Assembly (NCBI RefSeq): GCF_000315625.1
Contig: NW_005434648.1
Location: forward strand, 1 to 64,000
Source: Guillardia theta CCMP2712
Taxonomy: Eukaryota; Protista; Cryptophyta
DNA: 64,000 nucleotides
Reading direction: 5' to 3'
The translations under genes were made by a program, and so were the position numbers. Positions within the stretch are counted from its first letter, which is position 1. The number at the start of each line of letters is the position of its first letter. The notes beneath the pieces were generated by a model. The model worked only from the letters and a program-made list of their open reading frames with translations, was not told the DNA's origin and searched no databases. Below, one piece after another: positions 1 through 64,000 of this stretch.

Positions 1-1840
1 CCCGTGATCATTATCTCCCTTTACCAATCCATGCTCCCTCTCTCCCTTCATCCCTCCCTCCCTCCATCCATCCATTCTCCCTCTTTCTCCCTCAACTCCA
101 TCCTTGCCGTCTTACTACTCAATCCCTCTCTCCGCTTTCTTCCTACCTTACCTTGTCAGTTGGCTCGATGATACCTGGCGCTGTGGCTGGAGCTGTATTC
201 AATGTGTTTGCGGTGACTCGGGTTGAGCTCCTTGCTAAAGTCAGCACCTTTTCTCTCCCCCTCCCTTTTCTCCTCTTCTCACGCTACATAGGAAATCTTG
301 TTGATCGCAATCATGGTATCCGTCGCCGCCTCTATCTTCTCCCTCATCTTCATAGAAAAGCCTTGCAGTCCGCCCAGCACGGAGGTGAGAGGAGAAGAGG
401 ACGGAGATTACGGAGGAAAGATTCGCTGACGCTCTAGAAAGGAATCAGCCTCCACCAACGCTCCCGCCCTTTCCTCCATCGTCACGATGCTCAAGGTGGG
501 CCTATGGTGTGGGAAGACCCTGCGGCTCTCGTGAGAGGATGTCCTGCAGGACTACAACTTCCTCATCCTTCTCTTCGTCTTCACCTTGGATGGATACGGA
601 TGGGTTCCTCTCTCCTCAGCCTCCGGCCGGCCGTGACGCTCCTTCCAGGGTCTCATCCTGGTCACTAGCATCCTCAGCGACATCGGCTATGGGCAGGTAC
701 TGGCCCAGCTTGTTCGGAGGAGGTGGCACTGTGATCAGGGAGACAGCATGAAGCAGACATCGTCATGTCGATCGCAAGTACCGACTGTGTCCTGCGACCT
801 CGCGCTTGGCTGATTGCTGTCTCGCCCGCCTTCAGGATGGGGGTCCATGTCCCCACTCATCTTCTCTCCTATCGCTGACATGTTGAGATCTCGGGACGAG
901 AGGTGATGGGGTGGGACGCGGAGCTCCTACCTTGACCCACAACCTCGTTAGGTGGCCTGTGTGGATCATGCAGATCTCGCAGACAGGAAGTCTTATTGCT
1001 CAGCTCGGTCTTACCTTCTCTCTTGCTCCTAAGATGTTCAGGTGATGAATGCTTCTCGTTGGAGGGTACAGGGCGTGACTTGCCCCACAGCTCCATTGCG
1101 TTTTGCTTCTTCTGGGTCGGATTCTTCACTTCTGCAGCTGCACCAATCCTCCTGGTGAGATGCAGGAGAAAGACGATGAGAAAAAGGATCAAGGCAGCAA
1201 TGAGGGAGGAGTTGGGCTCAGAGACGATCTGCAGCTATGTTGGAAGCAACCACTAGAACTCAACTTGTTTGCAGGAGTTGGTAGCTGAAGTCACCTATCC
1301 CCAGCCAGAAATCTACTCAGCAGGTACCCGGTGTCCGGTCGATCGGGGCCCAGCCATTCTAACCCCTGCGGCTTCCTCCTACAAGGTGTCTGCCTCACAG
1401 TGTTTGGAGTGAGCACCTTCGGATTCGTCCAGCTCAGTCAGGTAGGGCTGCGAGGGAGCTGGAGGGCGATGACCTGTAGTGGTGGCGGTCAGGTGATGGC
1501 CGTCTCCGGCATGGCTGGATACATCAACTTCCTCTGGCTGCAGAACGTGCTGTTCTTCGTCAGGTGACATGCCAACCCTTCCGACTGCCCTCTGAGTCGT
1601 CACAGCGTCGTCCTGGTCCTCTTCTCCTTCAAGGCAAATTTGAAGCGCACAAACCGAGCACTGGATCGTTCGGTGGACCTCCCGATGCTCCTCCCTCCGT
1701 CTTCTGACTTGTCTCCCGCAGCAAGTGCAGGGCGGCATCTTGTCCGACCCTGTTGGCGAGGGGTTCGAACAGCCCTTGTCACCCTGAGGCGTCAAAGGTC
1801 CATCAGTGTGTACCATTGCTCAGTGAGGGAGGGAGGGTGA
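1..1840 (+). CDS. MFS transporter, FLVCR/SLC49-like (multi-exon, 5' part lies outside the window, 3' end approximate)
   Basis: Manually spliced hydrophobic exons (EILLIAIMVSVAASIFSLIF; DYNFLILLFVFTLDGYGW; SIAFCFFWVGFFTSAAAPILL), the family-type motif ELVAEVTYPQPEIYSAG near 1275-1323, and a C-terminal FKANLKR. Introns are ~50 nt GT-AG. Confidence 0.6.
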
Positions 1841-2178
1841 AGGGAGGAAGAATCGTTCCCTTCCTGCGCTTGATGACTCGCATCATGGGTGAGAGTACTT
1901 GAGGTACAGGGAAGCCGGAACCCCCACTACAAGTCAAGTTTGCAGTCTGAAGACTCTTGGTCCTTCCCTCCACTCCAACCAGAAGCTCGTCGATAACAGA
2001 AGCAGTTGTCTTGCTGGCACAACTACTTCGTAGAAACTTTTATTCTTTGTCACTATTCTTCATTCCGTGTTGATAAATCGAAGCAAACAATCATCCCGTT
2101 GCACACTTTCGCTGCAGGTTCCCCCCTTCAGGATCGAACTCAAAATGTCCCTCTACCCTGACATGTCTCATATCATCC

Positions 2179-2861
2179 TCACTGGATGAGCTGTAGAGAC
2201 AGGAGCAGGCATAACAAACACAGCAACTGCAGCATGCTCGCCGGGGGAGAGCCTGAGGCCGATGAGAACGGGTTGAAGCAACTGGAAGCATCAGTGCAGG
2301 ACCTGACGAGCTTCAAATTCTCGATCTGCGCGGTGATCTGAGAGCTAGTCATGTTGCATAGAGTCTCACTCCTCATCTGGTAGGATCGGCAGCATCGCAA
2401 CGTCGCAACGTGACTTATCGAGCAATCAGAGTCAACCAAGCATCCGCTCTGCCTGTTGGGAATGTAGAACTTGCAGTAGTCGCTGCATGTGACGGAGGAC
2501 AGCGACTGCAAGGAAGAGTCAGAAGAAACAAGACCAGTTGTTTGCTCACCTCGTAGATGCCACAATCATTAGATGCTAGAGTTTTGCATGCAGAATCATC
2601 CTTTGGCGCAGTGATAGAAAGGTCCTTTGATTTTGCAATATGATTCTGAGCATCTTGAAGAGAAATGCAGGATCCGTAGCTGACCGTGATTTTGCCGCAC
2701 TTTCCTGCTCAACCTCAGCAACGAGGATAAGGAGATAACGGATGAGACGCACCACCATCAATGTCGGGCATGGTTGCCGTATAGCACTTTTCGGTTTGAG
2801 ATCTGACGAGCAGGAAGGTGGAGCAAAGGACAAACAGGGTCTTTGCTGTCTTGTTCATCAT
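2179..2861 (-). CDS. Small secreted Cys-rich protein, probably GPI-anchored (multi-exon)
   Basis: N-terminal signal-like MMNKTAKTLFVLCSTFLLVRSQ, a Cys-rich body, and a Ser/Gly/Ala patch followed by the hydrophobic C-terminus MLQLLCLLCLLLSLQLIQ*. Confidence 0.45.
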
Positions 2862-3535
2862 CTAACTCACTGGCATGTCAATCTCATCCTCTCCTCTTCG
2901 CTCCTCTCCTGCGTCCTTACGGTCTCGACGATGCGCGATCAACGGATGAGTCAAATTTGTACCACCGGTGGGTGCCAGTTTTACTCATAACCCCAGCTGC
3001 TGGTACAAATGTTTTAGTCAAGGGGAGGGCTAATCCCCTGCTAATAAATGTGGCCCAGGGGTTCGAGTCAAAGGGCCACCTTCGACCTGATGCTCGGTGC
3101 GCATCAAGGGCCGTGGTCCCTGTATGACGAGTCGCGTGCTTCCCATTGTGAGACTCAAGAAGATTGATGCCTCAGCAGCTCAGGAATGTCAAGATGAACG
3201 GTCTCCATGAGATAAACTTGTATATTCAATATGATTGGCAATTAATCACTATCAATTAGTACCGCTGCAGTGCTCAGGGTGTACAACAAGGCAAGCTTCC
3301 TATTCATGCCCTTGATTCGTAAATTGAAAGAACCGAGCCTGTCACCATCACGACGGATCTGACTCTAGAAGCGATGATATTTGGCAGTACATGTTATAGT
3401 ATGGTTTGTAATGTGTTAAGTGAATGTATCAGTTAAGTGCAGAAATAGGTTTGGTTCTCGCTGTCTTTTCTCTTCTCGCCGTTTGGCCTGTGCGACAGTG
3501 TCAGGTCAAGCCTCCTCGACTCTCCTGATAGGGCA

Positions 3536-3744
3536 GGCTCGTACTCAGTGATTTTTAACTGAACTTGGAGTAAAGAAGACTCACTGAGTCAGTGACGTCG
3601 CTGATCGGCTAAACCGACCGTACCTCTTCAGGGCCGCCGGCCCGGGGCCCGGATCCATGGAAGGAGTACTATGTATCTGTAATATAACGGGCCGTCACGG
3701 CACCAGCCGTCACGGACCAAAACTGGGCATGTGCGGGCTGTATG
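3536..3744. mobile_element. Left end of a MITE-like element (same TIR family as 5983-6356), truncated by an assembly gap
   Basis: ctcgtact..gatttttaactgaacttggagtaaag resembles the TIR at 5989-6016 and is followed by the same kind of GC-rich ccgtcacgg/ccggcccggg core. Confidence 0.45.
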
Positions 3745-4107
3745 NNNNNNNNNNNNNNNNNNNNNNNNNNNNNNNNNNNNNNNNNNNNNNNNNNNNNNNN
3801 NNNNNNNNNNNNNNNNNNNNNNNNNNNNNNNNNNNNNNNNNNNNCGTAGAGCCCGACGGAATCCGTCAAATTCGTTTTTTTCATTTGTATATAGCTGCTT
3901 ATGTACATATGAAACAATAGGACCCAGGTAGTAGCAAAAAGAAATTAAAAAAAGCAAACACGTGAATAAGATGGATTCATAGTAGTACCCCTCTTTTGAA
4001 CAGAATTCTGGGGTGGGGGGTATTACGTCCTTCAGCGGCACCAAGCTTTTAACTACGGAAGCATAGGTCTGTCTGGCGCAGAGGGAAGTGTCTTACGCAG
4101 TGCTGAA

Positions 4108-5117
4108 GTGGAAGTGACGGCGGAAGAGGATCGGGGGGACTCCGGGGATGAGGAGGAGGTAATGGAAGAGGTTCATGACAGTGATTCAACGGGGCCAGAG
4201 GTAGGAGGGGAACAGGCTGTTCCAGCTTTTGCTGTGGAAGGAGACGAAAACGTCTTGCAACCTGAAGCCCCATTGGATCAATCGCCGGTGCAGCCTTGGG
4301 CACGGCGAGGTTGCAAGCGTCCTCAATCCACAGCTGCTGTGTTATGTGTGCAACAGCGGAGAGAATTCGAGGAAAGACGTACACGCATTCAGCAGAACAA
4401 TGTATCGGAGAAGACCAGAGAGATGTATATGAACTACATGATACGCTTCATAGAATGGTTGTACGCGAATGACGAGTATTATGCTCTCATAACTGATGAA
4501 TTCAAAACGAACATGCGTGAAGAACGTGACAAATTCTTGAACGGATCAGATCAGGTGACAGAGCCGGCGACGACGGACGAGAGTTTACCAACTACAACTT
4601 ACATGAAGAGAGTATAATGTTACAGAAGCAAATTAATCCCACCCACTTTGAAAAATTCACGCCAGTGATGTTTCTTGACTGGGTGACCCATAAAGTTCAA
4701 CAAAATCCAGAACTAACATTCCAAACATGCTCGTCGTACAAGATGCACATGCTCAAGAATTACGGGGTTACACTGAGCATCGAGGCGGTGAAAACATTGA
4801 GCAGTGACTTCAGAGGATTGAAGCGAACGTTGAATCTTTCTCAATCTTGCAATCAAGATGCAAAAGTGACAACCGGCAATGTACCATTGTCATACGATTT
4901 GTACTCAGTGTTCGCCAAGGTTATGCTACAGAAACCAGAAAGAGAATATGTTTGGGCCAGGACCTTTTTGATTCTGGCTTGGAATTTGATGTCCAGATCC
5001 AGAAACGTATGCACACTGTTGTACAATCACATGGAATTCGTCGGGGATGCCTTGCGCTTCTACGTAATTCACGCAAAAAATGATCAGGCTGGTGAGAAAC
5101 CGCGGGATCCAAAGCAT
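4108..5117 (+). mobile_element. Degenerate Crypton-type (CryptonS-like) tyrosine recombinase transposon, disrupted by a stop/frameshift at ~4617 and truncated by an N gap
   Basis: Motifs SEKTREMY..RFIEWL, PLSYDLYS, FLILAWNLMSRSRN (catalytic Arg) and HAKNDQAG..RDPKH are typical of Crypton YR proteins. The segment is intronless and AT-richer than host genes. Confidence 0.75.
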
Positions 5118-5982
5118 NNNNNNNNNNNNNNNNNNNNNNNNNNNNNNNNNNNNNNNNNNNNNNNNNNNNNNNNNNNNNNNNNNNNNNNNNNNNNNNNNNN
5201 NNNNNNNNNNNNNNNNNNNNNNNNNNNNNNNNNNNNNNNNNNNNNNNNNNNNNNNNNNNNNNNNNNNNNNNNNNNNNNNNNNNNNNNNNNNNNNNNNNNN
5301 NNNNNNNNNNNNNNNNNNNNNNNNNNNNNNNNNNNNNNNNNNNNNNNNNNNNNNNNNNNNNNNNNNNNNNNNNACTGGGGATGGGGGTGAAGGAGTATGC
5401 GCAGGTTTGACAGGATCAGGTACAGACACATTGGGAAGTTGGATGCTATCCTGCATGCAACAACGATTACACCTTGTCACTTCTATAATGTTCATGGGGA
5501 TGGGATCATGGGACAAGTGCGGGGTAAGGGGAGCTTGAAGATGCTTTTGTGATTAGGGTGTGGATGATCGTGCAGTGTACAAAGGAAACAAGCGTGATAT
5601 GGTTGCTCAAGGGACTTGCATATTGGAGACAGTTGGGGATGGACGACATCATGATAATGACAACTTGGGAATCTCAACAAGACAAGTATGATTCTTCAGA
5701 CCATGTTCTTCTCTAACATGAAAGGTTTTCTATCCTTATCATGATTGAAAGATGTGTAAAAGTAATGCACAACTATGCCTAGAATGATCCTAAGACGTGA
5801 TCGGATGTAGAACACCATCATCCTTGCTCTAGGGCGGCGTCGATGCTCTTCATTGTGCTTCCTGCATTGTCAACGTTACTTAACTAAGAAAGTTTACTCA
5901 ACTTTAAGTAAAAGAAAGGGCTCCATATAGAATCCGTGCTATTCTTTCTATACATATTTAGCTAAGTTTGGGGGACTGTTCC

Positions 5983-6356
5983 CTCGTACTGATTTTTAAC
6001 TTAACTTTGAGTAAAGGAAGCATGTTCCGAGCCAGGCTCGCCGCTGTGTCTGTCAAAGTTGGCGTTCTCTTCAAGGTGACTCTAGCCTGATTTTTAACTT
6101 ACGGTCTCGAGTTCCACAGGGCCAACTTGAGTTCAAGTCACTACTTTACTATTTAAACCCGTTCACGGTTCCGGTTCAACAGTGACGGTGCCATAACTAG
6201 TCACTAGTAACCGTCCGGCCCGGGCCCGCCCGGCGTCAGCCTGCTGGCACGCCACCCGGTGACCGTCACGGCCCGGCCAAGCCTCCGTGACTCGCCTAGC
6301 CCGCGGCCCGGCGCGGGTCACATCTTTACTCAAAGTTAAGTCAAAATCAGATCGAG
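5983..6356. mobile_element. MITE-like non-coding element with ~28-bp terminal inverted repeats and a GC-rich palindromic core
   Basis: 5989-6016 ctgatttttaacttaactttgagtaaag pairs with 6324-6350 ctttactcaaagttaagtcaaaatcag (1 indel plus 1 mismatch), and the match extends outward (cctcg/cgagg). Confidence 0.6.
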
Positions 6357-7786
6357 GACACTACTGGTACTACTCAGTGACTGGTACTACTACTGTTGGC
6401 GGGGTAGGGGTGGGGGTTCGATTCTGCGGCCATATGATGACAAATCAGCGGTCATCTAATGATCGGATGCTGCAAGTGTGTTTGTATGTCCAAGTACCCC
6501 TCTCGACGCTGTCCGACTAGAACCCAATATTAATACGAAAAGAAGAGGTGCTAAATCAATCGGGGCTCAGATTATCTCTGTGCACTCCCAGCCATCTAGT
6601 TAGCATCAAAGTCGAATCTTTGAGCTTTTGAGGGTAGGGTTGTTTTATCCTGGTAATGTGGGGATTGGAAGGGTAGGGGTGGTTGGTTGTTGAGGACCAA
6701 AAAGTTGAAAGCGAACAAAAAGGGCCTAATGGGTTAGGGGTGGTTGATGGGGGGGGGTGGGGGTATAGGCGTGTAAGTGCTAACCTTCAAGGACCCACCT
6801 TCCCCAGTATCAAAAGGGGGGGTGAATAGTTGTTCCCAGAGATCAATGAGACGAGGAGTGGGGGTGGGGGTAGGGGTAGGTGAGGATAGGCGAGAATGAT
6901 GGCAGGTGTTACAAGGTAGGGTCATCTCGTCAAGTCATCTTCGAAGATGGGTAGGGTTCAGAATGGGCCTCAAGAGTAGGGGTACTTTCATACTGTTTCG
7001 ATGAAAGATGATACCACCGGTGGGGTTTGTGACAGGGGTGAGTCAATCCAGTGGGGGGTAGGGTGTTGTGTTGTGCGCGGCATCCAGGCGATATGGCTCA
7101 AGGGATGTGTAGAGATAGCAGGGAGGATGAGGGGGGAAGGGGCACTAGCGTGATAAACATAGCGATGGCATGAGAACCAGGAGAAGAAAGGGAGACACCA
7201 GAATATTGAATGAATGAACACGTGATTAACCTTCTAATCAGTAAGAAGTGGTAAACTGAGGGTCGAAAAGTTTTGACTGGAAGGAATGAGAGCTTGGGGC
7301 CAACTTATAGAGCCCCCTTTCCATGTAAACCTCTTTCTGTATGAGAGTTTCTTTGATTCTTCAATCGAATGTGGATTCAAAATGCTGAATTGCTGGATGA
7401 TTGACAGTGTTACATAGGACTAATTTAGACATTCTGCTGCTGAGTTCATTTGCAGCAGGAGTTTTGTTTGGACATGACTAAGCTTGAGATCGAAACCATG
7501 GAGTATCCTTGATGACCAACACAGGGTAAGTAAAACGGATATCAAGACATCTAATTCTCTTTGATTGAATCATGTTATATGGCCCATTCCCACTCTGGCA
7601 GCCATGAAGGCGATAAATTTTGAAGCGATTCTTACACTTAATTTCTGTGTTTGATGTCAAGACACTGCGGTTTACGTTACGAAGGTGTCTAAGGACTGGT
7701 AACGTTCCTTGTGTCTCGACTAAAGGAGATTCATCGGGCGTCTCTGCTGTCTGTGGCTGGCCTGAATGTACCTGGCTTAGAACGGC

Positions 7787-9748
7787 ATGGATATGAGGCT
7801 AGATCAGACACCAAACTCAAAGGCACACAGAAAGTCGCTTCAGAACTTGCAGAGAAAGGGATGGGCGCGAGGCATTGGTGAATTGGATGACAAGGTTCTA
7901 TCCAATGCACCCACTCCTGTTTGCAATGTACGGAACAAAAACGGCAAGAACATCGTTTACACTGTGCCCAGTGTGAACAAACCTTACACCTCCGACCTTG
8001 CTTCGATTCTTCCTAGGCGCCTGAACTTTCAATCTGCAAGTTCAGGTGGCTCTGCGGCTCGAGGAGTGCGGATCGTCAGTGAGAATGTTCCGAGCCCATC
8101 GAGAGTGAACGACAACCAGCAGAACGCAAGTGGGGCAGGAAGTGGTTCTGTGGATGACAGGCTGCCCCAGAATTTCCCTCGCAATGACTTGAGTCGTTTG
8201 CGAGTCCTACAAAGACCCTCCTCGGGTAAAGGGCAGGGGTTGAGGAGAAGCGCTGACCCTGCCCTACAACCAGCCAACTCACCCAACATGTCAACTAGGT
8301 TCATGGTCGGGTCCACCTATCCCATCATCGATGGAAGGTTCTATTGGGCCAGCGTCAGTTGCGAGCCTGCGGCTCCTCAATCGGAGCATTGGTTTTCTAC
8401 CGACAGAACCCTCGTCTATTCTTCTTTCTGTGCGGATTTCGGCCCAATGAACCTGAGTGCCATCGTTCGATATGTGAAGTTGATGAAAGAAAAAATGAGC
8501 AGCGAGGATCTCAAAGGGAAGAAGATTGTTCACTTCACTGGTGCATCAGTTCAAAACCGTACCAACTGCGTGTTCCTCATTGGTTGCTACCTCCTCTTGG
8601 ACAGAAAGATGTCTCCAGCCGAAATCTGGAATTGTTTTTCGAAGTTTGAGCCTTCTCCTTTCTTGCACTACAGAGATGCAACTTTTGTAAGGAGCACTTG
8701 GGACTTGAAGCTTGAGGACTGCTGGCGAGGCCTTCACCGGGGCATCGAGGTAACATGCGCTCCTGTGGAATGCGATGTAACGAGGATTATGCAGACAGGG
8801 CTGATCGACATCGAAGGTTTCAATCCCGACGAGTACGACTACTACGATCACCCGCAGCATGGCGACATGCATGTCATAGTTCCTAGAAGATTCATCGCAT
8901 TCAAGGGCCCGACAGGTCGGCGGTATCGACTGGCTGCAGGGCTCTACTCGCATACGCCGAAAGACTATATCGAGGTTTTCAGACATCACAATGTGAGTGA
9001 AATGTTGTGAAGATAATGAGGTTGATGACATGACGGTAAAGGTTTCTGCGATCGTGAGGCTGAACAACAAGGTGAAGATGTTTTTTTCGTGTCATCCCTT
9101 GTGTTGACGCTCATGCGCAGGAATACGACCGGAATGAATTCGTGAAGAATGGGTTCAACCATTACGATCTCTTCTTCGAAGTGAGCTGCAGCATGCGGAT
9201 CGTTCTGTCTGAATTCTTGTGTAGGACTGCACAACACCGTCAGAGTTGATTGTGAGCAAGTTCATGGACATCGTGGAGAGAGAGAGGGGAGTGATCGCAG
9301 TCCACTGTTTGGCTGGACTTGGAAGGACGGGGACGCTGATCGGGTTGTGGATCATGCGCAACTACGACTTCACAGCTGAGGAGGTGATCGCTTACTTGCG
9401 GATCATCCGACCTGGAAGCATCATCGGGCCTCAGCAGCAGTACCTTTGCGATTGCTACCAAAAGCTCAAGAACGTGAAAGAAGCTAGCTTCTCGTCCCGT
9501 AAGCAACCTGCCCCTCCCATCTCCGCTACTTGTCACGAGTCTGATCGCCTGCTAGCGGGAAGACTTGACTACAACTCTGCGGCGCTCGCAAAAGAAGTGA
9601 AGGAGGGAATGCTTCGTCGCCACATTCATCGCATCCCCAGGTGGTTCAGGAAGTCGCTGACTGCTGAGTAGACACTGACGGTATTGACATTGACAGCAAT
9701 GGGATGCAAGGTGCGGGAAGTGCAGGTGAAGTTGGAGGAACTAGGTAA
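7787..9748 (+). CDS. CDC14: Cdc14-family dual-specificity protein phosphatase (multi-exon)
   Basis: A-domain motifs ADFGPMNL and YRDA, FIAFKGP, catalytic [10 protein letters not shown], and [16 protein letters not shown]. Confidence 0.92.
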
Positions 9749-9870
9749 GGGAAGGATGATGGAGTTGCAGACTAGCAGGACATATGGGGTTTGCAGGACG
9801 ATGGTAGTCCACGCATGTTTATTCTTTTGTCTTATTCTTTTCTCTGTATTGTTTTGATCACCTCGTGCGT

Positions 9871-12116
9871 TCACTTCATGCCTCGGGCAAGAGCGATCGC
9901 AATTTCTGCATATTGCACGTTATGACAACCACAAGCACCGGAGGAGGAAGGGGTTGGGAGCGGAGGGAGAGGGAGAGGAGAGGGGAGCGGGCGGGGGCAG
10001 GAGCGGGGGGGAGGAGGAAGAATAGGCTGCCCTCACCTCGTTCACGTCAAACCTGGTGGATTTCTGGACCTCAAGGACCTGCTTGATCTTGAGAATGCAG
10101 AAGAGGAAGGGAGAGCGCACAGAGGATGTTAGGAGGGTAGGATGAGATACAACGGTGAGGAAAAGAAGAGGGAATTGGAAAGGAGGAACCTACCTTCTCC
10201 TCAAGCTGGTATCTTCCTCCGCTGTAGACGTACACGAACTGGACCTGCCTTGCTGTCATGTTAAGGCAGGAGGAGGAGCGGGATCACCTTGCTGACCGTG
10301 TAGTCTGCTCCCTCCACAGCAATCCTGCAGGATGTTAGAGGGGGAGGCGGTCAGAGCTCCTTACTTGTCCCCATTGTGGGTACGAGGATGGAAGAAGTGA
10401 ACGCCTTCAAGCCTGCAGCACAGGTCAGGGCCTTCAAGCCTGCAGCACAAGGGCGGCAGCTCCGAGCCTCCTCTCTCACATTCTCTCTGGTGGCGGCGAG
10501 ATAATCTTCACCCTAGCAATGCACCATGAGCTCGACTCCCCGACCTCCGCGGTACCTGAAGGGCTTGTCGTCCTGCTCCTTCTGTCTCTTCGCGTCCTGG
10601 GCAAGGGTGAGGAGGCGAGGGAGTGGGAGAGGAACAAGTCAGCACCTGTCGCTTCTTCGATTTGTCCTTGAGCGTGTACAGAAGCTCCTGAGGGTTCACC
10701 GCGTCTCGGATTTCAGCTCTGCCCTGCTCGCTCGGAGAAGTACAAGCAGAGACAAGGTACAGCTTGCTCCCGGTGGTTGGACCTGCACGTTCGAGCATCA
10801 CGAGGAGCAGAAGGAGATGAGGTGGGCAGCTAGACCAGAGACGTCGAGCCTGACGCTCTCCCGATTGAAGCCAGTCTTGTCCAGCAGCTCCTTCACCAAG
10901 GCCGTTCGCTCTGTGCTCGTACGGTTACCCCAGCCCTGGACCTGCCGGTCGAGGAACGAGGCCTTGCTAGTCCAGCTAATGATGAACGATCCTCCTGGTC
11001 TCAAGACTCGAGCTGCTTCAGCGAAGACTTGGAGGGGAAACTGCAGGTAGGGCATGACGCCTGAGCAGACAACAGCGTCAAACGACTGCTCCTGGAAGGG
11101 AAACGCCACGTGCTCGGCGTTGAGGTCGAGCACAGAGAACTTGGTGAGAGCAGAGTTGGACTGCAGGTGCTCATTCACCACCCCGATGCCATGCAAGCTG
11201 GCAATCCTCTCTGACGGGATGAATGACTTCGCGCCCGCACCAACCTCGAGCACTTCGGCTCCTCCTTTCAACCTGAAACCCCCGGTTACTGACCAGCTCC
11301 TCCCGGCAAGCCTCCACCTGTTCTCCAGCAACTCGGAAAGCAGGTCAGCCTGGTCCTTGTTGAAGTCACTCGCCTTCGCTCCCACCGCCTGCGATGTGAC
11401 GACATCACACGAGCTCGGGTCGTTCTCCCGCTCACCTTCCAATACTCTGCATCGCTCAGCGTTCGGTTCGGGACTCTCAACTCGGCCTGGTCATAGATGC
11501 TGTTGGCGTCCTGATAAGATGGGTGACAGTCTGCCACCGGCATCAGGAATGAGGACAAACCTTCTTCACGGTTCTTCGAGCTCGAATCTGATCCTTCGCG
11601 TCAATCCACTCCTGCTCTCCGTTCTATATCAAGCGGTATCAGCCTCTGCCGACAAGCCCAACGCTCGGGGTACCTCGAACACGACAAGCAGGTTAACCTC
11701 GCCTCCTCTTGCCGACACCTTCTTTTCTTTGATCGTTGCCGGCCACCAGCACTCCTCCCACCTCACGTCGACCTCCTGGTGGCACCTTCAGAGTCTGCCT
11801 CCTCCCCTCCCAAGTTTGTTGCTCACCATGCCGACATGCAGGTGCGTGTCTGAATGCTTTGCATCAGGTCGCTTGCTCGATTTGTCTGAAGCTGTGGGGT
11901 CAGCATGACTGGACTTGACATGCACATCGGTCAACCTTTCATCATCAGCACTTGTGTCGCAGTGCGAGGCAAACATGGGCGTGAAGGAAAAGCATGTCTA
12001 CAGCTGGAGAAGCAGCTCGAACCTCTTGCCTTACTGCTCGTTCGATCCAGTCCGATGAGGCTCGGCGAAAAAGCTGAGCATGTGCTACAGAACGAGAGCA
12101 AGACAGCCACAAACAT
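9871..12116 (-). CDS. Class I SAM-dependent methyltransferase (Methyltransf_11-like) with a probable bipartite plastid-targeting presequence. Whether the 3' exons (9871-10480) belong to this gene is tentative.
   Basis: VLEVGAG motif I, DLNAEHVAFPFQEQSFDAVVC and RVLRPGG. The N-terminus MFVAVLLSFCSTCSAF|SPS is a signal peptide plus an ASAF-like motif. Confidence 0.6.
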
Positions 12117-12452
12117 CCCCCCAGGAGCTGAGCGCAACGATCGCCAGACATCTAAGGTGTGAGACCGACGAGGTTGGAGAAGCGAGTTATGCAGACGAGA
12201 AGCTAGAGGAGGAGAGAGAGGAGGGGAAGAGAGAGGAGGGGGAGAGAGAGGAGGGGGAGAGAGGGGACGCGAACTACGACAGGTCTCCTCCATTTTCGCC
12301 TTAGACCAAAAGTAGAACTTTTCAAATACCGTTTGAGAACTTCTGAGAGGACATCAGAACTATTGAGCGGGCGCATGAACTACTGAGCTTGTATAAGAAC
12401 TTTTCCGAGGCCGAGAGAACTTTTCAGGAAGCACGCGAAGAGGAGGAGTGAC

Positions 12453-12690
12453 ATGGCGGGGCGGCGGGAGGAGGAGGAAGATGGGAAGGAGGAGGAGGAG
12501 GAGGGGAAGGAGGAGGAGGATGGGACGGCGGAAGAGGATGGGGAGGAGGAGGAGGAGGAGGAGGAGGATGGGAAGGAGGAGGAGGAGGAGGAGGAGGATG
12601 GGAAGGAGGAGGAGGAGGAGGAGGAGGAGGAGGATGGGGAGGAGGAGGAGGAGGAGGAGGAGGATGGGACGGCGGAGAGGAGAGTGAGGA
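12453..12690. repeat. Low-complexity (GAG)n/GATGGG purine-rich repeat
   Basis: Runs of gaggag interrupted by gatggg(aag). Confidence 0.8.
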
Positions 12691-13316
12691 GTAAGAGGAG
12701 GCGACAACAAGTTTCAGATGAGGAGGAGGACAGCAACAGAAGTCGCCACGAAGCAAAATGGAGGCTGAGATGTAGCCAATCCGTTGGACGAAGTATCCTC
12801 AGTAACGACCTAGTCCAGCAGAGAACAAGCGAAGAGTGGAGAGGAGCCGGAGGAGCAGGAGGATGGAGAGAAGATGGGAGGAGATGGGAGGAGATGAGAA
12901 GGACAGGACAGGAAGAGGGGGCACGGGATGGGAGGAGGCGAGTTGTGTTGTAAAAGGAGACAGGGGGACTCGTGAGATCAAGATAAAATGGGTGAAACAC
13001 ACCAACAGGAATAGAGAGGAGAGTGCTTGGAGCAAGCATATGAAAGTAAATGATTCGTAGACCGACAAAAGCTGGTGCTGGCGCTGCAAAGCTCCTGACA
13101 GGTCGGCAGTCAGGCAGGTCGAGCCGAGAGCCAGCTGTAGGAATAGCGACAAGTCGAGAGAGAGAGACAAGACATTGAAATCTCCACGCATGACCGATTG
13201 CAGGCCTCATTTCTTCATTCTCTCACTCTCTTCCTCCCAGTCAATACCTGCGCTCTCATCCTCCCCTTCCCTTCACTCCGTTCTTTCGCTCTCTGACATG
13301 CTGTACAGGTTACGCC

Positions 13317-13910
13317 ATGAGTGCAACCATTGTCGCAGAGCCCAACGTTTCATCCATCGTCATCATCGACAGCCAGGGAGAGAGAATTGCCGCTCGCTAC
13401 TTCACAGACGACCTCAAGACGTTGCATGCCCAGCAGCAGTTCGAGAAGAGCCTCCTGTCCAAGGCTCTCAAATGTTCCTCACAGTCTGAAAGTGACATCT
13501 TGCTCTTCGACGGACACATAGCGGTCTTTCGCGAGGGCAAGGACGTGTACTTGTTTGTGACGGGCGATCAGAACGAGAACGAGATCATCCTCGTGGAGGT
13601 GCTCAACGCTCTCTACAACGCCTACGCCTCCCTCCTTCCCGGCGGCTCCCTCGACCGGCACACCATGCTGGAGAAGTTAGACATCGTGTTGCTGGCGCTC
13701 GACGAGATAGTGGATAGCGGAGTCATCCTAGAGATCGAACCCTCCGCCATTGTGAACCGGGTGGGCATGCGAGGAGCGGACGCAGCTCCTGCTCCAGCAG
13801 GCATGATGCCCTTGCAAGCCCAGACGCCGCAGCAGGCGCTGCTTTCTCTCAAGGAGCAGATGACAAGAGCCTTCAAGTCCACAGGCGGAGGGTTCTCAGG
13901 GTCGGGATGA
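13317..13910 (+). CDS. COPZ1: Coatomer subunit zeta
   Basis: IIDSQGERIAARYF, QQQFEKSL, NENEIIL.EVL and LALDEIVDSGVILE match the zeta-COP longin domain. Confidence 0.92.
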   Translation: MSATIVAEPNVSSIVIIDSQGERIAARYFTDDLKTLHAQQQFEKSLLSKALKCSSQSESDILLFDGHIAVFREGKDVYLFVTGDQNENEIILVEVLNALYNAYASLLPGGSLDRHTMLEKLDIVLLALDEIVDSGVILEIEPSAIVNRVGMRGADAAPAPAGMMPLQAQTPQQALLSLKEQMTRAFKSTGGGFSGSG

Positions 13911-14162
13911 GAGGAGTTGAGGAGGCAAGAGTGAGGAGGAGGAGACGGTTTGTCTAGGTAGGCCAGGGAGGGAGGGCAAGCACATGTCAGAGCCTGAGGC
14001 AAGTCAACGGCTAGATGGTCCAACGCATCTGTTGACAAACAATAAAGATCATCATACATCACTCCAGCTGATGCCGGTCTCGTGCCTCTCCCTCGCTCTG
14101 CAGCAGCCCCAGCTCGACCTCCTTCGACTTGAGCACCTCAGGCAGCACTGCCGCCAACCTCA

Positions 14163-17100
14163 TCAGCTCGCACCTACACCCGCCTCCCTCTCTTCACCTT
14201 CACCAGGACCCTCAACGGCGACCTGGAGCGAGTCTTCTCCTTCCTCCTCCGCTCCATCGGTCTTCTGGTATCCCGCCTTCTCCTTCAAGAGCTTGCTTCG
14301 CAGCACCTGCCTGTTCCTCTTCCATTTCTCCGCCAGCGTGCTGTTCTGAAACATGTTCTTCGCACGTGTCCCGATCGCACGCACCTTCTTTCTCCTCGTG
14401 GAGGAGAAGAGGTATCCCCTCTGCCAGTACAAGTCGCCCAACCAGCCGAGCCCGAGCCCCCCGAGCGTGAAGAAGTAGACGAGGCCGACCTTGGGCGTCT
14501 GAGTGAAGAACCTGTGGACGCCGAGGATCCCGAAGAAGAGCCAGAGGAGGAACACAAGGTAGGGAGAGCGCTCGACTGTAGGAGGCAGGCGATACAAGAA
14601 GAAGGACAAGAGGCCTGCGAGCAGGACGTACAAGGCGACCCACAAGATGACGAGAGCAGGAGAAAACTTCCCCCGCTGAGCTCCCGAGGAAGGAGGAGGC
14701 ACGATCTCAGTGTCGACGTCGAAGGTGGGAGGACGGACAAGAGACGCGCGGACAGAGAACTGAGGAGGCGAGTCAGAAGCAGGTGTGGGAGGAGCGAGAC
14801 AAGAAACGACAGATCACCTTGAGTGCTCTCGAGAGCTTCTCCTCGAACAGCCCGTTGCTCAACTCCGCCTTGAGAGTACTCGCGAGCTGCACAGCTCTCT
14901 GAGCCCGTTGAAGCTTGATGGTGAACCCCACGAGAGTTGACGTCACGTTGGAGGACGAGGACGAAGAGCCTCGATCCCTCCTGGCCGTTCCCCGTCTATA
15001 CCCTCTCATGGAGGTGACTTGTGCAACGGAGGTGACGTTGACCTTGGAAGGATCGACGTTGGTCGTGTCTGCGATGCTGGCGACAAACGAGTTGTAAGCA
15101 AAACGGCTGAAGTCCTGAAAGAAGAGTGAGGGAGGGAAGAACAAAAGAAAGCGGCAAACCTGATCGCTGATGCCAGTAAGGGCAATCGCTGCCGATACCT
15201 TCACCGGCACAGTCGCTTCATTCAACCACACGCATGAACTTCCGTTTCCCCCGCAAATCCCGCAGGCATCAACCACAGTGTTACAAACAAGGCACAGCGA
15301 TCCGTCGCCTCCGCACACGCCACAAGCGTCCAACTTCTTGCCGTTGACCTTGTTGTCGCAACCGATGCAGGTACTGTTGTCTCCTCCACACACTCCGCAA
15401 GCGTCGAAGCGTAAGCCGCTGTTGGTCACATTGTCACACCCCAGGCAGCTCTTACCGTTTCCGCCACATATTCCACAGACGTCAAGCATAGCTCCGCTTC
15501 CATGCACACCATCACATCCCACACACGACAAACCGTTGCCTCCGCACACTCCGCACGCGTCAACTGTGTTGTGGCTGTTGGGAATGCCATCGCACCCCTT
15601 GCAGGTCGAGTTGTCTCCCCCACAGATGCCGCACGCGTCCTTCTTCACGCCGCTGAAGGCAATGCCGTCGCATCCCATGCAAGACTGTCCATCTCCCCCG
15701 CAGACCCCGCAGACATCCAGCACCTTGCCGCTGTCAGGAATTCCATCGCAGCCCATGCAAGAGGAGCCGTCACCCCCGCAGACCCCGCAGACGTCCAAGA
15801 CTTTGCCACTGTTGGGTTTGCCGTCACAGCCGAGACACGTCGAGCCATCTCCATCGCAAACTTGACACGCGTCAAACGTCTTGCCGGAGTTGCAAGTTCC
15901 ATCGCACCCAAACACCTTTCCAGAGTCCAACTGCTGGTCGCATCCCATGCTGTGGAAGTTGACAGTAAGGGTGAAGTGAGCTGTGTCGCAGCAGAAGCCA
16001 ACCACTCCGATGAAGAGCAGCCCTTTCATGTTCGTGTTGGCTGCGCTAGAAAGTGTCCTCCCCACGTTCGTCCCCGACCCGCTGCAGCTGTCGCACGAGA
16101 TTTCTCTGCACTCACAAGGAGCTCGGTCGCCCGGGTTAGAGCACGAGCAGAGGCTGCTGTAATGCAGCAAGCTCGGCAGAGAGCCGGCTTGGATGTAGAG
16201 GTCTGGGTCTCCGACAGAGGACGTTCGCGTCATCGTTGCTGTGAAGCTTCCGCCCACGTACGGCCCCAAGTCCACCGCGTAATACTGCCAGGCGTTGGGC
16301 TCGACTAGACCTTCGATGGTCTGCCCAGAGATCACTTGAGGAATCGGCGTAGAGCAGTCTGGTCCCGACCAGAGCCCTTCACACACGCATTCGCCTGCTA
16401 CGCACTGACCATGAACTCCACAAGAATGCTTGCAAGGAGGATCCACAGTCCCCAAGAACTGAAAGTCACCGGTGACAACGATCCCGTAGCATTGCGGGCC
16501 CTGTGGGACTGCATGTCCTATCACCACAATCGTGTAGTTGCCAGGGATCGGAACCTTGACAAAGATCTGCTCATTGTTGTTCAATCGGTCGGCATAGAAG
16601 TAAGAATCTCCATTGATGTTCGATGCAGAAAAATTGTTGCCAATCCACATTCGGTCGTTTGGACCATAGAGCATCAAGTCAAGATCATTGATCAAGACAA
16701 CATCTGAAACGAGAGTTGCTGGCGGGTCTGTCCAAGCAATGGTCACCTTAAAGGACTGACTTGACCGCACCTGACGCGAGCAACCGTCAGCCGTCACACG
16801 CGTTCACAGCTTCACTCTCACCTGAAACTTGAAGGCCGATGCTTCTCCAGTGTCCAGACACTTCGTGGAGTGCGGTGACTGATCATCGCGAATCCATAAG
16901 TTCTTGGGGCCGTGCGCAGATCGATCTTGGAAGTAAAGGGCTTGCTCGATGTTCAGAGACCCATATCCTTGCTCGTTGTTGGGCAGCAGCTGGTCCAGAG
17001 GTTTGGAGCTACTCCCACCATACGAGCTTGCATCCAAGGTGCCGGTCAAGGCCTTTCCTGCTGACAGGGCCATGGCTCGCAGAAGGGCCCCGGACGGCGT

Positions 17101-19684
17101 GTACTTGTTATTCGCCACCGCCACACCAGTGGGGTACCAGCCGTCCATGAAATATTGTCGTATCAGTGCTACCCCCCCAGCAGCTACCGGTGCTGCCATG
17201 GAAGTTCCGCCCATGCCAGTCACACAAGCCCCTGCATTCGGCGGCACTCCACCACACTGTCCAGCTGGAGTTGAGAGACCGCCAGACTTAGCCGACCAGA
17301 TATCTGCGCCGGGCGTGATGATGTCCGGCTTCAGCCGGCCGTCGCCAGTGGGCCCCTGGGAACGCTTGTCAGGCACACAAGATTTCAAGGAGATCAAACC
17401 CACCTTTCCGGAGAAGTACGCCAGATTCTGCTGCCACAGATCTGGGCCAGAGCCCGAGGTGGAAGCAAGAATGGAATAAGCTCCATTCGCACTCTGCAGC
17501 ATTGACAGGGCTGTTTCGCCATCATATCTTGAGATTGAGACACAGCGGATGGTTATTGTCGCATCCGTTCCGCCCATAATCACGGGGGTTCCATAGACGT
17601 TGTCATACACGATCATGGCAATCCCTCCTGCACTCTAAGAGCAGAACGAGAAATCATGGCCAGTAACACGACGTGGTCCCTCTCTTACCTGCACATTGCT
17701 GGCCTTCGTCGTAAAAGCACAAGTTCCTCGGGCTACCAACACAATCTTTCCGTTAGCAGTGCTAGACAGTGCTTGACACGCTTCTATTTGCGATGCGATC
17801 ACGACGGAACCGGATATCTCACCCTTATTGCCAAAACTTGCCCACTTCGCCATGATCTTTTGCTTTTCTAATTCGTCATTCTCAGCTGACAGCGTGATGA
17901 AGGTGGTGTCAGAGGTCTCCAGCATAAGAGATTCCATCGTGCTCTGCTGTGCACCGACGCAAAGAATGTTTTTGGCTGTGGCTGGAGATCCGATCGTAAA
18001 GAGACCCAAATCTCCATCGTTGCCCGCTGCCCATGACGCCAGAAACTCTGCCGTTCGCACCCCAAAGTCAGGAGCAAATCATGATCTTGAAAACAACGTT
18101 CACCTCTATGAGAGTATGAGAAGGAGTCGATCTCCTTGGCCGACGTGGTGTAGAAAATGCTATCCCCACCCCATGATTCTGACCTCACCGCAGCTCCCTG
18201 CGAAATAGTTCTCAACTTTGACCAAACATCTTCTCCTCAGATCACCAGCGAGTAAGGCTCCGGAAAAAGATCGTGTTCCAAATCATCAGGAGGCGTCAAA
18301 TCTCCGTTTTGAAAGATATCATCGAAAACAATCTATTCAATGAAGTCATGGTCGAGACTGCCGAAAGCATTTGCAACCCTTCACCTTTGCGTCAGGAGCC
18401 ATTCCGTTGAAATCAGATTGAGGACTTGTGAGAGCCTTAGCAGACAAAGAGCCCGTTGTGTGGGTCCCATGACCTTCCTCATCCCAAGTGTTTCCTTGTC
18501 CAGCTCGTCCGCGGTAACTGATCACCTTGCGATGGTTTCGATTGACAGTGTTGTACGGGGCCGGGTGATCGGCATCATAGAAGAAGCATAGATTCATATC
18601 TATTCCTGTATCTGCAATTCCCAGTATCTACAGGTTGATCAAAATCATGCAAATGGAACGACATGACACTGACCTGTCCAGTTCCTGTGATCCCCTTGGA
18701 AAAAATCGGCATTTGGCTTGCATCACCACTTTGAATGATGCCTTTAGCCCATTTGTTCCGGAGCTAGGCATTCAGTTAGAGCAGATTGCATGTGCATCAG
18801 ATGTGTCATGGCACCTTGGCTTGCTGCTTCGGTTCGATCCAGTGAGTTCCGGGTTGTCGCAGCAAGAAAGAAACAGCCATTTGCACTTTCGATCTATGTA
18901 TCTTTGCATACAACTTCTTTGATGAGATGGATCGAAGGGTCACCCCTAGATCATGGCTCCAAACCTCGAGCTCTCTGCTCTCTGCAGGCTCGCTAATTGC
19001 AATATACAACTCAATATGCTCCTTGGCATTTAAATGATGAACAGAACTATTTTGAAAGATGAAATCGCGATAAACTTCGTGTGATAGCTTGTGGTGTGGA
19101 AGCAAAGGCTTGACCCATACTACTTCAGGAACGAGCTGTTTCAAGCTTCTGATCTGAGCTGAGCTTGTAAAAACATGAAAAGTACCATGAGGAATGTAGT
19201 TTAGATCATCTATAGCAAGTTAACATCAGCACAGGATTGAAGTGTCGAGCTTACCTTTTGCACAATTCAAAGATGAAGCGATTTTCTGTCTCAAATCTGA
19301 TTTGAAAGGAGGCTTTACATGAATAATCCATTGATGCTTTGCGTTGTCGTCAACGTCGGCAAAATTTTTCTCGATGGCTCGAATTCCGAGTTCATCGTGC
19401 CCATACAAAACCTTTCGAACGCTTGCAGCTAACAACTCCTTCCTGTTGCCTCGCAGTCCTACCCCCCATCTCGACAGCTCGTCGCTACTTGTCGTGCCTT
19501 CAAGGCTCCATCCGTCAACTCCTCCATCAAGGCGACTCATGCCGTCATTCTCGATGCTGCTGCTACTGCTGAAGTCCACGTCGTGATTGCGGTTACTGTA
19601 GAAGTTGTTCTCTATCCTTGCTACAGCAACATGCGACAACAGCAGCGTCGCTAGCATCATCGGCGCTATCCTTATCCCCACCAT
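14163..19684 (-). CDS. Large membrane-anchored subtilisin (S8, KP-43/TagC-like) with PA domain, EGF-like and Cys-rich GCDG..CGVCGG repeats, a TM helix and a C-terminal TM2 domain (multi-exon)
   Basis: Signal peptide, and catalytic triad motifs IADTGID (~18600), GHGTHTTGS and GTSMAAP, plus oxyanion AAGN. PA insert LVARGTCAFTTKA and about 8 Cys-rich repeats. An intron at ~14760-14817 joins in frame to the TM2 exon (FFGILGVHRFF...TLGGLGLGWLGDL). Confidence 0.85.
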
Positions 19685-19956
19685 TTGGACCTCTACTGTC
19701 TACCCACCTATCTTCACCCCAAGTACCCCTACCCCCTCATTTTCCATGTTTAATCACAACCCCCCATGGACTTAAACCACCCACCCCCTCCTCTGCCTGC
19801 CTGGTTTCATGTGAATTTGTGGCGAAAGTTTTACTTGCCGGTGACGGGAGGGGGTGGAGAAGGGAAGAAGGGGGGGTGAGGGAGGGGAAAGGACCAGGTG
19901 GGACAGATGAAACGGAACTATAACGGATAAAATCTTCGTTATTGAACACAACGTAT

Positions 19957-19977
19957 ACCGTTACTGTAAGTAACGGT
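19957..19977. promoter_or_regulatory. Perfect 9-bp palindrome (accgttact-gta-agtaacggt) with two Myb-type CCGTTA/TAACGG cores, in a divergent intergenic region
   Basis: Palindrome read directly from the sequence, with another taacgg at 19921. It lies between the divergently oriented subtilisin and ARPC4 genes. Function is inferred. Confidence 0.35.
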
Positions 19978-20377
19978 CAAGAATGAGCTGTCAGACGGCA
20001 GTGAACGGAATGCTGTCCTCGCGGTAGCCAGCAAGGACGCAAGGCGTCGCCTAGACATGCCGCTCTTCATAAGCTTCCATCTTGCTCTCTGCTGAGTGTA
20101 GCTCCATCTGTCTAGATCTTACTTCTTGTTTCTTGCCATGCCTCCTTTATGCAAAGGCTTTGATCCATTAGAAAGTGGAAGAACAGAACGATAATGACAA
20201 TTTGATGTGCATGAAAATTGTGGGATTTATGATGCATGTTTCGGGAGTTATCATGTATCCGGGTTGATTATCGCACCTCGTTGTTTCTTTCATAACATTT
20301 CTTTCAAAAAATTTAAAGAAATGACTCCTGTTGTTTTGCAATTTAATTTGTCTACTCAGGTCAAGTCTCCAATTGGT

Positions 20378-20884
20378 ATGTCGACTTCCCAGCAACCTTA
20401 TTTTGCATGTGTCAGAAACACGCTGAATGCAGCAATGTGTTTACAAAGCTTTGGATGCCAGGATGTTGAACGGCATAACAAACCAGAAATCGAGGTAGGA
20501 AGGTCTCCGGAGCTAATTTTGAACCCAATTGTGATCTCAAGAACTGAAAACGAAAAAGTCATGATTGAAACTTCAGTAAATTCCATGAGAATTAGTATCA
20601 AGATCAAGCAGGCAGACGCTTTGGAGGAAATGTTAGTGGCAAAATTCATGAGATTCTTGATGAGACGTGCAGAACAGTTCGCTGTGTTACGTCGGAAACC
20701 AGTTGAAGGTTATGATATCAGCTTTCTTATCACCAATAAGCATTTGGAAGGAATGATGAAGCACAAGGTAATCGATTTCATTATCCAGTTCATGGAGGAT
20801 ATCGACAAGGAAGTCAGTGCCATGAAACTTAATGTAAACTCTCGTGGCAGGGTTGTCGCATCGAAATTTTTGGAACAGTTTTGA
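20378..20884 (+). CDS. ARPC4: Arp2/3 complex subunit 4 (p20-Arc)
   Basis: [37 protein letters not shown] and [17 protein letters not shown]. Likely start ATG at 20378. Confidence 0.95.
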
Positions 20885-21077
20885 TGTAAATTGCTGTGTT
20901 GTAGTTCACATTCGAAATCATATAAATGTGAATCAAATGCTGTCCACCTGTTGATGAGGTCTTCCACAACACATCATCCAGTCAACGTACCGAGTCACTT
21001 GACTTGGCAAATCGTCACATGAGTCAACGAAGTTTATTCCTCACAAGCTGGCATCAAGTTAAACTACTCCGTTGTGT

Positions 21078-21669
21078 TTAATCGAAAGCGTGCTTCTTAT
21101 GATGCCTGCCCTCAACAGTGTCGACGGCTCCGGCAACCTCGTGGCTGCCGTAGTTCCAGAGCCAGGAGGAGTTCCTGAGACCCATGGCGATGTGGTGAGG
21201 AGCCGAGGGGGAGAGGCGGATCTCGTCGTTGTGAGCAGCGTTCCAGAGCTAGTGAAAGAAGAATTATCAACTGTGTAACACAAAAGTTGCAATGACAATA
21301 TCGACTGCGAAGGTGGGATATGAAACACGGCTCAAATTCATCAGGCCAATTAACACTTATCGATAATCAACATCAGTAAAGAATATGCACAACAAATCAA
21401 ACACGTGGGCACATCTTTATGACTCATCGTCATCCAAAAATAACATCGGCAAAAGAAGCGAAAAAGTGCCGAGCAATTAACTGTGAACCTTTTATGAAAC
21501 GACGTCATAGTTCAACATCCCAAAACAGAAAATGAGGGCACTTGCCATCAAGCGACATATCAGCATGCTCAGACAAGAGACGCATATCCATGTTATCACG
21601 GTGACGAGAAGAGGAGAAGAAGGGATTTCTAACGCTCGCATCCGCACGGGTACTCACAGTAGAGAGCAT
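21078..21669 (-). CDS. Small multi-exon hypothetical protein
   Basis: gccATG-CTC-TCT-ACT|gtgagt micro first exon, and a C-ending-codon-biased last exon LWNAAHNDEIRLSPSAPHHIAMGLRNSSWLWNYGSHEVAGAVDTVEGRHHKKHAFD*. Confidence 0.45.
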
Positions 21670-22319
21670 GGCGAAGGACTGTGACTCTTCGTCAAGGGCC
21701 AGCGGGCTGTAAATAACAGTTACGTATCGTTACACAACCATTTCAAACCGTTACGATTATGGGCGTCCATAACGGATTAATGGTACCGGCGAAGTGAGAC
21801 AAGGCGGTGCAGGCTAGGGGCAGGGCGAGGGAGGGGAAGAGAGAAAAGACGAGCAAAATAACTAGAAGAAGGGATATGCAACAATCGTGATGACACTGTC
21901 GTGAAATTACATCGTATCTTTCCAGGAAGGAATGCGATGAGTAGCTAACTTGGCAATGAGTAGAACTTCAGTGATGAGCGCAACTGAGCAGAGATGAATG
22001 TTGTAGAGGCACTAGTGTCCTCGAATCCTCTAGATTTGGAAGATTTTGAAGTATGTAGCAGCTGATGAAGGGAACAGGTCGTTAGATTTTACTCTTCGAG
22101 TGTGGACAGGGACCACATGAACCACTGAAAGCCAACATGTTCCCAATGGAGATGCTGAATTAAGTTTCCCATGAATAGGGTGTTGCATCCACCCATTGTC
22201 AGCTTATCTCTGATCTTTTTTTGCAAGCAAACATCAGTTCCATAGTCATTCAAAGATTCACTATATGTCTGGCTGATGGTTGTCCTGTACTAAATATTTT
22301 TAATAATTTTGGTTGTTGC

Positions 22320-22777
22320 ATGTCCTCGAAAACAGTGCGCAAGTACACAAACGATGAGTATGGATCATTGACTAGCGAAGAGGCAAACTGGTCCCACGCT
22401 ACTTAAATCTTAGTAACAGCAAAGGTGGATCATAGCGTATTGATGGGATGGAGGAAATGGAAGAACTTTGTGGTGACTTGCATTTGCCATCCCTCTCATG
22501 TTTTAAAGTCAATCATTGGCCAGAAAGCTCTGAAGGAGAAGAATCCATCTTGCCTTGTGAAGACGGGCGGAAGGCTTTTTCAAGATGGTTGGTGCTTCTG
22601 ACGAGCTGTGTGGTCAGTTTCTTGATAGGAATGACCACGATGTACTTCATCCTACCCAGCACCAACAAGAAACCATCTGAAAAAAGTCGTATAGATAAGC
22701 TCAAGGATTGCGAAGACTTGATCTGCAGCTTTTCAAATTACATCGAAGCTCAATGCCACTCTTTGTGTGGCCCTTGA
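22320..22777 (+). CDS. Hypothetical single-pass membrane protein
   Basis: ORF 22448-22777 carries one hydrophobic helix (WLVLLTSCVVSFLIGMTTMYFIL), with a probable upstream exon from ~22320. Confidence 0.3.
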
Positions 22778-22924
22778 TCCATTCCTGGGCGCGATGGAAG
22801 AATGAAGCCTGATAGGCCGTGGCCGATACACTGCCGTACTCTTCCATGGACTGCACATGACACTGTATGTGTGGCGACGACTCGAGAGGCTTCTTGGGTA
22901 TGGAAGTGCTGTCTCACGGCGTCT

Positions 22925-23330
22925 GAGTCAAGTTGACTCAAGTTTGTGCTCAGTTGAGTGCCCCTGTCAAACTATCAGTGAAAAGCAATCCAATCATCCG
23001 ATTACAGTCAAGATTCCGAGCCGCCTTTGGAACGGTCTCTTGTCACTGGTGATGCCCACGGCCGCCGGACTCCGGGAGCCGCTGCCGTGACGATGCCAGC
23101 CTGCAGCCTGACTCCGTGGCCGCGGCGCAAGCCTTCGGCGGGGCAACTGACCGCGCGACTCTGTCACGCCCCGGCCCGGAACGGTGCCGGGCCGGGGGGC
23201 CGGGGGGGCTCACTGCCACGGTACCGTGACGGTCCGACGGTCAGTACCGGCCGCCCCGGGCCGCCGGGGGGAGTCCGCCCGGCCGGTCACTGCAACTTAC
23301 TGAGGCTCGGAACTAAATTGCCATTGTGAA
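22925..23330. repeat. GC-rich palindrome-dense interspersed element (same style as 3600-3720 and 6160-6320)
   Basis: tgagtcaa-g-ttgactca and cacggtaccgtg palindromes, with shared ccgtgac/gtcacg and ccggcccg motifs. Confidence 0.45.
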
Positions 23331-24874
23331 CTGCAAGGGTGGGGTTGTCTAGTGGTAATTTATAGGGTGGGGTAAGAAGATTCTGTTTTTGTCGACATCA
23401 GCATGGTATGACAGAGCTTCGCGAGGAGGAGGAGAAGAGGAAAGGAAGAGAGTAGAAGAAGAGCTAGTGGATCAAGACTAGCAATAGGAGCTAGTAGGAG
23501 ATTGCATACTCTATCACGTGCATAGGTATGCCTTGTCCTTGTGGGACTGCAGGACGTGGACCTCCGTGAGAGTGGCGAGGTGGCGAGGAGCGCCGGACCC
23601 CTGCATTGTTTTTGAGCTGCTCTGAATAGTTGTTCTGTGAACAGCCAAAGAAGGGAGGAAAGAGACTGGCTGATCTTGGAGATGGACAGGAGGGTGTCAC
23701 AAAAGGTGATGTGAATGTAACTTCTCATGGGGGGAGGGAACGAAAAATGTTTGGCCAACCCCCACCCAAGTGGCACTGTCAAACCTTCTGACAAAAGAAT
23801 CTCCAAACAGATGAGATCGTGCCGAAAGAAAATTCCTCGTCGAACACAGATGAGCAAGAGGTTCTTGTCTTGTTCAAAATTTGCTATGATACGAGTGATA
23901 GAAGCAAGACGAAAACGTTCCCACACAAGGAAACGAATCGGGACCCGAGCCTGAGGTGCTGATACCAACCCTTTGATCGACGGCAGAAAATCTCATGCAT
24001 GCATCAGGCTGTAGAAATCGAAGTGAAGAGTAAACCACCGCAGCAGGAGCAGGCAGAGAAAGAGGTTTCAACGCGCACAGGAATCGAGTCGTCCTTTGAG
24101 TTTGCGTTCGAAGGTTGCAGCTAAGATAGAGGCGTCCGATGCAACAGCAACAGACAAGTCGGCACAGCAACTGCAGCGTGTTGTGCTGTCCAGTCGGCAA
24201 CGAAATGTGTGTGGTCGGTGACTTTTTAATTTCAATGACGCGTACGACAGGCCAGTCAGGCCTGGGAAAGATATAACAAAGAAGTTGAAAAGCATTTTGG
24301 TTCTCTATTCAAGGTGGTGAAGTTGCAAGTTGATTGGCGTTTTGAAGAATGATTTCTCAGGGTGTGGACAATGATATGAAGTCTGTTGCTAAGAACCTTC
24401 AGGTACAATCATCTTCGTGCGGTGTTCGCTCTTGACTGTGAACTTGGACAGGACAACCTGCAGAGTGCCAAGGGTGTCGAGCGCAACGTGAAGACCGCCA
24501 AGACGTATCTGACTCACATCTCTCAAGCACTTGAGAGCATCGACACTCTCGTCGTGCCGATTGTCTTGCAGAAGAATGGCAACTTCTAAGCGACTGTGGC
24601 TAGCAGGCGTCAAACCTTGGACACTATCAGTCATGATGAAGACAACTGCAGCTGCCACACTCAATTCTCTGAGAAGGCCATGTAACAGCATTTTCTGGTG
24701 TTGCAATGCACTCAAAACATATAAACAAATCATTGGACAATGATCATCTGATGGCTTTGAATTTAACTTATTGTTTTGAAAAACGAGTGTGAAAGCAATA
24801 TTCCCTGAAATGTTTCCAGTCGTAATGGAGGTGAAGAGAAAACAAGACAAGACCAGGGAGGTGTCATGAGATGG

Positions 24875-25040
24875 AGCAGAGCACAGCAGAGCACAGCACA
24901 GCAGAGCAGAGCAGAGCGCTGCTGTTTGAGCACAGCAGAGCAGAGCAGAGCAGAGCAGAGCACTGCTGTTTGAGCACAGTACAGCAGAGCACTGCTGTTT
25001 GAGCACAGCAGAGCACAGCAGAGCACAGCAGAGCAGAGCA
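24875..25040. repeat. (CAGAG/CACAG)n degenerate microsatellite with higher-order gctgtttgagcacag units
   Basis: Read directly from the sequence. Confidence 0.85.
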
Positions 25041-25309
25041 GGGTTTAATTAGGTAGTCTGTAGTCGCTCCGACAGTAATGTGCCCCAAACCAGACCCACC
25101 CAATTTACTTGGTACCCGTTTGAGAAAAGGTAAAATAACCGGTACTTCGCTCAGACTACCCCACCCTACGAGGTCCAATTGGGAGACTCGTTGAGAGGAA
25201 GCTGTAACATCAGTGGTAGTGAGGGCAAACAGGGAGGCAGGGAGACAGACAAGCAGGGAGGCAGACAAGCAGGCAAGCAGGGAGGCAGGCAGGTGGTTAG
25301 AAGGAGGCC

Positions 25310-28278
25310 ATGGCTCTCAGTCGAGATCGAAGTGCGACATTTGTCTGCTTGTTGAAGATGCTTCTGCTCGTCAAGATCGTTGAAGGGCATGCAACGGGAT
25401 TCACGGAATGCGAGACAGATCTTGTAGGTTATGGTAAGATCGATGCTTCAGCGATGCAGGGCTTTCTGGATTCTCATCTTGCTCCAACGTAAGTGTCTTC
25501 GTCCCTATAACTTCGCATCCCCACAACCCTGAGAATGTTTGGCTTCCTTGAGCGCCATGACCTTGCGCTTGTAGGAAGAGGCTTTACGAGTTGGCCGACA
25601 CGGGTGACAAGAGACACCTGTCCGACCGAGAAATCAAGATCGGAGCAGACAGACTGAAAGTGCTGCATGAAGGACTTGCCCAGCAGATCCTTGTTCCAAC
25701 CAAGATACACTTTGACAACAGCAACAACGATTTCCGATTCGTGGGCGTGGTGGGGTCCTGGTCAGAATGGTTGGAAGTGCATGAAATGCAGAAGACATCT
25801 GAGGACATGTGGGAGACGACTCTAGATCTGCCTGAAGGTGACCATGAGCTCAAGTTCATTGTGGACGGAACTTGGAGGTTGTCGGATCTCTACTCCAGAG
25901 TTGATGATGGTGTTGGGACCACAGGTGAGAGACGATGTCTTTGAACCATCTTGTCGTTTCATATTATGTGTGGCATGATGTCATATCATCAGTATGTCAT
26001 CATACTCGTTTGTCACTGTGGCCTTCGCAGGCAACAACGTAATTCATGTAGCCAACAACGCCATGAACGACCAACGAGACCCGAAACATGCGCTTGACTG
26101 TTGTCAAGGTAGGGTCTAGCATCCCACGTCTGCCTGCATTCACCTGTCTGCATTTTCAGACCCGCTCTCCAAGACTGATTTTCATCTCGATGCTACAGCT
26201 CAAGGCCGAAACGACAACAACATCTTTCAAGCTTCTGGCGGAACTTCAACCTGCGCCTCCGACGATCACAGAAAGCTTCACGAGCGACAGTCGAGAGCAT
26301 GGACGATGCCAGGTCTGAGGCTGTTCGGTGGCAGAAAGCAGCGAGATGAATCATCCGGCGCCGACACTCGAGAAGAATCGAGCAAGCATGACGAGCATAC
26401 GAGGGCAGCGACGACGAGCAATGCAGACTGTGTAGACGAGAAGGAGAAGCAAGAGGAGGCAGGGGGCCGGGCTACCAGCACTGCAGACGAGAGTGAAGGA
26501 CTGCCTGCAGCCGCAGTCCAGCTCCAGGAAGAGAGGAAGGAGAGGATGAAGGTGAAAGGCGAAGATTCTGCATACACTGGAAAGGCCGGGGGAGACGTGG
26601 AGTCAGACACGAAAAAAGCCCAGAACCTGAAGGCGGCTGAGCATACGGCCCAGAACCTACAGGCGGCCGAGCATACAGCCCAGAACCTACAGGCGGCCGA
26701 GCATACAGCCCAGAACCTACAGGCAGCCGAGCATACAGCCCAGAACCTACAGGCGGCCGAGCATACAGCCCAGAACCTACAGGCGGCCGAGCATACAGCC
26801 CAGAACCTACAGGCGGCCGAGCATACGGCCCAGAACCTACAGGCGGCCGAGCATACAGCCCAGAACCTACAGGCGGCCGAGCATACAGCCCAGAACCTAC
26901 AGGCGGCCGAGCATACGGCCCAGAACCTACAGGCGGCCGAGCATACAGCCCAGAACCTACAGGCAGCCGAGCATACAGCCCAGAACCTACAGGCGGCCGA
27001 GCATACAGCCCAGAACCTACAGGCGGCCGAGCATACGGCCCAGAACCTACAGGCGGCCGAGCATACAGCCCAGAACCTACAGGCGGCCGAGCATACAGCC
27101 CAGAACCTACAGGCGGCCGAGCATACAGCCCAGAACCTACAGGCGGCCGAGCATACAGCCCAGAACCTACAGGCGGCCGAGCATACAGCCCAGAACCTAC
27201 AGGCGGCCGAGCATACAGCCCAGAACCTACAGGCGGCCGAGCATACGGCCCAGAACCTACAGGCGGCCGAGCATACGGCCCAGAACCTACAGGCGGCCGA
27301 GCATACAGCCCAGAACCTACAGGCGGACAAGAGTGCAGCGCAACAAGGAGGTTGCATTGTTTCAAGCCTACGTTGCGCCTCCGACGATCACAGAAAGCTT
27401 CACGAGCGACAGTCGAGAGCATGGACGATGCCAGGTCTGAGGCTGTTCGGTGGCAGAAAGCAGCGAGATGAATCATCCGGCGCCGACACTCGAGAAGAAT
27501 CGAGCAAGCATGACGAGCATACGAGGGCAGCGACGACGAGCAATGCAGACTGTGTAGACGAGAAGGAGAAGCAAGAGGAGGCAGGGGGCCGGGCTACCAG
27601 CACTGCAGACGAGAGTGAAGGACTCGAAGATGACGCGAGGTCGGACGAGAAATCAGCCGACAGCTCAGGTCGTGCTGAGGGAGGCGATGAAGGTGAAGGG
27701 ACAGACCCGGCAAGGCAGCAGGGCAAGGAGGAGCAAGAGGCTCGCTACTTCGTGGAGACTTCGCCCGCACCCGCCCATGGGAGCAATCGGTCTAGCAATC
27801 GCTGGCTCAGATGGTGGCACAAGCTCGCCTCAGATGATGTTCGAGTGAGATGCTGCTGCTGCTGCTACCTGTGCGTCTGACGCCTCGTCTCCCGCAGCCC
27901 CTCGTGCTCAGAGCAGCTGCCCTGGCAACGCCCGTCATGGTACCTTGACGTCAGATCCGCACGAGACTGACAAAGATGACGCAGATCCTGATCGCTTCTT
28001 CCTCCCTCGGGAACAGCCGCATGGACGCGTGCGCTCCACACTGCGAGACAAGTTATGCTAGAGACAAAGCAACGAAGACGCGTTCAGCAGTTGGTGGAGA
28101 TGTGAAGGAAGTAGCAGAGAAGAAGCGGAACGGAGCCGTGGTGAAAGAGGAACATCATGAGCATCGCAAGTTGGGAACTCAGAGCTCGTCGGCACTGATC
28201 AACGAGATCATGTACGACAAGGTGATCCCCTTTTGGTCAGACGTGATTCCTCAGATCATGTACTCGCATGTAGAGTAA
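25310..28278 (+). CDS. Signal-peptide protein with a CBM48/AMPK-beta-type glucan-binding domain and a 10-aa tandem repeat region (multi-exon, 3' structure tentative)
   Basis: VVGSWSEWL..MQK...WETTLDLPEGDHELKFIVDGTW...GNNVIHV is a CBM48-type pattern. The N-terminus is hydrophobic and the AQNLQAAEHT repeats are in an open frame. Confidence 0.6.
26252..27624 (+). repeat. 251-bp direct duplication (26252-26502 and 27374-27624) bracketing the minisatellite
   Basis: Both copies run tgcgcctccgacgatc...gagagtgaaggact and appear identical by eye. Confidence 0.9.
26618..27326 (+). repeat. 30-bp minisatellite, 23 full copies plus a partial one (AQNLQAAEHT)
   Basis: Unit gcccagaacctacaggcggccgagcatac(a/g). 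Confidence 0.97.
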
Positions 28279-28358
28279 GTGAGAGGATTTCCAATACTTT
28301 CACACATTCATTGCATAAAGAAAAACAAAGTTTCCGGCACTTGCAGTTGCAACCTAGA

Positions 28359-29345
28359 CTAGGGAAGTCTTCTCGGCTCCTGCTCGTCACACGTCAACTT
28401 TGAGACGATGGAATAATGAAAAGAACAAGTACCCTCTGAGTCCTGCTCCTCGCTGCCAAGCACAGCAAACAACAAGTAAAGACCAAAGACAATCTTGGAG
28501 ACGAGGTCGACAAGAACGTACAAGCCAGACTGCAAGCAAGTGAACAACCCTAAAAACTGTCTGAGTTGCGTCACCTCCATGTTGATGGAAATAGCCTGGA
28601 GCCCTTCCTCTCCCAACACCCAGACGGTGGGGTAGACGATGAAAGAGACGAGGAGGATCATGACCAACACCTGGAGCGGATCAGCAAGGTACACGAGCAA
28701 CACGAGGTACCTGAAGTCCCGCTGCGTAGGAGTTGCCAGACTCCTTTGCTTTGCTATACAACGACCACACCTGAAGCGCCAACAAGACGAAGAAGGCAAT
28801 CCCGACAGTCCACCTACGAGGCTTCGTCAAGAGCCGGATAAGCTCAGGTCAGGCAGGTCACCAGAACCACTTCCAGGGGCGAAGCTGAGTCGCTCCGATG
28901 GTAGAAGAGGCCACCATGAGCATGTCAAGGCCGAGGATCATCACAGTCTCTCCCTTGGCCGCGTTGGTCAGGTCGCAGATGGAGTACAAGAGGAGCTGCC
29001 GGTAGATCAGCGAATCGGCAAGACAAACAAGTTAACAAGCAAATTACCGGAGTAGTGAGAAGACGCTCGATGAAGTGTGCGAAAAAGACGAGGCGTTCCT
29101 TGCCTGCTGAGTCTGTCTTCTTCACGACTCCGAAGCTACCGAGATTCATCGTTACGCATGATCCACAAACGTTGAAATGTCTCACCCGCTCCACATGAGG
29201 TAGTAGGCAGCGGCAGAAGTCACAGCAACGAGAAACATGAGAGTTTCATGTAGCTTCTTCTCCTTCTTGTTCATGGAGAGATAGTAGAACACAATCGCTC
29301 CGACAAACATGCCGAGAAACCCGATAAGAAGGAAGTGCTTTGTCT
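28359..29345 (-). CDS. Microbial (type 1) rhodopsin with an atypical helix C (multi-exon, first exon not located)
   Basis: Seven spliced TM helices, including TSAAAYYLMWSG, FAHFIERLLTTP|LLLYSI, LGLDMLMV, VYPTVWVLGEEG and VDLVSKIVFG (DxxxK retinal lysine intact). Confidence 0.88.
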
Positions 29346-29601
29346 GCAATTCTAGTCAAAGAAATACTCCCTCTGCTAGATCGCAGATAGACAAATGGCA
29401 GGTGCTTTACAATCATGCTACTTCACACATTCGGTCATCAACACCATCATATCTGTCTCTATGTTCATCTCCATCTCCATATCCAAAGACTCCATCATTA
29501 TCATCTGCATCGGCATACATTTTCCCAATCAACATCATCATCATCAGCAACCATGAACATCATCGTTGCCATCGACATTGCTATCTCTATCTCCTTCATG
29601 G

Positions 29602-29637
<36 letters not shown>

Positions 29638-30063
29638 CCATCATCGCACGCATTCTCTTACCGCTGGCTCATAGTCGCCCTGCATCGATCCCGCGTTAGT
29701 CAGGCTCGACATATCGCCTCGTTCTATTTTGGGTGTCTAGAAGTTTAGCCTCATCTCCGCTCATACCTTTCATTCATCACCCTCGTACCCATCATCACCC
29801 TCATGCACATCATCGCCCTCATGCCTCCGACCCCTTTCTGAACTGTTTCTGAACCCTACCAATGACCATATTCCCCCACTCTCTCTCCTCCCCCTCCCTC
29901 CCTCCCTCCCCTCCTCCCCTCCCCTCCCCTCCCCTCCCCCCCCTCCCCTTCACTACTCTGATCTCACTCCTCCTCTCTTGTCCTCTACTCTCTCATCTGC
30001 ACTAAAATCTCTTGTCCCCCCACGTGCTCTCCCTCGGCATCCTCCTCAGTTGTCTTGGTGGTG

Positions 30064-31662
30064 ATGGCTTCCTCGTCGAGGGGGAAAGGCTGGTGGTGGG
30101 GATGGGGTGGGCGTTCTACAGCAGAGAAGGAGGTCGGAGGATCAGATGCGGCTGCAAGGCAACAGGCGGAGCGAGCGAGGTCACTTGAGATGGTCAGGAC
30201 GCCAAAGGAGTTGAGGAAGTCAACAATAGCGCCAATGGCAGGCGTGACCACGGTGCAGGCGAGCTCTGGCGGAGAGAAGTCAGCGTACTTGATGTCGGGG
30301 TACTTGGAGACGAAGAGAAAGCGAGCGTTGACGAGCAAGTGGAAGAGAGCCTTCTACGCGCTCTCTGACGGCTTCCTGGGGTACTGGGAAGACGAACGTC
30401 GATTCCTAGACAAGGCGTGGCCCAAGAGGACAGTAGACTTACAGGATTGCTCGCTTGCCATGATGGGCGACAGCGCAAAGAAAGGCTTCTGCTTCGGTAT
30501 CTTCCATCCTGACAGAGACCCGCTGGTGCTGTCATGTCCCGACGAGGAGGCGCGACGCGAGTGGATGGCAGGGGTGAAGCTCGTGCTGGGGTTGCAAGAC
30601 GACACGGTCTCTTTCCGCGACTTCTCTATCCTCAACTCCATCGGTAAGGGAGCATACGGAGAAGTTTTTCGGGTGCGGAAGGTGGACAGCGGGGAAGTGT
30701 ACGCGATGAAGGTGGTGTCCAAGGAGAGCATAGTGAACCAGAAGGAGAAGGATGACTTCGAGAAGGAGCTGCAGAGGAGAAAGCACCTCCAAGGCATCAT
30801 CGACGTGGACGCTGCCCTACAAGCTCACTGGACTGTAGAGAGCTTGCAGGCAGAGCGGCGAGCGCTGCAAGTTGTGGATCATCCTTTCATTGTGAAGCTC
30901 CACTTTGCGTTCAGAACCATTGATCGCTTCATCCTGGTGATGGACTACGTGAGAGGAGGAGACCTGCTGTCGCTCCTCGCATCCAAGCAGCGCCTCCCTG
31001 AGCCCTGGGCTGCCTTCTACGCCGCTGAGGTGATCCTGGCCATCGAGTACCTGCACGAGATGCGCATCCTGTTCCGCGACCTCAAGCCAGAGAACGTGCT
31101 GCTCGACGAGCTGGGGCACGTCAAGCTGACAGACTTCGGGCACAGCAAGCAAGCGACCTCGCTGCAAGACCGCTCCTTCTCTCTCGTCGGCTCTCCCTTC
31201 TACATGGCCCCGGAGATCATCCTGGGTGTCGGGCACGGGCAGGAGGCGGACTGGTGGTCTCTCGGCATCCTCATCTTCGAGATGCTGGCGAGTTTGCACT
31301 GCCTCTCATTGCTGCCAGTGACGCGCACGCAGGTCGGGGCTCCTCCCTTCTACGACAAGAACTCCAACTCGGCTTACAAGCGGCTGCTGACAGAGAGCAT
31401 CGAGTACCCGCACGAGGTCTCCTCCTCTGCCCGTGAGCTCCTTGCTCGCCTGCTACAGGCAGACAGTACGAGACGGTTTGGAGGAGGTGTGGTGGAGGTG
31501 CAGGCTGGGGAGTCCAAGGCGGCGGCGGTGGGGAGGAAGTGGAGCTGCGCTTGGCTCGCACAAGTCGATTGGGTGGAGCTGCTGAAGCGCCAGGTCGACC
31601 CCCCGCACAAGCCAGGGAGGCGACGAAGGCCCCGACAACATGAGGCCTTCGTGGACTTCTAG
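30064..31662 (+). CDS. PH-domain AGC protein kinase (Akt/PKB-like architecture)
   Basis: PH domain (SGYLETK...WKRAFYAL...EWMAGV), GKGAYG, AMK, RDLKPEN, DFG, MAPE, DWWSLG and C-terminal FVDF. Probable short intron near 31290-31332. Confidence 0.9.
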   Translation: MASSSRGKGWWWGWGGRSTAEKEVGGSDAAARQQAERARSLEMVRTPKELRKSTIAPMAGVTTVQASSGGEKSAYLMSGYLETKRKRALTSKWKRAFYALSDGFLGYWEDERRFLDKAWPKRTVDLQDCSLAMMGDSAKKGFCFGIFHPDRDPLVLSCPDEEARREWMAGVKLVLGLQDDTVSFRDFSILNSIGKGAYGEVFRVRKVDSGEVYAMKVVSKESIVNQKEKDDFEKELQRRKHLQGIIDVDAALQAHWTVESLQAERRALQVVDHPFIVKLHFAFRTIDRFILVMDYVRGGDLLSLLASKQRLPEPWAAFYAAEVILAIEYLHEMRILFRDLKPENVLLDELGHVKLTDFGHSKQATSLQDRSFSLVGSPFYMAPEIILGVGHGQEADWWSLGILIFEMLASLHCLSLLPVTRTQVGAPPFYDKNSNSAYKRLLTESIEYPHEVSSSARELLARLLQADSTRRFGGGVVEVQAGESKAAAVGRKWSCAWLAQVDWVELLKRQVDPPHKPGRRRRPRQHEAFVDF

Positions 31663-31701
31663 GGGACTGAGGATGGAGGGATCTTGTAAGGATAAGGGGA
31701 T

Positions 31702-32740
31702 TCACTCGGCGTTAGACTCCACCCACTCCCTCGCTTTTCTCTTCACCTCCGCCACCCTCTCAGCGTCTCCGTGAGTCTTCTCAAGCTCGAGCATCTTCTT
31801 GAACAGAAACTTCGCCTGCCTTCCCTTGAGCTTCAACGTGATCGCTCGCTCCAGCAGCTGTCGAGCTGCCTCCACGTGCCCGCTCTTGAGCTCCAGGTCA
31901 ACAAACACTGACCACAAGTCGATTCTCTTGGGGCTCGACACTACCACTCCCTCCATCAGCGTCCGCCCTCGCTCTGCTGACCCGAGCTTGTACTCCATGG
32001 TCGCAAACTGCGCATACATCACTTCCTCCTCCTGTCTCTTCCCTCCCATCCTCTCCCCCGCCCGTTCCCCGACCCTCTGCTGCTGCCCCTCACGACCGTC
32101 ATCTCTGTCTCCAACCCTCCTCTCCCCTCTCTACCTTGTGGATCAGCTTCACGTGCTTTCGCTTCGGAATCGCCTCCAGCGCTCGCTCGAGCATCCTTCC
32201 CGCGGCTTCAGGGTGAGCCCCTCGCAGCTTGAACGTGCAATATCGAAGCCAAACTTTACAGCTCTTGCGGAATTTCCTTGTCAGCGTCTTGAAGAATTGC
32301 TCCGTCACCTGCTTCCTGCTCAGTTTCCTTCTTCAACACCAACATATCTGCTCCTCCTCTCCCCTCATCTCTTCTCTTTTCCTCATCTCCCTCGCTCTTC
32401 GCCTCCCCTCACAACCTGCGCATCTCCTCCTCGCTCGAAAATTCCCAACAGCTGCATGTGCATCTTCTTGCTGTCGTTCAGCTTGCATGCCTGACGTGGC
32501 ACATCAGACGGCGAGAAAGAGTGAGAGAAGACAAGGAAACGAACGACAAGGCAAACAAGACCGAGCTTGAGGGAGAGAGTAGGAAGGAGAAGGGAGCAGG
32601 AGCAGGAGCAGGAGCAGGAGCAAGACCTGCTCGAAGACAGACATCAGCGACTCTCTTGTGCCGTAAAGATTCTCCAAGTTGAGTCTGGCGACCCACACGT
32701 TGAACTTCTCCTGTAAGAAGATGAGGAAGAGGACGAGGAA

Positions 32741-32787
<47 letters not shown>

Positions 32788-32800
32788 AGAGGACGAGGAA

Positions 32801-32889
<89 letters not shown>

Positions 32890-35800
32890 AGAGGAAGAGG
32901 AAGAGGAAGAGGAAGAGGAAGAGGAAGAGGAGGAGGTCACCTGCTCCTCCCTGAAGCTGATGGTCTTGAGGGCTCTATCTGCGATCTCTCTGGCTTTGTC
33001 GATCTCGGTCATCTCGAGGAAGAAGGCCATGTACTTGATCCAGACGTAGCTGCTGGAGGGCGACGACAGCACCATCCTCTCAAACTCCTCTGCCGTCTCC
33101 GGCACCTTCTCTGGATCTAGAAGCGCCTCCTCCTTCTCGCGCAGCTCCTGCTCCTTCTGCTCCTTCTCCTTCTTCTTTCTCCTCTTCTCTCGCGATTTGC
33201 TCTTTCCGTCGTCTTCATCCATGACCTCCTCCTCGTCGCTCCCATCCGTCTGACTCTCCTCCTCTTTCTCTCCTTTCATGCCGTCAAAGTCATCCCATAA
33301 GAAAGCAGCTCGTCCCTCGCCGGACTCCTCCTCCTCCTCCTCCTCCTCGTCCTCTTCGTCTTCCTCGTCGTTTTCTTGCTCCTCCTCCTCCTCCTCTTTT
33401 TCATCATCGTCATTATCTGCTTCTTCTTCACTATCGTCCATGTCTGCGGTCTGCATACGAGCGTTAGTCAACATGAAAATTCTTCACTTGACAAACCTCA
33501 GAGTCATGTCTTGCCGCCGCCGCCTCCTCCTCCTCCTCCTCCTCCTCCTCCTCCTCCTCTGCCTCGGCCTCTTCCTTGGCCATCACTTGATCTGCCTCGT
33601 CGTCTTCAGAAGATTCGCTGTCGTCTGGCGCGTCTTGCAGGTACTCGGGTTTCATGCCAAGTGAGATGGTCTTTCGCTGAGGGTCCATGCGGAGGATCTT
33701 TGCCTTCACCTTGTCTCCCTGCTTGAACTGCTTGCTCAGGTCCCGCACAAACTCTTCCCCGACCTCGGAGATGTGGCACAGCCCGTCCAGCTCGCTCCCC
33801 CGGATCCTCACAAACACTCCGAACGACTGCACGCTCTTCACCGCCCCCGCCACCACCTGCCCCACCTGCAGGTCCGACCATCCCACCCGCCTCTTCCCCA
33901 GCACGACGCTGCGCTTGAGCGAGAGATCCACCTGCTCCTTCTTCACCTCCACGCTTATGACTCGCCCGGACACGCGGCGACCAGGAGGAAAGTTTGCCTT
34001 GACGTCCTTCACGTACCCGTCCGACAGCTCCGAGATCTTCACCCTCGCCGTCACCTGCCTCCCCAGCTGCACGAAGACTCCAGCTGAGCTTGCACTCTTG
34101 ACGTAGCCTGACAGCAGCTGCCCCACCGCGAGCTCCTTGACCGACGAGACCTCAGGGAAGGCTCCATGCTCCCGCACCGCCTCCTCCTCCTCTCCTCGTC
34201 TCTTCCCCGATACCCTCGAGGGCCGCAGTGAGAGCGCAAACCCGTCCTCTTCAGCCTCCAGCACGCAGCAACGGACGAGCTGGCCGACCTTGAAGAGCGA
34301 GAGAGGAGCATCGACAGCCGCGTCTGCGATGTCGCAGATGTGAACGCGACCGAAACTGTGGAGGCCGAGCTTGAGGACGAAGCCGAAGCCAGGACGAGCT
34401 TTCACGATCTTAGCAGGCACCACCTCCCCCACCTGGATCGCCTCCTCTCCCTTCTTTCTCTTCCTCCCGCTTCCCTTCTCCTTCCCCTTCTCTCCCTCCT
34501 CCAGCAGCCTCAGGTCCACTCGGCTCTTGCCAACGTCAACGGCGATCACTGACGCTCTCACTCCTTGCCCCACCTGCGTTCGCTCCACGTTACCTCTCGT
34601 TCCCGACCTTCCTTTCCTCGTCTTCCTCCCTACCCTGCACCTGCTTCCTTTCCATCGCCCTCTTCCTCTCCCTCTCTTCCTCTCCCTCTCTTCCTCTCCC
34701 TCTCTTCCTCTCCCTCTCTTCCTCTCCTCCTCACCTTAAAGTTCTTCTTCAGGTTCTCCAGCACTGTCAGCTCACGCGAGGCATCTAGCTGCTCCACGCG
34801 TCCCTTCAGCGAACTTCCCAGGTGCACCCACAGGCAGTCGCCCTCCACCTTCTCCACCATTCCCTCCACCTCCTCCCCTTCCTTCAACTCATCCAGGCTC
34901 GGACGCTTCGTCAGCGGCGTCTCCTCCGGCTGCGCGAGCTCTGAAGGTCGGATGGAGAGAGCGACGAGTCTGAGGAAAGAGAGAGAGAGAAGTCACAAGG
35001 GCGGCGAGAGAGCGAGCGAGTACCTGGTGTCTCGGCCAGCACGAGCAGGGGAGAAGACGCCGAGGACCCGAGCGTCGATGGCCTGCCCTTGCTGGAGCAT
35101 GCTCAACCGGTTCTCCTTCCCCTCTCTCATCTCCTCGGGGTCCATCGCGTCGAGCAGGTCGATCACGCCTCTCAATCCTCCTCCTAGTCGCACGTTCGCG
35201 TGCGTCGCCTTCACACTGTGTACGATCCCCTTCACCAACTTGCCGCGCTCAGCCTCCTCCATGCTGGTCAGCCGCGCTCCTTTGCAGTTCTCTCCATTCC
35301 TCATCAGCTCCTCGTCATCCACCTGCATCCTCGTTCAATGCTCTCCTCTCCCTCCTCCTCCTCCTCTCTTTCTCATCTCTTCTCTTCCCTCTGCTCGCCC
35401 ACCTTCTGCCCTTCTCTTCTCTGGGTCTTTCCGCTCCCACTGTCAGCCCTCATGACCAGGACGGGAGCGCCTGTCGCTTCCAGCACGAGCACATCCATGC
35501 TCTGCCCGGGGACGAACCTGTTGGACGCAGTAAAAGAGAAGAAGACAAGGAGAGCAGCGGATGGAAAAGTGAAAGAGGAGGAAGGAGGAAGGAGGCACAA
35601 GAGGGCGAGGAGGAAGAGAACAAGATCTTGAGCTCACTGCTTGCGCGCGCGCTCTCCGCGGACGTTGAAGTCTTCGATCGACGCGACCGCAAGTTTGCGG
35701 CTCTGAGGAAGAGACAGCACTACTCGCTCCTCCCCCACAAGCTGCACGATCCCCCGCACGGAGTCAGCAGGCATGAGTTCCTGCTCCTTTTCCTTCCCCT

Positions 35801-38800
35801 TCCCCTTCTTGCTGGCCTGCAGCGAAGCCACAAGCTCGTCCTCCATCCCCACATAGACTCGCTCCCGCAACTTATCGATCAGCAGCACGCAGACCTTATA
35901 GCGCTTGCCAGTGGTGACCTATGGAAACATCAACGCTCGCTCGCTCTCCTCTCCCTTCCCTCCTACTCCTCCGAAATTGTCATGCCCTTCACTTTCCTTG
36001 CAACACCTTCATCCTATCCTCTCCGTCTTTCTTTCCCGCCTCTTGCCTTCTTCACCTTGGCGCGTCCATGCAGGTGAGGAGGGCAGACGCCGACCAGGCT
36101 GCCGGGCAGCTCGAAGTGAAGCTCCTTTCCTTTCACGCCCACGCAGAGAGCCTCGACCACCTGCTCCTCTACCACTTGCCCTGCCCGCTTGCTCTCTCCC
36201 CCCTTCATCTGCGCCTCCAGTACCAGCTGCTCCGTTGCCTCCATACTCTTGAGGAACGAGGAGTCGGTTGAGAGGCAGATGGAGGGCTTCAGCGTCACCT
36301 GCTTCATCCTCAGCTCCTCTCCCTCTCCCTCTCCCTCTCCCTCTCCCTCACCCTCGACATATCCACGTATATGGTGAATTACAGGCGGCAGAGAGGGTGG
36401 CTAAATATCTTATGTCGCCCGAAGGAGCCCCGGCNNNNNNNNNNNNNNNNNNNNNNNNNNNNNNNNNNNNNNNNNNNNNNNNNNNNNNNNNNNNNNNNNN
36501 NNNNNNNNNNNNNNNNNNNNNNNNNNNNNNNNNNCTTCGCCCTCTGCTGCTCCTCGTCTACAGTCACCACGCAGCAGCGCACGCTCTGCCCCTCCTCGAA
36601 CAGACTCTGCGGGTCGTCGACATGTCCAGCTGCCAACGAGCTCGAGGGCGCCAGCGCCGTCAGCCGCCCGAGGAAGCGCACGAAAACGCCGCAGCTCTTC
36701 ACGCTGAAGACATAACCCTGCAAGAACTGCTGGGGATGCAGCTGGGCAAGGGAGGAGGGAAAGTTCTCCTCGCGCACGGCAGAGAGGAGGGAGGGCTTGA
36801 CAGTCACGAGGTACCTGCGGTCACGTGAGGGGCAGGGGGGAGGAGGCGAGGGCAACCGGCTCTTGTTGGCCAGCAGGTCGAGGACGAGGCAAGTCAGTCG
36901 AGCTTCAGGCTGCAGCTGCTGAAACGCCAAGGCCGCGAGGTTCGAGTGATCCGCAAGGTGAGGGCGAGGAAGAAAACCCACGGCTCCGTTGGCAGCACGG
37001 ACGAGTAGCGCCTCCTCCTGCTTCTCCACCACCTCCATCTCCACCAACTCCCCGACTGTGAGTCTGAAAGCACACCTCTGTCATTCAGCTGTCCTCTCCG
37101 CGCCACCTCTCCTCTCTCCCTCTCTCTTCTCTTACCTGGCGCTTGTCGCGATGATCTGAGAGTTTTCTTTGGCTGCCTTGAGGCTCAACACGATCCTCTT
37201 CCGATCAACCTCCACCGACAGCACCCGGACCTTGAGCACCTGGTCGGGCTTGAAGCAGTCCTCCACTCGCTCAGCCTCCTGCTCGATCCCAAGCTCGGAG
37301 CGAGGCAGGAAGCCCTTCGCCGTCCCGAAGAAGCTCACGAGCACGCCGCTCTCCTGCACCTTGTACACGACCCCGTGCGATAACATCCCAACCTTGGCGT
37401 CCTCCACGCGGGCAATGAGGGGAAGAGAGCTAGAGACAAGCGTCTTCTTTAGCGTGAGCAGCAGCTGCCGCGTCTGTGGATTCACCCGCAACACGCGAGC
37501 CTTGATCATCTTGCCGGGAAGGAGGCGACGCTCGGGGTTGACGAGAGCGACGTCAGCGAAGTGAGAGGAGGGGATGTAGCCGCGAACGTTGTCGGAGATT
37601 GATACGAGGCATCCCTCCTCGCTCAGTCGCTCCACCTTGACCTTCACGAGGTCCCCAGGCGTCAAGTCGTCGTACAGCAGAACCTCAGCTGCCAGCACCG
37701 AGGGCTTCATCGACATGTTGATGAGACCGTCCGCCCAGGAGAAGCCAATGACGCGGCACGAAACTTCCTTCCCCACTGCCACCTCCTTCTCCACCTTCTC
37801 CACCCGCTCGTCTGACACGTTGGAGATGTGCACGTAGCCCTCCAGGGACTCGCTCCCCTCACCCCCGAGCTGAACCTCCAGCAGCACTCCCACCTCGGGG
37901 TCGACACGGCGAACAATTGCGCCGTCAAAGCGCTGACCCATCTTGACATCGGCCTGCACGTAGGGGGGGGGGAGACTGTCAAGCACGTGACGGCGAAGCG
38001 AGAGGCCGATGCGGTTGGCTCCGACGTCGAGGGAGATAATCCTCGCGGTCACCACCTGCTTCTCGCTGAACTGCTCGACGCCCTTGCCTGAGCCAACAAG
38101 CGGGAGGTGAAAGAGATCGATGGTGCCGAAGAAGAAGTTGAGGAAGCGAACGACCAGCCCGGACTCGTGGACCTTGGCGACCTTACACTTGAAGATCATG
38201 CCCGGCAGAAGATTGTCCAGGGTCAGACTTTCAATCTCTTTCGTCAGCGAGTCTTCAAGGCTCTCTCTTTGTGTGCTTACGATGGCAAGCTTGTGCTCCT
38301 TCTTCACCTTCTTCACGTACGTCTCCAGCAGCTGCCCCACCTTGAGCTCGCCTCTTGACACTTCCTGGAAAGGAAGGAAGGCAGTTGCTTCTGAGGTTCC
38401 CAGGGAGATGGTATAGCCCTTCTCTTGCTTGGAGCTGACGGCTCCATACAGGCTCAGTCCCTTGTGCAGCGTATCGAGAGCCAGAGCTGAGTTGACTCGC
38501 GAGGGTTTGAGCGAGACTGAGATGTTCTTGTGCTGTTGCTTCCCTGCCGTCGACAGCACAGCTGTTGACAGGATGACGCAGCGTACAGGCATCCCTATCC
38601 AGATGTAATCTTCCAGTGGAGGAGCATCGGCCTCCTCGTCCTCCAGCACTTGCTCGAGCACAGCGCTCAGCTCGTCACTGATCTCGTCTATCTCTACCCA
38701 TCCTGTTAGATTGTTCGGCAGGCTGATGGTGGCATCGGCCTGACGCACTTCCTTAACAAAGCCGCAAAGAAGCATGCCGGTATTAAGTTTCTTGAAGCGA

Positions 38801-39072
38801 AGAGGCTCTATAAACTTGGGCATCTTCATGCTGTCACTGACCTCCTCCTGATGGTCGACATGACGTAGCCTCTTCTCGTCTTGTCGGCGAAGTTTCGTCC
38901 TTCTGGCTGTGGAGGCTTTCAAAGCTTTTCCCCTTCGCTTCTTGGCATCATCTTGAGCCGTTTCCCTCTTCGACTTCCCTCCAACAGAGAAGAGAGAGTG
39001 CTCTTCTCCTCCTTTTCTCCTCGCCTCACTCACTGTGCTGTTCGTGCCTCCTCTGGGGAACGACGAGGGCAT
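31702..39072 (-). CDS. RRP5: rRNA biogenesis protein RRP5 (S1 repeats plus C-terminal HAT repeats; multi-exon, spans an N gap)
   Basis: Many S1 domains and [27 protein letters not shown]...[37 protein letters not shown] and AKFLFKK. Confidence 0.95.
32715..32936. repeat. Intronic (GAGGAC/GAGGAA)n hexamer repeat
   Basis: Read directly from the sequence; lies within an RRP5 intron. Confidence 0.9.
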
Positions 39073-39915
39073 GGCGGAGAAATCCTTGGAACCCTTCTCA
39101 ACGGATTGCCTGACAAGAGACATGTCACTTGGATATCCATGGTATCCCTCAGTTTCTCTCACCTTGCATGATCCCTCCCTGTCTTTGCCTTCTTGCGTTC
39201 CGAGGCGGATGGCGATGCTGATCGTTTCATGGTCCCTTGCGACAAACAGGTGTCTACAGTACAAGAAGACTGCAAGAAGACTGACTGAACCTATCGGACT
39301 ACAGTACAGTCCCTTCACTCTCGATCTATTCTCTCTTCTTCTTCTCTTCTCTTCTCTTCTTCTCTTCTCTTCTCTTCTTCTCTTCTCTTCTCTTCTCTTC
39401 TACTCTTCGTTTGCTTTTCTCCCTCGCTCAATTCGACATTCGTTTCGTGAGGGGCACGTGCGATGAAAATAACTTTAAAAATTCGAAAATAATTTTAAAT
39501 TAAATTAAGCTTATTTTGACTTAAGCTTATTACTAAGTTAGTAGCGTTATTTCTTTTTCTTTTTTGTTTTTCTTTTGTTTTTATCCTTTTTTTTCTTTGT
39601 CAGTGGCATGAGCAAAGCGAACATCGGGAGAGGCAGAGGAGGAGGAAGGCGGAAGGGTGAGGCAGAGGAGGAAGACGGATGGGAGGGCGACATGAAGGAG
39701 TCGAGCTGAATGTGTAGAAGAGAGAAGAGAAGGAAACATGATCAACACAATCAAAGGAGACCAGAAGAAGCGAAGAGAGCAAGGACGGGGGGATAGTATG
39801 ATAACGAACAAGGCGAGGGTGAGCCCGTGAGATGCGTGGGTGAGGAAAGAGGAGTGCATGCTTTCAACGCATTCCCTGGGGCGCTAGTCAAACTTGACTC
39901 GACCTCTTCATCCCC

Positions 39916-41854
39916 ATGCAAGCTGGTCCGGTTCGAAGAATGTGGCTAGACACAAGCAGGCGAGCAGTGAGGTTGTGGGTGAAGCAGCCGAGAAGCAGGT
40001 GTGCCGCGTGCTGCTCTCACTCCCCTCCTCTCCTGTCTCATTCCTCCTTCGCTACTTCATGCTGCTCCTCGCTTCAGAGAGCCTCCATTGGCGTGCGAAG
40101 CTGTGCGCCATTCAAGTTAGTGTTCAGCGAGGTGAAGAGAGGGTTTGCGCGGGTTGAAGAGCTCAGGCGGTTCAGCTCTCAACAAGCAGAGAACAGTGGA
40201 CGACCTCAGACTCGAGGAGAAGTGTTGGAAGACAACGATCAAGAGGACGCAGGTGGTTGGCCGATGATCTCTGATGAGGCTGCTTCTTCCAACGCTATCT
40301 TAGCCATCCTGAAGAAAGCTACACCCGTGTGCGAGATCCTCTTCGACGACAACGTCATCTTCTATGACATCACTCACCGTGAGCTCGTCGAGCTGTTTGG
40401 CTTGCAACCTCGTCATCTGCGAGTCTTCACGCAGAAGCGAGCGCTGACAGGCATCATTCCCTACGAGAACATGGTTGTCTTCAAGTTTGAGCACCTCAAG
40501 GGGCTGCTCTTCTGGGATCGGATCATGGTGTTCGATGCAGACATGCCGTCAGTGCAGGCCTTCACTCTAACGCTACGGGCAAGCATCAGGAGGAACGAGT
40601 TGATCCAAGAGAGACTGAAGCAACCCTTCGAGCTCGTCGTGCTCGAGTGCCTCCTGGACGAGCTGGCAGTCTACTACGAGTCCTCCTTCAGCCGGCTCTA
40701 CTACTTGATCAACCTGCACCTCGACAAGATTACCTCGGGACAGGGAGACGACGTGAGAGAAGATGGGCTTTACAAGCTTCTACCATTGGAGCACAGGATG
40801 TCCTCGCTGCAAGTCCGACTCGATCGAGCTTTCAAGACTTTGGACCAGCTGCTTGCTACCGACGAAGACATGGCTGCTTGCTACTTGACCTTCAGGCATG
40901 AGCAGGGAGAACCAGCCCCGCCTGATGAGCACATGCAAGTCGAGCTGATCATGGAGACGTACAGGACAAGAATGGAAGATCTGCTCGATCGCATTGCCGA
41001 GGTGTTTCGTCAGATCGAGTCAACACGCACAGTATTCGCCCTCTCACTCGACAACACGAGGAATCGTATCGCCCGGATGGACCTGAGCCTCACCATGGGC
41101 GCCGTCTCCCTCAGCTTCTCGATGGCCATCGCGGGATTCTTTGGCATGAACATCACACATGGCTACGAGCATCATCCGCCCCTCGTGTTCTGGTCCGTCA
41201 TGGGATTGGGGGTCGTCGGCTCGATGGCGATTTTTCATCTGTGCCGCAAGCAACTCGCATCGATGCGATCGACACAGAACAACAGGATGCGAGACTTCCG
41301 TGTGTTCAAGAGCGTCTTGGAGAATCTTGATCAGGTGCACTACCTCCTGCGACGCGACACGGACCTCAGCCATAGGTCTGTCACTCAGGCCCGAGCTCTG
41401 CCTCGTCCCCCTGCTCATTCGCTTTCAGGATCGTCAAGGGCGGCAAACTGACAAAAGACGAGCTGAAGAAGATGCTCTCGTCTATCCCGGACAAACAGCA
41501 TGATGCAATCGTGGGGGCAGGAGCAGTCTCGAAAGAAGAAGTAGATCTGCTCTATGAGGTACATGTGCTTCCGCTTCCTGGCTCTGTTGCACTTGTGACT
41601 GTCGTTTCCCTCAAGATCCTCAACACCAACAAGGACGGGCTTGTGGAGAGATCCGACTTCTTGGAGGAGGTAGTAGATGCTTCTTCAAATATCGCCTGAC
41701 TTGCTTCCAAGCTTGCTCACTGGGCCACCATGAAGGACACGAAGAAGGGAGGTCAGCCGCTGTCAACCCTTTCATGTTGTCTCACGTTGCTGCAGATGTT
41801 GGCAGACACATGCTTCCTCAGCACAAGATATCGTCTGACAGGAGATTTCAATAG
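39916..41854 (+). CDS. MRS2: MRS2/CorA-family magnesium channel with a C-terminal EF-hand pair; N-terminus resembles a mitochondrial presequence
   Basis: PFELVVLECLL, LLATDEDMAACYLT, LDNTRNRI, the AGFFGMN signature and two TMs. The spliced tail reads GKLTKDELKKML...SKEEVDLLYEILNTNKDGLVERSDF. Confidence 0.88.
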
Positions 41855-42013
41855 AGCATGTCTGACTGAGTACAAGTCCCTATAACATATAGTCTGATAG
41901 CTGGCTTATGACAGGAACTAGTCTTTTCTGCTCCCATCTTCTCCTTCTTCCTCCCTCCTTCCCTCTCTCCCTCGTTGCGACCTCAAATGAGCCAGCAGGT
42001 CGGCCAGCTGGAC

Positions 42014-43254
42014 TCACTTGGTCACGCCCACCTGATGTTCAGAGTCACAAGGCAGGCAGCAGCAGGAGAGACCAGACCTCAGCAGGGCGGAGAACGCGGT
42101 CGTGAATCATGTAGCCTGACTTGACCACAGCCCCGACCACACCCTGCGAGAATTTCAGCAAAGAGAAGCAAAGCCGACCTGTCCTCCACCTTCTCTTGCC
42201 CTTCTCCTGCTGGCATCTCGAAGAGAGCTGAATGCAAGTTGGGGTCGAACTTCTCGCCCATGGGGCTGTACTTGGTGATCTTGTGCGAGTAAGACGCAAA
42301 GCACACAAGGAAGAAGCTTACGTGCGAGTCCGAAAGAGACTTGAGGAAAACTTTTTCTATCAGCTCCAGTCCGTCGTAAACCTACCAAACCATGACTCTA
42401 CGTGCAGACCTTTTCCCCTCCTGACCTGCTTCAAGTCTTCGTTCTCCTTGAGTTTCTCTGCCGGTACCGCCTGGCGCATATCACCATCTCCATCTGCTCG
42501 TCCATGACTTCACCTGAAGTGCCTTTTCCAGACAGTCCGCAACCTCCAGCATTCCTTTAGCGAACCCTCGCACCTGCTCTGTTCTAAGCAAGAGCCCTGG
42601 CAGAGATGCGATTACCGCAAACTTCTTATCTTCTTCAGACCGAATCCTCATTTGCGTTCTCATGTTCTCGACGTCGGCGAGGTAAGTGAGGACCCTGAGG
42701 AGAAGCTATGAGGACGTCAAGGATCTCGCAGGCTCTCACTTGTTCTTCAGCTCCTTCGTTTCTCCATTGAGCTTTGCAATCTCCTCATCCTTGGACTTCA
42801 ACTGAAGTCTCCAGTTAAAGAGAATCGCTGAAGAGGAGGGAGAGAATCGAATTTCTCGCCTGAGCTGTCAGGTCCCCTTTGTCCTTTGCTCCTTCACTTC
42901 CCTGCTCCTCATTCTTTCCGTTGCTGTTCTTCTGGTCTTGTTCGGTCTTCACGTCATTCTGACTTTTATCCTTCTCCTCAGAGTCTTGTGTTTGCTTTGA
43001 ACCTGAACACATCGAGCGAAGCTGCTGCGACTGCCATGCAGGCAGCGCGATGATTGAATCAGCTCTGCAATGCTGTGCACGCGTCACACAAACAGTGTCA
43101 AAAAGTTTGCTTTCACCATGTAGCGAAATTCATTCATCGCCGATCTGTTTGCATGCAGTGGTGCAGATGTCGCAGCACGCACATTTCTGGTGATCGCAAT
43201 AGAAACGATTCTTGTCGGCTGTTTCAGCAGTTGCTTGGCAAAGGATGCAATCAT
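42014..43254 (-). CDS. GRPE: Mitochondrial GrpE nucleotide exchange factor (multi-exon)
   Basis: Basic presequence, LADVENMR, FAKGMLEVADCLEKAL, GEKFDPNLHSALF and SGYMIHDRVLRPAE|VGVTK*. Confidence 0.9.
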
Positions 43255-44047
43255 TGGACAAAACTTCATGCATATCAGTTCGAAATGTAACAATCGGATC
43301 CATGACAAAGGATTGATTCTTGCCTTCTCGATCTACTCAAAACTACCTCCTCTACGTGTCATCCTACACAACTGCCCTCATATCTTCCCCTCTCCTGCTG
43401 CTTTTCTATACTTTAGCGTACTTCTCCTTCCTCTTCGTCTCCCTCCCATCTCCTGCTGTTCACACTTCTTTGCCGTCCTCCCTCTCCTCCAATCTTCCTT
43501 TTCTCGCATCTCCCTGCATGCCCTGCATCTTCTTCCTCTCCTCCCTCCTCTCCCTCCTCTTCTCGCCCCTCCTCTCCTCTCTCCTCTCCCTCCTCTTCTC
43601 GCCCTCTCGCAGTTTGTTTCGCTTCTGCCATCTTCTCTGGCCTCTTGTGCTCACGAGAGCGTGAGTTCTGCCCCACGCCGACGCTATTCCGAGGACTATC
43701 TGCTGGTGCTGCCCTCCGCCTCGCTTACCTCTTGCGTGATCCGAGTCAGCAACCCCAAGGCAACACCGGGAAACCAGATAGCAAGCGAACCATGCAGAAT
43801 GAACTGACGCGACAGCCGAGAGCAGGAGAAGGCGATGAAGAAGGAGGAAGAGGAAGATGATGACAGACAGACATAGACATAGACATAGACATAGACATAG
43901 ACATAGAGTGCAGTGAGGTGAGGACCTGACAGGGATGGAAAGGAGATGGAGCAAGGGAGAGTGCCTGTGATTGAAAGTTCATGTTCTAAAGAGTAGAATG
44001 AAGAAGCAGTAAGACGGAATGCTTGACTCGCTTGTCTGTCAGTCCGG

Positions 44048-46721
44048 ATGTCCGCCAGTGAAGCCGTACCAGAGTCTGTGGCCAACAGGATCCCAGACTT
44101 GAACTTGCAACTGCGATCAATCTCTTCGCTAGAGGTCAGTCAGAGGTCAAAGCCCAAGGCCAGCGCTCTCACGCCCGAGGTTCATCAAGTCATGTCCATC
44201 ATTTGCTGACGGGCGTGCAGGCAAGCCATGACTTCTCTCAAGACCCTGAGGTCCCTGCAGTCGATCTCAGCAAACTACCAGCGAAAGGATCGGAGTTTGA
44301 GGTGCTGCCGATGCTTGTCGAGCACAAGGGATGGCCCTGCCAGTTGCTCTTCGACGTTCACTCGTGGATCCTTCACACCCCCAACCTGGAGAATCACAAT
44401 AGAAAGCCTGGAATCCGCGTCATCCTAGCCAAAGCTGAGACGCACGGGCCCAAGACAACGCCATACACCATCTACGTGATGCATGTGAAGACAGCCTTCT
44501 CTGTGCGAGGAATCAGCCGGAGATTCTCAGACTTCAAGAAGCTCGACGAAGAGCTGCGACAGGTCAAGCGATCTGCCCCGCCGCTGCCTCGCAAGAAAGT
44601 CTTCGGGAAGATGGCGCCCAAGTTCATCAACGAGCGAATGAAGCAACTGCAGAGCTACGTCGACGCGATCATGCGTGACCCAGCCTGCGCCAGCAGCCCT
44701 CCCTTCCGAGCGTTCCTTGAGACCAGAGGACATGCGATAGAGGAAGACATCCTCGACAAGGTGCAGCTGTCTCGTGACAACGTCGACGTCGGCATCCTCT
44801 TTCCTCCCTGGCGACTTGCCACTGGCACGCGGGTGGAAGCCGTTCAAGGGCTGGTCGAGCGATCCAAGGGGCTCAAGGACGTGCGGCAGCAAGCCCGGGC
44901 GCTGAACCAGCTGGCGATGGTGCACAGGGAGGAGGGAGACATCGGGCAGGGGCTGGAAGCGATTCGACAAGCCGTTGGGTGCTGCCGTCAAGTGGACGAG
45001 GACGTCGGTCTGCTGTGCTGCTCTCAAACATGGGCAGCCTTTCATTTTCAGAGAGGTCATCGCCTCCTCCACTTTCTCGTCACTTCTACTCCTCCACATC
45101 ATCATCATCATCATCTCCATCATCATCATCATCATCATCATCTCCATCATCCTCCTCATTTGCTTTTCCAGGCGAACATGCTTTGGCAGAGCTTCGCTTG
45201 CGAGAGGCACAAAAACTCGCAGCAGGTACAAACATCAGCTTGTTCTTCATCAACTCTGACACTCGACAGACTACGGTGATGTCTCCGGACAAGCTCTCTG
45301 CCACTACTCGCTCGCCATGGTGAAGTGCAGTCGAGGAGGCATCGCAGAGGCAGGCAAGGACTTCACCTGCGCCGCTGAGCTCTTCGTCAACATCAAGGAG
45401 TATGGTCTCGCAGCCCTCAGCCTCTTCGTACTAGGTTGTATCCTCTTGCAGAACGGCGAAGTGAGGCAGGCGGTAGAAGTGCTGGAGAGTAGCTTGCTGC
45501 TACGAAGAAGGTGAGGGAAGGGAGTGGATGAGGAAAGGGGGCGGAGGGAGAGGCTGAACGAGAGGCTGAATGCATGGCAGGGCCAAGGAGAAGATCGGGC
45601 TCGCAGAGACTCTCTGTGCTCTCGGTCAAGCTTTCGCAGAGATCGGATATCAGCTGCATGCCATGGACTACTTCAATCAAGCTCTTGCTCTCTGCCAGGC
45701 CTGAGACCTCCCGCCATTGCTGACCACAACCATGACGCGCATTCTGCAGGAAGTGGGGGACCGGGAGGGAGAGGCGGTCTGCCTGCGTCATCTGGGCGTC
45801 GTACATCACCTGCACGGCAAGGGAGGGAGGGGAGGAAGGAGAGGGAGTGAGAGCTGCGGCAGGAGACCATCAGGAGGCTGCTCGGGTCCTCACGGCCAGC
45901 CTGCAGATGTCCACGAGCAGAGGCGACGCGGAGGAGCAGGCCTTGTGTCACGAGAGCATCGCTGCTGTCCAGCTGGACCTGGGGGACCCCAGGATGGCGA
46001 CGATGCACTTGGAGGAAGCGCTGGCTTTGTCGGAGGCGTTGGTGGAGGAGGTGAGAGGCTGTTCCTGTGAGCAGCTGATGCTTTGACAGCACCGCCATGT
46101 CGAGGAGCCACAAGAACCCGCAGACCCGCACGATCCGGGGGCAGCAGGGGGCGAGAGCAGCGGGGGAAGCAGAAGATCGCAGGTAAAGCTCGAACGGATC
46201 CAACAGAAGCTCGAGGAAGCCAAGAGATTTTGCGTGACGGGCACATCGAACGGGGAGGATGGAGCGGTGAGGTGCTGCCTGCCGCCCCGCCCTCGCTGAT
46301 CGTCCTGCAAGGTTGTTTCGCTTCAGACGGAGAGGGCCGACGAATGGAAGAGGTGAAGCGAGGGAGGAGGAGGAGGAGGAGGAGCTGACGGCTGCCAGGC
46401 TTGAGGACGAGGAGATCGTAAAGGTGCCGCTGAGTATCAGGAGAGAAGATGGGGAAAAGGCGGAAGGACCCAAATTTCCTCTCAAGTTTAAGCTGAAGAT
46501 GCCTGGTGAGACCATTAGTAAACGCAAGCAGAGCAGAGAAGAGCGAGAAGAGAGCAAGGAGCAGCATGGTGACTTTAAATTCAGGACAAGAGCTTGCCTC
46601 GCACTTCAAGTTTCTTCAGGTCTGATGGCGGAGGAGCTTGTTGAGGATTGACAGGCTGGCAGTCTTGGAGCGTTCACAAGAAATACTACGAGAGAGCAGA
46701 AGCAGACTGAGACGAAGATAA
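44048..46721 (+). CDS. PX-domain plus TPR-repeat protein (multi-exon, ends approximate)
   Basis: PX motif YTIYV...RRFSDFKKL...PPLPRKKVFG...FINERMKQLQSY...FRAFL, followed by TPR-like helices (ARALNQLAMVHREEG, EAVCLRHLGVVH, AAVQLDLG). Confidence 0.75.
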
Positions 46722-46994
46722 AGTCTACCTAAACTACCTGAGCTAAACCTCCTCATGCTTCCCGCTTCTTAGAAGCCCCAGCCCACACTGAGCGAGGAGT
46801 CCTGCTCAGCAGCACGCTCGCTGCTTCCCCAGATGTGTCGATGCTCGTGCCGCGCTCACGGGCAGGACATACTTGATCAAGTCAAAGCATGTCAACTACT
46901 GTTATCTTCAGAATTAACTCTCATGGTGTCAAGCAGGAATGGCAGGGACAGCGCAACACACAGAGATTCCGAAATTCCGTCATTGATACAGCCG

Positions 46995-49900
46995 ATCGGT
47001 AGTATAGTTTTACTCGCATAAGGTAAAAATATCTCTAGCAGAAGAAAGCAGCAACAAGCAAGATCGTCATGCATCACAGTCGGGGATCGTCGGTCTCGAC
47101 GGCAGGTACCCACGTGCAGGTCTTGCTTGTTCCAGGGGCCTAAGAGTTTTACTCTGACAAGGTAACAAAAGCTTCAAGATCATGTACACAGCGCACAGCG
47201 AGGAGCTGTACAAACACACACAAAAAACAAGACCAAAATGCGAGTCTCGAGCTACCACCCCCTCAAGGCCTTCCCGCACCGCTTCGGGTGTCTCCGGAGA
47301 GCCTCTCGACACCACTGGGGTGCTTGCTGCTGGTCCGAGCTCGCCTGCTTCCTCCCCGGCATCGGTCGGGTCACGCCGGTCCTTGGGCATTGCTGCGGCG
47401 TCGCCGCCGTCACGGGCGGTGTTGGTTTCGGCTACCGCTGACTCGGAGGCTAGCGAGGAGGACTACCTCGAGCGGTACCGTGTTCCTGTGTCCAGCCTCC
47501 CTCCGTCCGCTGCCCCAGGCGGACCCCCGGGCAACGCCGGCTCCTTGTCGGCGGCCCGGAGGCTGCCCTTTCTCCGTCCGCGGCCGCCCGCTTTGTGGCG
47601 GCAGCGGACGTCTCGACTGACAGTGGTCAGTCGGCTGCCTCCGGGTATCGCGTCTAAGGGAAATTATTCCTCCTGCATGCTCCTGCTGCTTGTTGCTTGA
47701 TTCTGCGCGGCTTCGCGCTTGGGCTGGCGATGCCGCGTCTGGTTGCCAGCAGTGCTGGTTCTTTTCGGGCTTGTGTTTTGTGTGTGATTGTGCAGCTTGT
47801 CGCTGTGCGCTGTGTGCCTGGAGGTTTAGCTTGTTCCTGCTTTGTTTTGCTTGAGGCACTTTTTACCTTCTGCCAGTAAATCCTATGATCAGTTCCTCCT
47901 GCATGCTCCTGCTGCTTGTTGCTTGATTGCCTGACCCTTAGGCTGCTTGTCTGCGCGGCTTCGCGCTTGGGCTGGCGCTGCCGCGTCTGGTTGCCAGCAG
48001 TGCTGGTTCTTTTCGGGCTTGTGTTTTGTGTGTGATTGTGCAGCTTCTCGCTGTGAACTGTGTGCCTGGAGGTTTAGCTTGTTCCTGCTTTATTTTGCTT
48101 GAGGCTCTTTTTACCTTCTGCCAGTAAATCCATTGGCCAGTAAATCCTATCTCCCCAGATGAAGCGGAGGGTGTCAGGATGCAGAAAGCCGTCCGTCGAG
48201 ATGGCAAGAGGGATGAACGCTCGAGGACAGTAGGATTTACTAGGAGGAGTCTCTCTAGGACTGTTTACTCGCAGAAGGTAAAAAGGAGTAGTCATGGCAT
48301 ATCCAGCGCGATGTTTGCGAATCTTCTCAGATGCTGCTACAATGCTGAGAGAGGCTGCAACTTGGAGGGCGTCGAGGTTGACATCCCCCCACTTGGTCAG
48401 GTCGGCAGAGCGACCAATGTAGGGAATGAAGCCAACGGATTTTCTGGCAGAAGGTAAAACAAGCAAAACCAAGCAGGAACAAGCGAAACATGCTTGCACA
48501 CAGCGCACAGCGAGAAGCTGCACAAACACAGACAAAACACAAGCCCGAAAAGAACCAACCGTCAGCAGACCCGGCACCGCCAGCCCACGCGCGAAGCCGC
48601 GCAGACAAGCAGCCAGTAAATCCTATTCGCGATTCGCTCATTTCTTGACCAGCACTTCCTCTCGTCACGGCGTCTCACCCTCGAGCGATTCAGTTCGGAC
48701 TCGATCGAGACGGCTGTCTGAAGTTCTCGCAAACCGCGTCAGCGCTCCTGCCCACACATGAACACGGTACCGCTCGAGGTAGTCCTCCTCGCTAGCCTCC
48801 GAGTCAGCGGTAGCCGAGTCAGCGGTAGCCGCCCGTGACGGCGGCGACGCCGCGGCAATGCCCAAGGACCGGCGTGACCCGACCGATGCCGGTGAGGAAG
48901 CAGGCGAGCTCGGACCAGCAGCAAGCACCCCAGTGGTGTCGAGAGGCTCTCCGGAGGCACCCGACGTCACAGTGAAGCGACGAATCTGTGACTGGACCCG
49001 CGGGAGAAACGGAGATGACCCCTGGAGGAAGAAGCGCAGCTTCTGGAGATGGCTCGCCCTCACCAGCGTCTTGAACATGAAGCCATGCTGGACGAGCCCG
49101 AGCTTCGAGAGCTCTTCGTTGAGGGTAGAAACCTTCGCTCGGAGCTGACTAGCATGAAATCCATCCGTGCCGATAGGCAGGCCGCCAAGTGTAATCCCGC
49201 CAGTGATATGGAGGAACAGGGGGTGGATACTGTGGCAGAAAAATACGCTGGAGGGGACATCGCCCTGACAGACGCCCGAGGTACACTGAAGAACGGAGGC
49301 TGACTGACTTTTGTGAAAGAGTCGAAGGTCAGCAGAGTCTCGATAGTAGCTGGATAGGTAGGAGGCGAACAAACGGAGATGCTCGCAAGAGGGCAAGCTT
49401 GCGCCTTCAGTGATGCTCCCATCAAAGTAGTCGCGACTCGCACGTCCCTCGATTGCATCGAAGAGAGCCTGGCGGTCGAGGGAGTTGAAGGCGTTCTTTG
49501 CATCCAAACTCACCAGCACTGTGGGGTTGGCAACATCCTCATCATCACCGCGAGCGTGAAGCCAGCCTCCCTCCGTCCGCTGCCCCAGGCGGACCCCCGG
49601 GCAACGCCGGCTCCTTGTCGGCGGCTGCCCTTTCTCCGTCCGCGGCCGCCCGCTTTGTGGCGGCGGTCAGCGGACGTCTCGACTGACAGTGGTCAGTCGG
49701 CTGCCTCCGGGTATCGCGCCTAAGGGATTTTCTTCCTCCTGCATGCTCCTGCTGCTTGTTGCTTGATTGCTTGACCCTTAGGCTGCTTGTCTGCGCGGCT
49801 TCGCGCTTGGGCTGGCGATGCCGCGTCTGGGTGCCAGCAGTGCTGGTTCTTTTCGGGCTTGTGTTTTGTGTGTGTTTGTGCAGCTTCTCGCTGTGGACTG

Positions 49901-52900
49901 TGTGCCTGGAGGTTTAGCTTGTTCCTGCTTTGTTTTGCTTGAGGCACTTTTTACCTTCTGCCAGTAAATCCTATACCAGACCTCTCTGTCCACCTGGCGC
50001 TTGAGAAATACCACCGCTGGCCTTCCTCGCAGTACCTCGCCGCGCATCCCGACCTGCTAGAGTTTGCGAGGTTCAAGCGGGAGCTTCCGCATAGTCGGGG
50101 AGGGGACGAGTTCACGCCCTGTGAGGGTCTACACCCCGCTGTTTACTATACGGCTATCGCTCGCTTCCTCGCTTGGTACTCTGACCAGCCGATGTCCCGG
50201 ACGTTGCCCTCTCCTCATAGCCTGGACGTTCACTGCTCGAGATCTCTCCGTGCCCAGAAGCATCCTCTGGCGACCTTCTTCGTTGAGGCGCACGACTTCG
50301 TTCATAATGCTGGAGCGATCCTCTACCGTCGTGTGAGGGCTCCTGCACTGGCTGCAGATGGCGCGGCGATCCCACCTGCCCCGGCTGCTGTGCCTGATGA
50401 CGCAGGACGCCCCCCGGCATCTGTGGTACACATCCCTGGTTTGCGCGCTCTCGTCGACTCGTCTCATGAGCACTTCATTCCTCCGCCTGCGCAGCGAAAT
50501 GTGACCCCTCTTGTCATGCGCGTCTTCCCTCGCCATGTGCATGCTCGCGCTGCGCTGACCGATCAGCAGCGTGATATCCTCACCTTGCACAGCCGCAGGA
50601 CATACTCGCTCAAGTCGCAGGATAGGGTCTTGCAGTCTACCATCTTCGCTCATTTTCCTGAGCGTGACCTGAGTCACTCTCCGATGCGAGTCTCGAGCTA
50701 CTACCCCCTCAAGGCCTTCCTGCACCGCTATGCTCAGATGCTCGACTGCTATCTCCATGGCATGCCGATCTGCCAGTGTCCGACGGAATGTGATGGATGT
50801 CAGCGCGAGCTCGATCCCTCCGTTGCTGCACATCATCTCCAGACCTGCAAACGCCGATCCTCCAAGCTTCCCACGGCGCATGACAACCTTACTCGTACGA
50901 TTCGGTCGATGCTGAACGAAGTTGGTCTTCAGAGTATTCAGAGCGTCATCGATACAGTGGGGGATCCTCGTTCTCGACGGCAGGTACCCTCCCATCCTCA
51001 TGGCCGCAAGATGAAGGGCGATATCCACATCCCTACCTTCTGCCAGTAAATCCTATACTCCTGGAATCCGCGATCGAGTCGCATAGGATTTACTGGCAGA
51101 AGGTAAAAAGTGAGGGTCCGAGCAGTACGAGGGCTTGATGGCGGACGTGACGTTGGTCCACCCTTACATTGGCAGCTCTGCCGACCTGACCAAGTGAGGT
51201 CAACCTCGACGCCCTCCATGTTGCAGCGTCTGAGAAGATTCGCAAACATCGCGCTGCATATGCCATGACTACTCCTCCTCGAGCGTTCATCCCTCTTGCC
51301 ATCTCGACGGACGGTACCCTGCATCCTGACACCCTCCGCTTCATCTGGTATCTGGCGGACATCATTGCTCAGCGCTCGATGCCTCTTGAGGATGCGGCGT
51401 TTGGTCGGCACTTCGTGCCTGATTTACAGACCTGCTGCTGAGGTCTTGGCTCGCAAACGCGCCGCCACCTATCAGCGCCTCACTATGCAGCTGACGCTGG
51501 AGGCGCTCTTGTCTGGTGCGAGGCGCATGACGCCCTTGCGGGCGCAAGCACTTCTCGAGCCAGAGGACAGCTCCTCCTCGGACTTTGTCGAGTCGCCCGA
51601 GGGGGAGTCTTCGGCGGAGGTCTCCGACTCCGATGGGGGAAACACGTCGAGTGGCCCCGACGATCGGCGCGGAGCTGGCGAGGCGTCTCCGTCCCTCACT
51701 GTGACGTCGGGTGCCTCCGGAGAGCTCGACACCACTCGGGTGCTTGCTGCTGGTCCGAGCTCGCCTGCTTCCTCCCCGGCATCGGTCGGGTCACGCCGGT
51801 CCTTGGGCATTGCTGCGGCGTCGCCGCCGTCACGGGCGGCTACCGCTGACTCGGCTACCGCTGACTCGGACTCCGGAGGCTAGCGAGGAGGACTACCTCG
51901 AGCGGTACCGTGTTCCTGTGTCCAGCCTCCCTCCGTCCGCTGCCCCAGGCGGACCCCCGGGCAGCGCCGGCTCCTTGTCGGCGGCTGCCCTTTCTCCGTC
52001 CGCGGCCGCCCGCTTTGTGGCGGCAGCGGACGTCTCGACTGACAGTGGTCAGTCGGCTGCCTCCGGGTATCGTGTCTAAGGGATTTTATTCCTCCTGCAT
52101 GCTCCTGCTGCTTGTTGCTTGATTGCCTGACCCTTCGGCTGCTTGTCTGCGCGGCTTCGCGCTTGGGCTGGCGATGCCGCGTCTGGTTGCCAGCAGTGCT
52201 GAATATGGAGAGGATTTACTGGCAGAAGATAAAAAGTGCCTCAAGCAAGACAAAGCAGGAACAAGCTGAACCGGCAGGTACACAGCGCACAGCGACAAGC
52301 TGCACAATCACACACAAAACACAAGCCCGAAAAGAACCAGCACTGCTGGCACCCAGACGCGGCAGCGCCAGCCCAAGCGCGAAGCCGCGCAGACAAGCAG
52401 CCGAAGGGTCAAGCAATCAAGCAACAAGCAGCAGGAGCATGCAGGAGGAAGAAAATCCCTTAGACGCGATACCCGGAGGCAGCCGACTGACCACTGTCAG
52501 TCGAGACGTCCGCTGCCGCCACAAAGCGGGCGGCCGCGGACGGAGAAAGGGCAGCCGCCGACAAGGAGCCGGCGCTGCCCGGGTGTCCGCCTGGGGCAGC
52601 GGACGGAGGGAGGCTGGACACATGAACACGGTACCGCTCGAGGTAGTCCTCCTCGCTAGCCTCCGAGTCAGCGGTAGCCAAGTCAGTGGTAGCCGCCCGT
52701 GACGGCGGCGACGCCGCAGCAATGCCCAAGGACCGGCGTGACCCGACCGATGCCGGGGAGGAAGCAGGCGAGCTCGGACCAGCAGCAAGCACCCCAGTGG
52801 TGTCGAGCTCTGCCAGTAAATCCATCTCTGCTGACCTTCGACTCTTTCACAAAAGTCAGTCAGCCTCCGTTCTTCAGTGTACCTCGGGCGTCTGTCAGGG

Positions 52901-53900
52901 CGATGTCCCCTCCAGCGTATTTTTCTGCCACAGTATCCACCCCCTGCTCCTCCATATCGCAGAGCTTTTTCCCTCTGTTCGAGTCTTGGCCTATGCTGAC
53001 AACGTCGTGCTTGTCGGTCCACTCGAGGATGCCGTTGCAGCTACGTCCGCTAGAGATTCAACCTCGCCTGAGTCTGATCTCTCGCAGCTGAAGAAGAGCC
53101 TTAAGCGCCGTCTCAAGACTCAACTTCTTCACTTCGAGGTCGTCACTGGCGGGATTACACTTGGCGGCCTGCCTCGTTCACTGCGGGGCTGAATCTTTCG
53201 CTGATCTTCTTGCTGAAGCACAAGAGAAGTTCCCTGATGTACTGCAGGTGGATTTGACTGACATCCTCGACACCACTAGCCTGATCCAGGCGATCAAGCG
53301 CTACAGCTCCTTTGCGGGGACCGATGACCAAGGGTGGAGGATTCGGCAACACCTGTCTCCCCTCTCTAGTCATCCTGCAGCTTTGAAGCTCTACTGCAAA
53401 CATATCTTCCAAGGTAGTAGAGGATTTACTGGCAGAAGATAAAAAGTGCCTCAAGCAAGACAAAGCAGGAACACCAAGGGGTCCTTCTTGGCCAAATGCC
53501 GGATCTTCTTATTCCTGCCCTGTCAGCCATTCGTCGAGGAGGCAGATTTATTCCCCTCTCCAAGGGAGCTGATAAACCTGGTCTCCGGCCAATTGTCATC
53601 GGTTCCGAAGTTCTGCACACCGTCGACTCGCGACGAAGCTTGCTTTGGCAGCGATTCGCTCATTTCTTGACCAGCACTACCTCCTGGCACACAGCGCACA
53701 GCCGACGGTTTTACTAGGCACTTTTTCTAGTACTTTATACGAGTAAAACTCAGACCGTTGACGAAATCGCCATGCGCATTGAAGATCATGGTATCGTAAC
53801 ACAGAGCATTTGTCTCGGACAAAGTATGGACTTGACAAACTTGAATCACTCGCAGAAGGTAAAAAGTGCCTCACTGAAGCAGCAGAAAGCACGCGGCAAC
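46995..53900. mobile_element. Nested, scrambled cluster of CRE-like (RT plus CCHC plus restriction-like endonuclease) non-LTR retrotransposon fragments in both orientations; no intact copy
   Basis: RT motifs LSKG..KPGLRPI (~53560), LDAKNAFNSLDR and GVCQGD (48975-49519 -, 52825-53170 +), and AYADN (mutated YADD). Zinc knuckle CDGC...HLQTC...AHDN (~50790-50890) and RLE-like KGDI...ADVTLVHP (~51010-51165). The ORF C-terminus plus ~260-bp 3' UTR is repeated several times. Confidence 0.85.
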
Positions 53901-54470
53901 AACTTAGCAAAACCGTTAGGCAGAGAGCACACAGCAACCAAAGCGGTTACCGAAAGTAACCAGCTGAGCACTGCAGTGGCAACCTTTACCCATCAGGCTC
54001 ATACAACAGTTTATTGTTGAAACTTCAATAAACCACCCCCTTCGTTGTAATATCAATAGAATGACATACAAATTACTAGCCGTTATTATCCATACAGATC
54101 TTTCAATTGGGGGGGGGGTATTTTTGGTACTATACGCGGGGTGGGTGGATCTTCTTACCTCGAGCACCCCCTGTTATATTTCAGGCAAGAGTTCTTACCT
54201 CACCCCAAGTACCCTATACCCTTACTGAGCTGAGACCTGTAGGAAAAATGACCCCTACTGAAAAATGACCCCCCACCCCTCAATTCTCCGTCCCCTCCCC
54301 CCCCCCTCCCCCAATGGTGACCCAAAAATTAGAATCTCAAAAAAAAAGTCGAAATCGCGGTGTGGTGCAAACCCCGAACGGTAAAACAACAAAGGAGCAA
54401 CGAGAATATAGAATGTTGTGATTAAAAAAAAAGAACATCCCTGCAAATCCACCGGTACAAATCAATTCTT

Positions 54471-54913
54471 CCGAAGTCTAAACACCCGTCTGTTTATCTA
54501 TCAAAGTAAAAGTAGGGTTGGGTACCAGGTTTGTGGCTCAACAAACTTCGAATATTTCCCGCCTTCCCGCCTTACCGCCTTCATCCGAAGTCTAACTACC
54601 CGTTTGTTTATCTGTCGAACTTGAGTAGGGGTGGGTACCAGGTTTGTGGCCTTCCCGCCTTCCCGCCTTCATCCGAAGTCTAACTACCCGTTTGTTATCT
54701 GTCGAACTTGAGTAGGGGTGGGTACCAGGTTTGTGGCCTTCCCGCCTTCCCGCCTTCATCCGAAGTCTAACTACCCGTTTGTTATCTGTCGAACTTGAGT
54801 AGGGGTGGGTACCAGGTTTGTGGCCTTCCCGCCTTCCCGCCTTCATTCGAAGTCTAACTACCCGTTTGTTATCTGTCGAACTTGAGTAGGGGTGGGTACC
54901 AGGTTTGTGGCTC
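54471..54913 (+). repeat. 87-bp tandem array upstream of Fanzor (4 near-identical copies starting 54585, 54673, 54760 and 54847, plus a diverged copy at 54471)
   Basis: Unit ccgaagtctaactacccgtttgttatctgtcgaacttgagtaggggtgggtaccaggtttgtggccttcccgccttcccgccttcat. Confidence 0.95.
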
Positions 54914-55055
54914 TGTAAAGATTTCCCCGCCCTCCCGCCTTCTCTCCCTCCCTCCCATCCTCCCTCCCGCCTTCCATCACTCCCTTCTTCCCGCCCTCCC
55001 TCCCTCCCTCCCTCATTCCCGCCTTCCGAAGCTCCCGCGTTCACCCTGATCAAAT

Positions 55056-56984
55056 ATGGGGAAAAGGAAAAGAGGAAAACAAAGAAAGTCTTGTTCTGAT
55101 TCACAGACGACTGTCAAGATGTGTTTGAAAAAACATCTCAAACATCACACAATGATCGGTGTGATTGATGATTGGGTGAAACACATAAGCAAAATAAGCC
55201 ATCGAGGTAGCATCATCTTCAATCATCTATTGTTATGGTGTTTTGAGAAGGATTCAATGCAAGGTGATGATACGTACATTACAAGGCTGTTTGATCAGAT
55301 ATACAATCGTACTAGAAAAGTAACAGACAAAGAAAAAGAAGAAGGGATGCAAGAAGAAACGGTCAAGACCAATGGTGGAGAGAAAGTTTTCTTTCGGACC
55401 TGTTTTCTGATGGGTGAAAAACGCAGAGGTAATGCAATTCAGTTTGATATTTTAGACGAGTTTTGGCAAGAAAAAGGGAACAAGTATCTACCAATACAAC
55501 GCAGGAAAGAAGGGGATATTCGAGTACTGTACTATTCTGCTGATCAATATGCAACAAATTTCCAAAATTACATATTCTATACGATGGGACAAAAACAGAC
55601 TAGATACATAAAGGAATGGGGAAAGCTCAATGGGATTTCTTCAGAAAAGGAGATACAGGATATACGGAATACAGTAAACGGATGGAGCTTTCCACCAAAA
55701 ACTCGTGTTCTCGAAAGACAGGATGTCATTGATTTCATAAGGGAACAAAAAGAGATCATTGGATGGGACAATCATTATAACTTGTCATGGGCCCGTGACA
55801 AAATCAAGAAAAACCCTGAACAGCAAAAATGGATGCAATTACACATGCCAAATCTTGTCAAGTACCATTTTTCGGTTCTGAGGTTTTTGGAGATTCATGA
55901 TATATCTGATCGATACACGATCGCTCCGATTTTTCAGATACGCAAACAATTTATTCGCGTAGACATTTGGGGTTTATTCTACATTATGGATCAATCTGGT
56001 CTGTTGCAATATTCAAAGGGTGGGAAAAGCAAATGCATGAAAAAGTTCATACAACAAAAACATAAGCGATTCTTGTCGGTGTTGAAGCTACAATCAAATT
56101 TGAGAAAGAAAGGGACAGTTGATAGCATACAGACTGACGGAGTCGCACTCTGTGTGACGTTCAAGAAGAGAATACACAATGAGACAGACAATACTACTAC
56201 AAAGAAAAGCAAAACAAGAGATTGTGATGTGTCATCAAGACGAGTTATTGCAATCGATCCTGGTCGCAATGTACTGATATGCGGTGTCGAGCAAATACCT
56301 GGTCAAGAAAAACCAAAGCAGTATCGATATACTCGAAGGCAGTACTATCATGAGTCTCATATTACTCGGAATAACGCCAAGTTAGAAAAATGGAGACAAG
56401 GCATAACAGAAGAATCAAACGATATTGCAAGAGTGTCAGCAAAAACGTCTCGGTTGGATCACTTTGAAAGATACATCGACACCGTGGTGAGACTAAGCGA
56501 GATCCTGTTCGAACACAATTGTCAAAACAAGTTCGCACGCCTGAAGATGGATAACTACATCCACAAACACAAGGCGATTGATACGTTCTTCAAGAAGATG
56601 AAAGGTAATGGGACAGATCAAAATCCAATAATTGCATACGGTGATGCATCATTCGGTTGTACTGGGCGTGGAGAGAAGTCAGTGCCTGTAAAATGGATCA
56701 AAAGGCGATGTCAGAACTTCTTCGAGGTGACGGCAGTTGATGAATACAGAACGACAAAATGTTGCAATCAATGTCATCAAGAATTGTATGATTTGAGACG
56801 CAAACAAATCAACAAGAATGGTATACTTGCTGACGAAGTGTCAGTGGTGCGGGGTTTGAAATGGTGCAGATCCACCAATTGTGTTCAAAACCGTATCAAG
56901 TCTCGTGATGTCAATGCTGCTATGAATATTCTATTGTGCTACATGTCTCTACCAGCACGACCAGATTTTCTGAAACGGCCTTGA
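55056..56984 (+). CDS. Fz1: Fanzor1 (eukaryotic TnpB homolog), predicted RNA-guided DNA endonuclease, 642 aa, intronless
   Basis: RuvC-I VIAIDPGR (D401), Fanzor1-type IAYGDASF plus rearranged RuvC-II VDEYRTTKCC (E563), Zn finger CNQC...WCRSTNC, RuvC-III SRDVNAAMNI (D618), IQTDGVALCV motif, and an N-terminal basic NLS-like GKRKRGKQRK. Confidence 0.93.
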   Translation: MGKRKRGKQRKSCSDSQTTVKMCLKKHLKHHTMIGVIDDWVKHISKISHRGSIIFNHLLLWCFEKDSMQGDDTYITRLFDQIYNRTRKVTDKEKEEGMQEETVKTNGGEKVFFRTCFLMGEKRRGNAIQFDILDEFWQEKGNKYLPIQRRKEGDIRVLYYSADQYATNFQNYIFYTMGQKQTRYIKEWGKLNGISSEKEIQDIRNTVNGWSFPPKTRVLERQDVIDFIREQKEIIGWDNHYNLSWARDKIKKNPEQQKWMQLHMPNLVKYHFSVLRFLEIHDISDRYTIAPIFQIRKQFIRVDIWGLFYIMDQSGLLQYSKGGKSKCMKKFIQQKHKRFLSVLKLQSNLRKKGTVDSIQTDGVALCVTFKKRIHNETDNTTTKKSKTRDCDVSSRRVIAIDPGRNVLICGVEQIPGQEKPKQYRYTRRQYYHESHITRNNAKLEKWRQGITEESNDIARVSAKTSRLDHFERYIDTVVRLSEILFEHNCQNKFARLKMDNYIHKHKAIDTFFKKMKGNGTDQNPIIAYGDASFGCTGRGEKSVPVKWIKRRCQNFFEVTAVDEYRTTKCCNQCHQELYDLRRKQINKNGILADEVSVVRGLKWCRSTNCVQNRIKSRDVNAAMNILLCYMSLPARPDFLKRP

Positions 56985-57138
56985 ATCACACATGGGTCTG
57001 GTTATACTTCAACCTGTTCTTCATAGAAAGGATGAAGTACGAGTCAGACACAAGGAAATATTGGCGTGTGGGTCTTCAATGATCCATAATTTCGACGGAA
57101 AATTTAGAATTTTGAAATTTTATGTTTTGTGTCGTTTA
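56981..57138 (+). ncRNA. Candidate Fanzor omega-RNA scaffold (guide predicted immediately downstream)
   Basis: Nested stems TTGAA/TTCAA, CACAC/GTGTG, GTCTG/CAGAC, TACTTCA/TGAAGTA, CCT/AGG and TTCT/AGAA close a TCAT loop (56981-57079). A second hairpin lies at 57085-57124. The position at the ORF 3' end is as established for TnpB/Fanzor; the exact ends are unknown. Confidence 0.65.
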
Positions 57139-57185
57139 GCTAATAAACTCGACCAGCAAGTTCAGGGCAGAAGGTTGCGAGTTTC

Positions 57186-58697
57186 ATGGCGACGAAGCGT
57201 TCAGGGCAGAAGGTCGAGGTGCAGGAGCAACGTCTGCAGCTTGCAGATAGAGAGGAAGCCGTTGATGCTCCTGCACAGAAGAAGCGAGACAAGAAGGCCC
57301 GGAAGAGCAGCAGCTTCGCCGGGTCCTTGGAACATGGAGATTTGGTTGACCAAAGCAAGCAACCGGTTTCAATCTGCGTCTGGGTTCCTAAGGGAGGATG
57401 CGGCAAAACAACCTTCACCTTCCACATCAGCCGAATCTTTGCTGAGCGAGGATACAAGGTGCTGATGGTTGATTGCGATAGTCAGCGAGACCTGTCCCAG
57501 ATTTCGCTCCGGAAGAGGTTCGACGAAGAAACAGAGTACCAGGAGGATTACACGAGGTACATCACTAGAGAGGGCCCGAACAAAACGAGCGTCAACCGTA
57601 CCCTGTATCAGATGCTTCAGCCCCTTATTTCCCAGAATCTTGGGGAGTACCGCATTGCAGAGGCTAACCCTGAAGTCATCCTTGAGAAGACTGACAAGGG
57701 AGGCTGTCTGCACTTGCTGGCCGGCCATCATGAGACGGACGTGATCGACTCAAAGCTAGCCTCGCACGAATCCACCATCCAGACCTTTCCGCAAAACGCA
57801 GAACTCATTGGTGGGGTGTACGCTGCGATACAACGCGTTGCTCAGAACATGAAAGCTGACATAATCATCTGTGACCTGGCCCCGGGCAAGGGCCCATTCA
57901 CGCGGGCGCTCATGATGTCTTCAGACTACTACATCGTCCCCGTCAAGCCTGACTTCTACTCGTACGAGGCCGTCACCTCCATCGTCGATCGGATGACGCG
58001 GAACCCTGAAGGAGCAACGGGGTTCGCGGCAGAGAATCATTGCTGGATCGAGTACGCGCACACGTACCTTGTTCCCATGACGGCCAAATGCAAGTATCCC
58101 TTCCCAAAGAAGAGCCCAAAATTCCTCGGGTACGTCATCACCGATTACTCAGTGCACATCGCCAACAATGGGCAGATGGCTCAAGGTGTGGTCACAGAGC
58201 AGACGGCGAGGAATCGCGAGAGATGGATGAACGCCATTCACACGGTGGTTAACAGACGCGTCACTGACCTCGTCAACTTCTCGCTCACCAACGGCGATCG
58301 AGTTTCCTCCGCGTTTGAAGTTGCGAGCTACAACGCGCTCAATGTGGTGCCGTACCTCGTGGGGAAGGTTCGGTCCTTCGAGACCCTTCAGTCCATTAGC
58401 CACATCTGGGGAGTTCCAGTGCCCTTCCTCGACAAGGATAAGGGACACTTCGTGCGCGACGATGGCTTCGGGCAACTTGAGCCGATGAACGGGCGAGACA
58501 TTCCCACCTACGTGGCCAAGTGCGACTTCTTCAAGAGGATCTTTGATCAGATCGCATGGACTATGCTTTCTCTGATCCATTCTGACAATGGGCCTGGCCG
58601 TTGCAGGATCAAGGAGCCCGAGGACTTGCTGAAGAGCAAACTTGGCGGGCGACCGCCTCCATCTCCTCTCTTCTTCAACGCTGACCGTGACATGTGA
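57186..58697 (+). CDS. Bacterial-type ParA/Soj-family (SIMIBI) ATPase, intronless, 503 aa
   Basis: Deviant Walker A PKGGCGKTT, A' VLMVDCDSQ, LLAGH, Walker B IIICDLAPG, SDYYIVPVKPDFYS and PKFLGYVI. The N-terminal extension is basic. Confidence 0.85.
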   Translation: MATKRSGQKVEVQEQRLQLADREEAVDAPAQKKRDKKARKSSSFAGSLEHGDLVDQSKQPVSICVWVPKGGCGKTTFTFHISRIFAERGYKVLMVDCDSQRDLSQISLRKRFDEETEYQEDYTRYITREGPNKTSVNRTLYQMLQPLISQNLGEYRIAEANPEVILEKTDKGGCLHLLAGHHETDVIDSKLASHESTIQTFPQNAELIGGVYAAIQRVAQNMKADIIICDLAPGKGPFTRALMMSSDYYIVPVKPDFYSYEAVTSIVDRMTRNPEGATGFAAENHCWIEYAHTYLVPMTAKCKYPFPKKSPKFLGYVITDYSVHIANNGQMAQGVVTEQTARNRERWMNAIHTVVNRRVTDLVNFSLTNGDRVSSAFEVASYNALNVVPYLVGKVRSFETLQSISHIWGVPVPFLDKDKGHFVRDDGFGQLEPMNGRDIPTYVAKCDFFKRIFDQIAWTMLSLIHSDNGPGRCRIKEPEDLLKSKLGGRPPPSPLFFNADRDM

Positions 58698-58959
58698 GAG
58701 ATGCTCGTGCGGAGGCTTCTGATAGATGAGTCGAGTCAGTGTAAAGAAGCCGACGACGAGCGGGGCAAATGAAGTTACCTAACTTATTTACTCTTGTCGT
58801 GCTAAAGCTTGTTAAAGATCGATCGCATTAGAGAGAAACACATCACCGGAGTTTCACCTCGTGGAAAACGAGGAGCAGAGTATCTTGGCCTAGTATGCCG
58901 GCGGACCACTAGGATGTTCAACCAATCCTCAGAGTCCGTGCCTGCCGCTGCTGTGAGCC

Positions 58960-58986
58960 ATGTTTCTTGTCGTACATGGCGCTAGG

Positions 58987-59022
<36 letters not shown>

Positions 59023-61080
59023 AGGGGGAAAGAGGAGGAGGATGAGGAGGGGGGGGCGAAGGGGGAAAGAGGAGGAGGAGGAGGAGGAGGAGGAGGGAGG
59101 GTTTAGGGAATGGAGTGGAGAATGGGGAACGAGGCTTGCGATTCGACAGGTAAGTGCACTGTGAAGATGAGGGGGAGGTTTGAATTCGGGCATGCAAGAG
59201 CTTGATGAAAGATATTCTCTCTCCTTCCTCTTCCTCTGCCCAGCGAAAGGTTGTTCTTCGCACGCTGAGAGGCGATAAGCTCGGGTTGATGGCGATGTCT
59301 TTGGTCGAGCAAGAGTATGAGACCAGCACAGAGCAGTTGCTGCCCTCGCACCTCTACGTCCTCATGCACGGCTTCAACTCACGCGCAGAGCACCTCAACT
59401 ATGTGGCCAAGGAGATGGCGAACAGGCTTAGGCCGTCAGCTGCGGTCTACAGCTCGTTTTGCAATGAAGCGAAGATACCCAACTTCCTGTTCCATCCGAC
59501 GCATGACGGGATCGACAGTGGGGGGGGGGCGCCTTTCTACAGAGATCCGACAAGTATATACTTCAGCTGGCGGAACTCCTCTTCCAGCCTCTACATCCGC
59601 TTCGCTCGAAGGCTCTTTTACGAGCCGTCGACAGCTCAAGAAGAAGAAGAGAGGCAAGGGAGGAGGGGAGGCAGGGGAGGCAGGGGAGGCAGGGGAGGCA
59701 GGGGAGCAGGAGAGAGAAGAAGGTGAGGTGTGAGGAGGAGAGGGGAGGAGAGGGGAGGAGAGGGGAGATAAGAGGAGAGAGGACAGGAAAGAGAAGGTGA
59801 GGACAGAATGAGAGGAGGAATTGAAGGCTGCGCAGGTCTCGGAACGGGCTCATTCCCCTGACGTACATGACCACTGCCACTCCTCATCTCAGCACGCAAG
59901 CGCTGCTGCCCAAGGCACTAGAAAAGATGGTGACGGGGTTGGCGTTGTATGGGGGAAGAAGTGCTAAACAGGTGAGATGAGCGATGAGAGACGCGGGTTG
60001 ACATGATGGCAGCTGTTGCTCGTGGACCTGGGTGAAAGAGTTGTGCAGTATGCGAGCGGGCAGAGCGTAGAGGACATGTGAGATGTTGGCTTTTCTTCCC
60101 TCCTTTTCTCTTCTCGTCTCATTCGGGTGGACAGTCAACGTCTTGCGCGAAGATTGTCAGAAAAGGGAGACATCTGCTTCAGCACTCGAACAAAAGTGAT
60201 CCCACTCCCCATCCCCCTTCCTCTCTTCCTATCTCCCTCTCCCTCCCCCTTCCTCTCTTCCTATCTCCCTCTCCCTCCCCCTTCCTCTCTTCCTATCTAG
60301 ATCAGGCTGAGCTATGGGGCAGGGAGTGCTTGAATATCCCCCAATTTCTCCGATCTGCAGAGACGAGGTTGTTGTTTGAGAGCTTCCGTTGCCTGTTTCG
60401 CGCTGTGAAGAACAAAAATGCTGAACTGAAGGGAAGGGACACGCAAAGGAGGAGAGGACCGAAAGCGAAGGAGGATGTACAATGATTGCAATCTTCAGTG
60501 ACCTTAACTTTTGTTTCAGATGACAGCAAAAGGAGCCACTCGCTCCCCTCAGGTTGATCTCCTGCCCCCACTTCCCTCTTGCCTCGTTCCTTCTCGTGCT
60601 TCCTTCCTCTGACTGCAGCAGGCGAGGCGCATGAAGGTTCTGCTAGTGGGGGAGGGAGGAGCTGACGCCTTTAGGCTGTCGGGGCTGAAGGAGATTTTCA
60701 GGGAAAGAATCAGCCCGCGGTACTCGAGGAGGAACAACAAGTCCGCGGTCGACCTGGACCTCCTCAAGGATCTGCAGTCCCCCTCTCCCCAAGCTGACTC
60801 CTCCCGCGCACCTCTCCCCAAGGTGGCAAAATATTCCTGCGAGATTATGGATGAAGACAGGAGAGGAGAGGAGAGGAGAGGAGGGGAGAGGAGAGGAGAG
60901 GAGAGGACAAGGCAGGGGAGAGAGGATACACGGAAGTTGGAATTCAGTGGGAATCGCGAGAGAGGAGATTGGAGGGAGCGAGGGGATAGAAATGAGATTT
61001 CACTGGTACCTGTCAGATCTCCTTGACTCTCCTCTCTCCTGCCCACGACGGCTGAGGTTCCTGCAAGACCAGCACACCGT
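58960..61080 (+). pseudogene. DUF676-type putative lipase/serine esterase, apparently disrupted
   Basis: HLYVLMHGFN, THDGIDSGG.RL..EI and YMTTATPHL are present. There is a frameshift in the G-run at ~59520, and no GHSxGG nucleophile motif was found between EIRQ and LYIRFA. Confidence 0.5.
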
Positions 61081-61094
61081 CCCCTTCTCCTCGA

Positions 61095-61405
61095 GATCCA
61101 CCCCTACATTATGCGCCCAGCCTCCATGTATCCGGCGGCGCTGCCCCAGGCGCCCCCCCGGGCCTTGTCGGCGGCTGCCAGCTCTGCGGCAGCGGACGCC
61201 TCGACTGACGCTGTCAGTCGAGGCGTTCTTGGTCGGAAAGCAATTTCTCCGACCATAGGCGCCCAGCCTCCATGTACAGCCTCCATGTACGAGCACACAA
61301 TAAAAGCTTGCGCAGGAAATCTAAAAAGCTGCGCAGCTTTTATTGTGTGCTCGTTGCTCCTTTGTTCGTCTTGAGGCGCTTTCTCCCTTCTGCGAGTAAA
61401 ACTTC
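61095..61405 (+). mobile_element. Short diverged derivative of the CRE-like element's 3' region (SINE-like or truncated relative)
   Basis: Shares cacccctacatt, gctgccccaggcg, gcagcggacg.ctcgactgac...gtcagtcg and the terminal ttgaggcgct...ccttctgcgagtaaaac motif with the 47-54 kb copies. Confidence 0.6.
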
Positions 61406-61640
61406 TTCCTTGGGCCCATAGCTGCGCAGACAAGCGCAGCTATGCGGAAGCTCCCGCTTGGACCTCGCAAACTCAAGCAGCTTTGATGAGTTTAAAACTC
61501 AACTCATCTACAAGCCACAAGCACAAGTCATCGTATCCAGGGATGGAACATGAGGCCGCGGCAAGCCTGTAGATATTGCCTCAAGCAGGACCAAGTAAGA
61601 CGAAAAAGACCTACACACACAAAAGCGCAGCCATGGGGGA

Positions 61641-61828
61641 GAGGGATGGTAGCAGAGAAAGGGATGGTAGCAGAGAAAGGGATGGTAGCAGAGAAAGGGA
61701 TGGTAGCAGAGAAAGGGATGGTAGCAGAGAAAGGGATGGTAGCAGAGAAAGGGATGGTAGCAGAGAAAGGGATGGTAGCAGAGAAAGGGATGGTAGCAGA
61801 GAAAGGGATGGTAGCAGGGAAGGGGATG
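61641..61828. repeat. 18-bp minisatellite (agggatggtagcagagaa), about 10 copies
   Basis: Read directly from the sequence. Confidence 0.95.
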
Positions 61829-61833
61829 TAGTC

Positions 61834-61925
61834 ACATCTTTCATGAGATTACTCAAAAGAACATTGCCGGTGAGGCTCTACATCTTTCATGAGATTACTC
61901 AAAAGAACATTGCCGGTGAGGCTCT
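61834..61925. repeat. 46-bp tandem duplication (acatctttcatgagattactcaaaagaacattgccggtgaggctct x2)
   Basis: Read directly from the sequence. Confidence 0.9.
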
Positions 61926-62071
61926 GCGCTGGCGCACCAGCTGGCCGGCAGCTGGCCGGGCGCACAGGCTGCTTATGGTCAGCCAGTATGTGCGGATACC
62001 ACCTTTGTAGCACGCATGGTGGTTTATGGTCGGAGACATGCTGCCCTCGTCCTGCTGGTGCGATGAATACC

Positions 62072-62185
62072 ATGCTATGCTATCCTCCTGACTGCTGTAT
62101 CCTATGCTATGCTGTCCTCCTGCCTGTTGTATCCTATGCTATGCTGTCCTCCTGCCTGTTGTATCCTATGCTATGCTGTCCTCCT
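62072..62185. repeat. ~31-bp tandem repeat (ctatgctatgctgtcctcctgcctgttgtatc), about 3.5 copies
   Basis: Read directly from the sequence. Confidence 0.85.
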
Positions 62186-62388
62186 TCCTCTTTTTCTGCC
62201 AGTCCTCTTCTGTTTCCTCTTCTATCTTCTTTTATCGTTTCAATGATCCCGCCTCCGCTGCACTCCGATTCCTTCACCACCTTTCTGCTTGTTCCCTTGC
62301 CTTTTCTTTGTTTGCTTCTTTCCTGTGTTTTCCTTTATCTTTTATGGACCTGCCGAAATACATCTGATCCTTTTCTTGTTTAATCTAG

Positions 62389-64000
62389 ATGATTTGTAGT
62401 AGTTGTGGTACATGCTCCCATGGATTCAAGCGACTGGGGTCAACGAAACTTTGCGAGGGTTTCATGTTCTGTCCTTCATTCCTCTTCAAAGGCACGCGTG
62501 TCATACCTGCAGGGCTCAACATGTGCAGGGCTGGTTCGAGGTAAGCACCAAAGGGATTGTCATGATGTAATCTGGAATCTTAGTGAATTACACGAAGCTG
62601 AAAAAAGAATAATGGAAATGGAGAAAACTATTAGACAGCAAGCCATGAAAATTCAAGAGCTCGAACACCTACTGGTTGAGAATAGCATGGTGGACGGAAA
62701 GGTACCCTCGTTTATCATTCAACTCGTGCATGCTAACGGGTGTACAAGAGAGGGATTGCCTCGTCCGATGAGAGTCAAAGCGTCGATGAGAGGTTTTGGA
62801 ACGCATCAGACTTGAGGAGGTTTTACTCCAGCAAGCCGATTGGGTTCATAAGGACTTGCTTTCCGACCAAGAACGGCTGCCCCCGCCAAGGAAATCTTGT
62901 ATGAAGGCAGATGCTATTTCACCGCCGCTCAATCAATGAGTTGCAGGCTCCAACCTCTCTCGCGAAGCTACGAGTTCACTTTGGTTCGAACCCGACGCAC
63001 AGGCGAGTGAGCTGACATCAGCAGTTACTGCTCGCTCACTTTCTTGTTCAGCTTGGACGGCTTGGCTGACTTCTCGCACCTCTGGGTGTTTTTCGTGTTC
63101 CACCAGAATGAGAATGTGAGGGAGGCTCTTGCTCGACCCTCTTTGCCTTACTTTCATACCAAGTCAACTCCTAAGCCGAAAGTCTATCCTCCTCGCCTAG
63201 ACGGCAAGCCCAAGGTAAAGAGAGGGTAAGAAGACCCGCTGGTGTCAAGTAAGGGTGACCCTAGGGAGTGTTTGCCACCCGCTCTCCCCATCGACCCCAC
63301 CCGTTGGGGTTGACTCTCTCCAAGATCGACAAGGTGGAGCATGACGTGATCTACCTAAGCGGCGTGGATCTCGTCGATGGGACTCCGGTCAACCCCATGG
63401 TTCGCAAAGAGGAGGACTTACCTGGCTTCAGGTGATCGACATTAAGCCCTACATCGCCGTCTACGACTCTCCTCGACCCTCGGACGAAGTCTTTGCTCCG
63501 ACATGGTCTCTACCAGAGGGCAAGAGGGAGCTGCGCGTTGAGTTGAGTGAACAAGCTCTGATGGTCCTGCTGGCTGTGCCTGGTGACGAATGACTTGCAA
63601 GGACAGGACATCTTGGTGCTGGAGTCCAGCAGAGAAAGACCAGAGCACTTCTCGAGCTGGAGGGAAGCAGTTGCCGGGCTGCAGGAGATGCTGGCCTTGG
63701 ATCCAAGGTCAGCGTACAGGAGAAACAAGTGCCGAGATGTCGTCTATCCCGTCTACTACGATCGCTTGAACGTCTGTTGCAAGTTCCTTGACGCCGATGC
63801 AACTCACTCAGAGTCTGTCCAAGTCATGAACATCTCCTTGCGCCATGGCCCGACAGATAGAAGTCTTGCTGCAAGTCTGGAGCCACTTGAGGAGCCTGGA
63901 GCGCAAGTTGCCGATGAAAACCTCAACGCGCGGAGGAGGAGAGACGGTCGAATGGATCTGAACTTCAGCGAGATTTCAGTGAAGGCAGGCACGCGGCTCC
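62389..64000 (+). CDS. TRMO: tRNA (m6t6A37) methyltransferase TrmO/TsaA family (multi-exon; start uncertain, runs off the window)
   Basis: KPIGFIRTCFPTKNGCPRQG, SLDGLADFSHLWVFFVFHQN, GVFATRSPHRP and LSGVDLVDGTP|VIDIKPY. Confidence 0.88.

Follow-up and report, generated by a model that had tools for sequence, protein, structure and literature searches.

A Fanzor1-clade protein carried by a young copy of a repeated mobile element of Guillardia theta and proposed to act as an RNA-guided nuclease

Does an intact open reading frame (ORF) in the DNA of Guillardia theta CCMP2712 encode a Fanzor distinct from the one already characterised in this organism, and might its product act as an RNA-guided nuclease? 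Fanzors are eukaryotic RNA-guided nucleases that are in development as compact genome editors and, to our knowledge, only a handful have been tested so far. The ORF lies in the window analysed here, which comprises all 64,000 nucleotides of positions 1 to 64,000 of contig NW_005434648.1. A preliminary description of the window, made from its letters, had reported an uninterrupted, intronless 642-aa ORF that was visibly richer in AT than the intron-rich host genes. We find the same ORF (Table 1), with an ATG start and no internal stop, and its GC content is 0.38-0.42 (about 0.40) against 0.52-0.64 in both flanks.

That description had also credited the product with a complete RuvC triad, four zinc-finger cysteines, a basic N-terminus, and the relocation of the catalytic glutamate that is typical of Fanzor1, with YG at the canonical RuvC-II position, and all of these features stand at the residues given. 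When the protein is aligned with 40 homologues at 24-40% identity, every sequence retains D401 and E563, and at least 90% retain D618, N620, A621, N624, and C573. At the canonical RuvC-II position the inert residue is G529, the glycine of the motif AYG, which is likewise invariant in the 40-homologue alignment; E563 is located between beta-5 and the zinc ribbon. This placement follows the published Fanzor pattern, in which an inert residue occupies the RuvC-II position and a glutamate is present between beta-5 and the zinc ribbon (PMC10530073; PMC11423790). Zinc-ribbon cysteines C570 and C573 are found in CCNQC, and C604 and C609 in WCRSTNC. The corresponding Pfam profile, PF07282 (Cas12f1-like_TNB), matches the 642-aa protein with E = 2e-4 and 21.8 bits, which is just below the curated cut-off of 26.3 bits. 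Across the family, the profile finds 32 of 40 members, the strongest at E = 9.6e-11. The N-terminus, MGKRKRGKQRK, is disordered in the predicted model and, given its basic composition, is likely to be a nuclear localisation signal (NLS); N-terminal NLSs are documented in Fanzors (PMC10530073).

Table 1. Coordinates of the features discussed, numbered from the first letter of the window
Feature	Position	Strand	Remarks
Fanzor-bearing repeat element, this copy	54311..57145	+	BLAST against other copies: homology 54311..57145-57147 in all
87-bp tandem array, 5' leader	54561..54911	+	TRF: period 87, 4.0 copies, 98% matches
(CCCT)n microsatellite just 5' of the start codon	54926..55014	+	TRF: period 4, 22 copies
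Fanzor1-type nuclease ORF	55056..56984	+	642 aa, ATG start, intronless, internal stops 0
Basic N-terminal patch MGKRKRGKQRKS, likely NLS	55056..55091	+	Read from sequence; pLDDT <50 for residues 1-12
RuvC-I aspartate D401 (IAIDPG; VIAIDPGRN)	56256..56258	+	Invariant in 40 homologues; aligned to VVIDPN of SpuFz1 and D427 of GtFz1
Relocated RuvC glutamate E563 (VDEYRTT; AVDEYRTTK)	56742..56744	+	Directly before the zinc ribbon; invariant in 40 homologues; aligned to SpuFz1 LLDEYKTS
Zinc-ribbon/TNB segment	56763..56882	+	C570-x2-C573...C604-x4-C609; PF07282 match at residues 557-625; C573 and C604 conserved
RuvC-III aspartate D618 (KSRDVNAAM; SRDVNAAMNI)	56907..56909	+	At least 90% conserved; aligned to SpuFz1 NRD and GtFz1 N658
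Structured 3' end, candidate omega-RNA scaffold and/or 3' mobilisation tail	56940..57145	+	Overlaps the last ~15 ORF codons
Subterminal hairpin (CGACGG...TGTGTCG)	57093..57134	+	11 nt from the element end
Predicted guide segment AACTCGACCAGCAAGTTCAG	57146..57165	+	Unique flank, initial ~20 nt; ParA-like ATG 21 nt further downstream

Structural comparison identifies the family to which these motifs belong. The AF2 model of the 642-aa protein (pLDDT 89.2, pTM 0.87) predicts the REC, WED, RuvC, and TNB architecture throughout at high confidence, and the structure search that had been proposed as a check on the Fanzor1 identity confirms it, the top matches being the three solved Fanzor1 proteins over the full length of the model. 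Thus, Foldseek searches with the predicted model return SpuFz1 (E = 3e-20, TM 0.66-0.74), PpFz1 (TM 0.66), and GtFz1 (TM 0.54), with TM values of about 0.2 for Cas12f, TnpB, and Fanzor2. In VIA, the same three proteins give Z scores of 24.9, 24.1, and 20.0, respectively, with 501-550 residues aligned, and the best fold outside Fanzor1 has a Z score of 12.6. Moreover, a family profile search recovers SpuFz1 (2.6e-20), PpFz1 (1e-13), and GtFz1 (6.4e-9) with the DPG, DEY-T, and RD-N motifs aligned. These comparisons support assignment of the 642-aa protein as a Fanzor1-clade TnpB homologue with a full D-E-D site and zinc ribbon. The protein family comprises 441 cluster representatives at E <= 1e-30; relatives are present in Hanusia phi and Marseillevirus LCMAC101, and Guillardia theta has paralogues at 37-47% identity (C72, C201, and about 13 loci of the C23 type).

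Because the preliminary description could not say whether this exact ortholog had been tested, its suggestion of an uncharacterised nuclease required comparison with GtFz1. The organism and the protein superfamily are shared, and the 642-aa gene might on these grounds be another copy or allele of the characterised GtFz1 gene, an explanation to which we attach practically no credence. GtFz1 (XP_005840014, 690 aa) is placed at G000:C7 (scaffold 7), where the 40-mer of its omega-RNA matches C7:896451, which is the published coordinate. The protein encoded on C7 matches PDB 9CER (E = 0), whereas a single-sequence phmmer search of the 642-aa protein against the PDB gives no match. In addition, BLASTP aligns the two proteins only over residues 356-626, the RuvC half, with 22% identity (E = 9e-6), the RuvC-III residue is D618 instead of N658, and the N-terminal peptide of the 642-aa protein is not found in the supplements of Saito et al. 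The low identity and the different locus rule out a copy or allele and answer the earlier question, the gene being distinct from that of the tested GtFz1. On the basis of its sequence, the 642-aa protein is a second Guillardia Fanzor1, new beside GtFz1, and a putative nuclease.

The Fanzor ORF is the sole gene of a repeat element of about 2.85 kb. The genome-wide copy search, which had also been proposed, finds at least seven intact copies that are 99-100% identical and about 16 further partial ones. A sharp common 3' end (...GTTTAGCTAATA), with unique flank beyond, is present in about 20-23 copies, and the 21-mer of the right tail occurs in 23 genomic places, every one of which is this element. 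The genome therefore holds about 23 right ends as against only 8-9 left ends. The copy in the window lacks the outermost 22 nt on the left, where six other copies extend by TGGTTAAGTGACACACTATGA. The left-end 21-mer does not occur outside copies of the element, and hence no transposase-bearing element shares this left end. Differences between copies extend to the 5' leader, in which BLAST repeat-match offsets reveal a varying number of 87-bp units. We considered whether the downstream 503-aa ParA/AAA_31 ORF (57186-58697) might be part of the element and rejected this idea, the ORF being single-copy and outside the repeat boundary; nor does it show any relationship to the ORF that lies 5' of the C72 paralogue.

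As regards the age of the gene, the earlier suggestion that it is young or under selection holds in part. Selection among the copies is not seen, the ratios of non-synonymous to synonymous changes ranging from 1:0 to 8:4 and being close to neutral, but dN/dS relative to an 87%-identical lineage (L073) is 0.25, consistent with purifying selection at the level of lineages. L073 is itself transcribed and decayed, with an 8-nt insertion that frameshifts the C-terminus and a deletion of 145 nt of the putative scaffold. The Fanzor copy in the window is intact because it is young, and the Guillardia theta mobile element of which positions 54311-57145 are one copy is multi-copy and non-autonomous.

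How the element spreads can be examined at its junctions. At least 10 copies are truncated at the 5' end, at differing points, with the 3' end intact. Direct duplications of variable length (3 to ~17 nt) flank a number of copies and all begin with ATA; their lengths are 3-4 nt in six full-length copies, 5 nt for C42, 10 nt for C6, 12 nt for C191, and ~17 nt for C101. The summed duplication length of 66 nt compares with 25.7 +/- 4.1 when flanks are randomly re-paired, and is reached in none of 751 permutations. Some 5' junctions carry extra G residues, and for seven truncated copies no duplication was found. Terminal inverted repeats are not significant, the element tips matching at 11 of 16 positions, and the best local inverted match is subterminal (19/24) and is reached by 11 of 1000 shuffles. 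A search for empty sites that used the left flank of the C1 copy, a further check that had been proposed, found no paralogous or allelic empty site. Cut-and-paste movement as a DDE-type DNA transposon (piggyBac, hAT, Tc1) was rejected given the absence of a significant terminal inverted repeat (TIR), the duplications of 3 to ~17 nt, and the 5' truncations. A piggyBac/TTAA model was likewise rejected, the TTAA of the left tip being part of the conserved end and no TTAA being present at the right junction. The constant 3' end, the 5' truncations, and the ATA-anchored duplications of 3-17 nt together form the signature on which a reading as target-primed copying is based, and the insertion signature resembles such copying more than cut-and-paste.

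These observations raise the possibility that the conserved 3' end serves chiefly as a signal for mobilisation, with the element spreading via an RNA or nick-primed intermediate, in the manner of a LINE-dependent retroposon. The sharp 3' boundary, the hairpin, and ATA would then stem from recognition by a trans-acting polymerase and from microhomology priming at the target, and a guide-RNA scaffold would be unneeded to explain the 3' end, although the idea is compatible with an omega-RNA role. The excess of right over left ends, the truncations, the ATA-initiated duplications, the extra G residues, the left end unique to the element and devoid of a significant TIR, the intronless ORF, and the variable number of 87-bp units all fit this explanation, as does the association of Fanzor1c with LINEs described by Jiang et al. 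(PMC10530073). Against it, we find no reverse transcriptase in or next to the element, the upstream ORFs being without a Pfam match, no partner LINE with the same 3' tail, given that the tail 21-mer is confined to the element's 23 places, and no poly(A) or simple-repeat tail at the element 3' end; the truncated copies without duplication also argue against it. Nor is the sequence upstream of this copy a retrocopy partner. The data do not support a chimeric retrocopy involving an upstream LINE, positions 53700-54310 being unique except for a dispersed repeat of ~100 nt and the ORFs there having no Pfam domain. We regard a primarily mobilising role for the 3' end as possible, if on the doubtful side. 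A combined reading, in which the Fanzor carrier multiplies by target-primed, probably RNA-mediated copying and the ~200-nt 3' module serves as both mobilisation tail and omega-RNA scaffold, is offered more tentatively still. If true, it would describe a retroposon-borne RNA-guided nuclease with a guide that is reset at each insertion.

The 3' end itself is structured. The fold of 56925-57145 has a predicted energy of -60.2 kcal/mol (z = -3.8), and none of 200 shuffles is equally stable. A consensus fold of nine copies contains 66 pairs, with 13 one-sided pair-preserving changes, three broken pairs, and no compensatory change, the copies being too similar for covariation to be tested. An Rfam scan of the element 3' end gave no relevant family match. 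The minimal tail of ~47 nt kept by the shortest copies includes the subterminal hairpin region, and mini-copies on C191 and C131 begin at the equivalent of 57098-57099 in the window. A related motif (...TTTTGTCGTTTA...) is present at the contig end of a 37%-identical homologue (L074). Past the equivalent of 57145 the sequence differs in every copy, and a Fanzor guide RNA would be expected to start at this junction of element and flank; the predicted guide role of 57146..57165 follows the TnpB/Fanzor paradigm (PMC10432273). RNA reads are low over the ORF body, with a ~15x peak on the last ~45 nt and the flanks, their strand and ends being not assignable. In several copies, reads span the terminal ~43 nt of the element and the adjoining flank with unclear polarity, and 34 reads carry a non-templated T13 before 57103. 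At the other end of the element, YATA precedes all eight intact left junctions (8/8), and is a candidate TAM that could instead be an insertion-site preference. The copy in the window is without the left tip, and so shows no TAM of its own.

Endonucleolytic cleavage of dsDNA under the guidance of an omega-RNA is proven for Fanzor1 proteins, among them GtFz1 and SpuFz1 (PMC10432273; PMC11423790), and by analogy RNA binding, use of a guide, TAM recognition, and cleavage may be expected of the 642-aa protein. In the proposed mechanism, transcription would traverse the structured ~200 nt at the 3' end of the element and continue into flanking DNA, the protein would bind the 3'-end RNA as its omega-RNA scaffold, and ~15-20 nt beyond 57145 would serve as the guide. 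The resulting RNP would then cut guide-matching dsDNA beside a short 5' motif, perhaps the YATA upstream of intact left ends, which is near the CATA TAM of SpuFz1. Overall, we consider it probable that this is a Fanzor1, carried by a young copy of a mobile element, that acts as an omega-RNA-guided nuclease by this mechanism. Counted against the mechanism are the transcription of L073 despite its missing scaffold segment and frameshifted C-terminus, the unassignable strand of the 3'-tail reads and their T13 stretch, the neutral look of substitutions among copies, the lack of compensatory changes in the 3' structure, and the fact that some RNP-forming Fanzors, such as CrFNuc-1, did not cleave in vitro (PMC10530073). 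The near-neutral substitutions and the CrFNuc-1 precedent, together with the many truncated or decayed copies and the finding that GtFz1 gave no indels in human cells (PMC10432273), would also fit a protein that is a Fanzor1 by descent and not an active RNA-guided nuclease, either binding RNA or DNA without cutting or being a neutral passenger that owes its integrity only to the recency of the copies. Conservation of the catalytic residues and zinc ligands across relatives at 24-40% identity, the dN/dS relative to the 87%-identical lineage, and the full domain architecture of the predicted model argue otherwise, and we think an inactive protein unlikely.

The family provides a Fanzor1 of 642 aa that is intact in nature, has no introns, and possesses a canonical D-E-D site. 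In the predicted model, the closest structure to this protein is that of SpuFz1, an editor of human cells, and not that of GtFz1, which did not edit them. Because about 20 genomic copies make the predicted scaffold/guide junction base-exact, it can be used directly to design an expression construct and a TAM screen. The insertion signature also bears on the question raised by Saito et al. of how Guillardia Fanzor loci without inverted repeats or transposases spread, and on the role of the nuclease at such loci.

Among known systems, TnpB of IS200/IS605 elements (e.g. ISDra2) and Cas12f share the RuvC and zinc-ribbon core with the Guillardia protein (VIA Z ~10-11), which differs from them in its much larger REC, relocated glutamate, and NLS-like N-terminus. 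A guide drawn from the flank past the element boundary, on an RNA of the right end, would be a candidate likeness to TnpB. Peel-and-paste IS605 elements make no target duplications or 5' truncations, whereas the Guillardia element has both and is without TnpA. GtFz1 (PDB 9CER/9CES/9CET) comes from the same genome and has the same Fanzor1 architecture, with 501 residues aligned at its VIA Z of 20.0, and the published GtFz1 loci similarly lack clear inverted repeats and an associated transposase (PMC10432273). The two proteins differ in length (642 against 690 aa), in the 3' RNA region, and in the third RuvC residue, the aspartate being replaced in GtFz1 by the non-canonical N658 (PMC11423790). 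The TAM of GtFz1 is TTAAN, whereas the candidate motif of the 642-aa family is YATA, and GtFz1 is present at two loci according to the paper's supplement, as against at least seven intact and about 16 partial copies. The closest solved relative is SpuFz1 of Spizellomyces punctatus (PDB 8GKH, 9CEU-9CEZ), which aligns over 536 residues at 4.0 A (VIA Z 24.9) with a sequence identity of only 16-18%. SpuFz1 elements carry inverted repeats, whereas the terminal inverted repeat of the Guillardia element is not significant. Nevertheless, both proteins have a zinc ribbon and a D / relocated-E / D triad in which the third aspartate is canonical, and the YATA that precedes intact left ends resembles the CATA TAM of SpuFz1 (PMC10432273).

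The ORF singled out in the preliminary description is uninterrupted and, as claimed, AT-rich (GC 0.38-0.42 inside and 0.52-0.64 on either flank); the window Fanzor family is intronless. The encoded protein has the RuvC triad at the proposed places (D401 in VIAIDPGRN, E563 in AVDEYRTTK, and D618 in KSRDVNAAM), together with four zinc cysteines (C570/C573 and C604/C609) and the basic N-terminus MGKRKRGKQRK. The canonical RuvC-II position is taken by G529, with E563 directly before the zinc ribbon; this is the rearranged glutamate site published for Fanzors (PMC10530073; PMC11423790). The sole Pfam match is PF07282 (Cas12f1-like TNB; residues 557-625), below threshold, and a single-sequence search of the PDB gave no match. 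A word-indexed search found four relatives (99%, 87%, 38% (Hanusia phi), and 37% identity), while an exhaustive profile search yielded 4579 cluster representatives with E <= 1e-3, of which 441 reach E <= 1e-30; most are 550-700 aa long and match end to end. One of ten relatives looked up is named, as a Marseillevirus LCMAC101 "putative transposase DNA-binding domain protein". Among 40 homologues with 24-40% identity, D401, E563, and G529 are invariant, conservation is 90% or more at D618, N620, A621, N624, and C573, and 32 of the homologues match PF07282.

A six-sequence profile check against the PDB aligned all three catalytic motifs with those of the solved Fanzor1 proteins SpuFz1 (2.6e-20), PpFz1 (1e-13), and GtFz1 (6.4e-9), the last being the previously tested G. 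theta Fanzor1. AlphaFold2 gave a poor model from six sequences (pLDDT 64), the top seven Foldseek matches of which were still Fanzor1 chains, and a confident model from 40 sequences (pLDDT 89.2; pTM 0.87). For the latter, Foldseek matches SpuFz1 (E = 3e-20; TM 0.66-0.74), PpFz1 (TM 0.66), and GtFz1 (TM 0.54), with TM values of about 0.2 for Cas12f, TnpB, and Fanzor2. VIA-align Z-scores are 24.9 for SpuFz1 (536 residues, 4.0 A), 24.1 for PpFz1, and 20.0 for GtFz1, the next-ranked fold being Cas12j (Z 12.6). Fanzor1 structures thus rank first, and not a fold outside TnpB/Fanzor, which the preliminary description had named as evidence against its assignment. The window protein passes as a Fanzor1 by structural and motif tests; its RNA guidance and cleavage are inferred.

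The idea that this ORF is GtFz1 itself was rejected on the basis of their 22% identity, which spans only residues 356-626 (BLASTP E = 9e-6), and the location of GtFz1 elsewhere in the G. theta genome (87.1 Mb, 669 contigs). The GtFz1 omega-RNA lies at NW_005434667 (scaffold 7):896451-896603 (Saito et al. supplement, PMC10432273); its first 40 nt match contig C7:896451-896490 exactly, and the 690-aa ORF of that locus (L069:1932-4001) matches PDB 9CER/9CES/9CET, "Guillardia theta Fanzor1", with E = 0. D401 aligns with D427 of GtFz1 and E563 with the glutamate in its VPEHYTS; the partner of D618 is N658, a non-canonical asparagine that GtFz1 uses, as shown by Xu et al. (PMC11423790). The loci file of Saito et al. 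for G. theta holds only scaffolds 7 and 348, both encoding MSNIRIVKRK proteins (PMC10432273). Because identity to GtFz1 is low, the peptide MGKRKRGKQRKS is absent from the supplements of that study examined, and the literature found mentioning Fanzor and Guillardia describes no second family, the window ORF is apparently a distinct Fanzor1 lineage without earlier testing.

The genome-wide search suggested in the preliminary description recovered seven full-length open copies with 99-100% identity, as well as many partial copies and paralogue families (37-47% identity). The right boundary of the repeat unit is exact: ...TTTTGTGTCGTTTAGCTAATA terminates about 20 copies, with complete divergence beyond, and the 21-mer at this end occurs 23 times in the genome. 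At the left end, six copies carry an extra 22 nt (N-TGGTTAAGTGACACACTATGA) missing from the window copy, which is therefore slightly 5'-truncated; its left side adjoins a C-rich, otherwise unique stretch. The 745-nt leader contains four 87-bp tandem units, the number differing among copies, as well as a (CCCT)n run. A dispersed repeat with >30 genome copies (72-89% identity, both strands) lies about 350 nt upstream of the element. A further copy, 98% identical and with its 642-aa ORF intact, is present in L075 (ENA ERZ930071 metagenome contig, 3405 nt). This copy shares the 3' end but not the right flank (AAAGTTACTCAGCGG...), is 5'-truncated within the tandem array, and indicates an additional insertion site beyond those of the reference genome.

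Features of the element and its surroundings (plain numbers, window positions; C1, C6, etc., G. theta contigs)
Feature	Location	Detail	Basis
Fanzor1-type ORF	55056..56984 (+)	ATG start, 642 aa	ORF listing
Repeat unit	54311..57145		BLAST of window vs copies
Dispersed repeat	53848-53955	~100 nt	
Long hairpin	after stop codon		nine-copy consensus fold
Subterminal hairpin	57093-57134		nine-copy consensus fold
Closing stem	57059-57065 with 57139-57145	pairs with last seven nucleotides	nine-copy consensus fold
ParA-like ORF	57186-58697 (+)	503 aa, intronless	
Full-length open copies	C26 x2; C1, C30, C14, C78, C6 x1 each		six-frame genome search
Junction duplication	C64	ATAA	
Junction duplication	C1	ATAG	
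Junction duplication	C26b	ATAT	
Junction duplication	C62	ATAA	
Junction duplication	C78, C14	ATA only	
Junction duplication	C42	ATATC	
Junction duplication	C6:871339-873918 (L043/L019)	ATATAAGAGG; left tip without 8 nt, extra G present	
Junction duplication	C191:50179-50225 (L035)	ATAATTACAATC, flanking 49-nt mini-copy	
Junction duplication	C101	about 17 nt	

The 221 nt ending at the boundary fold with -60.2 kcal/mol (z = -3.8; 0/200 shuffles as stable), and the consensus fold has 66 pairs. Pair changes comprise 13 one-sided pairing-preserving, 3 breaking, and 0 compensatory cases, the nine copies being too alike for a real test. The contig of the 37%-identical homologue closes with a related motif (...TTTTGTCGTTTA...), and an Rfam scan gave no match. 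Because of its position and structure, this 3' end fits an omega-RNA, and we regard it, from sequence, as a candidate whose guide would start at 57146. When raw reads of the RNA run X17 were placed on window:53900-57600, coverage of the ORF body was scant (0.15-1.3x, with 6% of the run used), and strand-unassigned reads covered the last ~45 nt of the element ~15x and ran on into the flanks of three or more further copies (C26:577224, C3, and C82, the last marked by a G>A variant at 57124). Probable RNA-run contigs span the 3' half of the ORF. In 34 reads, a non-templated T13 (plus-strand coordinates) directly before 57103 is followed by the last 43 nt and several copies' flanks, so that strand and ends of the tail reads are not assignable; these reads could reflect RNA processing at this point or polyadenylation of an antisense transcript. 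The shortest genomic copies (C191, C131) also have their 5' edge in the interval 57098-57104, and a 145-nt deletion in the relative L073 has its right edge there.

YATA precedes 8/8 intact left junctions and is, judged from these junctions, a TAM candidate. The element's own end is ATA too, and the direct duplications at the junctions start with ATA. They sum to 66 nt, a value reached by 0/751 random flank re-pairings (mean 25.7 +/- 4.1, maximum 43). At C6 and C191, the left junction repeats ATA together with the 7-9 nt that open the right flank, a stretch with which the putative guide target would begin. Terminal inverted repeats were not significant, and no other genome elements with the same left end were found. 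The insertion pattern differs from that of DDE or IS605 transposition and is closer to target-primed copying, a possible rival of the omega-RNA reading or a complement to it: the ATA-initiated duplications vary in length, truncation points differ among copies, and right ends (about 23) are far more numerous than left ends (8-9), although no reverse transcriptase, no LINE sharing the tail, and no poly(A) were found. Such copying fits the Guillardia Fanzor loci without inverted repeats and transposases (Saito et al., PMC10432273) and the Fanzor1c-LINE associations reported by Jiang et al. (PMC10530073).

The preliminary description had called this copy young or under selection. Relative to the window ORF, other intact copies show non-synonymous:synonymous codon changes of 1:0, 3:2, 5:3, 7:2, and 8:4, none affecting catalytic residues. 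Because these changes are near the neutral expectation, the window copy owes its intactness to its recent origin, and youth is upheld; selection holds only between bursts, at the lineage level, since the 87%-identical lineage of L073 gives dN 0.067 and dS 0.272, a ratio of 0.25 that implies purifying selection. L073:1800-2047 (JGI 3300016466 contig, 87% aa identity) is a probably transcribed relative in which an 8-nt insertion frameshifts the ORF directly after the RuvC-III motif; it lacks the 145 nt of putative scaffold equivalent to 56959-57103 and keeps the terminal ~45-nt tail. A paralogous Fanzor family, L072 (C23:689000-695500) and about 13 sister loci, aligns with the window protein at 46-47% identity across residues ~387-610. 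Its copies are 99-100% identical across the 701-nt stretch tested, each with a single in-frame TAA within its RuvC half, and its 3' region (...TTCGTCGTTCAGAAGG) recalls the GTCGTTTAGC tail of the window element.

The downstream neighbor is a host gene encoding a ParA/MinD-type P-loop ATPase (Pfam AAA_31 E = 1.6e-21, CbiA 5e-13; NCBIfam ParA_partition 9e-16, below cut-off) with the deviant Walker A motif KGGCGKT. It is single-copy, with otherwise only distant paralogues (29-30% identity). The ATG of this gene is 41 nt downstream of the element's end, so that the predicted guide would lie within the gene's 5' leader.

The window Fanzor1 is a nuclease candidate ready for testing, with a base-exact scaffold/guide junction, and the mobility signature of its element merits follow-up. 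Its closest solved relative is SpuFz1, rather than GtFz1 from its own genome, and the CATA TAM of SpuFz1 resembles the YATA at the left junctions of the window family (PMC10432273).
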